A stretch of 64,000 bases of DNA from Vezdaea acicularis (lineage: Eukaryota). The stretch is taken from the NCBI GenBank assembly GCA_026025075.1, contig JAPEUI010000001.1, positions 124,001 through 188,000 of the forward strand. The letters are read 5' to 3'. Under the pieces are notes generated by a model. The model ran no database searches. It was not told the DNA's origin and was given only the letters and a program-made list of their open reading frames with translations. Positions 1 through 64,000 of this stretch are shown one piece after another; the stretch's first letter is position 1; every line of letters starts with the position of its first letter. The translations under genes and the position numbers were made by a program.

Positions 1-1662
1 CCTGTATACGGCCGTATTTGAGAAATCCGAATAGCCACCCCTTCCAGCCCAGGTGGATGATTTGCAAGCACACGAGTTGTAGATGCCAAAGGTCTGGGCA
101 ATGATAACATATGTGAGCCAGCAGGTATTGCTGACCTCCAAGATGACGAGGAAGCCACGAAGCGCATAAAATGCCCTGCGTCGGCGTGGGGAGCTATGAA
201 GCTCGTTGGGCCTAGTTGCAGTCCACCCAACAAGCTCGAAGATGAAGGCTGTCCCCGAGAGTATGCCAAATATCATGTAACCGCCAGAGCGACATCCCAG
301 ACCCACTGTCGGCGTATTGTAGGAGATGACCACGGCTCCCATGGTGGAAGCACCAACAATGCCAAAAGCGAGAAGGATCTGCCAAAACTCCGTTGGGGCG
401 AAGATCCAGAGGGGAAAACCCGGTTTGTTCTTGGGATTCGCCATCGAACCGTTCTGATAGTATTTGAGAAGACCGCGTTCCCTCGACCCCAGATTAAATT
501 GGAGATCAGTTAATAGCGAGTATGCAATACCGTAGTGCCATTTTTTGCGAGCTTGTCCACAGAAATCAGTCAGAATTGCGTTGCTACGTTGGCTTGGCTC
601 AGGGCATATATCGTCTGCCTGATCTAAAAACTTCTGTAACTGCTCTTTCGTATGGTCGCTGTGCGTTGGGCTCTGGTCTACGAGAGAGGCTGATATCAGA
701 ACCGGTAACCAGCTCACTAGTAAGCCAAGAGCAAGGTTGTGTGCCGTTGACTCGTCCCCTATTTGGCCGAAAGCTTTCTGGATTGACAAGACTAGTGCGA
801 CAAGAAACCAGAAGAGCGAGACCAGGACCTGCACAACGCCATGTTTTCGTCCGCGGCGAAGAGAAGCCCCAAGCTTGCGACGGCGCGCAATCATGAAGTC
901 ATTTCTTGAGAAGAGTGCAAACTGTAGAAGGAACTTGACAGCCTCCGGTCGATGATGTTGGAAGTTGTACTGGTTGAGGACACAGAGGATGTAGAGAGAG
1001 TCTCGTAATTCGGCAAATGCGTTAACTTCCTCCATCTCTTCCGGCGTCATCCCTCTTATATCAGGCCACTCTTTAGACTCTCCTGGCCGCCTCCCAGTGA
1101 TGGACTCATCTAGTATTCGCCTTCCTTCACCCTTGAGCTGCTTCCATAATCCGCGTTTGTGATAGCCTGGTAACTCATGTCGTGGCACGGACATGTCGAC
1201 TATCAATGAGCATTTCTTCGTTATCTTCATGTTCCAGAATGAGATTGTCAGCGTGGCGACAGGATTTCCGACCCATCGGCAGAGCACTAGAAGAGTGGAG
1301 AAGACCTGAGTGCTCTCAAAGGGAGCCTGAAGGATCAGACCGCCGCATATTGGAAGCACCCACGTAGTGATGGTGTCTGAAGCAGTGCTCCAGGAATATA
1401 TCTGCGGTCCCGAGCCACAAAAGGCTTTGCAGCCTTCAGTCGTGATCAACAATGGAGGGGTGTGCCCTGGACGAAGGCCATCGGGACGTTTTTTGTAGAT
1501 GTACTTAAGGGCTGTCGAGTTCCCACTGTTGACAGCCGCCACGAAGTCGGCGCCGCACTGGTCGAAACTGACGCTGGCCGCTATAAGATCTGGCCATAAT
1601 GCTAAGAACAGAACAAGAAGTAAGAGAGCGCTTGAAAGTCTCAAAGAGCCACCAGAAGCCAT
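1..1662 (-). CDS. Fungal multi-pass membrane protein of unknown function, 3' end outside the window
   Basis: Not in the ORF track because its stop lies outside the window. Manual translation is open from ATG 1662 to base 1: signal-peptide-like MASGGSLRLSSALLLLVLFLALW, then ITTEGCKAFCGSG, TITTWVLPICGGLILQAPFES, LCRWVGNPVATL, TAHNLALGLLVSWLPVLI and QTFGIYNSCACKSSTW, with several hydrophobic segments. Confidence 0.85.
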   Translation of the reverse strand, partial: MASGGSLRLSSALLLLVLFLALWPDLIAASVSFDQCGADFVAAVNSGNSTALKYIYKKRPDGLRPGHTPPLLITTEGCKAFCGSGPQIYSWSTASDTITTWVLPICGGLILQAPFESTQVFSTLLVLCRWVGNPVATLTISFWNMKITKKCSLIVDMSVPRHELPGYHKRGLWKQLKGEGRRILDESITGRRPGESKEWPDIRGMTPEEMEEVNAFAELRDSLYILCVLNQYNFQHHRPEAVKFLLQFALFSRNDFMIARRRKLGASLRRGRKHGVVQVLVSLFWFLVALVLSIQKAFGQIGDESTAHNLALGLLVSWLPVLISASLVDQSPTHSDHTKEQLQKFLDQADDICPEPSQRSNAILTDFCGQARKKWHYGIAYSLLTDLQFNLGSRERGLLKYYQNGSMANPKNKPGFPLWIFAPTEFWQILLAFGIVGASTMGAVVISYNTPTVGLGCRSGGYMIFGILSGTAFIFELVGWTATRPNELHSSPRRRRAFYALRGFLVILEVSNTCWLTYVIIAQTFGIYNSCACKSSTWAGRGGYSDFSNTAVYR

Positions 1663-3295
1663 AGGAATAGGGCGAGAGGGTTTGCTAGCCCAACTGGACA
1701 GCCAGTCGCTCCACGCTGAAGAGAGAGATAATATACAATCTCAGAAAAGAGCCGTAGCCCAGCTATAGCTCGTAACATCTTCAACTACGAACGCCAGTGT
1801 CGACAGCTTCTCTTAAGAGAAAGTGAGCGCGTGTGATACGCTAAGTCTCCAAGGATGCGAGGGGGCGTGAAACTCAATGGTGTTCCCAGGATGTCCTATC
1901 AAGATTCTGCCTGTAGCGACGCTACACGTGTCTGTGCTCTATGAAGATAGGGTTTGACTGTAGGCAGGTTGAGGGGAGGCAGTCCGACATTTCACGACTG
2001 CTCTCGTCTCATTGGGCCGTTGTTCGAGCCCTAGTGAGAGCCACATCTGGACCATCGACGAGATGGAAGGATACCACCAATCAGATGGAGGCGGAAAGGC
2101 GGTATGGAGGCGGGACGGATCGTGATTCGGCCGGAGCTTGCCCGTCTCCTCGACCGCGGAGTATTAGTGGGCGCACGCGATAAGACGCCCGATTAGCGAC
2201 TAAATGAGGCGGGGAGCTGAAGAAATTCCCCACCACCGCGGGTTTGGGGACTAAGGCTCGCCCCCGCTGGTTCAGGAACGAGATGAGAAGAGGCTTCAAC
2301 ATATTCTATCCAATGCCCATCGCTCGGGACCGGCTTGCTTCAGACGTTCGTAGATCTCTGCTGGAAAGTGGTAGGATCCTTATTCGTCGCCTTGCGTCGC
2401 CTTGGTCTGCCACGGCCGCGCCGACAGAAGTCGCACAACCCCGGCAAGACACGTGAGCAGGACCTGGCGTCGTTTGCTTGTACATCGTGAACATTGATGC
2501 ACTGTGCACGATGGCGTTTCCTACGACGAACCCAGCTTTAGTTAAAACTCGGTGTGTTGTCTTCAACCTGGGAAGAGGGAACCTGCATACGGATTCATCC
2601 ATCCCCGCTGTCGCCGTGAGCCGTGAGCCGTGAGGCTGCCTTCGCATATACTTCAAGTTCTCAGACGTGGTCTATGCTAGGTAGTATGTACCGATAGTCT
2701 TTGTTATATTCAGACTATTCCTTGTTTCTCGTATCAAGCCTTGGCCGCTTCACCGTGGCAATCGGCGACTGAGAGGGGGCGTATTCGAGAGTGATCGAAG
2801 TACTCCATGTGGGCAAAGCTCAAGCGATGGCCATCTTGTTTGTCTATGGTCATTCTTGGAATGCATGTGTCGGACAAAATCAAAGCCTTCTCTAAGCTGT
2901 TTCTGTGTCTTATCTCCCCACTTATACGCTTTCCACCGGCTTACTTGGCATTTTTCTGAGAGTCCCAACTAGCTCAACCTTTCAGCATACAAGGGACGCT
3001 GTGTTGCATTATAGGATCGATTGTCGATTGAACATGCTGGTTCACAGTGTAAAGACGCCCTCTTGTCATTGCCTGTGCATTTACAACGCGGCCTTCTGTC
3101 CTCTATATCGCTTTCGTTATGTGAGCTTACCTTCATTAAGAAGCAGGCCTCACGTCATTTGAATGGGCTCCCATTGTACGAGAGACCCTCCGTTATATGA
3201 GTGACAGTTTAGACTATCGGCAATCTCCAGTTAGGGTGGCATAAATCACAGGGTCATGGGTAGGTTTAGGGTAACTATCGTCTCATCACGTATCA

Positions 3296-3477
3296 ATATG
3301 ATCATGAAAAGGAGCGTCCAATAGACAAGGGACGCGGGTCCTTGAAGCGTCTATATATGATCATGAAAAGGAGCGTCCAAATAGACAAAGGACGCGGGTC
3401 CTTGAAGCGTCTATATATGATCATGAAAAGGAGCATCCAGTTAGACGGAGGACGCCTCGTGTCCTCGAGGCGTCTAA
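3296..3477. repeat. Tandem repeat, about 60-bp unit x3, with internal dyad symmetry
   Basis: Units start at 3296, 3355 and 3415 with atatgatcatgaaaaggagc. Copies 1 and 2 are near identical; copy 3 diverges in its 3' half. Confidence 0.95.
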
Positions 3478-4579
3478 AAGTTTCTCTCTCTAGCAATATG
3501 TCTGGCCTTAGAATGCAAGAACGTGTGGCGAAGCTCGCAATCAAGGTTCCCCACAACATTGATGCAGTCGCCACTGTTGCAAGATTGAGTGACTGAATTG
3601 ACAGCATAGAATTAGCGCCTGGAAAGCACTTCTTGCAACGTTTGTTTGGTTCGCTCTCCGCCTCAATCAATGTAGGAAATGTCATCGAGGAAGCATATTT
3701 TTCCAAGGGGCTGGAGTTCAACGGCGGGGAGGAATTCAATGATGGGGAAGAAAGCCCCCTTCGGGACTAGCTTCCGTGGGGCTTGCTTCGTCATCCGGCA
3801 AAGTCAACGACATGGCGTCCTAAGCCTAATATAACCGATGACTGACATCGGGCTTAAAATTGCCCGCTTTCTGGAGGCTGACAGGCTGGCTCTAATTCTG
3901 ATAATTGGGGGCTGAATTCTTCTCGACACCCTGGTAGAGGCTGTCCATAACGAGTTCGCAGCGCGGGGAAACGTAGCAGCGTTGCAATTCGATATCGCTC
4001 TTGGTCGGAAACGTGTCTAGTTCCGCAATTGAAGTTGCAATTGATAGCGCATTCAACCCTTCGTAGATTTTATATTGCGTGGGCAACGCAATTGCTGATG
4101 AAGCTGTATTCGCGTCTCTGTTGAATAGGGGAAGATCAGCGGGGAGCTTCTAGACTTCGCCAAGGTGCGCCCTTTGATCCCGTTCACACCGACGCTCGTG
4201 AGTCACTCAACCATGCTTGCTATGGTATCCACTATCATCCTGAGCGGGACCGGGATATCATATACTCTGAGTCATGCAACTCTCCTAGGATATGGCCTTA
4301 GGACCAGACGCGCGTGCGATTTCATTTCTTGTTCGGGAAGTGGGACCATCGTTACTTGCAGTTCCATCTGTCCCATGCCGCTTCCTCAGCTGTCTATAAG
4401 TAGAGCCATCTCTACCCTTCCTGTTCCGCTTTTTCTCCATATCAAACTTAGCTCCTTCCCAGCTAATTTGTTTCTCAACCTTGGATCCATTCTTCACACG
4501 ACTCTACCAAGTGAACCCTTACACGTTCACACAATTCCCGTCGCAAGTTGAACAGACCTCCCCCACTACCAACACCACC

Positions 4580-4798
4580 ATGTTGTCCTCAAACACCAAG
4601 ATGAACGACGCAGCCTCTGTCCAGAGTGCCTCCACAACGACTTCCTCTAAATCTACTTCTCAACTTTTGAAGTCCGTCTTTCAACCCTCACGATCGACAC
4701 CATCCAAGACCACGGAGTCTTCTCAGAAGCCGAGTAAGCCTAGCAATCCAACATTGGCTGAGGCCGAGTCCAGAGCTGCCTACTTTTCTCTTCGGTGA
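4580..4798 (+). CDS. Small 72-aa Ser/Thr-rich hypothetical protein
   Basis: ATG in caccATG context after a CA-rich leader, with a TATA-like tctataag near 4393. Protein MLSSNTKMNDAASVQSASTTTSS...AEAESRAAYFSLR. It resembles, from memory, small Pezizomycotina proteins with D.ASV.S.ST and a C-terminal EA.A.Y..R-like motif. Confidence 0.65.
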   Translation: MLSSNTKMNDAASVQSASTTTSSKSTSQLLKSVFQPSRSTPSKTTESSQKPSKPSNPTLAEAESRAAYFSLR

Positions 4799-5609
4799 AA
4801 TCGACAAAGTATATATCTAGAGACGGCCACGATCGCGTCCCAGGTGTAGTCGTATGCACGTGTTGGAAGTAACGGCACAGCGACAGAAGGAAGGATAGCC
4901 CCCCTATCGAGCGCCGCATGGTTTGGATAAACCCGGCGGGCACCTGAAATCGTGGGCGTCATTCATGTTGTTTGACAAGCTCAAAATCGAGCTCATGGGC
5001 CTGGAATTGGAGGCGTGGTGACAGGGTGTACTACGTCAGCACCGGAATTCAAGGGCGTCAGCAGCTGGTAGAGCTTTGTACCGACGTTAGTTCATAAGAT
5101 ACACAAGCCTTGACATGACCATGTCATGGTACGCCCATATAATATAATATAATTCAGAGATGAGCAGCTTTATTCATTGATATCTTCGTCTTCGATGCTT
5201 TCGCCATTGTCATTCGCTTTGCTCATCGCTATGGTGCTCCATACAGAAAGGAGTACTTAGTATGTAACACGGCTTATTGTGAGAATATTATTAGAGGTGT
5301 GGGACCAACAGAGCGAGTAGTACTCTCTTCTACCTCGTCCTCATCGACCATCCCGTTGCTCCCTAGTCTTCCACCCCACTCACATCCATATATCAGGAGG
5401 GCACTATGAGATAAGGAGAATCATATTCTGCCTGCTTCAAGCTTCTAGGATGGAAAAGTCACCCATTGCAACGACTAGGTACCGGTCCCCCACAGGGAGG
5501 ACACCCGCTAGCTTGAGAGCTTTCGCAAGTGAAAGGACCTAAGCGATCATCACGCTGCACATATCTCAGGACAACTTGTTGGATTCAGCTCTATCCACTT
5601 ACAAGCTAC

Positions 5610-7729
5610 TTACAGTATATGTGCATCAAGCACAGCGCCTATGCCGCTCTTGACAGCTTCTACGGCCTTGGGTAGCAGCCGCTCCAGCTCCTCAAATGTA
5701 CTCGCTCGTTCAGCCCATAAGTTTCCGGCAGCCGCTGCTTTTGCTATGCCAGCATAATCTGGGGATGGAGCAAATTCAATATTCAGCTCTTCATTCGTAG
5801 CCTTGGACGTATAACCGTCTGGATGAACGAGGAGTGCCGAGCGCCGGGGCGCATGCCAGCCTGGTAGGTGTTAACAAGTACTATGAAAGGATAGCACCAT
5901 ATGAATACCCTTATTGTTAAGGACAATGGTAAGGACAGGGATTTTGTATCGCTGCGATATCCAATATACGCTGCCGGGAACGCTAAAAAGAAATGTTCCG
6001 TCACCAACTATCTGACACACAAACCTGTCCTCTTCCATATCTTTAGTGGCAAGCTTGACTCCAAGAGCAGCTCCACCACTCCAGCCTAGACCCCCTCCTC
6101 CGCAGTTGAACCACGAGTGAGGGATAGTGGCTTGTATCTGATCGGCAACGAAAACCGTGTTTGTGACAGCCTCGATGATGAATATTGTGTCTTTGGGGAC
6201 CGCTCGACGAACTGCCGCAGTCAAACATGATGAACTGAACCGTCCATCTGAGGCGGGCCTCTTGAGCTCTGCAACAGAAGCAAGACGCTCTTCGTACGAA
6301 GCACGCATTTTTTGAGCCCGGTCTTCGAACCGAGCCTCCATCAGCTCAGAGGAATCTCTTCTCTGCATTGCGATGAATTCGTTGAGCTGTTCCAAAGCAA
6401 CGCCACTTTGAGCTTTATATCTTGCAATTGCGTTTAGATAAAAAACTGGCATCTGTTGCTTCAACGGATCTACGTCAATATGGAAGATCTTAGCTCTCGC
6501 GTTCGGATGACATTGGGTATTGATCCAGGGAACGTCGCAGTCGATAACAAGTATGACATCTGCTGTTCGTATACTATCATCCACACCATACCTTAGCCCT
6601 AGGTACGCTGGGTGATCTGCTGGGAAGCACATGTCGCTTCCCGCAGTGTCGAGAACTCTCAGTCCCGGAATCGCGTTAACGAGCTGTACGAGCTTTGTGG
6701 GGGCCTCCGGGAGCCTTCCACTGTATCCAGTGATTACAAGAGGTGCCGTAGCTTCCAATAGCGCCAGGCCGATATTTCTGACGGCTGGCTGATGCAATGC
6801 TATTGGCACAACAGGATCCCAGTGCTCTTTATTTAGCTCATAGGGGGTTATTTCTTCTTCCATGACCTCTCTTGCGCCCATTAAATATACCGGCCCCTTT
6901 GGATCGCTCATTGCAAATTGAAGTGCCCTGCCGACCATCTGTTTGACGTTCTTTGCACTCTTGATTTCTCCGGTATATCGACAATATTGGCTAACTATCT
7001 GCTTTTGATCGGGGACATCTTGAATCCAATGGATGTATTCAGTCCTCGAGCCCCTCGACTCGCCCTCTATAGTAAAGGGAGAGAGACCAGCAAATATGAG
7101 CACTGGCACTCGCCCACAAGACGCATTGTGAACTGCAGCTCCAAGTCCTTGAGTGCCCTTTTCGCTGTCAGAGATCAGGAATCATGCCTTATAGCCTTTA
7201 GACTCTAGAAAGAAAAGTGGCAATTTTTCTTGCGAGATTGAGATTTTTCCAAACCTTCCCAATTCTCGTTGCCAGTGACAAAGCGAAAACACTGAATGAA
7301 AGGACGTACAACGTCCACATGTATAATCACTGCCTGAGGTTTGTTCGTATAGCGGGCATATCCATCAGCCATGGAAAGCGCCACCCTGTGGGTAAGTTAG
7401 TGTCTGATTTCGAAGTAAAAATCTATCAGCAAGACCTAAATTTCGTTTGGACAAGTAAATATCCTTGGAAACTTTTTAGGAGTTTCTTTGGTGCCTTTGA
7501 CCATTGCCTCTAGGATACTGGGATGGTCCGACCCAAGGTTCACGAAGCAGTTCTCGACCCCCAACTGCTCCATATTTGAATTAGCTTAGACATCCGTGTA
7601 ACAACTAGTATGAAAAGCGACCCACCTCCCACAATGCTTCGAAAAAGGCAAAGGATGCTGTGTACCTAATGGGACATTCAGTACTAGAAACACTGTAGAG
7701 TAGGCCTGCGGCTAATAAGTAGAATACAT
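5610..7729 (-). CDS. Thiamine-diphosphate-dependent enzyme (acetolactate synthase/decarboxylase superfamily), 6 exons; intron 3 has a non-canonical donor
   Basis: Spliced N-terminus MYTASFAFFEALWELGVENCFVNLGSDHPSILEAM...TCPNEMVALSMADGYAR; TPP-binding motif IVGDGTFLF...LNNKGW. Introns 7666-7727, about 7566-7625, 7386-7439, about 7168-7309 and about 5861-5908. Confidence 0.85.
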
Positions 7730-8036
7730 GGTATCTATGTCAAACTGGAATCCGATATCACGCTATTTGCAAGTCGTCTTGGTGACGAAGATAACGGGCT
7801 GCTCGAGTCGGTGAATCAGTCAATTGGTTGCATACATCTGTTGCCATCAAATGCGGAGAGAGTAAATACGATATGGGTTAAGCCGAGGATAAACGGAGCA
7901 AGTCCGGGAACCCCATGTCTCGTCTAATTGGCCAATTGCGCTTTGGACAGGGATCGCGTCTTACCGTGTTTCTACGCGCTTTACGTCCCGCCAGCTGTGA
8001 AGAGGGCAACACTCCATCATTCGAAAGGTTGACCCG

Positions 8037-11000
8037 ATGAGCTCCATGCCATGTCCAATCCCTTCGTCATTTGATCCCGCGATACACCTTCACTCAGAGG
8101 GCCTAGCTCCATTTAAAGGAGTACCATCGCCGCCCCCAACGTCTGATGACCTTGAAGCGCTTCACCTACAACGCGCTGAAGCGACAGCGTTAAAGACCAA
8201 GGAAGGCATTGTGATTCAGCACCGAGCCTGGAACCTGAGAGACGTTTTCCAAAGCGAAGAAGATCATCGAAACGGTGTGTTTTCCCCAATGCGGCCACTC
8301 TTTCGTGCGAGGAAGACCCCACCGCCATATGATTATTTGTCTAATGGTCTTTAATCGAATAGATTCCCCCTTAAGGAAGCGTGTCAAACTCAGCTGTACT
8401 CACCTTAGCCCGATCAGCTCTGAAGCCGCAGTCTCTCCACTACGCGCCCTCTCCTCTATGGCTCCAATCTCGTCTCCAGTCCAGTACCCTCTGAGCTCTT
8501 CTCCGCCTCAGAACTTTCTCAAGAAGACCTGCGCACCTATTAATCGACCTAAAAAGACGCTTGCTGGCTTTCTTATAGATGATGACGAAGATGAGGAGAA
8601 CTCGCGAATGAAAGCTCTGGGACCCGAGACGGAAGTACACGATCGGACCTACCTTGAATCCATAGGAAAGGGCTCTAAGAAGGAGATCTTCGAGCGTGCG
8701 AAGCAAAGGAATCCCGATGAGAGTATCCTTCGCTCCCGAGCGCTGCGGGAGCTTGCGTCCAGCAACCGCCAACGTCCAATCCCCACTGAAGAACCCACTG
8801 CTTCTCCGTACATCTCACCCTCAACAGCTACGAGCCATGGGGTTAGGTCCGAAGGGGGCCTTGTCATTCGGACTTGCTCAGGCCAAAGCTTCAGCTGCAG
8901 GTCAAAGCTACGAACTGAGGAGCTTTCGTATGAACAGGTGATCGCTGCAAGGTCTAGGACCGATCCTGGTCGCGCAAAAAAAAGCTACTATGGAATAGAC
9001 ATTCACAACCTCCTAGATGATCATGCTCTAGAGAAGAGAGACACCCAGTCAGGACCGTCCGAAACGCAGATTTCGCCTCCTCCCTCTTTGGAGATATCTT
9101 CCTCGAAGCCACGAAGGACGCTAATGTGGACGGAAAAGTACCGTGCACGAAAGTTCACGGATCTTGTCGGAGACGACCGAACACATCGGCAGGTTCTGAA
9201 ATGGGTTAAGGGCTGGGACCCTATCGTGTTCCCAGGATCTCGGAAACAGCCAACAAGGAAGAAAGTGGGAGAGGGAGAAGAAAAGCCACATCGAAAAGTG
9301 TTACTCCTTACTGGACCTCCTGGCCTGGGAAAAACCACTCTTGCACATGTTTGTGCACGTCAGGCCGGTTATGAAGTCCAAGAGATCAACGCAAGTGAAA
9401 ATAGGAGTAAGGACGTAATTGATGGGAGAATTCGAAATGCTGTGGGGAATGGTAACGTTAGAGGACTAAAATCTAAAACTACCACCGGTGTTGAAAGGAG
9501 ACCTGGTCGGCCAGCGTGTATTGTTGTTGACGAGGTGGATGGAGTAGTTGGTGGTTCAGGAAACGAAGGGGAGGGGGGATTTGTTAAGGCACTAATCGAC
9601 CTCATTCTCATCGATCAGAAGAATTCATCTCCCATTTCAGCATCCACGACCACAACACGACGAAAAGCGCAAAGAAAAGGGGAGAACTTTCGACTTCTCC
9701 GCCCGTTAATACTTATTTGTAATGACGTTTACCATCCAGCCCTACGACCCCTCCGGCAATCGAACCTGGCAGAGATCGTCTACATGCGGAAACCGCCCCT
9801 CAGCGTGGTCTCAAACCGACTCAAGGGCATCTTCGAGAGGGAAGGTTTCCCGTGCGATGGCGATGGCGTACGGAGGCTTTGTGAAGCAGCCTGGGGCATC
9901 AGCAGCAAAAGAAGTGCAGGCTCAAATGACTCTGGCGCAGGAGAAGGGGATATTAGAGGCGCGATAGTTGTCGCAGAGTGGGCGGCTAGCAAGCTACGCG
10001 CAACAATGACTTCCCCAAAAGATGGTCCGGCCCGACTGACACGAAGCTGGGTCGAAGAGCACATGGTTGGGTATCTTTCTGGTGGGAAAGGGGGTACCCG
10101 GGGGCTAGGGCGCGGCGGATCCAAGGAGGTTGTTGAACGAGTATTCAAGCAGGGCGCAGGCTTTCCCAATGCACCTAATACCGAGCTTCCTGAGACGTTC
10201 AACCTTGGGCCTGAAAACAAAATTGGCGTTGCGGAGATGGGAAAGAGACATGCAATGGAGTGTTTGCGCGGACTTGTCGACGCGTGCGGCGAATCTGATC
10301 GAGTCATGACTGGTGAGCGTCCTTATGATCAAGACCTTGAGTATAACTAATAGTAGTGAAGACTGTTTCACCACCTTTCCAACCCACCAATTTCAAGACG
10401 ATACTGTCCTCTCCAAACCCTGCTCCGCTTATGACTGGCTGCACTTCCACGACAGCATGTCCTCCAGAGTATTCACGGGCCAGGAATGGGAACTAGCCTC
10501 CTACCTTTCACAGTCAATCCTCGCGTTTCATGACCTCTTTGGCTCCTCCTATAAGTCTCAAAACCTAGGCGATGAATCCAACTCTCTAGACGAGGACGCA
10601 ACACCATTGCCTTTCACTGGACCTCGTGCCGACTGGGCCGCGCATGAAGCAGCAAAGCATAACAAGTCTCTATTACAGAGCCTACAAAGTAACCTCTCCA
10701 TATCCCTTACGCGATCCTTCCGTTCTCCCTCCGCTTTGGCCACAGACCTCCTCCCGTACCTCAATCCTCTCCTAAGCCCGGCTGTGAAGCCTGTTGTCGT
10801 TGGTGGCAGCGGTGATCAGCGGGGCATTGCCAGCGTGCGTAAAGATACCGAGCGAGCAATGGTCGAGCGCGCCGTCAGAGTCATGACCGAAGTTGGAGTC
10901 ATTTTTGAGAAAGGCCGAGTCGAGAGTGAGCTAAATGGTCGCAATCCTGTGTGGGTGTATCGCATGGAACCTCAGCTCGATACACTTGCCGAGTTTGAGA

Positions 11001-11401
11001 CGCTTACGAGGGCAGGTGGGATGCCCCCTGCCACGAGGTATGCCGTCCGCCAGGTCATGGATCAGGAATTCCAGAAGGAGCAGATGCGAAGACAAGAGAA
11101 GGCGAGACAGGCAAGATACCTCGCGGGAAATCCGTCAGGAGAAGATCACGAATGTGATGGCGTTCTGCCAGGTAAAGTTGGCTCCAAGGGAGCTGAAGAT
11201 GGAAAATCTAGAGTAGCGGGGGTGAAGAGGGATTTCTTTGGGAGGGTGCTCGGAGAGGGCGAGGAAGGGACAACAAGGAAGAAGAGGAAGGGTATGAAGG
11301 GCATGGTGGAGGAGAACAAGGTGTGGGTCAGCTTTCATGAAGGATTTTCGAATGCCGTGAGGAAACCAATTACATTGGAGGAATTGATGATAGGGCTGTG
11401 A
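8037..11401 (+). CDS. CTF18: Chromosome transmission fidelity protein 18 (RFC-like clamp loader subunit)
   Basis: MWTEKYRARKFTDLVGD, Walker A GPPGLGKTT, EINAS, Walker B VVDEVDG, LILICND, and C-terminal VWVSFHEGFSNAVRKP. Introns 8275-8362 and 10313-10361 join three ORF-track pieces in frame. Confidence 0.95.
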
Positions 11402-11612
11402 AAGAGACGACCATGAAGTGCTTTCCTGCACAGTCTATGGGTAACATAAGCAACGGAGAGAATCCTTTTGAATATATTTGAGTTGTTCTGTACGAGACCT
11501 GTGCCATGATTATGACCGAATGAGCTGACGGGGCGACGAGCGACTGGGCCGTTTATATGGACCCCACTCAAGCGAGATAGCTGCTTTTACCTCTAGATCT
11601 CCCTTCTCTGCT

Positions 11613-13282
11613 CTAGTAAGACCTCAGACCCACTCTCCCGTCTTTGAACTGCCAGCTTATTAGCAAAGCTCCTCACCCAAATTTATTGAGAAGAATACTC
11701 ACATCAAATACACCACCCACCCCCCTCCAAAACACCTCTCCCATGACCCAGACATCCCTGAGCCCATTTCCAGCCTGCAGCCCCTCCTCTCCACTCCCAC
11801 TTCCAGCCCCAACCTTCCCTCTCATTGCCACACCCGTATCACCAACACCCATCCTCGTTTCCACAATTGCCCCGACGCAGTATCCACTTCCCTTCTTTAG
11901 TCTCCCAAGACTCAACTTTCCACCCGGACCGGTCCAGAAATCTGCCCCCTTTCCCCCGCGCATGACGGGAAATTGCCATCTGTCGAATTCGAAAGCAAGT
12001 AAGGGAGGATTCAGGCATGGGAATACATGGAATTGCTCGTAAGGAGGCGAGAGTTGGCGCGAGCCGCTGACGGAGGAGTAAAAGAGCTTGGCGGCGTAGG
12101 GAGGGGCGAGAATGAAGGGGACGTTGAACTGTCATATTGAGAGTCAGAAGGGGGAAGAGAAGGATAGAGATCGGACATACATCGATAACGATAGGTTGGT
12201 TTTTGAGAATTTTCACATTGTCAACCCACACACCCTGCATTAGGATCTGCCACCAGCCATCGGCCCCTTGTACCTTGCTCCACCGCCAGTCTTTCTCCCA
12301 TGCTGTAGGATCGAGAGGGACGGCGGCAGAGACTTTGAGCTCTCTGCGTGCAAGCGGTATAGGAGTATCTGCGGGAGAATCTCGTAATCAATTAATTCAA
12401 TGCAACGCCCAACTCTGCTATTGATTGCTTTTCCTTACCTTGGTTCTCACGTTCGCCTGCTGCCCTTAGCTGCTCTTCAATCTGATTCTCGGCCAGGACC
12501 ACAGTTTCAGCACCTGTACCGCCGATGCTGAATACGCCCTCTTCGCCACTGATAAGCATGAAAGACCAAACACTTTGTTCAATGATCTTGCGCTCGACGA
12601 GCTGCTTCAATAAGGATGGTGTCTTAGTTTGGCTAAGGGACTCGGAGGGTGCAAGGCCAAGGATAGCACCGGACGGGCCAAGAGTGAGGGGAGACGCTCG
12701 TGCTGGTCGGCAATGGGCAAATTTGATAGGAAGCGTCTGATTGATTGTAGGGAACCATATTGAGTCACTAGGAAGCATACAATGTGGCGTTGGCCACTCA
12801 TTCCCCTTGACTAAGACCCGTCATTAGCTGGTTTGATGCAATAGGAGGGAATGTGCTATACGATATGTATCCGAGCCGAAGTCAATAAATGGTGTCCCCC
12901 TCTCACTTGTAGTGGAATAGAATAAAAAATCACTCGTTAGAGTATCTAGGTCCAGTTGAACTGTTTGCTCAGGTTCTCCAACCTTCAGCTCGACATACCA
13001 AGCCCCATCCTTTCCCACTTCGCCGAGAAGACGACCTCCTTCGTCTGCTGTGCCATGTGGCAGGGGCTTAGCCTTGCGGACGATCTTATTACCCTCGATC
13101 TCGCGATGCGTCAGGTTGAAGCGTGATTCTGCAAGACTGATCTGCTCCGTAAGAAAATCGAAATCGGCTATATCACCCGTGGGAAAAGCTCCGCCTCGTC
13201 TTTTGATGGGAAATTGAATTATGGGGGAGCCCAGGATGATCGACGCAAGTGCAAGGAGGGCGAAGGACCACTGAACGTGCAT
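11613..13282 (-). CDS. Secreted pepsin-like (A1 family) aspartic protease homologue with degenerate catalytic motifs, 5 exons
   Basis: Signal peptide; WYVELKVGEPEQTVQLDLDTLTSD, GAILGLAP, GVFSIGG, GWWQILMQGVWV, IVIDFNVPFILAP, YCVGAI, WVMGEVFWRGVGGVFDFKDGRVG. Canonical introns join the ORF fragments. Confidence 0.85.
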
Positions 13283-13679
13283 CGTATCGTTAACTGTTGT
13301 TGAATTCGAGTCTAGAAATCACCGCGCTGAATATGCGGAATTGTATAACCGGTAAAGTGCTTTAGATCTGATAACGTGATTAGAAATGTAATTGAACAAT
13401 GCACACAAGCATATCACCAGAAGGCTGTCCAGAAAAGCCTCGAATAAATAGTTCTGTGTTCATAAATGGGTTCTTGTTAAAGTTGACTTTTCCATACGGA
13501 GAAGATCAACAAATTTGCCCCTAGCAGCCGTGAAGCCAAGCCATTGATAATTTGGGAAACTGAGGTTCTGGTATCATTTGTAAGTCTAGATAAGAAAAAA
13601 CGCCGACTCGCCTGCCGTCCGACTTGAAGCTACAGCGAATTGCTGGCCAATGCAAAGTCCCAATGCCCTTTTATATGAT

Positions 13680-16308
13680 CTATCCTTGCTCCCCGCTTTC
13701 CCGTCCCTCATCAAGTAGGCCTTCTGCGATGTCTTCGAGATCCGTCATCTCCAAAGCCTTCTCGACGCTTGCAACGAAGTGCCTCGTCCCTCCACACGCC
13801 TCTATAATGCCAGCTCTTTCAAAAGATCTGTACACTTGACTCCTCTCGGATGGTACTCTGCAGAAGAAGACTCGGACCTCACGTTCCACGTATGAGTCGA
13901 TAATCTCGGCAAGTACCTGCGTTCCACTACCATCGATGCTTGTAACACCATGAACGTCGAAGATAATGTTCTTGTTATGGTCCTCATGTCGTACTCGTGG
14001 AAGCGCTGGGTGGGCGGCTGTCGTGCCGTAAAGTTCTAAGCGCTTTAAGCGGGTCTTCAGCTCACCAGTATTGGCGAAAGTCAGGGGCTCCGGTATCTTA
14101 ACAATCAGACAACCTTCAACAAATTCAAGCGCTTCAGGTTTATCCTCTGCGCTTTCAAACTTATCAGTCCCTGGCACGCGGCCGAGGATCTGAATTCTAG
14201 GCCTTGTACTGTGCCTGATCACACTGATGATCGATACTCCCACCCCGATCGCAATTCCGAGCGGGAGAGAGTAGAATATTGTTGACGTAAAGATGATGAA
14301 CATGAGCCCCAGCTCGGACCAACCACGTATTTTTAAGAAGAATCGAATGTCGGGAGGAGCTTCTTCTATGAGCGAGTAAGCGACAACTGATATCATTGCG
14401 GATAAAACCCCTTTCTGGACTTTCCGTCAGCACAAGCCTTTCCAAACAATCCTGTCAGAACTTACTGGTAGATAATAAAAGTAAGGTAACATGAAAAGAA
14501 CGCAAATAATCGATATTAGACTTAGTACGAGACTACTCATGGGTGTCTTGCCGCCCGTTGCAGCGTTGACCTTGCTCCTGCCATATCCACCGAACGCGGG
14601 TAGGGCCATGAAGCAACCACCAACCATATTTGCAACGCCCAGAGCAATCAACTCACGGTTGGCACTGGGAGTCATACCCTGGACTGCATCTTGTCCTGTT
14701 CCTCCGCTCAAGCTCTTTGCCGCAACCGAAGACTCAAAGAAGCCCAGGAGACCAATCAAGAAAGACGTACTCATTGCTTGACGGACGTGAGTCATGTGAG
14801 AATTTTGGAAGGGCCAGTGGAATGGAAAGGGATTTCCTGTCGCTGGCTTTATTTCGCCGAGTATGGGTAGGCCTTTCTTCTCCCATCCAAACTTCCAGGT
14901 GAACACAGCGGATAGAACCACAACCAGGAAGCGATCTGGCACATAGGCCACAGAAGGATATCGGGGTTGTAAGCGCTTCTTTAGTTCCCTACATCGCATA
15001 TTTAGCATTTGGCGAGAGGGTATAAGATGTGGAAGTATACCTCAAGATCATTATGATTGCAAAGCTGCCTAGACTGACTGCTGCAGTCAATTTGTGCGAG
15101 TGGCTAATATTCGATATCAGGAACGCAATCTTCGTTATACTGCTCCCATGGCTGATCCCTCCTACTTCACTCGCTCGACTGCTTAGGCCCAGCTCGGGTA
15201 TCAACTGGTCGACCACGATCACAAAACCAATGGCACTGATGAAGCCGCGTAAGAAGGGCCGACTCAAAACGCTGTCCAGGAACCCCAGTCTCGTCAACCC
15301 AGCTATGAAGATGAAGCAGCCTGCCATGCCAGTCACCACACCTGCTACCCTCGCGTTCATCGTATCGTCGTCATCTCCTGTGTTACCGTTATCCACACTT
15401 GTTCGAACCACTGTTCCTACGAGCAGTGACCCCGCTGCCTCCGGGCCCACTACCATTTGGGCCGAACTGCCAAGGAATGCGTATATCAGGGGATTGAAAA
15501 CGAAGGAATAGAGTCCATTGATAGGTGGAATGTGTCCCAAGTTCGCAGCGTAAGAAAGTGACATAGGAATATAGAATGAAGCCATCGTGAGGGCGGCAAT
15601 GATGTCCCCTTGTAGATAGCTCCATTTATACTGAGTGATCCAATTTAGAAAGGGGATGTAGTATGCAAGGTACATCGCTCTCGTATTCTTGACCCCGTGT
15701 TTCTTAGCCAGCCACTGGGTGGTACTCATTTTCTTGCCCGGGCCACCACCGAACACACCATCAGCAACCGCATCTCCGAAGACGCCATGGATGTTCGAGC
15801 TGGCGCCCCCTTCATCGCCGATACCTCCAGGGTATCGCCCGCCAAAATGCCTCGAATCGATCGAAGCCTCGTAGCTTCTGTTCGTCTGTCTTGTTCCGGG
15901 CCTGGGCGAGAATGTGCCATGGTTGCAAGGACCTGGGTGAGCATGTGTGCGGTAGTAATCAGTTCCTAGAAGAGAAGTTCGTGCATCCAATTGATTGCCC
16001 AGGAGAGCGGTCCGAGCATCGGGTTCCGGTTCTATCATATCATCGATGACACCTATTCTATCCTCTGCCGTTGTAGGAACCTCCTCTAGCGGTACAATAC
16101 CAGAATCATCCACTCTTAGGGGGGGAGAACGCGGAGAATGAGATGCCTCCGACCTGCTACCATCATTATATGAAGAAGGTGCCCCCGCTTCGTGGGATTC
16201 TCGCAGACCAGACGGGTGTGCAGGCATATGTTGTTGTCGCTGGCTTGCCGTGGAACGAGCTCGGGACAATGCCGAGGGTGGACGTCCTGGCCGCGGGGGA
16301 GACGACAT
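13680..16308 (-). CDS. SulP/SLC26 anion (sulfate) transporter with C-terminal STAS domain
   Basis: GDIIAALTMASFYIPMSLSYA, INGLYS, QMVVGPEAAGS, NRELIALG, GGYGRSKVN, and STAS motifs PLTFANT and FDVHGVTSIDGSG. Two canonical introns. Confidence 0.93.
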
Positions 16309-17427
16309 AGCTGAAGACCATCTGCAATGAATCAGAATATATCAGTATATGCGTGGAATCATTCTCCAATCGACTCGCAAAGCACGATGCAAGCCGTAGA
16401 CGGAGATTGGTTGATATGGTATGACTTCATGCGGCAGGTCCTGTCGAAGGGTAAAACCGCTCGCTTGCGCATCACCCGCCGCCAGCTGCAGGCGATGGAA
16501 AGCTTGTCCGAAGGGTATGTCACCCCGCGCCCCCAATCCTCGCAGATGATGACTGTACGAATATCGCAACGACGTTTCGTGAGCGACCACTGACACCTTA
16601 TGTTCACCGGTCATTGCGCTGGTTTTGTCCTCCATACAGGATAAGTTTGTGATCAATGAAGTACTCTCGTACGGCGCTGAGCAATTAACATGACCTCGAC
16701 CGAATCCAGTGACAGGACTGCTTGATATCACGTCGTCACTCCCAATGTAATAGGAGATTCGAGCAATAGAGCGATCTGTGTACCCCTGGTCATCCATTGC
16801 CGATTAGAGCATACGGACGTTGCCATTTTCTGCAGCGCATTGGCACACGTTATGTCAAAAGAGTACTTGGGTACCTGCCTCGGTAGGTAATGTTGGCCAA
16901 TGAGCGGCGAGGATTTATATATTTGCTGAAGTGATTGGCTTAGTTGTTTGTTTTTCTGTGAAAGGCATCAGAACTCAGAAGCGTGGCTGTAGGGCATAGA
17001 TCTTATGGAGCGATTCACACGGCCTAACCCTGTTAATCAGATCATGCGTCATGCACTGCCAATTCATAGACACGAGCAGCTCCCCGCCACGCCGACGGCC
17101 AACGCTTGCCTAGCCTTCACTTTTTTCACCGCTTTCGGGCGGTGAATAAGCCCCAGTTGCAGAACTGCCCTTCGCTAAGCAGTCCCGCTGCGAAGCTGCA
17201 TCCCACCACATGTGCGTCTTCCCCTCCTCTGCCAGCTCCATCATCCTGTCTTGTTAAGAGGCCGTAGACCCCTTGCTCTGGTCAGTCTGAACCTCCCTCT
17301 GTTGCAAGCGACCAAAAGCACCATCAGCCACAGCCTACCAATTGAGCGCCGTCGAGTCGCCCTCACGCGTCCTAAGCATCTTATCCCACCTGGGTTTCGA
17401 CAGGGCGCGAGCGATTCGTTTCAAGGA

Positions 17428-19924
17428 ATGGTATGCTATTCTATCCGGCCTCAAAACATATCCAGAATTGACAAGAACCTAATCGGAGCAGGGACGTAAG
17501 CCACACAAGCTCATTCTAGAATTTTTTGAACGTGGCCAGAAGCTTGAAGACGCAAGCAACCGATACCAACATACGTGCAAAGCCTGCGGCGAGAAGTTCC
17601 CAAAGGGCCGCATCGATAGCCTGACTAACCATCTAGTCAAGTGCCCAGCAATCCCTCTTTCCGATAGAAGACGAGCGGTTCTTCTCCTCCATGATGTCCC
17701 GGATGTTGAGGGTGCGGATGGAGGGAGGGAAGCCTCCTCGTATAAGATAGAGAAGGGTGGAAAGACACGAGCGATACCTTCTCGCGGGTCAAAGACCGAT
17801 CTGCCGACTCTAGGAAGTCGGCCATGGACTCCGCTTGATGCTCTTGCCGAGGTATCCCGGCAAGTGGGAGAATCTGAGAAGAAAGACCCCAGTGATGATC
17901 CCGACGAGACACCTACCGAACGAGCGGTCAATGGGGACAGACAGGATGCGAAGAATCAGCTTAAGAACGGAAAGCTAAAGACGCCGAAAACCGAGCCTGT
18001 ACATTCTAGTGAACAAGGTACCAAATCTCTGTGCTACACTCTCGAAGATGAGGAGGGCGCCATCGCTAACGTGAAGTCCTTATCACAGAGCCTCCAATCG
18101 ACACTGCACTCCCGCCAATTTTCACATTTGATGGGCTTGCAAATTCGCCTGTGGGCTCTCCACACCTTCCTAGCCTGTCATTGCCCTTGAACGGGGACGT
18201 CGAGTCCAGCCGAGTGCGATCGGCACTTTCTCTGACTGCTCAGTCCGCCAACGACCTTCAAGCTGTTCTTCCAAAGCCTGGCGTGCCCATGGAGCCGGTA
18301 CTGGAACTGACCGAAAATGCTAGCATCTCGGACAAGTTTTTCTTTAGCTCTCAGCCTCTCCCAGCAAGGTCTACCATGACATGGCCATTGCAACAGCAGG
18401 GGGCGGCAGCAGAAGGGATCTACCTTGATATCACTCAGGATCAAATCCCAACTGTTGAGATGACCCCGGCAAGGGCGTCGACTTTCCCTCGGCCAATTGC
18501 AGCGAACCCGAACACCCCCCAACGGGAACTATCCGCCGAATTTGGGAATGGTGCAAAGTCATCTAGGCCAAAAGTCCGTGGAAGATTCTCGGCGGTAAGG
18601 CGGAAAGAAGTACAGGAGGTTAGGAAAAGGGGCGCCTGCATCCGATGTCGAATGCTCAAAAAACCCTGTTCAGGCGAGAGTCCTTGCAGTACCTGTAGGA
18701 ACGTGGAGAGCGCTAGACTTTGGAAGCAACCTTGTATACGAACAAGGATTGCAGACGAGTTGCAGCTTTACTCGGCTGGTAAGTCTTTGCTCTGTTCTAG
18801 CCGGAACGGAATCGGCTAATGCGTTCGTAGGCCTTCATAGTGTTCTTGCCCATCATGATATCACGCATATCAAGAGTACACTAACGTTTCAGCGGTCTAT
18901 GAGTCAAATAGAAGCGTCACATTATTCCGAGGATCCAATAGCGGAATGGGCTACTTTCAAGGCCTTAGAAGGCCATCGATCCGTCGATCAACACATTAGC
19001 GATTTCTTGAACGTGGATGATCAACTACAAGATATCCAGACGCATGCTTGGATGCTTGATCACGAATCCGATGACATCCCGGGAAAGCTTGAGCAGTACC
19101 TCAAGCTGATGGCTCCTATATTCTATGAGCGCGAGCTTTCGCCTTTCGTGCGCACCACCTTGGCCGTTGCTTCCTCTCTTGCAGCCGAAAAAGAGGATGT
19201 TCAGTTGAGTCGCGTGCTTGATCTTTGGGCTGTCAACCATGTCCTGGTTGACATCGAAATGCGTTGGAGAACGTTTGAGAAGACTGAAGATGGTGAGAGA
19301 AATTCCATTGACGAGGAAACCGATGAGCAGTCATATCAATTGATCTGCTCACAACTGCGAGCGGCAGCTGAAAAACGAGCTTCTCATCTTTCGAAGGGTG
19401 TAATGAATGACTTGGAGCGGAGGCTTCTCCAGCGCACCCAGGGAGGCTGGTTTGAGACGTATCTGGTTGCCATACTCCTGCTTAATTGTGTGGAGAGGGG
19501 CAGTTGGCTGTTTAGGACCTGGGCACCTGAGCAATTTAGGTCGAAGGTTTGAGAGTCTATGAGTCGTACTCGGCATATGGAAACAATACTGACTCTTTAC
19601 AGTGGCCTCTTGACCGACCTCCATCGTACTACTATGAACAGGGAGAGCATTTTGCCGACATGCTACAGATGCTGCTCAAGATGCGGAACCTTCCCCCAAA
19701 GGTGCACGACCGCGATGATGATGGAATTATTCGAGAGTACTTTAAGAGTATACATTTGCCGAGTATGCAGAATTTGTAACCCCCTTCTTTGGTAAGGGAG
19801 CGAGACTAAATTTGAGGCATCTATAGGCAAGCAACTCGAAGACCGCCATACAGCTGGATTTGACGCCCTAGATTCGCGGTGCCTGGAGCTCAAGTTCTGC
19901 TCTAAGCTCTTGCAGCCGCCATGA
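17428..19924 (+). CDS. Zn(II)2Cys6 transcription factor with an extra N-terminal zinc-finger-like domain, 6 coding exons
   Basis: Exon 1 coding part is only ATG (17428-17430), then intron 17431-17491, then GRKPHKLILEFFERG...HTCKACGEKFPKGRIDSLTNHLVKCP. Central RGACIRCRMLKKPCSGESPCSTC. Further introns at 18018-18088, about 18779-18830, 19547-19602 and 19762-19826. Confidence 0.88.
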
Positions 19925-21095
19925 GTTACGATATCATGATCCTGACGATCACCGGCACGATACGTCATATTTCGCCACTCATGTTACGATATAAAACGAA
20001 TTGGATATTGTTATGACCAGGATGGATAGAAAAGCGCATTTTTCTCGGCGAAGTTGTGGACCAGCGATGGCCCGACGGATGCCTCTGATGTGTTGGATAA
20101 TGAATGAAAGACGTTTACCATGCTTTGTATTATTGAATTGCTGTGACGTACGTTCCTGAGCTGCGCATTCTCTGATCAATTACCTTTGATAGGCAAGCTG
20201 ACCTACTCCCTCTCCACCATCCAATTGCCTTCCGCCGCTCCCTCGGTTTTCCATCCATTTCTCCACCCATTACCCGCAAACGCCCTCCCCCTCAAGACAA
20301 CCACCAATACCACCCTAACCTCTACCCTCCCATCCCCCGGCCTCCAAAAAAAGCCAAGCCCTAGCAAAACTCGCGACACCATCGTATTAACCACCCTGGA
20401 AAGCAAACCTGCGACCTCCCAATCGGAAAAGGGACCAAACCTCTGCCCCTCTCCCGTTACCATAACATCGTTATCCTGGCCTAACGGAGGGGATAGATTT
20501 TGTGACTGAGAAGTCCTGTAGTAGTGAAGCGTGGATGTAGTTCTGACTCACTACTGTGTCGGTTGTGGGAGCTCTTGCTCTTGTACTGGACTAGGATAGA
20601 TGGGTCATCGGGGAGATATCAGATGGAAACTCTTGTGAGTGCGTTGGTGAGAGATTGCCACGGGTCTCGGGCACATCGGCTACGAAAGCGGATCATGGGA
20701 TGTATAGACCTGGCACGAAAGGGTTTTACGGAGGAGAAAGGGCTAGAGCAGGGAATACCTATTGGCGATAGCCAGATGGGATAGCGAATGGACGCATTCA
20801 AATAGGTTCGAATGATTGAGGTTGAAGATTCTGTATGCCATTCTTTGTGTAAGATGATGCGAGCTACGCAACACAACGCAGCGAGAGGCAAGGCAATAGT
20901 CTCCCTCTCTAATTCTCCTGAACGCGATGATGACATGCGAGATCATGGGTATATGCCCGTGCAAGCCGCAAAAAGATGAGCGAAAAAGAGAAAAACTCCA
21001 GAGTGCAATCCCAAGTAGCCGCAACGGGGAAAGCTTAAGAGTCAAAGCTCCTCTCCAGCAACGATACCTAGAGCGCCAAATGAGGGCTCTGTGGA

Positions 21096-22741
21096 TCAAC
21101 GAGTCATGACGTCCCCCGCACCCCTGAAAACGCCTGGTCCAGGTCTGACCAAGCCCATCTCCTCCTCGCTACTGTCCTCGCCATCCACCATCTCGTCCAA
21201 CATCCGATCGATAGCGTCTCCCTGGCCCTGTCCCACTTTCCCCACAAGCGCCCTACTCCCCATCCAGGTTCTGCTCCGGTCGAGCTCCTCGCTACTTTGA
21301 CTCTCGACCTCGTCCGCAAAGCCCACTCTCTTGCCGACCATGCCGGGCCCCATCCCCAAGCCTCCGACGGGACCTCTCATCGCACCCCTTAATGGACTGC
21401 CTTCCAGTGCACCACCGAACCCGCGAGATATCTTGCTGTTGCCCGGCGAGCTCATGAATACAAGCGTCTCCACCGCGTCCTGCTCCATCGCTGCTTTCTG
21501 CTGGCTAGGCGTGCGCACCATGGGCGCGCCCCTTTTAGGGGGAGGCGTCGCGGGGATACTGCTTAAACTGCTAAGCCCACCGCTCGTGCTTTTCTGGGGC
21601 AGGGAAGGGAGGGGAGAGGGGCGCGGGGCAGAACGGCGAGGATTGGCATAGGAAGTCGTGGACTTGCGGGCTGCGCTTGGGGAAAGGGGTAAAGGCGAAG
21701 CTAGACTATGTGGGGAGTCGACATCGCGCCAGTAGCGTTCTTGGGGCGAGACAAGGCCATTACTGCTTGGCGAGTGGTGTGGCCCATCGAGATGTGTGCG
21801 ATTACTTTGGGGGGAGGTCATGTGGCGGGGTCCGTGGAGAGTGGATGTGGAGGAAGTGGGAGAGATTGGTGAGGTGAGAGGTAGGGCTTCGATTTGCTTG
21901 AGAGACTGGGTCGTCCAGTTGTTTTGTACCTTGACCATGGCGTAGGTGAGGCGGGCACGTAGTTGGGAACCGAGCTAAAAGGGGAGAGTTTATTAGCTTT
22001 AAGTATAGAGTATAGCGAAGGGGGCTAGGTTACCTCGCCGATTCGACTACCGTGAGAGTCTCCGCTCCACTGCCTCACGTGCCGTCGAGCGTTTCCGTCA
22101 ATAGGACTCGTAGGTAAACTCCCACTAAATGTCTTAAAAGTACCGGAGGCTGTTCGTTTCTGCCCTGTTATCTGTCCCTGACTCTCAAATGAGCCTCGCA
22201 CTGCAGCAGGGCTTAAAGGCTTATCGAGCATCTCTACATCCCTCGGCGTGCCAGGAGTCTGTACTTCAAGACTTGCCGGTCGATTCTCAGCATCAAGCAA
22301 CCTCCCGCGAACTGCTGAGAGTTGCGAGAATGGCTGGCTGGCATCTTGTGAAGAAGGACCGTCGGACGAGGTTGGAGGCGTGTAGTCAGTGTCAGGAACG
22401 GTCGAGGCGGACACATTGCTTAACGAAGGGCGAAGGGAAGGCAGTGGTTGGCTGGACGGGAGAGACGTAGTCGACTCTTGAGAGTTTGTGGACTCTTGTT
22501 GCGAGTTGGATGGCGCGTCTATCGTAGCGGATTGCACATTGCTGGTTTGAGACGCGGCCCGCACGTGGCCGTTTGGTGTGTGAATCATCGTCGTATCCAT
22601 GGGCTTCATGGATTTGTAGGTGATCGGTGTCGGTAGGGACAACGGCGCAGACATGGCCCCAGGACCTATGCCACCGTTGGAGGATATCGACGAGCCTTGG
22701 TCAACGGAAATCCGCCTTTGGTGGTTGGTAAGTTGCGACAT
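21096..22741 (-). CDS. Whi5/Nrm1-family G1/S transcription corepressor
   Basis: Spliced motif SRIGE|LGSQLRARLTYAMVKVQNNW (Whi5-like LxxRLxxAxxK) and EQDAVETLVFMSSP, with many S/T-P sites. Start codon uncertain. Confidence 0.85.
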
Positions 22742-22799
22742 GCGTCCGTGGTTTAGATCGCGAGCGGTGTCTGAGCGGAGACGAGATCGCGAGGGTGCG

Positions 22800-22948
22800 A
22801 CGCGAACGGTCCCAACAGGATTGGGCAGCAAGGAGGGACAGGATGGTAAAGATATGCACAACAGAAGAGAACGACGAGCGAAAAGAGGTATCTTGAATAT
22901 CTGCAGAGAAGATGACGCGGGTGCAACTACCTATCACGGCTTACGCGT
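22800..22948. promoter_or_regulatory. MCB-like elements upstream of the Whi5/Nrm1-family gene
   Basis: ACGCGT at 22943-22948, ACGCG at 22915-22919 and ACGCGA at 22800-22805. Confidence 0.45.
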
Positions 22949-23369
22949 GGCTTCATCAGAATGGGAAGGCGAGGTGGTGTGAAAATTACGTGGGAAAGGT
23001 GGCGGGGCAACCAGCGGGTCGCGCCTGATCACGAGTCCACTGCCGATATCGCGCCTACTCGGAGGAGAGACCGTTGATAACCGCGCTAGATAACGTTGAT
23101 AGTTGATGTGAAACTTCTTCAAAACTTCCGACTGATCAAATAATGCTTCATTCTTTAAATCCTATGGTATTCTGATTCAGGCATGGCTTTAAGCCAATGC
23201 CGCCATAGAACTCGGTCCGGACGCCAAGTCATGTGGCATTCCCGACGCCATGCATGTTACTCGATGCAAGGTGCCCCAAACGTGAGTACCCGTCCACGAA
23301 AAGGAGGACGAGTGGGATTTGATAGAATGTCGATTCGGGTGGTGGAATCCCCACTCTAAACCTTGCAAA

Positions 23370-26300
23370 TCAAGATTTATGCCTCTTGTTACTACCACCT
23401 GTGCTACTGGTGTTCCTCCTCTTTTTGCCCTCAGCCCTCCAATAGTCATCCCTCTCTCGTTTTTCTCTCCCTTCTCTCTTCTCCTCATTCTCGGCAACTT
23501 TCTTCCGATATACCTTTCGTCTCTCTTCCTGTGCAGTCCGACGCTTCTCGACCTTCGCGTTGCGAAGCGTCATCAATTTCTGCATGAGATCTCGGGCTTT
23601 CTTCTCTTCGCCTCCCACGACCACTGCGCGTTTCTGCATGTACGTCTGCTTACGTTGTGGTTTCATTTGTGCAATTTGGGACTTGAATGGCAAGTCGGTT
23701 GCGAGTTGCCGTGGGACCCTGAGAGGGTTGAAATGGCGCGTCTGCCGCTCGATCTCCCTGTACTTCGAATTCTTCTGCGACGGAGTCTCGATTCCTTCCG
23801 CCCGCCGTACTTCGCCTGTAAGCCTCATGCCCTGCCAACTAGCTGATTCGCCCGACTTTCCGTGTTCAGGCACTTCTAATAGGTTCGTGACGGGGTTATA
23901 GAACTTGTGGGGTCGTACAGGATACCATGCTCGAAGAAAGATGATGTCGCTCATCAAGACCTTGTCCTCAAATGTAGCCCGGAAATGCCCCTCAGGTTTA
24001 CTCAAGGCACGCTTAATCTGACCTCGAATGCCTGATACCGTTCTGATGCTCGCCCCTTCGAATTTTGCGATCTCGAGTGCCGTGCTGAACATGTCCTTAA
24101 CGAAGACAGTGTTGCGGAAGATTTTGTAAGGATGTCCAGTTAGCTTAAGCTTCTTGACGATCTCTGTGCTTTCATCAACGTTGAGGACGACCCCAGTGGC
24201 AGAAATTCTGAAGCCCCGATTCTGATTCGAGAATGATTGAACACAGCAAAAGCCCGTGTTCGGCGCTATCAGGGGTCCATAGAAAGTCCCGAAACAATGC
24301 ATATGCTCTGGAGTGTACTTCAACATACGGTTCCTCGTCCTCGAATCGGAGATACTGTATATCGGCATCGTCTGAAACCGCCGCCATCCAAGGGAGAAGA
24401 TCAAGGGGTCATTGGTCTTCAGGATCTTCTTATGCCACCTGTGCCGCTTGATGCGCACTTGAACGAAACCGAATCGGTCTTCTGTAGGCGTCAGACCCCC
24501 AACGAGGACCGGAAAACGTGGATTGAATCCCGTGATAAATTCGCAAGGGACAGCTTCCAACACGATGCGAGCGTAAGTGCCAGCCTTGAAGCCTTCAACT
24601 CGGACCCTTGATTGTTCATCGAGCTGGTCGAACTCATTGCGATTGATGGCCAATTGCTTTTGAATCTGCGCCTTTTGCGCGTCATACCAATCATCCTCTC
24701 CAAATTGCTCTTCAGCCTCTCCGCCGTTCTCTTTCCTAGAATTCGCCTTATCGTTGTTGAATCCTTCACGATCTTCTTCTTCGAATCTTAATTTAAGCTC
24801 CTCCTTTTTCCGAGCATTCTTCTCTCGCTCAGCCTCTAGACTAGTTTCCTCGTCTACTACTACGGCATCGTTCTGAGGACCTTCAGCCTCTAAATCCTCA
24901 AAGACTCCATCGCCTTCGTCGTCTTCATCCATGTCATCATCGCTAAGCTCGTGATCGTCCTCACCTGCATCTCGCGCCTTCCTTCTAGAGAGATTCGCAG
25001 AGGCGAATCGACTCCGAAGTGCCTCTATATTGTCTTCCTGAGACCACTTTTTCTCTAGCTCCTCGTAATTGTATGCCGGTATGAGCCGGTCTTCACTTAA
25101 GATATCCTGCTCTTCATGGCCTGCTTTTTTGAAGAACTCGTCCTCTTCATCAGAATTGGCCTCTCCGTTCCGCTCCTCTCCTTCGCGCGAACGTCCTTCC
25201 CATCTCTTCAGGACTTCAGCTGGTGTTAAGGACTCGTCGTACATCATTCGAGCTAGATCTACTATTCGATGGTGCGGTTGGGAAGCATGTAGACGTTTGG
25301 CATTCTCAGAAAGGTTTTGTTTCCATCTTAATGTACCGTCATCCTCGGAACCCGAGAAGTCTTCCTCGGCGAGGTCTCCGTCTTCAAGCTCTTGATCTTC
25401 AACTGGAGAAACTGAACCGAGATCAGAGTCACTGTCGAAAAATCTGTAATCTTCTTTTGTCTGATCCGGTTCGATGCCTTTGTTGTCTTTCGAGTTGAGT
25501 CCCAAATATTCTGGTACTGGTCCATTATCAAAGGCGTCGGCGTCCTCGCCATCATCCTCATCGTCATTCTCCAATTCCTTGTCTTCGTCAAGGTCAGAGT
25601 CCTCATTTCTCTCTAGGAAACGTGCATTCCTCGGCTGGCGACGACCCAAGTCATTGTTGTTGTCCTCATCCCCAGGTCGGTGCAAAGTGTCGCCTCCGCT
25701 AAACAGCCTTACTCCCTCGTCCGCTTGACCGAGAACACGCCCACGTCCTTGTAGACCAATAACCATAGATTCCCCAAGGCCCTTTTCGTCCCCTTCATCA
25801 TTCGTATCGGCATTAAAGTTGGAACTCCGCACATCAATGTAAACTGCGTCTTTGTCTACTAATACACCACCCACGTCCGACATCGGTGCAAACAACAGCT
25901 TTTGCTTCTCGCCTAACCTCTGCCTCTTAGACTTGCCAGTTGCTTTGGCTATCGCTTGATCCATGAAAGGAGTTGGACACGGATCTGGCAGACTTTCGAT
26001 CATTGAGACCGTCAGATCTCCCACTCCAGGTACGTGAACTCGAGCGCCCTGGGCTGGGAAGTTCGTACCTCGTAGATATCCATATAGCGCTACCGTTCGG
26101 TCGCATTTTGGATCTTCCTCGATTGCCGTCGGAGGGGTGAGATCTAATATACGGTCTGCTAGGCAGTAGGGATGCGAGTTTCGCCAGACTAGTGGTCGAG
26201 GATTCTTCATAACGGAGATAAAGCGCGAGATATTGTGAATTTCCCGATCTGGATACCGCCCATTAATGATGCCAGACAAATAGAATAGCTTCGCCCCCTG

Positions 26301-27050
26301 GTATAACTCGCTCCAAAATCTATGCTTCAGCCTCTTCTTAGCTTCACGCAGTGTGTTCGGTTTTCGAAAAAAATCCAGATGTGTAAGGATCCCGAAGATA
26401 TTCCCTGGCATTCCACTTGCTGAAAGGACGTTGAGAAATTCCATTGTCTCCATCTCGAAGCCGAAGTTTCCATCGATCATTAGTAGCACGATGTCTGCTA
26501 TCTTCGAAATATCTATCATACTGGCTAGCGAGTCTGCGGGACATTCTATGAAGGTCAACCGTCGGCGCTTTGAAGCTACGACTGTGAGTGGACCGGCTGG
26601 AGACGAGAGGTTATGTTTTGTGTAGCGTTTGATTAGTGATTTAATGAGAGTGGTTTTGCCGACCTGCATAAAGCTGTCAAGAGGCCGCTCAAATTGAAAG
26701 TAGGAGAGACCTTACGCCTGGTGGTCCTACGACCGCAACGACGACGGGCGGCGCCTCCTCGGGTATCCTGTCCACCAGAGGGACGTGAAGTCGCTTCTCC
26801 TTGACCTGTGCATGCTATCAGTGTCCCAAAAGCCACTCAGTATGCCAAGGAATTGATTTTGCATACATCATGAGATCGCGCCGCCTGCTTCTGCAATCGC
26901 CCCGGATTTGCATAAGTGAAAGCTTTCGGGTTCGGACCTGTCGATGTTAGTTTTAGTAACCAGGAATATAGAATACGCTTGACACAAACCTCCGGTGTTT
27001 TTCTTCTTTTCTTTGGACTTCCGATGAGGCCTGTTGGCTTGATCCTCCAT
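23370..27050 (-). CDS. BMS1: Ribosome biogenesis GTPase Bms1
   Basis: [10 protein letters not shown]...PNPKAF...[12 protein letters not shown]...[16 protein letters not shown] (three introns between about 26665 and 26990), [53 protein letters not shown]. Confidence 0.97.
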
Positions 27051-27553
27051 CAGAGCGGGGTCAAGGCAATTGTGTAGAGAGCTTGAAGCTAGGAATTTTT
27101 CCCTTTGGACGCGGCCCAGTGGCGCCAAGATTTCGCGGCTTCGGCAAGTGCCGAGGCAACTGGCAGATGCGTTCGCTCCCCCAAATCAATCGCTCTACTC
27201 GAGTCCACTCCCTTGCAATGCGGGAATGTAACAACTACAGGACCTCACACGACTAAGTGCTTCTCCATTTCTCTTGAGCTTCATGATAACTTCAAGGATC
27301 TCTCAGTGTATGCTTTTGGCAGCTTGGCAGAATGTGTGGGTGTAGAAGTAAACTCAAAGCACTGATTAGGGCTAGCTATGGACGTGCAGTCGAATGCTGT
27401 TCATCGACTACCAACCACGTCAGAAAATCTTACGGTCACGTTTCCGCACGTGATATCTGTAGCTTTCCACGTTACGCTTGATCTGAACAATCACGACTCT
27501 GGGAGCTGTGGTGACGGGCTAAGTGGTGGGAGGGGCAAGGGGTGCGGATTGCA

Positions 27554-27858
27554 TAGCTGTCTCAAATAGGAAATTATGACTCCAGGTGAACACCAACCAG
27601 GACGCAAAAAGTGAAGTATCACGTGGCTACACGTGGCCTTTCGTATTATGCGTTCGAAGTTGCGCTCGACGGAGCCTGACTGAAAAGATTACACTTGATC
27701 TGAACGATCTTGCGGCTTGTTCTAGCTGTCCCAAATAGGAAATTATGACTCCAGTTGAACACCAACTAAGACGCAAAAAGTGGAGCATCACGTGGCGGCA
27801 CGTGGCGGCACGTGGCATTTCATTTATGTGTTCGAAGTTGCGCTCGACGGAATCTGAC
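27554..27858. repeat. Direct duplication (about 127-136 bp copies, period 169) containing CACGTG arrays
   Basis: Copy A 27554-27680 and copy B 27723-27858 share tagctgtc.caaataggaaattatgactccag.tgaacaccaac...gttcgaagttgcgctcgacgga..ctgac. Confidence 0.93.
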
Positions 27859-28123
27859 GGCGCTTCAAGGCGCGGGCTCAGACCGGCGAACGAACGTAGT
27901 GAAGTATTGCATACGTTCCAATGGACTTTATCCTCACAGGAGAAGCTTTCTCAACACCAACCCACGATAATGAAGAATTTTGGGTAATGATATAGTTCCT
28001 GTTCCGCTCGTCGACCGTGACGAGAACTGTGCTTGAGCACCAGCCTGTGGTATCAATCCTCTAGAAGCAGACATATATGCAACAAAAGTCCTCCAAACCA
28101 TGCCATCCCTGAAGCCGCAAGCC

Positions 28124-31100
28124 CTACTCCTCCTCATCTTCCCATCCACCGTGCGAGACCAACCAGTCCGCAACGCGCTCCTTGACGTCCAGGAGCTCTT
28201 CTCCCAACGCCTCCTTCCACTGATCCTCCACCGTGCGCACCTTCTCCTTTAGGTCGTCGGTTAGCCTTCTTTCCTCATCGCGGCGTACGTCCCGCATCTC
28301 GCTGTCAACGACGGCAAAGTCTTCGCCGGCGAGATAGCGCTGTGTCTCCATAAGGCGGCAGTTCGCCGCCGTGACGCCGCTCTTGACCTCGTGAAGCAGA
28401 CACAAGAGATTCGTCTGCGCCTCGATGAATTGATACGTCGACCGCTCAGAATGGTCTAGCAGCGAATGCAGATATTGCATAGGATGTTCATGGTACGACG
28501 GATTCTCCTCGTACTCATCTGCCGGTATCTGAATCTCGAAGCCGTCGAGGTCGTTGGGTATTCGGTGGAGGATTTTCAAGAGTCCTGGGGCGATATCCCA
28601 GAAAGCCGAGAGTTGGATTTCGACGCCGCGCACCACGTTCTCCTCGATAATCTCCATGAACTCTTCCGTCCGTCGCAAGGTACCTTTCTCGTAGGCGATC
28701 TTCTGGTCTTGGTGGTCTTTCTGGAAGAATTCTTCCGCTTCCCGTGCTTTCTCCTCGTTGCCTAGGAGGCGGTAGGGTTGAACGACCATTGCTTTGTATC
28801 GATCGTTACGATCACCAAGGAGGTCGTAGACCTCTTTGTGCAGCTGTTCTCGAGCTTCAAAGAGCCATTTAAGTAGGGTGAGTTTTTCGAGTAGTTCTGG
28901 CTGCTCGTCGCCTTGCTCTTGTGTCGAGTTCGGGTTGCTTTCCTGTGCATCGACGAACAAGTTGCTCCGTAGCTCTTCGATACACTGCGTCGCCCTGTCT
29001 ATCCGCTCTGTCAGAACAGAATGAACCGGCTTCACGACTTCTGTCTGTAGCTGGTTGAATTCCGCCTGGTTCCGAGCCTTCTTCTTCTCGTTTTCCTCGG
29101 CTTCTTCGTTAGACTCGAGTTTTCCGGCTTCGGTGTAGGACATGGTGCCGGCCTCAATCTGCCGCTGAATGTCCTTTCGGATGAAGCTCCTCCGTTTTTG
29201 GGAATTGTCCTCGGCTTTCTCCCGAGCCTCGTCGATGCTGGCAATGTACTTCTCCTTGATAGCCGTGATCTCTGTGAAATCGCTAACGGCACGCACGACG
29301 GCCCTTATGGATGTGAGATCTGGGTGGTTATTGTTGACTGCCGGATAATGCCGAGGGTACGGTGGCGGAAGAGTAACGAGGCGAGAGACATCCAATTTTC
29401 GAGGATCTGGCGTGACTGGAGTAAAGGGTGCAGGCGAGTATGGGTTATGTGGTGGGGGCGGTGGTAATCGCTCGTGCCAGCCCGTCTTCTCTGGCGGGTA
29501 CTCATTGGGCCCGTAGGCATTGCTATTATTCGAGGTCCCTCCAATGGAAGCGGTTGGTGTGCCTGATCCATCCCACTGCATGGACTCTCTTAGCTCTCTT
29601 GGTAGCCCCATGTATTTCGACTCTCGTTTCGACCGTTCAAGGCCCCGCCCTACGCCGCCTCCGTAGACAGAGCCGTCGTTGCTCGCTTCCCACCATCTGC
29701 TGGGTGGGCGGCCTCGTGAGCTCAGCTCATCGGGAGCTTCACTCACGTCCATACTCGGGATTGGCGATAATGACGGCATGTAGCCACCAATCCAGGGAGC
29801 GTCATGGCCCTGACTACTGCTTGCGCCGCTTCCTGCGCTCGAAGGGGAGTCTCCTTCCGGTTTGGGCCGAGAGGAGGTGCCGGCAGATTGACGAGCAGCT
29901 GCGTTGAGAGAGCCTCGGTGTGAATTTGGGCTCGGTGGTGGCCAGTCAGAACCGCCCGACCCGCTTGATGGAGTCGCGACTTCGGATCTCCGAGCGCTGT
30001 TATATGGCCTGAAAAGATCCCGAGTTAACTCGAGAATCTCGGACCCCATCGCATCAATGGCTCCGGCGTATCGCTCTCTCCTCATCCTCGACTCGTTCAC
30101 GATGAAATCGGCGAATATTTGGACACGCTGCTTGTCGCTCTTAGCGGCTGCCTCTCGTTCAGCAAAGGCATTATGCCGTAGTATCGCGGCATCCATGAAA
30201 TCATCTCGTCCGTTGTCGCGCTTCGCACTTGTATTACTTATTCGAGGAGAAGGCTTCTCGCTCGGAGGACGAACAGCAAGAGAAGATGCACTTCGGCCAT
30301 CATTGAAAGGACGAGGGGATGTGCCCGAAAGACCTCGGTTGGCAAGGCCAGTGGTGCCATTTGTCACGACGCCAGCTGACCGGGGTGTTGGTATGGAATT
30401 TTCGCCGTTCGTGTGACTATGAGCAGAACCAGGACGAGGTGTATAAGTTGCAGCAGAATCAACCGTCAGCACAGATTTCGCGCTCCCAATGGGTGCATCC
30501 GGACTAGTGATACTCCTTGCGCTCCTCGGTGTAGATTTTGTGATGGCAGGTCTCCTAGCTAGACCCGTAGGCGATGGCAAAACTAGATCTGCGGGCTTGA
30601 CTTCCGCATCTGATGGCCACGGGTTGTTGGTTACACTGATCGTTGCCTGCGGCTCTACAGCCCGACCTTTGCCGGAACGACTCTCATTCCTTCTTTCCCG
30701 GATGCCTTTGTCGTGTCGAGTCTTTGATCGCGCCATTCGCCCGTCCCCGAGTCCTTGCTCTACAAGCATAGCATCTCGGTCGTAACCGACTGTTGGTGCC
30801 GCTGTGGCTGGAAACTCATCACGATTTCGAGGTGAGGAATTGTTGATCGCAGCCTCTACATCCAACTGTAAGCCCTCTCTCTGGTTGCTGCTTGAGCCGA
30901 CCTGAGGTTGAGGCTCTTCGTCGACCCAGTCGGCGGGGGTTGGAGGTACTGGAGGCAAGCTCGACTGGTTCCTTCCTGTTGTTGGCGGCCTCCGCGTCGG
31001 GGGTGCGGTCGCGGTCGGCATGGAATAATTTCGTGAGACTTCTGCTGTTCTATTCAGACTCTGAGACCGACTACCGGCAGGCGGTGGCCCTGGTGGCGGC

Positions 31101-32238
31101 GGCGGCGGTGGTAACGGCATTCCTGGCGCCCAGCGCGCAGCTGAGGCCAATTGACCATCATCAGGCCTAGCTCGTGCAGCTGGAGCTCCTCCGAACCCTA
31201 TCGTCCCGGTGGATGCAGCTCTGCGGGCGGCGGGTGGTCGAGCTTGCTCTGCCCCGTCATTGACAAAGTTGCTGCTTGCAAACCCTCTCGAGCCACTCGT
31301 GTTGGAAGGGCCAGGTTCAGTCGGGGGCACTGCTCCGAAGTTTGCTTGTGTGATCGGTTGGTTTCTTGACCGCGAAGTCAAGTTAGAAAGACTGAAAATC
31401 GGTTGAGTCCTGCTCCTAGAACCCGAGCGAGCGCGTCGTCCAGATGAGTTTGGGGGTGGGGGGAAGGCATAGGTGGCATCCTGAGAGGGCGTCGAGGTAT
31501 TTGGCTGAGGGCTTGGACTGTTCATAGGGACTGGGCTTTGCAGGTATGAAGATTGCGTGGCGAAAGGTGGGGCACCCCGGCCGGTGGTATTGAAGCCCGA
31601 AGGATCAGGCTGACTCGGGGCACCTTGTGGTGAGGGTTCCGGTTGATTTTGAGGCGAAGGCGTCTGTTGGTCAGGATGCGGCCGTCGTGGGGAATATGGA
31701 GGAGGAGGAGCCACTAATGATCACAGACGTCAGACATTCCACTCGCCGTTCGAGCTGTATTTAAAGCAAGTAGGGGCTGGCCACAAGGGCTCAGATGGAC
31801 ACAATTGATGAGTCGAGCTTGGTGGGGCATGTGCCTGAGAGGAAGGGGCAATGCTGGGAGAAAGGGAAACATACCATCCGACGGTGAGACTGGCCTTGCT
31901 GACCCCGTTGTGAATGATCCATGAGGGACATATGGAACGGCTGGCGTGGGAGTGTTTGAAGGCGCACTCCACTGCTGTGGATTGTAGGGAACGCTCTGAA
32001 TTGCACTTCGCGGAGTAGGAGACGCGTACGCCTGGGCCCCTCCAGGAGTGAATGGCTGATGATATCCTGTGAACGGGCTGCTCATCGAAACGGCCGTCAG
32101 AGGCGTCGGCGCCGCCAAGGATGGTCCTCGGCGCTGAAGGTCGGCCACCGACGTCGACAGCGGTGGTGGTTGCATATCATGATGCCGTCGTTGAGCAGCG
32201 ACGCTCGAATATGCGCCTGGCGGCGGTGCGAAGTTCAT
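28124..32238 (-). CDS. Large hypothetical protein (Pro/Ser-rich disordered N-terminus, helical/coiled-coil C-terminus)
   Basis: Exon 32238-31875, intron 31714-31874 (GTATGT...CTGAC...TAG), then a 1196-codon open frame. Blocks SRGRPPSRWWE, LDVSRLVTLPPPYPRHYPAVNNNHPDL and EQGDEQPELLEKLTLLKWLFE look conserved. Confidence 0.88.
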
Positions 32239-34931
32239 CGTTCTCTGGCCGATACCTGCTGGATGCCTGCTCGCCGGCGAGGGTCTCCGAAGAGAGCGGA
32301 GCGGAGAGGAGGACGCCGCCTTCTACCCTTTCTCCTAGCATCAAGCTGGAGCTGCGTCGCAAGGTCGCGCAAGCCAGCGTTAGCAGTACGGGAAGAAGGG
32401 GACAACCGCGGCAAAAGTAGTCGCGGCGATGTCTCTTCGAAAGAGACGGTGGCAGCAGAGATCACCAGAGGGAGCGACGACGGTGCAATTGAATGGAATG
32501 GTGGCCGAGGGAGGGATGGAGGTGTGTCTACTTTTAGCGGAGAGAGGCTAGTCTGGATGCGATAGTGGTGGTTCGAGGGGGGGAGGTCCTGGGCGAGATG
32601 GAGAAAGTCCGGACGACTAGCAAGGGCGGGCTAGAGCCCCCTCGGCCTAGCGGCAGCCACGGCAGAGAGTTTTCCCTTCTACCCGCGTTGGAGACGGTCC
32701 GGCGCTGTGATGTTGGATACTGGAGAGGCTTTCCACGTCCGCACGTCCGAGATAGACGCCCGAACAAGCTTTCGAAGGCCGGCGCGCAGGTGCAGAGGAG
32801 CAGGAGCAGAAGCACGTCTGGCAAGAGGCTCGCGCGGCGATGGCTTGTCGCCCGTCCGGCCACGGGCGACGGGACTGGCTGCTCCCCTCCAGCTCCTGTG
32901 CGGGCCCAGGAGGCTGCAGCTCCCGTCACACCTTCGCGGCCGGGTCGTGCATCCCAGACTTAGCTCGAACGAGCTCGAGCGCGGTATCGACGAGAGGGCG
33001 ACGTTATTTTTGACGTTCTCTTCCCTGAGCGCAAATCGCAATCCGCGGCGACGGGCGACGCTGATTGCAGCCGACCGAAGTCGATAGGGTCGATGCGCGT
33101 GGGACGGGGCCGGGGGGTGCGCTGCGTGGCTGGCGCGGCGGGCGAATAGGAGCGCGTCTAGTCCGCCATCGACCGGGGGCTGGCGCTTAGTAGTGCGGCT
33201 TGGCGGATGCGTGCCACCCCAAGCGATTCCAAGCGAACGACCAACCTGCCGGGAAAGCTCCACGGCCGGCTCTTTGGGGCTGCTCGCGGTCGAACGGCTT
33301 ACCTCCGTACTATCAATAGAGACCGACCCGCGTCTTCTTTTCGTGATCCCTAATAGTGTAGTCCAAGACATTCAACACGATTCAGAAAAGCAATAGCTGG
33401 TACGTCGGATAAGTTGATAGAGTTGGTGTGTATTTATGTCTCCCAACCCCGGGCCGAGCAATTTTACTCCTCCTCGTGGGTCGGGATTAATCGGACTGAA
33501 CTCCTTTCGGCCTGGCTCAGTATAGCATAAGACTTGATGAATGAGAGCCACGGAAAGACCGACTAATCATCTGGTCCTGTCGGTGTAACCGAGCACGTCT
33601 CTTGACGTGCTCGAATCTGTTGGTGCTGGCACAGTTGCCTGCTTAGGATCAAGGAACCAACATTATCCATGCAGACCTCGAGGTTGTCGATGAGGCTGAC
33701 AGCAACAAATGGGGAGCCTCGATGGTCGTCGGGGAATTCTCGTATGGTGTTGTGTCGTAATGTCGGAGGTGGATCCACTTTGAGAGACAATTCCCCTTAA
33801 TTAGTTCACATGCGCAGTCAGCGTCGCTTCCCGTTCGAACTTGCTCAGGGTCTGCCCTCTCTCCATCCGTCCGAGCGAGTCAAAATAGAGAGCAGTCATC
33901 TCCGGTGGGGAAATAAGACTTGACTATCTAATGAGCTGGGCGCTCTCACATCTCCGTGAGGCGACGGGGGACATTTCTTATTCTCCTCTCACTTCCATCC
34001 TCAGCCTCGGTTGAGACATTGTGGCACCTGAATGTTGGTAGATCAGATCATCTTGGCTATCATTCTCATCTCTCTGCCTCGAATTTGATATCGATCTAAA
34101 GTTACATCGCGTTGTGCTGGAGAGATGAACTCCTGCCTGGCTAGAATTTGCATTCGTCTATAAGTTAGTTGGTTGCCGTCATGGCCTTTTGATGCCCATG
34201 CAAAAGGCCTCACGATCACCTGCGTGTTATTTCTGGCCTTTTGCTAATTATGCAGAGTTTGAAGTACGCACATCCCTGATGTCATAGCGCGCAGTGAGCG
34301 AAATGCTTCCAAGAAATTTCTTTCAATACTTGCGGTCGACTTAGTTCCTTTCCAAAGAGTACAGGCCTTCCGAACAGGAATGGTGGAGTTCTCATGGTTG
34401 CCCCTGAACCTGAAAGCGAAGAATCAACATGCACGACAGATGATAAGACACTAGTGTAGAATACTACAGGTGTAGCGGCAGCCTTGTCGGCCGAAAACTC
34501 GCTGCAGATTCTGGGCCGAATCTATTATCAACACACCATTCATGGTCGTTCTTTAACTGTGGGGGTCTCAGTTGTATTGGCATGGCTGTGATCTTGTAGC
34601 CTTACCAAAATTCTGCTCGGAGCTTACCACCTCGATCTGCACATGCCGTCATTGGCTGCGTTGTAAGAAAGACGGTCCTTGAGAAATCGTTCTATGTATG
34701 TAAACACTGCTGCAGATCTCGTTCTAGATCTAGACTGACTGAAGAACAGAATGCACAAGAATTCCGTCAAACCTCCAACATCAATATACATGAAGAGACC
34801 TCATCCATTTCCCTTGCGCCAATCACAACATAATGTTCCCATCATCGCACATCAACGTTCCCTCCACCCAAGCACTGTTACACAAAGGTCAAATGGCTTT
34901 TGTACCGTTCAACTGTACAAATTACAGGCGC

Positions 34932-35362
34932 TTAATACGATCTTCGATTGTTGGGAGGCGACGGTGGAGCCGAAATGACACGCAGTTGTTGAAGGGCGAC
35001 CTCAGCTGCGTCTTCTTTGGCGTTGTTGACGTACTGGCCATCGTACCAGTATCGAGCCGCAATATTCTGACCATTGATGGTCACAGTACTGGACCAGGCT
35101 GTTCGACCTCCTGAGGCTCGATTAGTTCCGTACCCGGAAGGAGCTATGATTGGAGCAAGAGCGAACCTCTCCTATCTGATACAATATTCCAGACCGGGGC
35201 ATGCATCCGCGAGTCTCGGCAATGATCTGTTCCCCCTGGTCAGCATCATCTATTTTTTATGGGTACGGTCTCGTAGCATAGCATCAACATACCTTGAAGC
35301 TTCTCCTGCCACGTGAGGGCGCGTCCCATTGAGTTGGAGGACGATGACATGGGGCTGGACAT
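34932..35362 (-). CDS. Small stand-alone double-stranded RNA-binding domain (dsRBD-like) protein, 102 aa, 3 exons
   Basis: Exons 35362-35293, 35226-35167 and 35110-34932. Introns GTATGT..GCTGAC..CAG and GTTCGC..ACTAAT..CAG preserve frame. Product MSSPMSSSSNSMGRALTWQEKLQDHCRDSRMHAPVWNIVSDRRGGRTAWSSTVTINGQNIAARYWYDGQYVNNAKEDAAEVALQQLRVISAPPSPPNNRRSY fits the alpha-beta-beta-beta-alpha dsRBD pattern. Confidence 0.85.
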
Positions 35363-38069
35363 GGTCGTGTTGGAAGCGGTCGAATGTATTGTTTCAAAGG
35401 GATATTATCAGGGTGATTCTCGAGACTTACAGATTATCGATGGTCGACCCGACTGAGGATTATATGTTCTTCAAGGGCCGGGTCTAGGTCTCTTGTAGAG
35501 TTCGTCCAAGCATGAGGATGCACGAACACGCATTGGCAAGGGGAAGCGTTCTGGTGAGGGGGACGGTCTCTTGCAGGCTCGCTGGACTACGCAGCGCCTA
35601 ACGTGGTTCAAGGCGGGGTGTGCTGTCTCCACCAAGGATACTTGTAGACATGCCAACTCATCGTCACTCTGATGGCTCGTCCAAACAGCTAGATGACAAG
35701 TGTTGGAACAGAGGGTAGAGGCGGACAAAATGCACGATCACCGCGGTGTTGGTTTTGCGGCACTCCCTATGATAGAGATGGCCCTCGGAATTCTTCACAG
35801 GCGTCCCCGGGCATGCGGGAGCGACTGATCTGGGTATAGAGCGCCACTTGAGAAGAGAGGGCAGTGGTATCATTGCCACCGCAGAGAAGCTCGAAACAGC
35901 AAGTTGCACAGACCACCCCACTGCCGACTGGGAAGATTCCCCATCGATTTGGAAGGCTGGCCAATCACGACGGCAGGAAGTAAGAAAGAATTAAATCGCC
36001 ATTGGCTTGACGGGGCCGATTCGCATTATTCGAGCCGAACAATGCCACACGTCCGAGCAAGAGAGGCACGACGAAAAAAGACGTACAGCACAGCGCGGCG
36101 GCAATGGAGTAAGCGGGTAAACGACAGCGGCATCTCGATCTCACATCCTCTCCGGGCCCCAGCCTGCAGACAGGCCAGATCGGTAGGCTAGACTGGAATG
36201 TACCCCTCGATGCTGTCATCCCCCTCCATCCGCGCCGCATTCTCTACGGCCTAGTCCATGTTCTTTCACGGCCAGACGGACGGACCTGTAGCTCCCGTTT
36301 GGCTTTTTTCGAGTACCGCGGGTAGACCCGTATTGTATCGTGCATGCCAGAAGGAATCTTCTTCTTTGCGTAAGGTTTAATGCTTTGACCGACGGCCTCT
36401 CGCGCATAAGCTCGCCGTTTCAAGCGGGGTGACTTCGTTTGCCGCATATTCAGCCGCGGCGGTCGATACCACCTCACATCGGAGAAAAAAGCAGACGCGA
36501 TACGCCAACCCCTCGAGAACAGCGTATCCTAGCAAACCCTCACTCCACTTCGTCAGAGAGACATATTTCTTTTGGAGTCGCGTGCAACGCTGATGCGCTC
36601 GACCTCGATGTTTGTTGCTCATCGACAACTTGGCCCCCGGAGTCTTGGTGCACAAGTCTTCTCGAGACCTTGGCCGGGGTTGGCTCTGATCGCGTCCCCG
36701 TCAATCAAGGGGAACAACGTGGCCGGGCTGGCATCACGACGGAATCGTCATTAGATTCGCCGTGACTCGCGCGCTGCCGCGTTACGGCAGAGCCCCAGGA
36801 TCCTGCGCTGCGAGACATGCCATCCTCAAGTTGGCTTTCGTAAGCTGATTGATCGGGACTGAAGGTTTTCCAGTTCCCCGCAGGAGGAGTCAAAGGAGCC
36901 CCTCGTACTGGCGGTGAACCTTCTCGCCATCGCCGAAGCACACGCATGATGCGCGACATGCTGTAAGGCACGCACATGTCCTTGCGATCCGCCTGGTTCA
37001 TCCCTAGCAACCGAAACCGCGGGCCGCTGCCTGAGACACATCACAATTCTGTCGCCCGATGATCGTCTTTCAGTCCTGCATTCCGAGTTACACAGGCCGA
37101 ATGGTTTGCGCGACCTCGAGACGGTGGCTTCGACATCCGACTCGAACTCTCTCGATAAGACCCCGCACGCTCTCGCGGAGGAAAGAATGCTTTGAGTAAC
37201 AAATAGCACTCGTCCCATGCGGCGCAATGTGAAACCCGTCACCGCGCTGTCGACGTGGTCATCGTTCGCCTGGTGTTCCGCCAGCACATCTCTGCGACCT
37301 CCATAGGTGACGCCATACGAGCTCTGTTCCCCACGTTTTGAGCTCAGCTCGATGCCTATTCCTACGAAGCTTCTTCTGATAGGGCGGGTGTCGCCTCACC
37401 AATCGCGCAACTCGGCCCGAACCAGACTGTCGGAGAAATCGATATTCTCATTAGGGTCCCTTGCTGTTCGTTGGCGCTTCTGCCTTGGGAATGACGGAAT
37501 GGGAGATCTGTTGAAGCGTCATCCCGTGGTCCAGAAAAAGAAATTGACCCGCGCAAAAAGCACAGCGGCCTGCTTGATTGGCAGTGCAGACCAGAATTAG
37601 ATACGTCACGCCTTCTCGTGCATGATTGGTCTGCACTTCTCAGATTGTCTGCCCCAGCTTGCTCTGCCTGAGAACCTGCCATTCACTTGGGAGGCTCATT
37701 GATTTCATTGTTCTCTCGGCGTGTCAACTATCAGTGTCATTGGTAGCAGTTGATACTTCTTGCGTTGCCCTCTACACCTGAAAGCCTCGTATCATACAAC
37801 AATGGATCGAGTCCGTAAACCCATCATTTTAGGAAAGATGGGAGGACTTCTGAGGCGAACCCACTTTGATGAGCGAGCGCATAAGCCGCTTAAAGATAGC
37901 TCCTTTGTTGATCTCGTATCGAGGGATCAAATCTTGAGCACTCTCGATTCTTTGTCTCCCCGCTTTCCTTCATGATCCGAGAAGATGGTCGACTCGACGA
38001 GCTTTACGGAACGGGCACCTCAGCATGAGATGCGAGCAGAAATTTACCAGTCCGTGGTAAGCCATACCA

Positions 38070-38936
38070 GTGACTCCTCCTCACACATCCCAATCGCCCG
38101 AGAATGTATCGAGCACAGTCGTTATCACCCAGCAAGAATCGGCCCACAGCATGCACTCCCACGCCGGTCCGATCGCGTCACACCCCGAACTACAGCTCTC
38201 GGACGACTATAAGGGATCTCACGTGGAATCGTACACCACGGCCCTTCACAACCAGCTAACGGATGAAGAAGTCGACGAATACCTCGACTCGAACCCTCGC
38301 CCGATCTTCGTTTACGACTACCTGATGTTTCCGAAACTCCTGCGAGAGAGCGTCCTCGCTCTCAATACCAGCAGCGAAGACCTTGCCTACCAGATGACTC
38401 CCGCGACCCTGCTCGGCCACCTGCGCTTGAGCACTCTGATCGGGGACGAGCCACAGGTTCTTCAGTCGGAGCTGCCTGGACACAATGTAGCCGGCTTCGT
38501 CGTCTTCGGGCTGACGGACAGTCAACACGTCGAGCTGGCCAAGCGGCACGAGTCCCTCTACGTGAAGAACGACGCAGAGGCGGTGATTGAGCTTGAGGTG
38601 CAGGATTCACCCGATGGGCTACCGCTGGAAGGGGCTACAAGGAAAGTGCCTGTGTCGGTCTATGTATGGGATCGGAGGAAATGGGGAACGTGGGCCTTTC
38701 TGCCGACAATTGAGCATGAGTGGAGGGTAAGCAAATTTATGCAGAGTAGCTGGTGGAAGAAACTTGCGAGCCCGAATATACAGAGACTCCAGCGGGAGTG
38801 GATGAAGGAGAGGGATCACTTTGTGGTGAAGAAGCATGAGAGGAGTACATCTTTGAGTAAGTGGGTTGGAGGCGAAAACCTTGGGGAGAGGGTGGGTAAT
38901 GTGGGAATGTTAGATCTGAGCACCGACGAGACTTGA
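38070..38936 (+). CDS. AIG2-like / gamma-glutamylcyclotransferase-fold protein, divergent; start uncertain
   Basis: PIFVYDYLMFP, MTPATLLGHLR, VAGFVVFGLT, VYVW and WRVSKF follow the AIG2-like layout. An in-frame stop at 38058 means an upstream exon or an internal ATG (38151) is used. Confidence 0.7.
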   Translation: MTPPHTSQSPENVSSTVVITQQESAHSMHSHAGPIASHPELQLSDDYKGSHVESYTTALHNQLTDEEVDEYLDSNPRPIFVYDYLMFPKLLRESVLALNTSSEDLAYQMTPATLLGHLRLSTLIGDEPQVLQSELPGHNVAGFVVFGLTDSQHVELAKRHESLYVKNDAEAVIELEVQDSPDGLPLEGATRKVPVSVYVWDRRKWGTWAFLPTIEHEWRVSKFMQSSWWKKLASPNIQRLQREWMKERDHFVVKKHERSTSLSKWVGGENLGERVGNVGMLDLSTDET

Positions 38937-39111
38937 GATATTTGCATAAGCTTTGCTAGGAGTTTGCCCACTTTAGCTCTTGTTTAAGGATATGTGCGCT
39001 TATGCATCTGTTTTTGACGCCGATAGAGCTGCCCAGTGATATTTCTACCAGTACATGAAACCTTACAACGCCATGAATGCATAATCCTAGCAGCTCAAAC
39101 CCCACTTCTCT

Positions 39112-40228
<1,117 letters not shown>

Positions 40229-40870
40229 CGTCAGACTCGGCGCAACCAGTGGAGGTCAGGGCAGGCGGGATGGGAGATGTTCTGTTCGAGGAGTGTCGGG
40301 CTGCTTAAAGGGGAGAAGCCTGTGTATTGAGAGTAAGTAGAGGAGCGGTCGTCGGCTCGGAGTCTGGAAATGCGCGTGAACGTGCAATCCGCATTTTGAT
40401 GGCAACAGCCGGGCCGAGGCACGGCGGGGAATGTTCCGCTCCTAGTCGCGACCACGGGACCACCCCGCGTACGACGCCTCGTGCTTGCTTCTTCGAAAGG
40501 ACAGAAGTCCACGAAGTCAGGCCTCTGCTAATTGGTTTAATGATATGTCCGGGTAGAGTTCAAAGCATGGGCTAATGAAAGATATGTACATATATATTTT
40601 TTGGGATTGTGAGTTGTATGACGAATCACATGCCTGCGCCCTCCCTGACGACCTCTCCTTGACAGCCAATTGAGTTGGGGTTCACATAAGAGTTCCTCTT
40701 GGAGACCTATGAACGGATTTTACATTTAAGGAAATCGAAATGATTGTCTAGGTGAAACACAGTCACTCCTAGGAACACCAAGTTCATGGGAATCCTTGCC
40801 CCAGGTAGTCCAACACCCACCACAATGCAATCCAACCCGCAATCCAATCTCTATGCAACACCCCAACGCT

Positions 40871-42723
40871 TCACATACTCCCTTCGATAGCTCCGTCCGC
40901 TCCCATACCAAGTCCCACGCGTCTCTTCCCAGCTCCGTAAATCATCTCCATCATCTTCCCTTTTTGCCTTTCCCTCACCCCCCTAAGATGGCTATACACG
41001 CCTTCTAGGCCCCCAATCTGCTCTTCGACGCTCAAGGTGCTTCCCTCCCCTTTCACCAACGGACTAACCAGCTTCTTCCGGAGCGTCTCTAGATTCGCCT
41101 TCAGCGTGAGCAACTTCCCATTATGGTCCACCAACAGATGTTTATTGGTGATGGTCTTCTGCCGGACATTCGATAGTAGCTGCAGATTCCGTGAATACTT
41201 CCGCAGCGCATTCGCATTCGGTCCAAGTACCCGCGTCCAAAGGCTCGATAGCAGCTCGCTTTCCATATGTTCCTGGTGGTCGCTTTCCCGGATGACCGTC
41301 CGCGCCAGATTAAGGAACTGCTGGTCAATCGCGGAGAAGAGCGTGAAGAGCGCAGTGGAATGCGTGAGTTCGTTCGAGATGCTCTCTTCGAGCACGGCGA
41401 GAAACTCGTTGAAGGTGCGCTGGAGCGTCTTTCGCGTGCGCTGGGGATGCGATTGGCCGAAGAGCGTGGTAATGGTTGCGCCAAGGGTGGTGCTGGTGCC
41501 CGAAGGGGTTTCAAGTAGGTTGAGGCGCGAGAGAAGGGAATGAGTATTTGAGAAGAGTGAACTGAGTGGAGATGGAGGAAGGTTGGAAAGTGCAGAGAGC
41601 TCGCGCTTGGCCCATTCCATAACGATCAAGATGCTATACATCACGGCAAGTTAGCGCAGAGCTTTCAATTGGCTAGGATCAAGAGAAGAGTGGTGTACAT
41701 ACCCGTCAACATCTCCATCCACATTTGCAAAAAACTTGGTCAATTCGATAGCGAGGGTCTTTAGACTATCACTGAGCTCATCCAGCTCGCGCACAATGAT
41801 TGGGGCAGATGTCATGTTGGTCGAGCGCACACTCTCGCCCAAGTCCCAAACGGCAACGCCCGTTTCCTGTAGGTCCCCGATCTGCTGCACGCCATTCTCC
41901 GAATAGAATATGAGTGGTTCGAATGCTTTTGCGAGACCTGCGACTTTGACTAGGTCGGGTACAGGGGTAGGTGCGGGTGTTTGGAAGAGCACTCGGAGCA
42001 CGGTAGTCGACATTAAAGCTATTAAGATTGTAAGAAAGGTAGAGCTCCGCGACTTGGTGATTTGGGAGAATGAGTCTCGGACATATGCAAAGGCTGCTTC
42101 GAATGGCTCGGTGCGGTGTTGGACTTCTGCCCGCATGGCAAATCTGATATCTGCCGACGAGGAATCAGTCATTGCCCGATCTTGATGGGAATGAGGAACG
42201 TACAATTGTTTGGGTTATCTTCCACTTTCGCCGCCTGATTCTCTGCCTGCCCCCCAAAGCTCTTTGCAAAATCTGCTCCTTGGTTTGGGTATGGCTCTGG
42301 ACTTGGAGATCGCTTCAGCGGTGAGTCTGTAGGTAACCTTATATTGGCTGGAATAGTCAGGTCTTCCTGTGCACTGTCATATTGCGGGCTTGTTTCCCTC
42401 GATCCTCTTGGACTGCTCCCGCTTGTTCCAGCTAGGCGTTCGCGCAGCATGGACTGCTGTCGGAACCATCCACTGGGACCAGCCCCAATGCCTGAATGTC
42501 TTTTCCATGCTGGAGGTGACCATGGCCTGCCGGAATCGGACTCCGCCACTTCGGATTCGGCCTCTTCGGAAAGAAAGCCTGAATGATGCGATGAGAGGTT
42601 GAAGAGAGGTGACCGGTTAGCTTCACTGTTGTCGGCATTGTGTTCGAAATCTTCGAGAGATGCGGAAAGCGATGGATGGTCATCGAAGATGCCCTCTATC
42701 GCGTCGAGGCGCGCTGTCGCCAT
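40871..42723 (-). CDS. Fungal hypothetical protein with one predicted TM segment and helical C-terminus, 3 exons
   Basis: Three ORF-track pieces are joined by canonical introns (NNY|IRFAMRAEVQHR and DGDVDG|ILIVMEWA). Hydrophobic FLTILIALMSTTVLRVL is followed by PDLVKVAGLAKAFEPLIFYSENG. Confidence 0.85.
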
Positions 42724-43996
42724 GGTGCTATGCAAACCCGCGAAACCAGAGTCTTAATGATCGAGGCAATCAGGGTTGAAGCTCGAATTTGGATGGCTGC
42801 AGCGAAAGTGACTTGTCTAACGCTGGTAAACTGCCGAAGTAAGTTGATGTCGTAAGGGAAAAGCTTGTCGTAGTTTCAGGCCGAGATAACGGCGGACGAC
42901 CCTACAGCCTTACGGATGAGGTCAAGGTCTCACAAAGGAACCAACAAAGACCATGCAGCAGGGGAGCGGTTATAACAGCGACAAAGGATGACTCTAAGAA
43001 GCTTGAACTAGACTGTAGCAGATAGGACAGGCTACGGAGTAACGCAATGGGTAAAGAGTGATAAGAGCGAAGCAAGAGCGAGGGCCCCGGAGAGTAGAAA
43101 CGGAATGCGATCGGGGCAAAGACGTGTTCCTGGCCTGTGGAAGTGGTTGCAGCTGCTGTCGCTACGCGATCACTTTTTACCCCTCGTTGCCCCAGCCTCT
43201 CCCATACTTTTGATCCTGCTCCAGTTGCCCCGATTCTTGCAGATCTCCTCGCGCGACTTTGGCGGAGGGAGACTTCGGACAAGCCGGAGGGGCTGGGCCA
43301 ATCGATGGTACTCCCATCTCAGGCTAATCGAGGCATCCACATGGTCCAAACCCGGGCGACCGTGAGAGGCCTTCTCACCGAGAAACACGCAGCGCGGTCT
43401 CCGCAAGGTCGTAGTTTGGTGTTTCGTAGTGGTGCAAGGGCAAGCGTTGCGGGGCCAGTCAGAATCTGCGGATGGCGGGTGACAGGGATCCTCGCAAGAA
43501 CCCTGCTTGGCCGCAACCGGCCCAGCGTAATCGACAACTGGACGAGAATGACGGGAAGCATGCAAGGGCGATGAGAGTCGGCAACTTGGAGACATATCTC
43601 TACAATTCCGCCCCTAGGGTATTCTAGGCAGTAATCATTTTTCCTGGCAAAGAGAAAACGTCGTCCGTCTCCTCAGCTGTATACTAGCGATTCAGGCAAT
43701 AGCGCTCGCACATGACATAATGGGCTCTCGTTACTCGTTATTGACATTTCAGTATGCTCCGATTCCCACACGTAATCCCCGTTCTCTAGTACAAAAGTAT
43801 AGAGGCGCACTGGGAGCAGTATACCATATCCGGAAGAGGCAATATCGAAGAACGAGCGGCAGCCTAGAAGGGTAGAGAACGGAGAGGTGGTAGAGAGAGA
43901 TGCGTGATAAGACAAACTCATGAGCTTGCTCCCCCCTTAGACAAGGAGTCGATTGACAGTCACAGCACATGATCCCTGACCAGCCAGGCTTCTCCT

Positions 43997-46446
43997 CTAA
44001 TCGATCTTTGCATACGCTAAGCTCTTACCCGGGGTGAGGTTGTTGGAGAGCCGCACGTTTGCGCGCTTGTATTTGCTATGTTTCTTCAGTCGCTTGCGAG
44101 CAACCATAACTGGCACCGAAGACTTTTGGACAAGGTAATTGGAGAAGGAACCAAGCAAAACTCTAGAAGAGATGGTGTCAGATGAAGACCGGGCGGAGAG
44201 ATCTGGAACGAGGAGAAAGGAAGGGGGACTGGGTGAAGAGAAAAAAAAAACGTGGATATACCCTTTCAGGGCGCTACGGCCGCGTGAGCCCAACACGACC
44301 AGAGTAGGTTCAATATAATCAATCTGCTGTGGGCATCAGCATGTGCATGCAGGCAGACCATTCATGAAAGGCTTGCGTACCACTTCGCAGATGACGTGCT
44401 TGGGTTCTTCACAATGCAGTACTTCAATCACCACCCGAACTTGTAGCCTCGTTTTCCGCAGTAATCGTACAATTCGCGCGGATATCTCTTCTAAAGCGTG
44501 AATGCGCTCCTCTTCGGTTTTGGACTTTGCCCGCCCGTCCGGCGAGTTGTTGGCGCTAGCACCGCGGGAACTGAACGCCGCGGAGAGGGGCGAGAGAGGG
44601 GAGGGTGAGGGGGCAGGCTTGGTGGATATGGCGTGCTTGGTCTGAGTTCCCACTATTGTGGCTTGATCTTTTGTAGCAAGATAGGCCTCTGTCGACTTGG
44701 AAGCTTTATCTCTAACGCTGGTCTTGCTGACCTCGCTATCGATCGCAAAAATTGCCATCAGCGTGTCGCCGTCTCTGAGTACAGTTCCAACGGTCCATTC
44801 GAGCGCATGTGCTGCTTCGTCGCTAAGATCAGTAGCAACCAAGTATGTTCGCTGGCGCCGGGTTCCCTCCTCGGCTTCTTTTTGCATTTCGCCGAACTCA
44901 CCCCGGATGATCGTCCTGATGCAGCGCTGGGATTCTGGCGTAGATGAGATGGGTGAAAACCGGATGTTCATGCGTTGAGCGCGGCGAATATCTGAAATGT
45001 CAGCGTCAGTGTCTGATGTGATGTTGTTTTCGGAATTTGCGGAAGCCGCCGCGTAGTCGAAACTTGTGGAGGGATGAACGCCAGCCTTCTTCGTCACGAC
45101 CTTCTCCCCTCCCGGCCCGGTCAGTGTGACGTCCGGCATTAACATAGACTTGACTTTGTAATTGGCACTGCTAACGTGTTGACCTGCATCCATGATTGTT
45201 AGCTTCTGCTTGAGGAAGGCCTATGTGACGGTTAAAAGTGTATTCGTGGGTGAATAGTGCGGTCTACCATATAAACGCGAAAGGAAATGTGTTCTGATGA
45301 CCAAGGATTGCATTGAAGGCACCTACGCTCTTCCTCAGCTGCAGCTAGCAGACTCAGGGGCTGCCTGGAGTTCTTCTTCAGTTGTCCTGACTTATTATCT
45401 TCATCGCTTGCTTCCGCGTCAGCTTCTCCGCCAGAACCACGTCTGCCCTTCCTCCCCCTTCCGCGAGTGCCGTAGAGCTCCTGATCTGAAGAATGATAAT
45501 CTTCCTCGCTGCTCTCCACAACTGCATCTTCGTCATCACCGTAATAGTCTTTCACAAGTCGGACGCCCCCCGTAGGCGATAGAGCCTCTCCACTATCCGC
45601 TCGAATATGCTCTGCTCGGGATGGTAGGGAAGACAGGCTACCACCAGACTTGAGTAATGCGGCATCGGAAAGACGACGGTAAGCATTGCTTAAATCAATA
45701 ACCTGACCACGTTCACCAACGAAGGTCCCCGGGTTCGCCATTAGGTTGAAAGAATTTGTGTTCAAATTTCGTGTGCGAGGAGATTGTGAGCGGCCAAATC
45801 GGGATGCTGGTGATCGAGATTGGTTCTTCTGTTGACCGATACCGGTTCCTGCCAGAGAGTTGTGTCGACCCCTATCACGTAAAGTATCTCCAAGGGTGCT
45901 TCCTTGCATGACAGTGGCCATTGAGCCCTGCTTCGAACCCGACTTTCTCCCCCCCTGACTAACGCGCTTTGGCAGAGCATTTGCGGAATTGGCGGGCAGC
46001 ATCTCGAACTGGTAATCTTGGCTTGGATTATGGCCGTAACGCTCTACAGAGGGCCTAGGGTACGAAGAGCCGTCCGAAGAGGCGCGATGATGTCCATCGT
46101 AGATGGAGCCTTGCTCTGAAGAGCCACTTCGTTCCCGAGAGCTTGATTTCGAACCACCTCCAGATGGGCCAAGGAGACTTCGAACAATCGGAGTTCTCGC
46201 AGAACCTGGAGGGGACGTATTTGTGATACCGACGCCACTTCCCGCTATAGAAGCATGACGAGGTGCTGGAGTCGTATCAGAGATATCGAGCATACTCCGT
46301 ACAGGTGATCGGGTCCCAAGGGGACTATCAGTACGTCCACCCTGACGGCTGCTAGGAGCTCCCTGCTGGCCTCTGTTCTTCTGCCCTTCTAAAATCTTCA
46401 ACACCTCCCGTCGCTCCTCCTCAAGCGCACCTTCTAAGGATGACAT
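43997..46446 (-). CDS. Universal stress protein (Usp domain) with long disordered N-terminus, 4 exons
   Basis: YLVATDLSDEAAHALEWT, LVVLGSRGRSALKGVLLGSFSNYLVQKSSVPVMVAR, N-terminal MSSLEGALEEERREVL. Confidence 0.92.
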
Positions 46447-47545
46447 CGCAGCGATCAAGGTAAAGAAACTGGTAAGGGATAGGTAGATAAATCAATCAAG
46501 GTAGTCGCGGGGTCTTTGAACGACTCGAGAAAATAATCGGAATCGATGCTCCTCTATCAAAAGAGTTTGAGTAGACGCTTCAAGAGCACAGCAGAGAAGA
46601 TGACGAAACTGACAGGAGGGGTATATGGAAGGCGAGCGCTGAGCTTCTTTCAGCCACAATCACGGAAAGGGCGAAGCTTCAGGATCCACGACTGGAAGCT
46701 ACGTTATTCCAGAAGGGTGGCGGTCTTCAGGCGCCAGGAGGACGGCCTGTGAGCATACTGATGATCCCCTACGGCTTGGTGCTAGTCAAGCTACAGACGT
46801 CGGTCTTGGCACCGGCACGCAGGATAAAAGAAGACAGGAACAACAAGTAGCCTGGAGACGGCGCTGATGGTGATCGCGAATGATATTTCCGAGCCTCAAG
46901 ACGATGAGCTCGACCGTCGGCAGCTCTGGATCTGTGCTTTGGAGGCACACAGCTAGGGTGGGGCGGGCGCAAGTCTCGGCGCTGGGGGTGCGGTCCGGCT
47001 AGTGGCGGGCTGGGTTTGCTGAATGCAAGCCCAAAATATGTCATCGAATTAGATGGAGGAGGTTCATATCTTTTGGGAGCGTGTTGATCCAGTACATCCT
47101 ACTCACAAGGGACGCGCTCATCAGAATGGGGATCGGGACGTTGTCTGTGATGGGTAGTGAGGGGGAGACGGGAGGTGTTTAACGATGATGCAGGAAAGTA
47201 ATCGCGCGCGCTCGTCACCGAAGTCGTCGCTGGGCATCTGATATCGGGACTTAACAGCTTCCGTCGCACTCATTGGATCGCAATGCGACCAACCGACGAC
47301 CACAGTGATAAGAACGATGCGCCGAGAACTGCAACATTCTCCTGCCATGCACATCTTGCAGGGAACACAGCAAGGCAGCGACAAGCTCAGATGTATATTA
47401 TGCTCTTGCTGCCTTCTTGTCGCTCGCTGTCGACTTCGAAATCACGCACGTGCTTCAATCCCATATATTTGACGACACAATCGCCCAGCTTTCTAAGAGC
47501 TTGATGCTTCTAGCGAAGGACTGATGTATTGTGATTGGATGGTAT

Positions 47546-48839
47546 TTACAGTGAGATCTTGAATTTCCTCGGTCTGCGCAATAGATTTGTGCGCCCGGCG
47601 ACACCGAGTCGATGAACGTTGCTTCTCTTCTCCCACGCCGAACTCCTACCTTCTACCACCGCCACTATCTCTTCCGCGACTCTTTTGGCGAAACCCCCTC
47701 TTCCACTGCCTCTAAAAGATCTCTTCCGCGCAGCATCCAAGATCCACTCCAATGCTTGTCTTCGCCGTTGTCGGAGAGTAAGAGGAATGGGGATCTGCAA
47801 AGCGACACCACCGCCAGCTGCACCCCTTTGAGAACGTATCCGGAGGAGCGGTGCTAGTGAATCGATTGCAAGGGTGAGGTATAGAATTGGGTTGAGCGGG
47901 AGGTGAGATGGCGGAGGAGCTCCAGGTAGTAGAGGCTTCCTTGGATCTGTCATTGGCGGAGGAGCAGTTCTAAGGTAGGCCAGTATAATGTCCATGTTCT
48001 GCAGGAATAGCTTGATTAGAAAACGACTTCCAGGCTCTCACTATCGAGAGCATTTCCTTGCTTGAGAGGGAAGACTCAAGAAGCTAAGAAACCCACCCTT
48101 TGGGCCGTGGCCTTCTTCCCATCCCGCATCATCATGTTCGTTGTTTGCTCGACCAATGGATCATACCGATGCTTAAGATGCATTCCCTTCGGTAAAGGGA
48201 GTTCTGGAAGCCCAAACTTGTGCCCCGCCGTTGCGACTTCAGTATTCTCTTGTGTCCCATCGGTCTGTAACCTTGACGCAAGCGCATCCGTTACTTCCTG
48301 TACTTCTGAAGGCATGTGTCCTTCTGTGTGTCCCGATATGGTAGTGGTCTGTAGATTTGAAGTAAGGACATCCATCTCTGTAGGGGTATCTGGAGACTGT
48401 AGTGTAGAAAACGATCTCGTCCCTTTTGGTACAGAAGCAGCCTTAATCTCATCTTTGATCACCTTCGGCGCCTTTTCCTTCGCTTCTGAATCTTGCTCGA
48501 GTACCTATTGTACAAACCATTAACCATCTGTTCAATTGGGCGGTTCAGAGGGAGACACTTCATTAAGGGTAAGTTTACCTCCTGTATTGGTGTCCCTTGC
48601 TCCAGCTCTGGTCCCCCTTTCCCAGTGATCTTACCCATCATTGAGGCCTCCTCGCTGACATGCGGAAGCACATCTTGATTGGGTCCTGTCGCTTTCTGAT
48701 CTTGGGGAGGTGGTTTCTCCGATTGAGCGTATGACCGCACGGGCCTGAGGCGCATGCATAGCGGTATTGCATTGGATGACGCATGAGGGCGAGCACTTAT
48801 GAGCCGTCCTGAGGCTGGAAGCCGTAAGCGTGGAGACAT
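47546..48839 (-). CDS. RSM7: Mitochondrial small-subunit ribosomal protein uS7m, 3 exons
   Basis: Arg-rich presequence; RYDPLVEQTTNMMMRDGKKATAQR, AIDSLAPLL, IPIPLTLRQRRRQALEWIL, AEEIVAVVEGRSSAWEKR. Confidence 0.92.
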
Positions 48840-49041
48840 TGTGTAAGAAACAGAAAGTAATGAATATTCATCTAGTCATCCGAAGCTGTAGATGATCGAA
48901 AGCTCGGTAACGATATTTCCTAGAAAAGTGCAGACATGGCATCACTCTCAACCCGTACTAATTGTACTATGGCGCCCGATGGTCACCGTATATACAAATG
49001 GTGACCCTAACGTGGTGGCGTACAGCTAATGGATCATCGAG

Positions 49042-49305
49042 GCTGTGGTCAAAATTGATGGCGCATAAGCGACGGTTCCTCGCAACAAAAGACCACAGGC
49101 TCGAAGGCACAAAACGTCGTCACAATGCCACGGACATGGCGCAGAGCATGGTACTGCGAAAAGAACAAAGGCGTATTACTCTAGAGCTCATACCAAAAAG
49201 AATTACTACGAAATTGCTGACGATCTTTGAAATTTTGAGAGTAATGTACGTTAGTGGGTAGGCATGCCCACTGCTCGCTTATGCGCCATCAATTTTGACC
49301 ACAGC
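49042..49305. repeat. 31-bp perfect inverted repeat enclosing a 202-bp spacer (MITE-like or hairpin)
   Basis: gctgtggtcaaaattgatggcgcataagcga (49042-49072) is the exact reverse complement of 49275-49305. Confidence 0.92.
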
Positions 49306-49682
49306 TTCGCATGGTACATTGCTTATTCCCGTTTGGAAATGGAGCTCGTGGCAGACGAGTAGGATTGGGTATATGTTTCCGGCCTCAGTGCATCTCATGC
49401 GAGCTGCGACTTCTCAATTGACCTACCTTTACTGAGCTTCAGCAGCTTAATACTTCTCTCCCTGTTCGTTTCCAAGCTGTTCAGCTAGCAGTCGCGAGTT
49501 TGCGAGTCTGCGTGAACTTCACAAGTAGCTTCTGGCTATCCCGGCTGTAACTTCACATCCTTGGTCGTTGGACACAGCTCAACAGCTTCATTTTACATCA
49601 ATAACGGTGGCGTGTCAGGGCCCTTATCGCACATTGATCACCTCGATTGCTTGTCTAAGCTAACATTCCGAAAAATCTCATA

Positions 49683-50378
49683 ATGTTCGCCTTCCTTACG
49701 ACTCCAGTGCCCCGTACGCCAATCGCTCACCTCAAGTCAATTCCATTCGAAAATGGCCGTTCTCACATGGAATTCCATACCACACCAAACGGCCCATATC
49801 CTGCCCCACCGGCCTCTCTAATGACGCTCACGCTTCCTCCTCGCGCTAGCGAGGCCGAAGTGAAGTCCGGCAAAGCCTACTCAGAAGATAATAATATCAT
49901 GCCACCGCCATATCACTACCACCCGGTGTACCCCGAGACGTTCACCGTCTCGCGCGGCAGTTTGAAAGTGATCATCGATGGGTCCCCTCACGTGGTAAAC
50001 GCTCCCGACAAAATCTTGGTCCCCCGCTACGCCTCGCACCGTTTCATGAACGCTTCGTTCGAGGAACCACTGGTTGTCGGGGTCCGTTTCGAAGATAGCG
50101 AACAACAGAAGGGCGAGGAGCGCTTTTTCAGGAATGTGTATGGGTACTTGGGTGATTGTGAGAAGATGGGGCCGGGTGGGAAGGGCGGGCAGCCGAACAT
50201 TGCGCAACTATTGCTATTTTGCGTGTACAGCGGCACGGTATTGGCGTTTCCAGGACCGCGATGGATTGGGCAGCCGTTGGGACGGGCGTTTCAGTTTATT
50301 GTTGGAAAGGTGATTGGGGAATGGTTGCTTGGATTTAAGAGTAGCTATCCGGAATACTATAAGGAGGAGACTGAGTAG
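49683..50378 (+). CDS. Cupin-domain protein
   Basis: Cupin motif 1 PPYHYHPVYPETFTVSRG and motif 2 VPRYASHRFMN, then ERFFRNVYGYL...GFKSSYPEYY. Single exon. Confidence 0.88.
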   Translation: MFAFLTTPVPRTPIAHLKSIPFENGRSHMEFHTTPNGPYPAPPASLMTLTLPPRASEAEVKSGKAYSEDNNIMPPPYHYHPVYPETFTVSRGSLKVIIDGSPHVVNAPDKILVPRYASHRFMNASFEEPLVVGVRFEDSEQQKGEERFFRNVYGYLGDCEKMGPGGKGGQPNIAQLLLFCVYSGTVLAFPGPRWIGQPLGRAFQFIVGKVIGEWLLGFKSSYPEYYKEETE

Positions 50379-50971
50379 AGGGGGTAAGGATTGAGCTTCA
50401 ACGGGAGGTCTGGCTACTTGGGAGTGTGGAGGCTGACTTTAATGTGGAAGGGTTTTCTGAATATCCAGCTATAGTCAGGAGCGAGAGCATTGATAGTTAT
50501 GAGGAAACCTCGATATGTGGAATTTTCATCTATTTTTGACTAATAGCGCGAGGCGATTACATTTCCAGATCAATCATAAGGACTGTTCTATCCATGAAAA
50601 GCCAAATATGATCCGCAATGCCTATGCGAACGGCGTATCGCGATCATACGCATTAGGAGGAAATCTATGATTACAGGAAGAGGAAGGAAATGCGCAGGCC
50701 CAAGTGAAGGGCAGAAGGAAGTCTAGAGCAGTACCGGCAAGCGTGAATCTACCAGCGTTGCGTCCCAAGCTTTCCATTCCATTGTGAATGTCCCTTGGAA
50801 AAGCCGAGCAAAAGATAACTTTTTCTCCTTTATGCCGTGAAAGCAAGTTTGTGCAACCATATCTTATGAGGAACTAGCAGCAAGGTATGCCGGAAAAACC
50901 CGGGTCCGTAACAGATCAAAAGAAAGGGCATAGAAAAAGTAGACCTACTTCTAAGAGCGCCACGCCGGCAT

Positions 50972-53579
50972 CTAGGCTTTCTCAAGGGTTGTCTCGGATT
51001 CTTTGGATGGCTCTTCAGAGGAGCCGGCACCTTCACCCGGAGCGTCATCTCCCTTCTTCTTCACATACTCATCGTAAACCGTAAGAGCTTCATCAACCTT
51101 GGCACGAAGAGCAGCATCGTCATCAAGACTAAATATCTGTCAGTATAAAGCTCACGGAATGGAAAAGTAATAATGAGATCTTACAGGTGCAAGAGTTCCA
51201 TGTTGTCCATCTCGAGGAGCATACCAGTAATCTTACCAGCCAGGGAAGGTTGCTGAACAGCAATCTTAGGATACAAAGCCTCGCCGAGTAGTTGTTTTTG
51301 TGACTGTTGAGGAGCCGCCGCTAGGTCTTGGGCAGTGAGTGAGAGACTTCCGTCAGCGCCAGGGGCTTGGCCGACGCTGGGCTGAGGAGTCATCTGCGGT
51401 GGTATTTGGCTCCGACCTGGTTGAGGGAACCCAGCCATGGGCCCTGGACGCATAGGCAAGCCTCCACGGCCACTCTGTTGAGTGAAGTTCGCTCCGCCCG
51501 GTCCGCCACGACCACTTTGTATTCCAGCCATGTTGGGAGGCATACCTTGCAAAGGCATTTGTCCTCTCACACCACCACCACGTCCAGCAGCGTTAGTGGC
51601 AGCAGCCTGAGCTTGTGCCATGGCTTGAGCGTACAGACGTTGGTCAAAACCACCAGCACCTTGCGGCATGACCCCAGGAGGCATATTCCCCTGTCCAGGC
51701 ATTCCATACATCTGTGGTGGAATCTGCTGTCCCGGTATTGGTCCTCCACGACCGGCAAGACCACCTTGCTGAGGCCCGAATGCACCTGGAAACCCGCCGG
51801 GCCGGCCACCTTGGGCACCTGGAAGAGCCACACCTCCAGGCTGAGCAAAAGGCGCTGCACCACGTCCACCTGGCGGGATGAACTGTTGTTGTTGTTGGCC
51901 CGGACCAAAGTACATAGGCGCCTGCATGAACTTTATGATAATTCAGTATTAATTCGTATGATGAGCAGCATACCTAAGGAGCTCACCTGTGGAGGCATAC
52001 CAGCCACAGCGGCAGCTTGCTGGAGCCTGATTTGGTTTCTTTGCTGAATGCTGGCTTCCAACTAATTGAATGTCTTAGAAAAGCTGCGCTCTTTGAACAT
52101 TACGAATGGAAAACATACCTGGTTCTTACGAACGTCCTTCTTCTGAGCGAGAGCAACATAAAGTGGCTTGCCATTGACCATACGTTGGTTCATCTCTGTT
52201 ACTGCCTTCGTGGCCTCATCAGCATTGGTGAAGCATACGAAACCGAAGCCTTTGCTTTTGGGGAGGAGCTTTTTCTCCGGCTTAGCTGAGTCCTTGTCTT
52301 CGCTAGCCTCATCTTTAGCCGCGTCTTTCTCCCCTTCCTTTTCTGCGGCCTTGATGTTCTCCTTCTTATCCTTGGGCTTATCCGTGGAGTCACTCTCGTC
52401 ACTAGGAGCATCACGCATTACTTTTGCAGAGCTAATAGTACCATAGCTAGCAAATAGCTCGCGGAGCTTCTCGTCGTCCATGTCGTCGTCCAGGTTCTTT
52501 ACGTATAGATTGATCCCTTGATACTTGGTGGCCTTCTCTGCACGGGCTGCTTCATGCTGCTTGCGAAGCTCTTCTTCACGTTCATGCTTCTTTTGGGCAC
52601 GGCCAACGTACAGGTTCTGCCCTTTGAAGTCCTTGTCATTTAGGGCTTCAACAGCTGCTGATGCATGCTCATGGTTGACGAAGTTGACGAAGCCAAACCC
52701 GCGACTCTTTCCATTGTCCGAGTTACGAGCAAGTGTGGCTGATGTGATCGGACCAAACCTCTCGAAAAGCTCACGTAATTCTTCATCAGTTACCTCAGTC
52801 TCGACATTTTTGACGTAAACATTCGTGAAGTTTGCCTTCATCTCCTCGAACTTGCTTTGTCGGTCTTTCTTCGGGATATGATGACCAACATAGACTTTCT
52901 TTTCATTCAACAACATACCATTGACATGTCTTATAGCATTTGTGGCGGCTTCTGCGGTTTCATAGTGAACGAATCCATAGCCCTTGGAGTTTCCAAACTC
53001 ATCCTGAGCAACCTTGCAGCTGAGAATGTTGCCGAACGCAATGAAAGTGTCGTGAAGTGCCTTGTTGTCAATCGCAGTATCGAGATTCTTGATGAAGACG
53101 TTGCCTTGGCCAGTCTTGCGGAGAGCGGGATCACGCTGAGACCACATGATTCGGCAAGGAAGACCCTTAATGAGGGTGTAGTTGAGTTCCTCCAAAGCTC
53201 GCTCACCATCAGCCGTGTTGTTGTAGTTCACATATGCGTATCCAAGTGATTTTCGAGTAACTGCGTCTCTGCAGACACGGATAGAAGCGACTTGGCCAAT
53301 GGACGAGAAGAGTTCAAAGAGCATAGCCTCGGTGACAGAGGTGTCAAGTTCGCCGACGTACAAGGAAGCAGAGTGCCCTGGACCAGCCCCAGGCCCACCG
53401 GGGACCGCAGAGCTGGGCGTCTGTACAACGCTATCGGGATCTTGAGACCCTTCAAATTGGGCAACATTGGTGTTGATTACATTTCCATTTGAGCCCAAAC
53501 CGCCGGTAGTTGAGACATCAGTAGGTTCTGTGGGATTATTTGCCGAAGCAGCAGTAGCAGCAGTAGTTTCAGATGACAT
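50972..53579 (-). CDS. PAB1: Polyadenylate-binding protein (4 RRM + PABC/MLLE), 4 coding exons
   Basis: [44 protein letters not shown] domain [12 protein letters not shown]...[13 protein letters not shown]. Last exon [15 protein letters not shown]...LEKA stops at 50972. Confidence 0.97.
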
Positions 53580-54537
53580 GATTATCTTTAGTCAAGTGTG
53601 ATGGACTAGAGCAAGGACATGATTAGCTAGGTCAGACGACCGAAGGACTGATTTGCTAGTTAGGTGACCAAACGCTTCCGCGGTGGCTGCAGCAACAGGC
53701 AGAGGAAGAAGGAGAAACAGCTGTAAGTAATTTCGGGAGCGACGCACTGGTATTGTGGCAAAGAGCTTGTCTATGTGGTCGGGAAGTTTATGGTCGGAAG
53801 AAAGGTGAGTCGGACAGACGCAGCAGAGAGGCTTAAAGCAAGTGCCCTGACTCGTTCCTATCTGATAGACTCCCTTGATAAATACTGAAAGCTTCAGTAG
53901 AAGCCTAGATACTTCGATGGGAGAGGCGAATCGTAAGAGAGATGGTGTGGAGGTAGTTGCGCTGAGAAAATTGGGCAGAGTCGGCGGTTTGCAGAAGTGT
54001 ACGCAGCGACGGATTTTCTGATTTTCAAATTTTTTTGACAGAGGTTACGAGAATTTTCTGGAGGGGTAGAGGCAAGACGAGACCAACACGTGAAGTCGAC
54101 GCTGTGCCAACTCTATAGGTAGGTCGAAGGGTGTTATAAAGTTGTTGAAGAGCAGCTGCCTTAGGTGAATGGCTTTCTTCAGCGGCGGATTTTTTGAAGG
54201 TGCGACCGAAACTAGACTAGCGCGTACCGAAAGTTCACAAGCCCAAAGCTTCGCCTGGACCTGTCAACATGTGGTGCACATTTCAGAAGGCGACCTTCCC
54301 GGGCAAGGATTGGTAATAAGATTTAGAGCACCCAGCAGCCATCCCAACGGTCATTTGTTAGGATCAAGGGTAGTTTAATGAACGAATAACCATGACTAAC
54401 AAATACCTAATATATCTACAAAATATACAAGACGCTCATTCAATCACCCAATTATGATATACGAGATGACCTCTCTTCCGCCAAAAAAATAGAACAAGAC
54501 CCTTTAGACAGGTATTGTCTATCGCAGAGCCATAAAC

Positions 54538-56684
54538 CTAGAGTTTGGCCTTCGGGGGCTCCAAAGTAGGCAACAATAGGTCACGAATGTCGCAAGCTGC
54601 TTCGTTAAGGAAATGGCTCATACGTTCGCTTCCTAGGCCTTTGCTGACGACATTGAATTGAATGCTGCCAGCAATCAGTGGGGCACTAAGGTAAACGGTG
54701 TTGCATAAGGGTAGACTTACCTATTCTCATTGATCATATATGCAATCCCGAAGCCTTCATCGATGACTTGACTCCATCCGTATCCATTGAAGTATTCAGA
54801 CGATAGTTGACTGGTACTAAGGTACCAGCTGCTTGTATAAGCATACGCTGGATCCTTGTAGAGGGAGGGGAGCTCTTCGCCAGGGCTCAAAAGCTTCTTC
54901 AATCCAAATAGATGTCGGTCCACACCTTTGCCATCCGATGCATCTGAAATATACTTGACGTGGCTGCTAAGGGCTTTGCGGAAAAGCTCTGTGCAGATTT
55001 TCTCGTCGATATTTGGATCAGCCATCGCGTCACAAAAGGCGACGCTTTCGTCAGATACTGATCGACAGGTCTCGGTTCTACCTTGCTGGAAACGTCGCGT
55101 TGCAGCTGACTCGTAGGTTGGCCGGTTTTTGCCGTACATCTTATGGTAGGCAAGCTGTATGATCATTTGGACGTAGGCGTCTGGCGAGCATTTGAACTTC
55201 TTGATGAGGCCCTTGCCGTACCCCTGGAACGCTTGCACTTTTAGCTCGTGTGCGCCAAATTGTTCAGCAAAGTCCTTTGTTGCACGAGAGATCTCGTCCT
55301 GCACCTCTTTTGAGATATTAAACTTGATAGGCTGAGGATCTGGCAGGTTGGACCGTGTACTTGGATTACCAAAATCTAGCTTGTTGTTAAAAATCATCAT
55401 GTTCGCGTAGTCATTAAGTCGGTGTGTTGGTGTGCCGTCCATCATGGAATGCTCTCCCATGAAGCCCGATGTACCGTTGTCGTTGACGATGAATTGGAGA
55501 GGCTTGTCAAACCATCTATTCGATCCGTCTCCATGCCAACATTGATGGGCTCGTTCTTCTAAAGTGACTGGGGTCGCATCGTCTAGACAAATGATGAATG
55601 AAGACGATTCAATTGTCTCGAGTGCTTTTTTGTTGGCAGAGTTAGCACTTATGAGCTTTTTCCTGGCCTTTATCTCGTTAACAATGTACTTTCAAATGAA
55701 TGGGAACGAGTCGCAAACCTCCGTCCAAACATCCCTGTTTTCCGTAGTCAGTATTCCCACGGCGGGTGCCCTTTCGGCTTTCTCAAGGATATGCTTGAAT
55801 TGCTGCTCTAGTTCCGACGTATTTAACTGCTGACCACCGACTTCATGCATGACCTTGAAGAATTGATTCTTCCGAATGACCACAATATGCCTATTTGTCT
55901 CTGCTGGATACTTGACTGGATGATCTGCAGGTTTTGAAGGTATGCGGCAAGCATTGAACATCCATTGGTAGCTCTCCATGGAGATAGGCAACTTCTTCAT
56001 GTATTCTGGCTCAAGTGTTCCCGCGTCTACCTGCTTCTTGAACTCAAGAACCGCGGTAGATAGTGCTGCTGCACGCTTCGCAGGGGCTCTCCGGCGCCGA
56101 TCATCTCGATGAGAGTAGAAGTAACTAACATATGGAACGACAGGGTCACGATAGCTTAGGTATGCGGTATCATTCCACCACTCGTAAAGCCAATTCTTGT
56201 GCTTTGGGTCCTCACGCCTGGCTATTAATCGTTCCTGCAGCTTTTCGCCTGCGCCGCCAGGCTTGATAAACTCGGCAACCGCCCTTTGCGTATTCTCGAA
56301 TTCTGGATTGCTCAGAAGAGGGTGCACAGATTTGATATACCGATCCGCCGTCTCCTGTAGCGTAGGCACGGGTAATCGAGGTAAGGAGTCCTCGAACCTC
56401 AGCATTGGGCCTTTCGTATTATCCTCCCTATAGCCTAAGAAACCATCGTCTGTCAATGAACGAAGCCGTGTACGGGATGGGAACAAAGCGCGAGCATACC
56501 GGCTGGAAGCCCCGATGAGTTTGCCCTTCTAGGATTGATGGGCGCCATGATAGTAAGCTGTTACAGTTATGAGTATAACGGAAAGCAAGTTTAACGCAGT
56601 CCGCACCTTTGGTCTCAACGTTGGGCTTGGTCTTGTCCGAAGAAAGGACGACAGTGCACGCCTCCGAACGAGCGCGTTAAACAT
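54538..56684 (-). CDS. CAT2: Carnitine O-acetyltransferase, mitochondrial/peroxisomal (Cat2/AcuJ type), 5 exons
   Basis: LPRLPVPTL, NRWFDKPLQF, GEHSMMDG, TYESAATRRFQQGRTE, LSTSQL. N-terminal presequence MFNALVRRRALSSFLRTRP and C-terminal AKL PTS1. Confidence 0.95.
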
Positions 56685-56841
56685 CACCGGGTTCGTTTTC
56701 ACGGAAGAGCTGTGAAGGGAGTTACGGGGAGGATTGGCGCTATAACATAGGATAGCGTTAGAGAGCCACCAGACTATAAAAGGTTCGTAGAGACCCTTGG
56801 TTGTGCTGTTTCTGGCGCTTCTGGAGGGTTGTCCCGAGTTG

Positions 56842-57037
56842 CCGAGGTTGCGGGGACAAGCTTATGGCATTCCCGCCCTAGCAATTCACATTCCGCCGCA
56901 CTGTGGTCCAGGGATTTCAATGCGAGAACAAATCATATATTATGCTGCTGGGGGGAATGGCATGTGAATTCAGCTCGGCTTGGATCGTAAGCAATTAAGC
57001 TTCGAACGTTGACCTCGTGAGACCATTGTATCCTCGG
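56842..57037. promoter_or_regulatory. Two CCTCGG/CCGAGG motifs (FarA/FarB-type fatty-acid response element) upstream of the carnitine acetyltransferase
   Basis: CCGAGG at 56842-56847 and CCTCGG at 57032-57037. The motif is known from Aspergillus nidulans fatty-acid genes, but a 6-mer also occurs often by chance. Confidence 0.45.
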
Positions 57038-57267
57038 TCGTCCGGACTAGCAGTTCTTTTCGTTGCATATGACGCGCTTCGCCTCCGACGTCAGGCACAT
57101 ACTGCATCCCTTACCCGCTGGTTGCACGTGGTGCAGTGCCGAACTATCAAGCCTCGAGCTGCCAAGTAGTATGCTCTAAACCTATTGTGACCATTGGTCC
57201 TAAATAATAAAGATACATATATAATACATGTTAACTTGAACATCTTGAAGTGTACGATGCGCTAAAA

Positions 57268-58687
57268 TCAGATTTTCAATCTCCTGAAAGTCGAAGCCAT
57301 CAGCCCGTTCTTCCCAAAGACCCACCAACTGCTTCTATGCCGTCCGGTATACCAGGATATGAATACGACAAATGCGGCTAGTCCCGCAGCTCCCACAGGT
57401 CTTCGATACTTCCATATTACTGCTGCTATATTGCGTCGGAGCTCGATTCTACGAAGCTGAGTAGCTTGTTTGTTGTAGAGACTCTTCCCATCATCAAGTG
57501 TTTGTGATGAGACCTCTTCAATGTTGCTGGCTGTCTTGAGAACGCTATAGGTCGAGATCTGCTTCCAAGGTCCCAAGGATGATGGAGGATGTCTATAGTA
57601 TAATTCTACCGTTTCCTGTATCAATTTCTCAATATCTAAAGGCTGTGGGAGCTTGCATAGGACTGAATGAAGCATCTCTGGTTCGTCAGGCGGTATCTCA
57701 AAGAGAGCATCCTTTTGCAGGATAACGATCTTCAAAGCCTGTTTAGCAGAAACATTCTAAAAGGTGGAGAGCAGACGTTTACATTAGCAAATAAGTATAC
57801 AGAGAACACAGCTTCTCGAGCTAAAAGAACGTCGAATAATCTTGCAATATCAGAATATTCCTGGATATCATGAGCGTAGAGAGTAAGTGTGGCAGCTAGA
57901 GCAAAGAAAGGTTGAGTCTTTGATAGATGAGCGCAGAGTTCTGGGCTCTCCGAATTTAGGATGGATGGCAGCAGTCGCAAATGTGCTAGCGCTGGTGCGA
58001 GCGAAGGTAGCATGAAGTCTCTAATTCGAAGTACGGACAGACGCGCAACGGCAGGCACTGAATTCTGAGGCCCAAGAACTAAAAGGAAGACCTGGCAAAT
58101 ATCATGATAGCCTTGGAAGTAGTTTAAGAAGGGCTGCTCCCGCAGGACTTGGGTTATGACATCTGATAGCTCCGTTTTCCGTCGTTCTAGTTCTTGGGCC
58201 GTTTGGTCTATCAAGTAACAGAGTAAGCATAAAGCTCTTTATAAAAGCCTATGTAAGACTTACGACTTGGGTAATATATGAAGGAGCGCGCTACATCTAG
58301 TCTGACCTGGTCTTCATCGTGATGTCGGGGTAAGAAACGCCAGTCGAGCCCTTCATTTCCTCCATCGACAGTAGCATCTTTGTTGTCAATACCTAGAAGT
58401 ATAGGCCCTGTTCCGAGTATTGCTTAGCATCGTGAGCAAGGTCCTTGAGCCGGACAAAGCTTACAAGCAATTTTCCGAACATCATCCTGGACTAGACCAT
58501 ACTTACTCGTGGCAAGCTTTACTAAGGAGCGTAGGTCTTTGCCTCCGCAGGCCTTGAGTATGAGCTTGACCTTTACTTCTTGAGCTTCAGAAAATTGGAA
58601 GATCTTTGAATTTGCTCTGAGAGGAAGAGAGCTCGATGAGTTCGACCGTGGAGCCTCAGTATTGTTTGGTGGGGATTGTTGCGACAT
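57268..58687 (-). CDS. GYP8: TBC-domain Rab GTPase-activating protein (Gyp8/TBC1D20-like), 4 exons
   Basis: GLVQDDVRKIAWPILLG, DEDQVRLDVARSF (Arg finger), YFQGYHDICQV (Gln finger), PFFALAATLTLYAH, and a C-terminal TM segment. Confidence 0.88.
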
Positions 58688-59186
58688 TGCAGGTCACACT
58701 GTATGTGCAGTTAGCCGATAGGGTTTCGCCCAAATCCTGAGTAGCGCATAATCATATGGATTAAAACGCAAGGATCTAGATTCTTATTACATAACTTGCA
58801 TGATGCATTTATAACTGTAGATATTTCACGTTCTACATAACAACGAGAGCGATTGCCGAGTTCCCCAGAATCTGCAACTCCACGCCCCGAAATTCTTCGC
58901 ATAATTCATTGTGGACGTAGCGAAGAATGCAGCGAATGTTTAAAACATTGACTTTACCTAATTTTTCAAGGTTAAGCCGTCACCGCATTTGTAAGACAAC
59001 CTTGACACTTCAGATTTACGCCGGCTCCAAGTTTGACGTTTGATTCGCTCAATCTAGTCCGCGTGAGTAATGCCCAGGCAATTGGCGACTTCTCAAACCT
59101 AGTAATGATCTTCATAGCTCACTGAAATTAAGGACGCCTAGGAGGGCGTGATGGTATAATGTGCGGGTCTAATAGAGTGTGCCAAG

Positions 59187-62100
59187 TTAAAGGACCGGAT
59201 AGGAGGGCAAGTTAGACGATCGCTTCATGCGCCGCAGTCTCCTTGTCTCATCTGTTCTACCAAAGTTTTCGATCTCGGCGGTACCCTTTCGTGGAATTTC
59301 GTCCTGAATATAGATGGACGATATGGATATAGGTGGGTTCCTACCAATGCTGTAAAATGATGAACGACGACTTGAAGAGGCTTGACTCGAGGCAGCTAGA
59401 TGCGAGGGAGCTGCTCTTGTAGAAGCAACATCATCAGCACGAATGCCTTCTTGTGTAAAATCGCCGGCATGACCGTCTTCGCTGGCTCGATTGTGAGCAT
59501 CTCGATATGGCACTTTTGTCGAGCTTGTGTTTGTAAGACCATCACCGAAGATGAAAGCACCAGAGTCAGGAAATGCCGGTAGTTGATGTGGGGTTTTCCC
59601 TGCGGACACCACTTTTTGCAAATTATTGGAGTATTTCCATACTCGATTGTCGAGGAGATGACTAGAGCTTCGGCCGACGCGCTCTGAGAGTGCTTTAAGA
59701 CAAGTCGCTGTTGCACACAGGAGATGGTTGTTCTCTGGCATACGGAGCCAGCCACTAACGCTATCCTCTGACACTCGACATATAGCATCTCCAATTCCGC
59801 GGCATACCAACACTCTTTCTACAATGCCTGTAAGCTCGGGCCAACCACCTGTGTTGCATACGTCGGTCCATTTAAGTCGAATACCCGAATCTCTCATTGC
59901 GATATCCATGAGTTCATAAGCAAGCAATTTGTACTGATCACCTATCAATTGCTTCTCAGCACGCGTTTGCTTGCAAGCGGATAGAGAGGTCCAAATCTCT
60001 CGAACAATACTCTCAAGCCTTAAGGGTTTCGAAGGAGCTATGGTGTCTTGGGCAAGATTTCGGTGTTCAGATAAGACTTTATATGCAGCATTTCCGGAGT
60101 CCCAATGACGTGAAGCGAACGGAATCGCCATGGGAATTTGATCAGCTCGAATCCGAAGATGAATCATGTGCAAAATAAGACATATAGCGGGAACAAGCCA
60201 TGCGCTTTTCGTATCTACATCGTATACAATATATGGTGTACGTCGGGCTTGAAGCAAAATCGATTCGTAGTGGCGCGAATCTTCTCCGCTTGGTTCAATT
60301 CTGGTTTGTGAGACATGCCAAGTGACAGTGCTTAGGAAGCTGAATATTCCCAATCCGGAGGTCCCAGCAGTGCTCCCAAAACTCTGCACATCAATGCTTT
60401 TGGACTTTTCGTGCAGCCCGGTACGCTGCGTATTGAAAGTAGCGTCTTTAGTGCCCAGTCTAACATACGCTTGTTCACACCATCCCACAAAATGTCTTCT
60501 CCTGTTAATATTTTCTAGGATATGCTTGATATCTATGTCTGTCGGCCCAAATTCGTTAGTTGAAAGCACGGAGATTTCTGGCAGATCTTGTCGCGAAATG
60601 ATACCATTCTGAGGGCCTCGGATCAAATGCCATTGTATAGATTCTTCGCCAAACTTTTGCGTAGGTATCAAAGCGGTTGTGAGACCCATGAAGTAGTACT
60701 GTCCCCCAATTTCAAATGCGGTAGAAATCCCCGATAGGCCCATCATGACGGCTAGGGGTACCTCGAGACCTTTCTCCCCCTTCCTTGGAGGAACTGAGAA
60801 ACCGTCTGCAATTACGCTCCGTGGAAGTAAAGTATGCCAACAGGTCCCATTCTGGACTTCCGTGGGTTGTAGATCCGCGAGCGCAACCAAAATCCTGGGA
60901 TGAGAGCCCGAGAAATCTTTGCCAAGTAAAGCTCGGGATATTGAAGGTTGTTCGAAAGATGAAACCCTTAGAGCCGCACATAGCCATAACAATATTTCCG
61001 TGAAGTCAAGAATGAATTTGTGTTGAGCATAAAAACAAATTGTTGCAACAACTTCGTTTGAACCACTCCGATTCATCTTCTGAGTAATAGAAAATCCAAG
61101 CTGGTCTGTAAAGGCTAGAGAGTGATGATCAGAATACACACACACACACACATATATACAATCTTTGAGAAACATAAGCATAAGACTTACTAGATGCATG
61201 CAGGCTCTTGCCGGCCACAATGCTATCAATTGCATTGAGGATGGTGTGCCCGACTCCGGGCAAGATTTGGTCCGCGTAGGAAGCACAATCTATCGCTAGT
61301 AGTTCATATTCGTTCCCAATCAACACCAAAACAGAGCCTAACTGCTGACCATCAGAACATTCTTGAGATCTGAAATTGGGAACATCCCAAAATAGTGTAA
61401 ACTCAACCAACTCAGAATCGGAAGCTGAAAATTGATGAAGCGCTTCTAACACTTCATTACGAGCGGCCGTCAGAGTAATCATATCATGCAAACGAACATC
61501 TGAGCGCTTGTCAAGCTGTTCTTGATGGCTATTTACAACTTCTTGCCATTTGGTAGAGGTACGTAACGCCGACAAATCATTTCGTTCATCAAGCTTATCA
61601 GTCAGACCTTCCAAAAGTACAGAAGATGTGAATTCATGGTCGCTCATTAGGCGTCGATGGTTTCTTAGAATGGTTAGTTTCATCGAGACTGCCTCCTCAA
61701 GCTTTCCTTGCAGGATAGACACATTTGCCAAATTATCCATTGCTTTCAGTGTTGGCAGGTGTTCTGGTCCAAGTATTTTTTCCTGTGAGGTTAAAGCTTT
61801 GCGGTACAAGGTCTCGGCCTCATCCAGCTTGCCCTGGTTGCTATATAAGTTGGCCAAACTATTGATGGTGCTAAGAGTGGACTGGTGCTCTGGCCCGAGG
61901 GCCTTTTCTTTTCCCTCTAATACTCTGCTGTACAAGGTCTCGGCCTCATCCAGCTTGCCCTGGTTGCTATATAAATTGGCTAGATTGCTGATGATGTCGA
62001 GGGTTGACAGATGCTCAGGCCCCAGGGCTTTCTCCTTTCCCTTCAATGCCCTGTTGTACAAAGCTTCAGCATCGTCTAGCTTGCCCTGATCACTGTATAA

Positions 62101-64000
62101 ATTGGCTATGTTGTTGACGGTATTAAGAGTTGATAGGTGCTCTGACCCCAGGACTTTCTCTTTTCCCTCCAATGCCTTGCTATACAAAGCCTCAGCCTCA
62201 TCTAGCTTGCCTGTGCTGCTATATAAGTTGGCCAAATTGCTGATGGTGTAAAGGGTTGACGGGTGTTCATGTCCCAGGGCCCTCTCCTGTCTAGCCAATG
62301 CTCTCAAGTACAAGGCCTCAGCCTCATCCAGCTTGCCAGTGTCGCTATATAAGTTGGCCAAATTACTGATGGTATTAAGAGTTGACGGGTGCTCTGGCCC
62401 CAACGCTTTCTCTTTTCCCTCCAATGTCCTGCTATACAAGGCCTCAGCCTCATCCAGTTTGCCTCGACTGCTATATAAGTTGGCCAGATTGCTGATTGTG
62501 TTAAGGGTTGACGGGTGTTCACGTCCCAAGGCCTTCTCCTCTCCAGCCAATGCTCTCAAGTACAAGATTTCGGCATCAGCTAACCTGCCTTCTTGATGAT
62601 ACAAGCTGGCAAGATTATTGAGGGTACTGAGGGTTGATCCGTGCTCTGGCCCCAGCGCTGCTATATATCCATTTGATGCTCGCTGGTACAAAGGTTCGGC
62701 CTTTGTAAGCTCGCCTCTCTCACTATAAAGATTGGCCAGGTTGTTGACAGTATTGAGTGTTGATGTGTGCTCCGACCCCAAGGCCTTCTCTTTCCCTGCT
62801 ATCACTCTTAGATACATACTTTCTGCCTCTTGTAGCCTGCCTTTCTTAGTATACAAGCTAGCTAGATTGTGGACTACTTCCAGCGTCGACGTATGTTCAG
62901 GCCCTAAAGCCTTCTCCAGTCCATCTAATGCTCGTATATCCATATACTCGGCCTCATCCAGCATGCCTTGATCGGCATATATATTGCCCAAATTACCCGC
63001 TGTGATGAGGGTTGACGGATGTTCCGGCCCTACTGCTTCTTCGTATCCGGCTAGTGCTCGCCTATACATCGCCTCAGCTTCGGCCAACCTACCTTCGTTA
63101 CTATAAAGCAAGCCAAGATTATTGATTGTCTCAAGCTCTGGAATATGAGCCGGATCCGCTAAATTCTTAAGCCCAGCCAGTACCAGGAGTAGCAGTGATT
63201 CGGCGTCTCGCCATTTGCCTTGGGCTGTATATAATGCTCCTAGGTTGTTTATCGTACGGAGCGTTGATGGGTGCTCCGGCCCTAACTTTTGTTTGAATCC
63301 TTTCAAGGCTTGTTGAAACATGGATTCAGCATCTACAAGCTTGCCTTGTGAATTATACAGAAGACCCAGGTCATCCATTGTATGTAGCGTCGATGGGTTA
63401 TCAGGTCCAAGAACCCTTTCCTTTTCGTTCAACGCGAGTTGATACATTTTCTCAGCCTCCTTTAGCTTTCCCTGGTCATGATATAGCCTGCCTAAAACGT
63501 GAAAAGATTCTCCACTAGACGGAGTTCTCACTTGATAGCTATCATCAACCTGTACCTCCATAAATAACTTTAAACAGCGGCTAGCATGGGGCAAAAGTCG
63601 TCGCTTTAGTGCATAGCTATTTGTATTTAGCTCTGTCGGTACCAATGAGCATATACAGCTAAGCGCTAGACAGATCATGGAATGATCGAGTTTGCTGTTG
63701 AGGGCGTTCAATGTCCAGTCGTGAAGAAGGGAATGCATACCAAATCCACCAGAGTGATTTGGTCCATTGATAAGACCGAAGTTATGAAGGTTCTTTATCG
63801 TTCTCATGAATGTGCTTTTGGATTGAGCTATAGTCTTCATCCACTCCGGAACATCTTCTGTCCCTGCAGCTAAGAGGTCAAACCAAACGTCTTGATTGTC
63901 GAAGTACGCCCAGAGTCGCAGTAGTTGTACGGCCGCTTTATCTTGCTGACGCAAGAGATTAAGTGACATGTTCCAAGTTCCATAGAGTGGGACTTCACAG
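59187..64000 (-). CDS. Fungal NLR-like protein (end of NB-ARC/NACHT region + 15 TPR) fused to a large uncharacterised C-terminal domain; 5' end outside the window
   Basis: Frame is open to the window edge (LYGTWNMSL..LLRLWAYFDNQDVWFDLL..MHSLLHDW..RRLLPHA, typical of the region after a fungal NB-ARC). 42-aa TPR repeats follow. Intron 61115-61190 (GTAAGT...CTGAT...TAG) joins ORF 61129-63969 in frame to ORF 59187-61286. Confidence 0.85.
61137..61152. repeat. (CA)8 microsatellite inside the NLR intron
   Basis: Read directly from the sequence; it explains the VCVCV seen in both overlapping ORF translations. Confidence 0.9.
61612..63501 (-). repeat. Array of 15 x 126-nt TPR-encoding repeats
   Basis: Consensus xNLANLYSxQGKLDEAEALYxRALxGKEKALGPEHPSTLNTI; units 9-14 are also similar at DNA level. 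Confidence 0.95.

Follow-up and report, generated by a model that had tools for sequence, protein, structure and literature searches.

A large domain of the PF28131 family behind the TPR array of a likely NLR gene in Vezdaea acicularis

What is a large globular domain doing behind the repeats of a protein that resembles a fungal NLR? The question is raised by a gene at one end of the window, by which we mean the whole 64-kb stretch of V. acicularis DNA that was analysed. The single gene, on the minus strand, enters at the window edge (63999), terminates with a stop codon at 59187-59189 and encodes, in this order, a weak DUF7779-like stretch, a TPR array, a linker of ~85 aa, a domain of ~600 aa that we refer to as X, and a low-complexity tail of ~115 aa. 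The gene is likely to be an NLR gene whose NOD lies outside the window.

Gene structure and repeat array

The gene consists of exon A (61192-63999, minus strand), which encodes 936 aa and is open at the window end, and exon B (59190-61112, minus strand), which encodes 641 aa up to the stop codon. Direct reading of the sequence showed that exon A ends with ...CTG CAT GCA TCT A and is followed by the donor GTAAGT at 61190-61185, that the acceptor TAG ends at 61115 and is preceded by CTGAT, and that exon B opens with CC TTT ACA GAC CAG. The intron (61115..61190, minus strand) is 76 nt in size, is in phase 1 and contains a (TG)9 run. Splicing joins A and CC into a Thr codon that begins at base 61191 and yields ...SLHAS-T-FTDQLG..., precisely the junction that the preliminary description had proposed for a consensus intron at this site. 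The protein extends for about 803 aa (161 + 1 + 641) beyond the last TPR, close to the initial figure of ~780 aa, and all of the tail motifs listed at that stage were found in the translations of exons A and B. The neighbours of the gene are ordinary housekeeping genes.

The intron interrupts domain X, of which the first ~70 aa (61191..61413, minus strand), with the motifs FxWDxP...LGSVLVL.G...C.SY, are located at the end of exon A in the TPR frame, while the main body, exon B residues 1-525 (59538..61114, minus strand), is in the next frame. The exon-A tail and exon B were colinear in alignment with residues 59-222 and 251-811 of the homologue P0003, the first part of X corresponding to residues 151-222. 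An 81-aa piece of the exon-A tail was matched by 40 of 157 fetched homologues (phmmer, domain E < 0.01), and in the rows checked this match was situated ~30-45 aa upstream of the start of the exon-B match. Since these homologues have both parts of X in the same order, the TPR ORF and the X ORF are one intron-split gene, as first suggested and in agreement with the splice signals and the frame. At a metagenome locus, L001, a distant relative switches from one frame to another near the equivalent position. That two separate genes abut here, one for a TPR protein and one for a stand-alone X protein, is extremely improbable, although the two ORFs overlap in different frames and most members of the X family are stand-alone: because the TPR frame encodes the initial ~70 aa of X, a gene limited to exon B would miss a conserved portion of that domain, the first Met of exon B is 12 residues into the exon, and there is no space for a promoter.

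The TPR array (61666..63492, minus strand) was recognized by the Pfam models TPR_12 (E 6e-176) and TPR_10 (E 1.2e-154, 15 stretches). A scan for motifs of the LGPEHPSTL type placed 14 units in exon A residues 175-762, spaced by exactly 42 aa and flanked by half a unit at each end, which makes about 15 TPRs. At the DNA level, the array has a tandem period of 126 nt, with 74-78% identity across about 6-6.6 units. Upstream of the array, exon A residues 19-102 (63694..63945, minus strand) resemble DUF7779 (Pfam PF25000, E 5e-4), with a score of 20.7 bits that is below the cut-off of 27 bits. We take DUF7779 to be linked to NB-ARC, and the stretch is presumed to be the helical or winged-helix part that follows a NOD beyond the window. 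A feature search of the ESM Atlas led to DUF7779/TPR clusters from Ascomycota, which we treat as no more than a lead; no long relatives of the pre-TPR part (residues 1-175) were found among 135 candidates in the 'longer' length class searched, and a literature search retrieved no paper naming DUF7779.

The linker between the last TPR and X (61414..61665, minus strand) showed a weak alignment with the corresponding part of P0003 and had no Pfam match above noise. Behind X, the Ser/Arg-rich C-terminal tail (59190..59537, minus strand) is of low complexity, with pLDDT values <50 from exon B residue 528. By visual inspection, it shares the motif SS.Y.[LI]G.NP with the closest relatives, P0003, P0004 and P0005.

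Domain X and its family

In a phmmer search of 1.84 billion representatives, with the family counted as clusters at 50% identity, exon B had 1869, 884 and 87 relatives at E <= 1e-3, 1e-10 and 1e-30, respectively, and the best homologue (E 6.8e-143) was far beyond chance. The precomputed Pfam label PF28131 was attached to seven of the eight near-length matches and to one of the two longer ones; seven proteins with this label matched exon B at E values of 2.1e-142 to 9.8e-14, and all six named relatives are hypothetical proteins from Pezizomycotina. On the basis of these sequence matches, X is assigned to a very large and fast-diverging family labelled PF28131. The preliminary description had named a match of the tail to a well-described domain already common after TPRs as evidence against its reading, a point that is partly touched: the accession carried by the relatives implies that the family is already curated, but no published account of it and no paper naming PF28131 were found in the literature search.

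The aligned sequences have a mean identity of about 25% to the X domain of the window. Despite this divergence, C91 and W92 (60837-60842, minus strand) were each conserved in 155 of 155 aligned sequences and H162 in 156 of 156; Q160 and W161, which together with H162 are encoded at 60627-60635 (minus strand), were likewise invariant across 155-156 sequences. D298, H315 and E400 are highly conserved. The copy in the window retains all eight of the columns that are invariant in an alignment of 54 sequences (C91, W92, G143, P150, W161, H162, G210 and W424). No second copy of X was found in the window by a profile search in which the profile included the query itself.

The AF2 models had a pLDDT of 85.4 and a pTM of 0.71 for exon B, and of 91.2 and 0.90 for the C-terminal half of X, consistent with the earlier impression of a globular tail. 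Searches with these two models yielded no convincing solved fold, residues 87-118 and >214 of the N-terminal half, which holds C91 and H162, being barely covered, and the matches that Foldseek and VIA listed included no papain- or transglutaminase-like chain. PDB sequences matched X at best with E 0.44 (phmmer) and 0.61 (profile), and a feature search of the ESM Atlas gave no usable match for exon B. Local Pfam searches, using a 2025 copy that does not contain the PF28131 model, gave no match to exon B or the exon-A tail and just seven single-member chance matches in 54 members of the family (E <= 0.1); none of the 54 matched PADLOC or NCBIfam. X is not a PNP_UDP domain, since it has no Pfam match. 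The resemblance to 'Pfs domain' proteins suggested at the outset holds loosely, in that the homologue P0076 combines PNP_UDP_1, ANK and X, but not for X itself, which has no match to PNP_UDP_1 (PF01048); the latter was seen solely as a separate N-terminal domain and in this 1 of 54 homologues.

Domain partners and repeated fusion

All 54 long homologues scanned had their Pfam partners N-terminal of X, and at most 133 residues follow the domain. ANK, TPR or NACHT was present upstream of X in 10 of these proteins and absent from the other 44. Just two of the ten had NACHT in the part of the protein available, with the architectures NACHT-ANK-X (P0110) and NACHT-X (P0117); the remaining ones may be fragments or true repeat-X proteins without a NOD. 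Other partners of X include SesA, alpha/beta-hydrolase, peptidase M4 and kinase domains. SesA and alpha/beta-hydrolase are known N-terminal effector types of NLRs, and the upstream position of effector-type and enzyme partners fits a location of X at the sensing end. A hidden domain common to the variable N-terminal extensions was considered and rejected, as 31 of 52 extensions were singletons in an all-against-all BLAST; the sole large cluster was the repeat-bearing one.

Scanning of metagenome DNA with an alignment of X (A4) retrieved two loci, and the same scan with a single X protein retrieved no relative. At L001, an ANK ORF is followed by X, with no NOD within about 1.5 kb upstream of the ANK ORF. 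In a tree built from 152 X domains, 11 of the 55 informative rows were fused, and the distribution of this state required at least eight changes, a number that was obtained with FastTree only, from database proteins of which many are fragments, and that does not distinguish gain from loss. X appears most often to make up the C-terminal main part of stand-alone proteins whose N-termini vary, and it has probably been attached repeatedly to NLR-type proteins on their C-terminal sensor side, following TPR or ANK. As in integrated domains, a non-canonical domain is here attached to a receptor and has stand-alone relatives, and its fusions are spread over the tree.

In fungi, TPR is the preferred partner of NB-ARC, according to the accessible portions of two studies (PMC4986451, PMC12258605). 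Like the fungal NB-ARC-TPR NLRs of the STAND class (Dyrka et al. 2014, PMC4986451, in the sections available), the protein has a long array of TPR_10/TPR_12 repeats that recur at exactly 42 aa and are moderately conserved internally, and a presumed helical region precedes the repeats. Unlike these NLRs, it continues for ~800 residues past the repeats, including a globular domain of 600 aa, and its presumed NOD/effector end is beyond the window. The architecture had been called atypical for a fungal NLR, a judgement that accords with PMC12258605, which in its accessible text discusses only zinc fingers, SPRY and PKinase domains behind the repeats. These C-terminal extras of Sordariales NLRs, as presented there, and the integrated domains of plant NLRs resemble X in being non-repeat domains behind repeats and in having stand-alone relatives. 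X differs from the Sordariales extras in that it is not a zinc finger, SPRY or PKinase domain, in its far larger size, in the lack of a recognised fold and in its fusion to receptors of both the TPR and the ANK/NACHT type. It is presumably absent from Pfam 33.1, the version used in PMC12258605, and in the literature searched on integrated decoys and domains of fungal NLRs we found no paper describing X.

Possible functions of X

Non-canonical C-terminal domains of NLRs are discussed as extra sensors or integrated decoys (PMC12258605, available text). For X, we favour a post-repeat sensor or bait, with a Cys/His enzyme effector as the main rival. X would be an integrated sensor or bait behind the TPRs, presenting the conserved Cys91-Trp92 / Gln160-Trp161-His162 site as a putative surface for binding a ligand or modifier. 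The TPR array would pass on a change at X to an upstream NOD, probably NB-ARC, which would oligomerise and fire an N-terminal effector lying outside the window. Gene structure and family membership are established here; the NOD, the role of X as a sensor and the relay are steps that we infer, and the explanation as a whole is a tentative one.

The enzyme alternative, which we consider possible but rather unlikely, takes X to be a C-terminal Cys/His hydrolase or transferase effector that is aimed by the receptor or by ANK/TPR repeats alone, the executing activity then being located behind the repeats and not at the N-terminus. A Cys/His pair that is invariant, with W92, Q160 and W161, in 155-156 aligned sequences is no worse a fit for an enzyme than for a bait, and the conservation of D298, H315 and E400 points the same way. 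The many homologues without a NOD, in which repeats or a variable N-terminus precede X, are also as expected of an autonomous enzyme. The Cys-Trp pair, with the His ~70 residues further on in a beta strand, is reminiscent of papain- or transglutaminase-type sites, but in contrast to such enzymes X had no sequence or fold match in the searches run and has no conserved third residue after the His.

We regard it as unlikely that the gene encodes a TPR-X protein without any NOD and hence is not an NLR gene. The window contains no NOD and the gene runs off its edge, the DUF7779 match is sub-threshold, eight of the ten repeat-fused homologues have neither NACHT nor NB-ARC in the part available, and the 1.5 kb upstream of the ANK ORF at L001 likewise hold no NOD. 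On the other hand, exon A is open at the edge, its first ~170 residues are not TPR and are of the kind typically seen in a helical region after a NOD, the alignment to DUF7779 reaches positions 6-92 of the 95 in the profile, and the repeats with which NB-ARC pairs in fungi are of this type, long TPR_10/TPR_12 arrays with an exact period of 42 aa (PMC4986451, sections available). Moreover, NOD-X fusions do occur, as P0110 and P0117 prove, and the database proteins concerned are mostly fragments.

Finally, the fusion might be decaying or not be expressed as drawn, X being a relic or an optional isoform. An in-frame stop codon is located 20 codons into the intron (end of ORF A at 61129), and intron retention would produce an ordinary TPR-ended receptor. 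Furthermore, the copy in the window lacks the three conserved Cys of its PF28131 relatives. In a Cys triad near the C-terminal end of X, which we defined from the alignment, C452 (Cys in 136 of 146 aligned sequences) is replaced by Val, and a segment of ~20 aa with the other two Cys (present in 118 and 117 sequences) is deleted, so that this copy alone among 158 reads 'V--'. It also departs from the near-invariant G398 (Ala) and P446 (Arg). The loss of the triad could reflect decay, but the triad is variable across the family (CCC in just 99 of the 158 sequences), the 641-codon frame is still open, all eight invariant columns are retained, the AF2 model is confident and the splice signals are canonical, all of which makes this explanation improbable. 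Triad loss as a marker of NLR-integrated (decoy) copies was also considered and rejected, as 7 of 11 other fused rows read CCC.

The activating cue of fungal NLRs is an open question (PMC10197012, a review, in its accessible part), and a large, conserved and structured domain found repeatedly at the sensing end of receptors, as favoured here for X, provides a concrete handle on their activation. Stand-alone members of the family may be guarded targets, or the activating cue may be a ligand of the conserved Cys/His site. With 1869 clusters, no assigned function and no convincing match to a solved structure, a structure or an assay would fill a real gap. A more far-reaching and doubtful proposal is that X is a new fold and a new conflict module of filamentous Ascomycetes, with a Cys/His site, that has been captured repeatedly as bait by NB-ARC-TPR and NACHT-ANK NLRs. 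If true, X would match the HET and NLR families in its pace of evolution, its stand-alone proteins would be candidate targets of fungal pathogens, mycoviruses or competitors, and fungi would have their first example, on the scale of a whole family, of NLR integrated domains like those of plants.

One gene split by an intron

The region 59187-64000 contains two long open reading frames on the minus strand, at 61129-63999 and 59187-61289, that overlap and are shifted in frame. In the DNA we read a 76-nt intron at 61190-61115 (minus strand), which starts with GTAAGT at 61190, continues through (TG)9 and CTGAT and terminates in a TAG ending at 61115. Exon A ends in ...CTG CAT GCA TCT A and exon B resumes with CC TTT ACA GAC; splicing out the 76 nt joins A and CC into a threonine codon (...SLHAS-T-FTDQLG...), which is exactly the intron and junction proposed in the preliminary description. 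Exon A (window:61192-63999, minus strand) encodes the 936-aa product P0001 and is open at the window edge, while exon B (window:59190-61112, minus strand) encodes the 641-aa product P0002 and is followed by a stop codon at 59187-59189. The (TG)9 microsatellite is located at 61136-61153 on the minus strand, and changes in its length would leave the protein unaffected and could alter splicing efficiency.

Exon A matched the Pfam families TPR_12 (E 6e-176) and TPR_10 (E 1.2e-154, 15 stretches). A motif scan identified 14 TPR units spaced by exactly 42 aa at residues 175-762 of P0001, with half a unit at either end, and about 6-6.6 of the corresponding 126-nt units share 74-78% identity in the DNA. 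The array is followed by domain X, which is about 600 aa long (P0001 residues ~863-936 and P0002 residues 1-~525), and by a low-complexity tail of about 115 aa.

A phmmer search with exon B against 1.84 billion representatives yielded 1869 relatives at E <= 1e-3; 884 of these passed 1e-10 and 87 passed 1e-30. The top match, P0003 (E 6.8e-143, 45% identity), starts N-terminally with TPR_10/TPR_12, and its residues 59-222 align to the end of exon A (E 3e-25) and residues 251-811 to exon B (E 7e-157) in a colinear manner. The 28 residues between the two alignments fall at the intron site and may represent an intron translated in frame. Used as a phmmer query, the C-terminal 81 aa encoded by exon A matched 40 of the 157 fetched homologues (domain E < 0.01), about 30-45 residues upstream of the start of the exon B match in the homologues checked (308-373 and from 411 in P0021, 1050-1110 and from 1147 in P0110, 573-639 and from 666 in P0076). 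Since the tail of exon A and exon B are matched in this order, domain X straddles the intron. An ANK-repeat ORF in the metagenome locus L001 (1587-3985) likewise ends in the first part of X, as identified by eye with no phmmer score, and the remainder of X in this relative (28% identical) resumes in another frame after a further 113 nt, so that the break falls close to the position of the window's intron. A second metagenome locus, L002, contains a fragment of X at 3653-4076 (50% identical) that is spread over two frames, extends no further than profile positions 96-210 and resembles a broken copy. An ORF matching DUF7924 (270-1841, E 7e-13) is located 1.8 kb upstream of it.

The TPR frame and the X frame are one intron-split gene. 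Retention of the intron is predicted to terminate the protein 20 codons further on, and a fusion that is decaying or optional appears quite improbable. Two separate genes are hardly credible, because exon B as a gene in its own right would miss ~70 residues at the start of domain X.

Conservation and predicted structure of domain X

In an alignment of 54 sequences that average about 25% identity to the X of the window, the columns C91, W92, G143, P150, W161, H162, G210 and W424 (P0002 numbering) were invariant. An alignment of 158 sequences contained C91 and W92 in 155 of 155 and H162 in 156 of 156 sequences, with Q160 in 150, D298 in 148, H315 in 130 and Glu or Asp at E400 in 146. The window's X retains all of these residues and all invariant columns. 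It has lost a Cys triad of the family: the first Cys is replaced by Val (59757-59759, minus strand; P0002 residue 452) and a segment of about 20 aa with the other two is deleted (59625, minus strand; between P0002 residues 496 and 497). The triad columns read CCC in 99 of 158 sequences and V-- in the window's copy alone; a sub-family carries C-H-V/I.

AlphaFold2, run with the 54-sequence alignment, confidently modelled P0002 residues 1-545 as a mixed alpha/beta structure (pLDDT 85.4, pTM 0.71), and the C-terminal half alone (residues 275-530) reached a pLDDT of 91.2 and a pTM of 0.90, in agreement with the globular tail anticipated from the sequence. Foldseek returned no convincing match to a solved fold (best E 0.38 and 0.25), and X gave no match in the local Pfam (exon B), in PDB sequences with an added profile search, in PADLOC or in NCBIfam. 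Relatives of X bear the precomputed Pfam label PF28131, a model that is absent from the 2025 Pfam copy searched, and we found no paper with this accession. In the tail (59190-59537), about 60 residues after X, a short motif SS.Y.[LI]G.NP at P0002 residues ~585-600 recurs in the closest relatives, P0003, P0004 and P0005.

Domain partners and genomic neighbourhood

A source name was available for six relatives, all of them hypothetical proteins from Pezizomycotina (Aspergillus, Gaeumannomyces, Glutinoglossum, Circinaria, Pseudogymnoascus and Rhexocercosporidium). We scanned for partners in 54 homologues with at least ~230 residues ahead of X, namely 53 from the best 150 of the 1869 phmmer matches plus P0011 and P0012, minus one already counted. 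NLR-type parts were present upstream of X in 10 of these: TPR in P0003, P0018 and P0043, ANK in P0043, P0076, P0082, P0110, P0124, P0150 and P0011, and NACHT in P0110 (NACHT + ANK + X) and P0117 (NACHT + X). X thus occurs recurrently behind ANK or TPR repeats, and behind NACHT in at least two cases. P0076 has the order PNP_UDP_1 + ANK + X; of the preliminary interpretation, the single gene and the globular domain after the TPRs stand, while the suggested 'Pfs' link comes down to this co-occurrence in 1 of 54 homologues and nothing beyond it. Other N-terminal domains were found in 13 homologues (SH3, ULD_2, Abhydrolase_2, Response_reg, zf-GRF, KilA-N, DUF6590 twice, DUF7580, Peptidase_M4, SesA + CRC_subunit, Zn_clus and Pkinase), and 31 had no Pfam domain even at E <= 0.01. 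The N-terminal extensions were mostly unrelated to one another (31 singletons among 52). All Pfam partners in the 54 homologues were N-terminal of X, which was followed by at most 133 residues.

A FastTree phylogeny of 152 X domains placed the window's X in a starred clade with P0003, P0004, P0005 and P0013. The fused state required at least 8 changes (n = 55 informative rows, 11 fused), a count that is based on FastTree only, includes many fragmentary database proteins and does not distinguish gain from loss. In the window's protein, the domain behind the TPR array is structured and belongs to a very large family that diverges fast and has no assigned function.

No second X was found within the window. 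The neighbours are ordinary genes, namely RabGAP-TBC (57268-58693), a carnitine acyltransferase split over two frames (54717-56528), a multi-RRM protein (52062-53591), Bms1/Tsr1 (23370-26711) and a sulfate permease, and the receptor gene therefore lies outside any obvious NLR cluster within the window. Two long open frames on the minus strand, at 28124-31720 (1198 aa) and 1-1740 (580 aa), had no Pfam match at E <= 1e-5.

The receptor and the role of domain X

SesA and alpha/beta-hydrolase domains are known N-terminal effector types of NLRs. We tentatively favour X as an integrated sensor or bait, because it is always C-terminal, because its partners include such effector types besides other enzymes, and because it has many relatives that stand alone, which is also true of plant integrated domains; X would then work at the sensing end of the receptor. 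The main rival reading makes X an effector in its own right, a Cys/His enzyme, and agrees well with the complete invariance of C91 and H162. The fold searches have so far brought no support for this reading, and we hold it to be somewhat less probable than a sensor or bait.

Either role overlaps with a TPR-X protein that has no NOD (the central NB-ARC or NACHT domain of NLRs), which we consider unlikely. No NOD is visible in the window because the gene runs past its edge. The first 175 residues of P0001 gave a single weak match, to DUF7779 (E 5e-4), which spans profile positions 6-92 of 95 and, at 20.7 bits, falls short of the cut-off of 27, and an Atlas feature search with the pre-TPR part provided, as a lead only, Ascomycota clusters labelled DUF7779/TPR; no long relatives of this part were found among 135 candidates searched. 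The usual partner of fungal TPR arrays is NB-ARC, as described in sections of PMC4986451 and PMC12258605, and the upstream part beyond the window probably holds a NOD, likeliest an NB-ARC.

Non-canonical domains behind the repeats of fungal NLRs, reported as zinc fingers, SPRY and PKinase, are discussed as added sensors or decoys in parts of PMC12258605. X differs from the post-repeat domains named there for the Sordariales set, and the Pfam 33.1 scan of that study was presumably unable to find it, since even the 2025 copy is without the family. The relevant sections of a review (PMC10197012) make no mention of a domain like X, and our literature searches found no description of it. The same sections name the activating cues as a crucial open question for fungal NLRs. 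Our finding combines a well-founded architecture with a large orphan domain without a convincing solved-structure match, and we rate the receptor as NLR-type with an integrated domain of an uncharacterised family.
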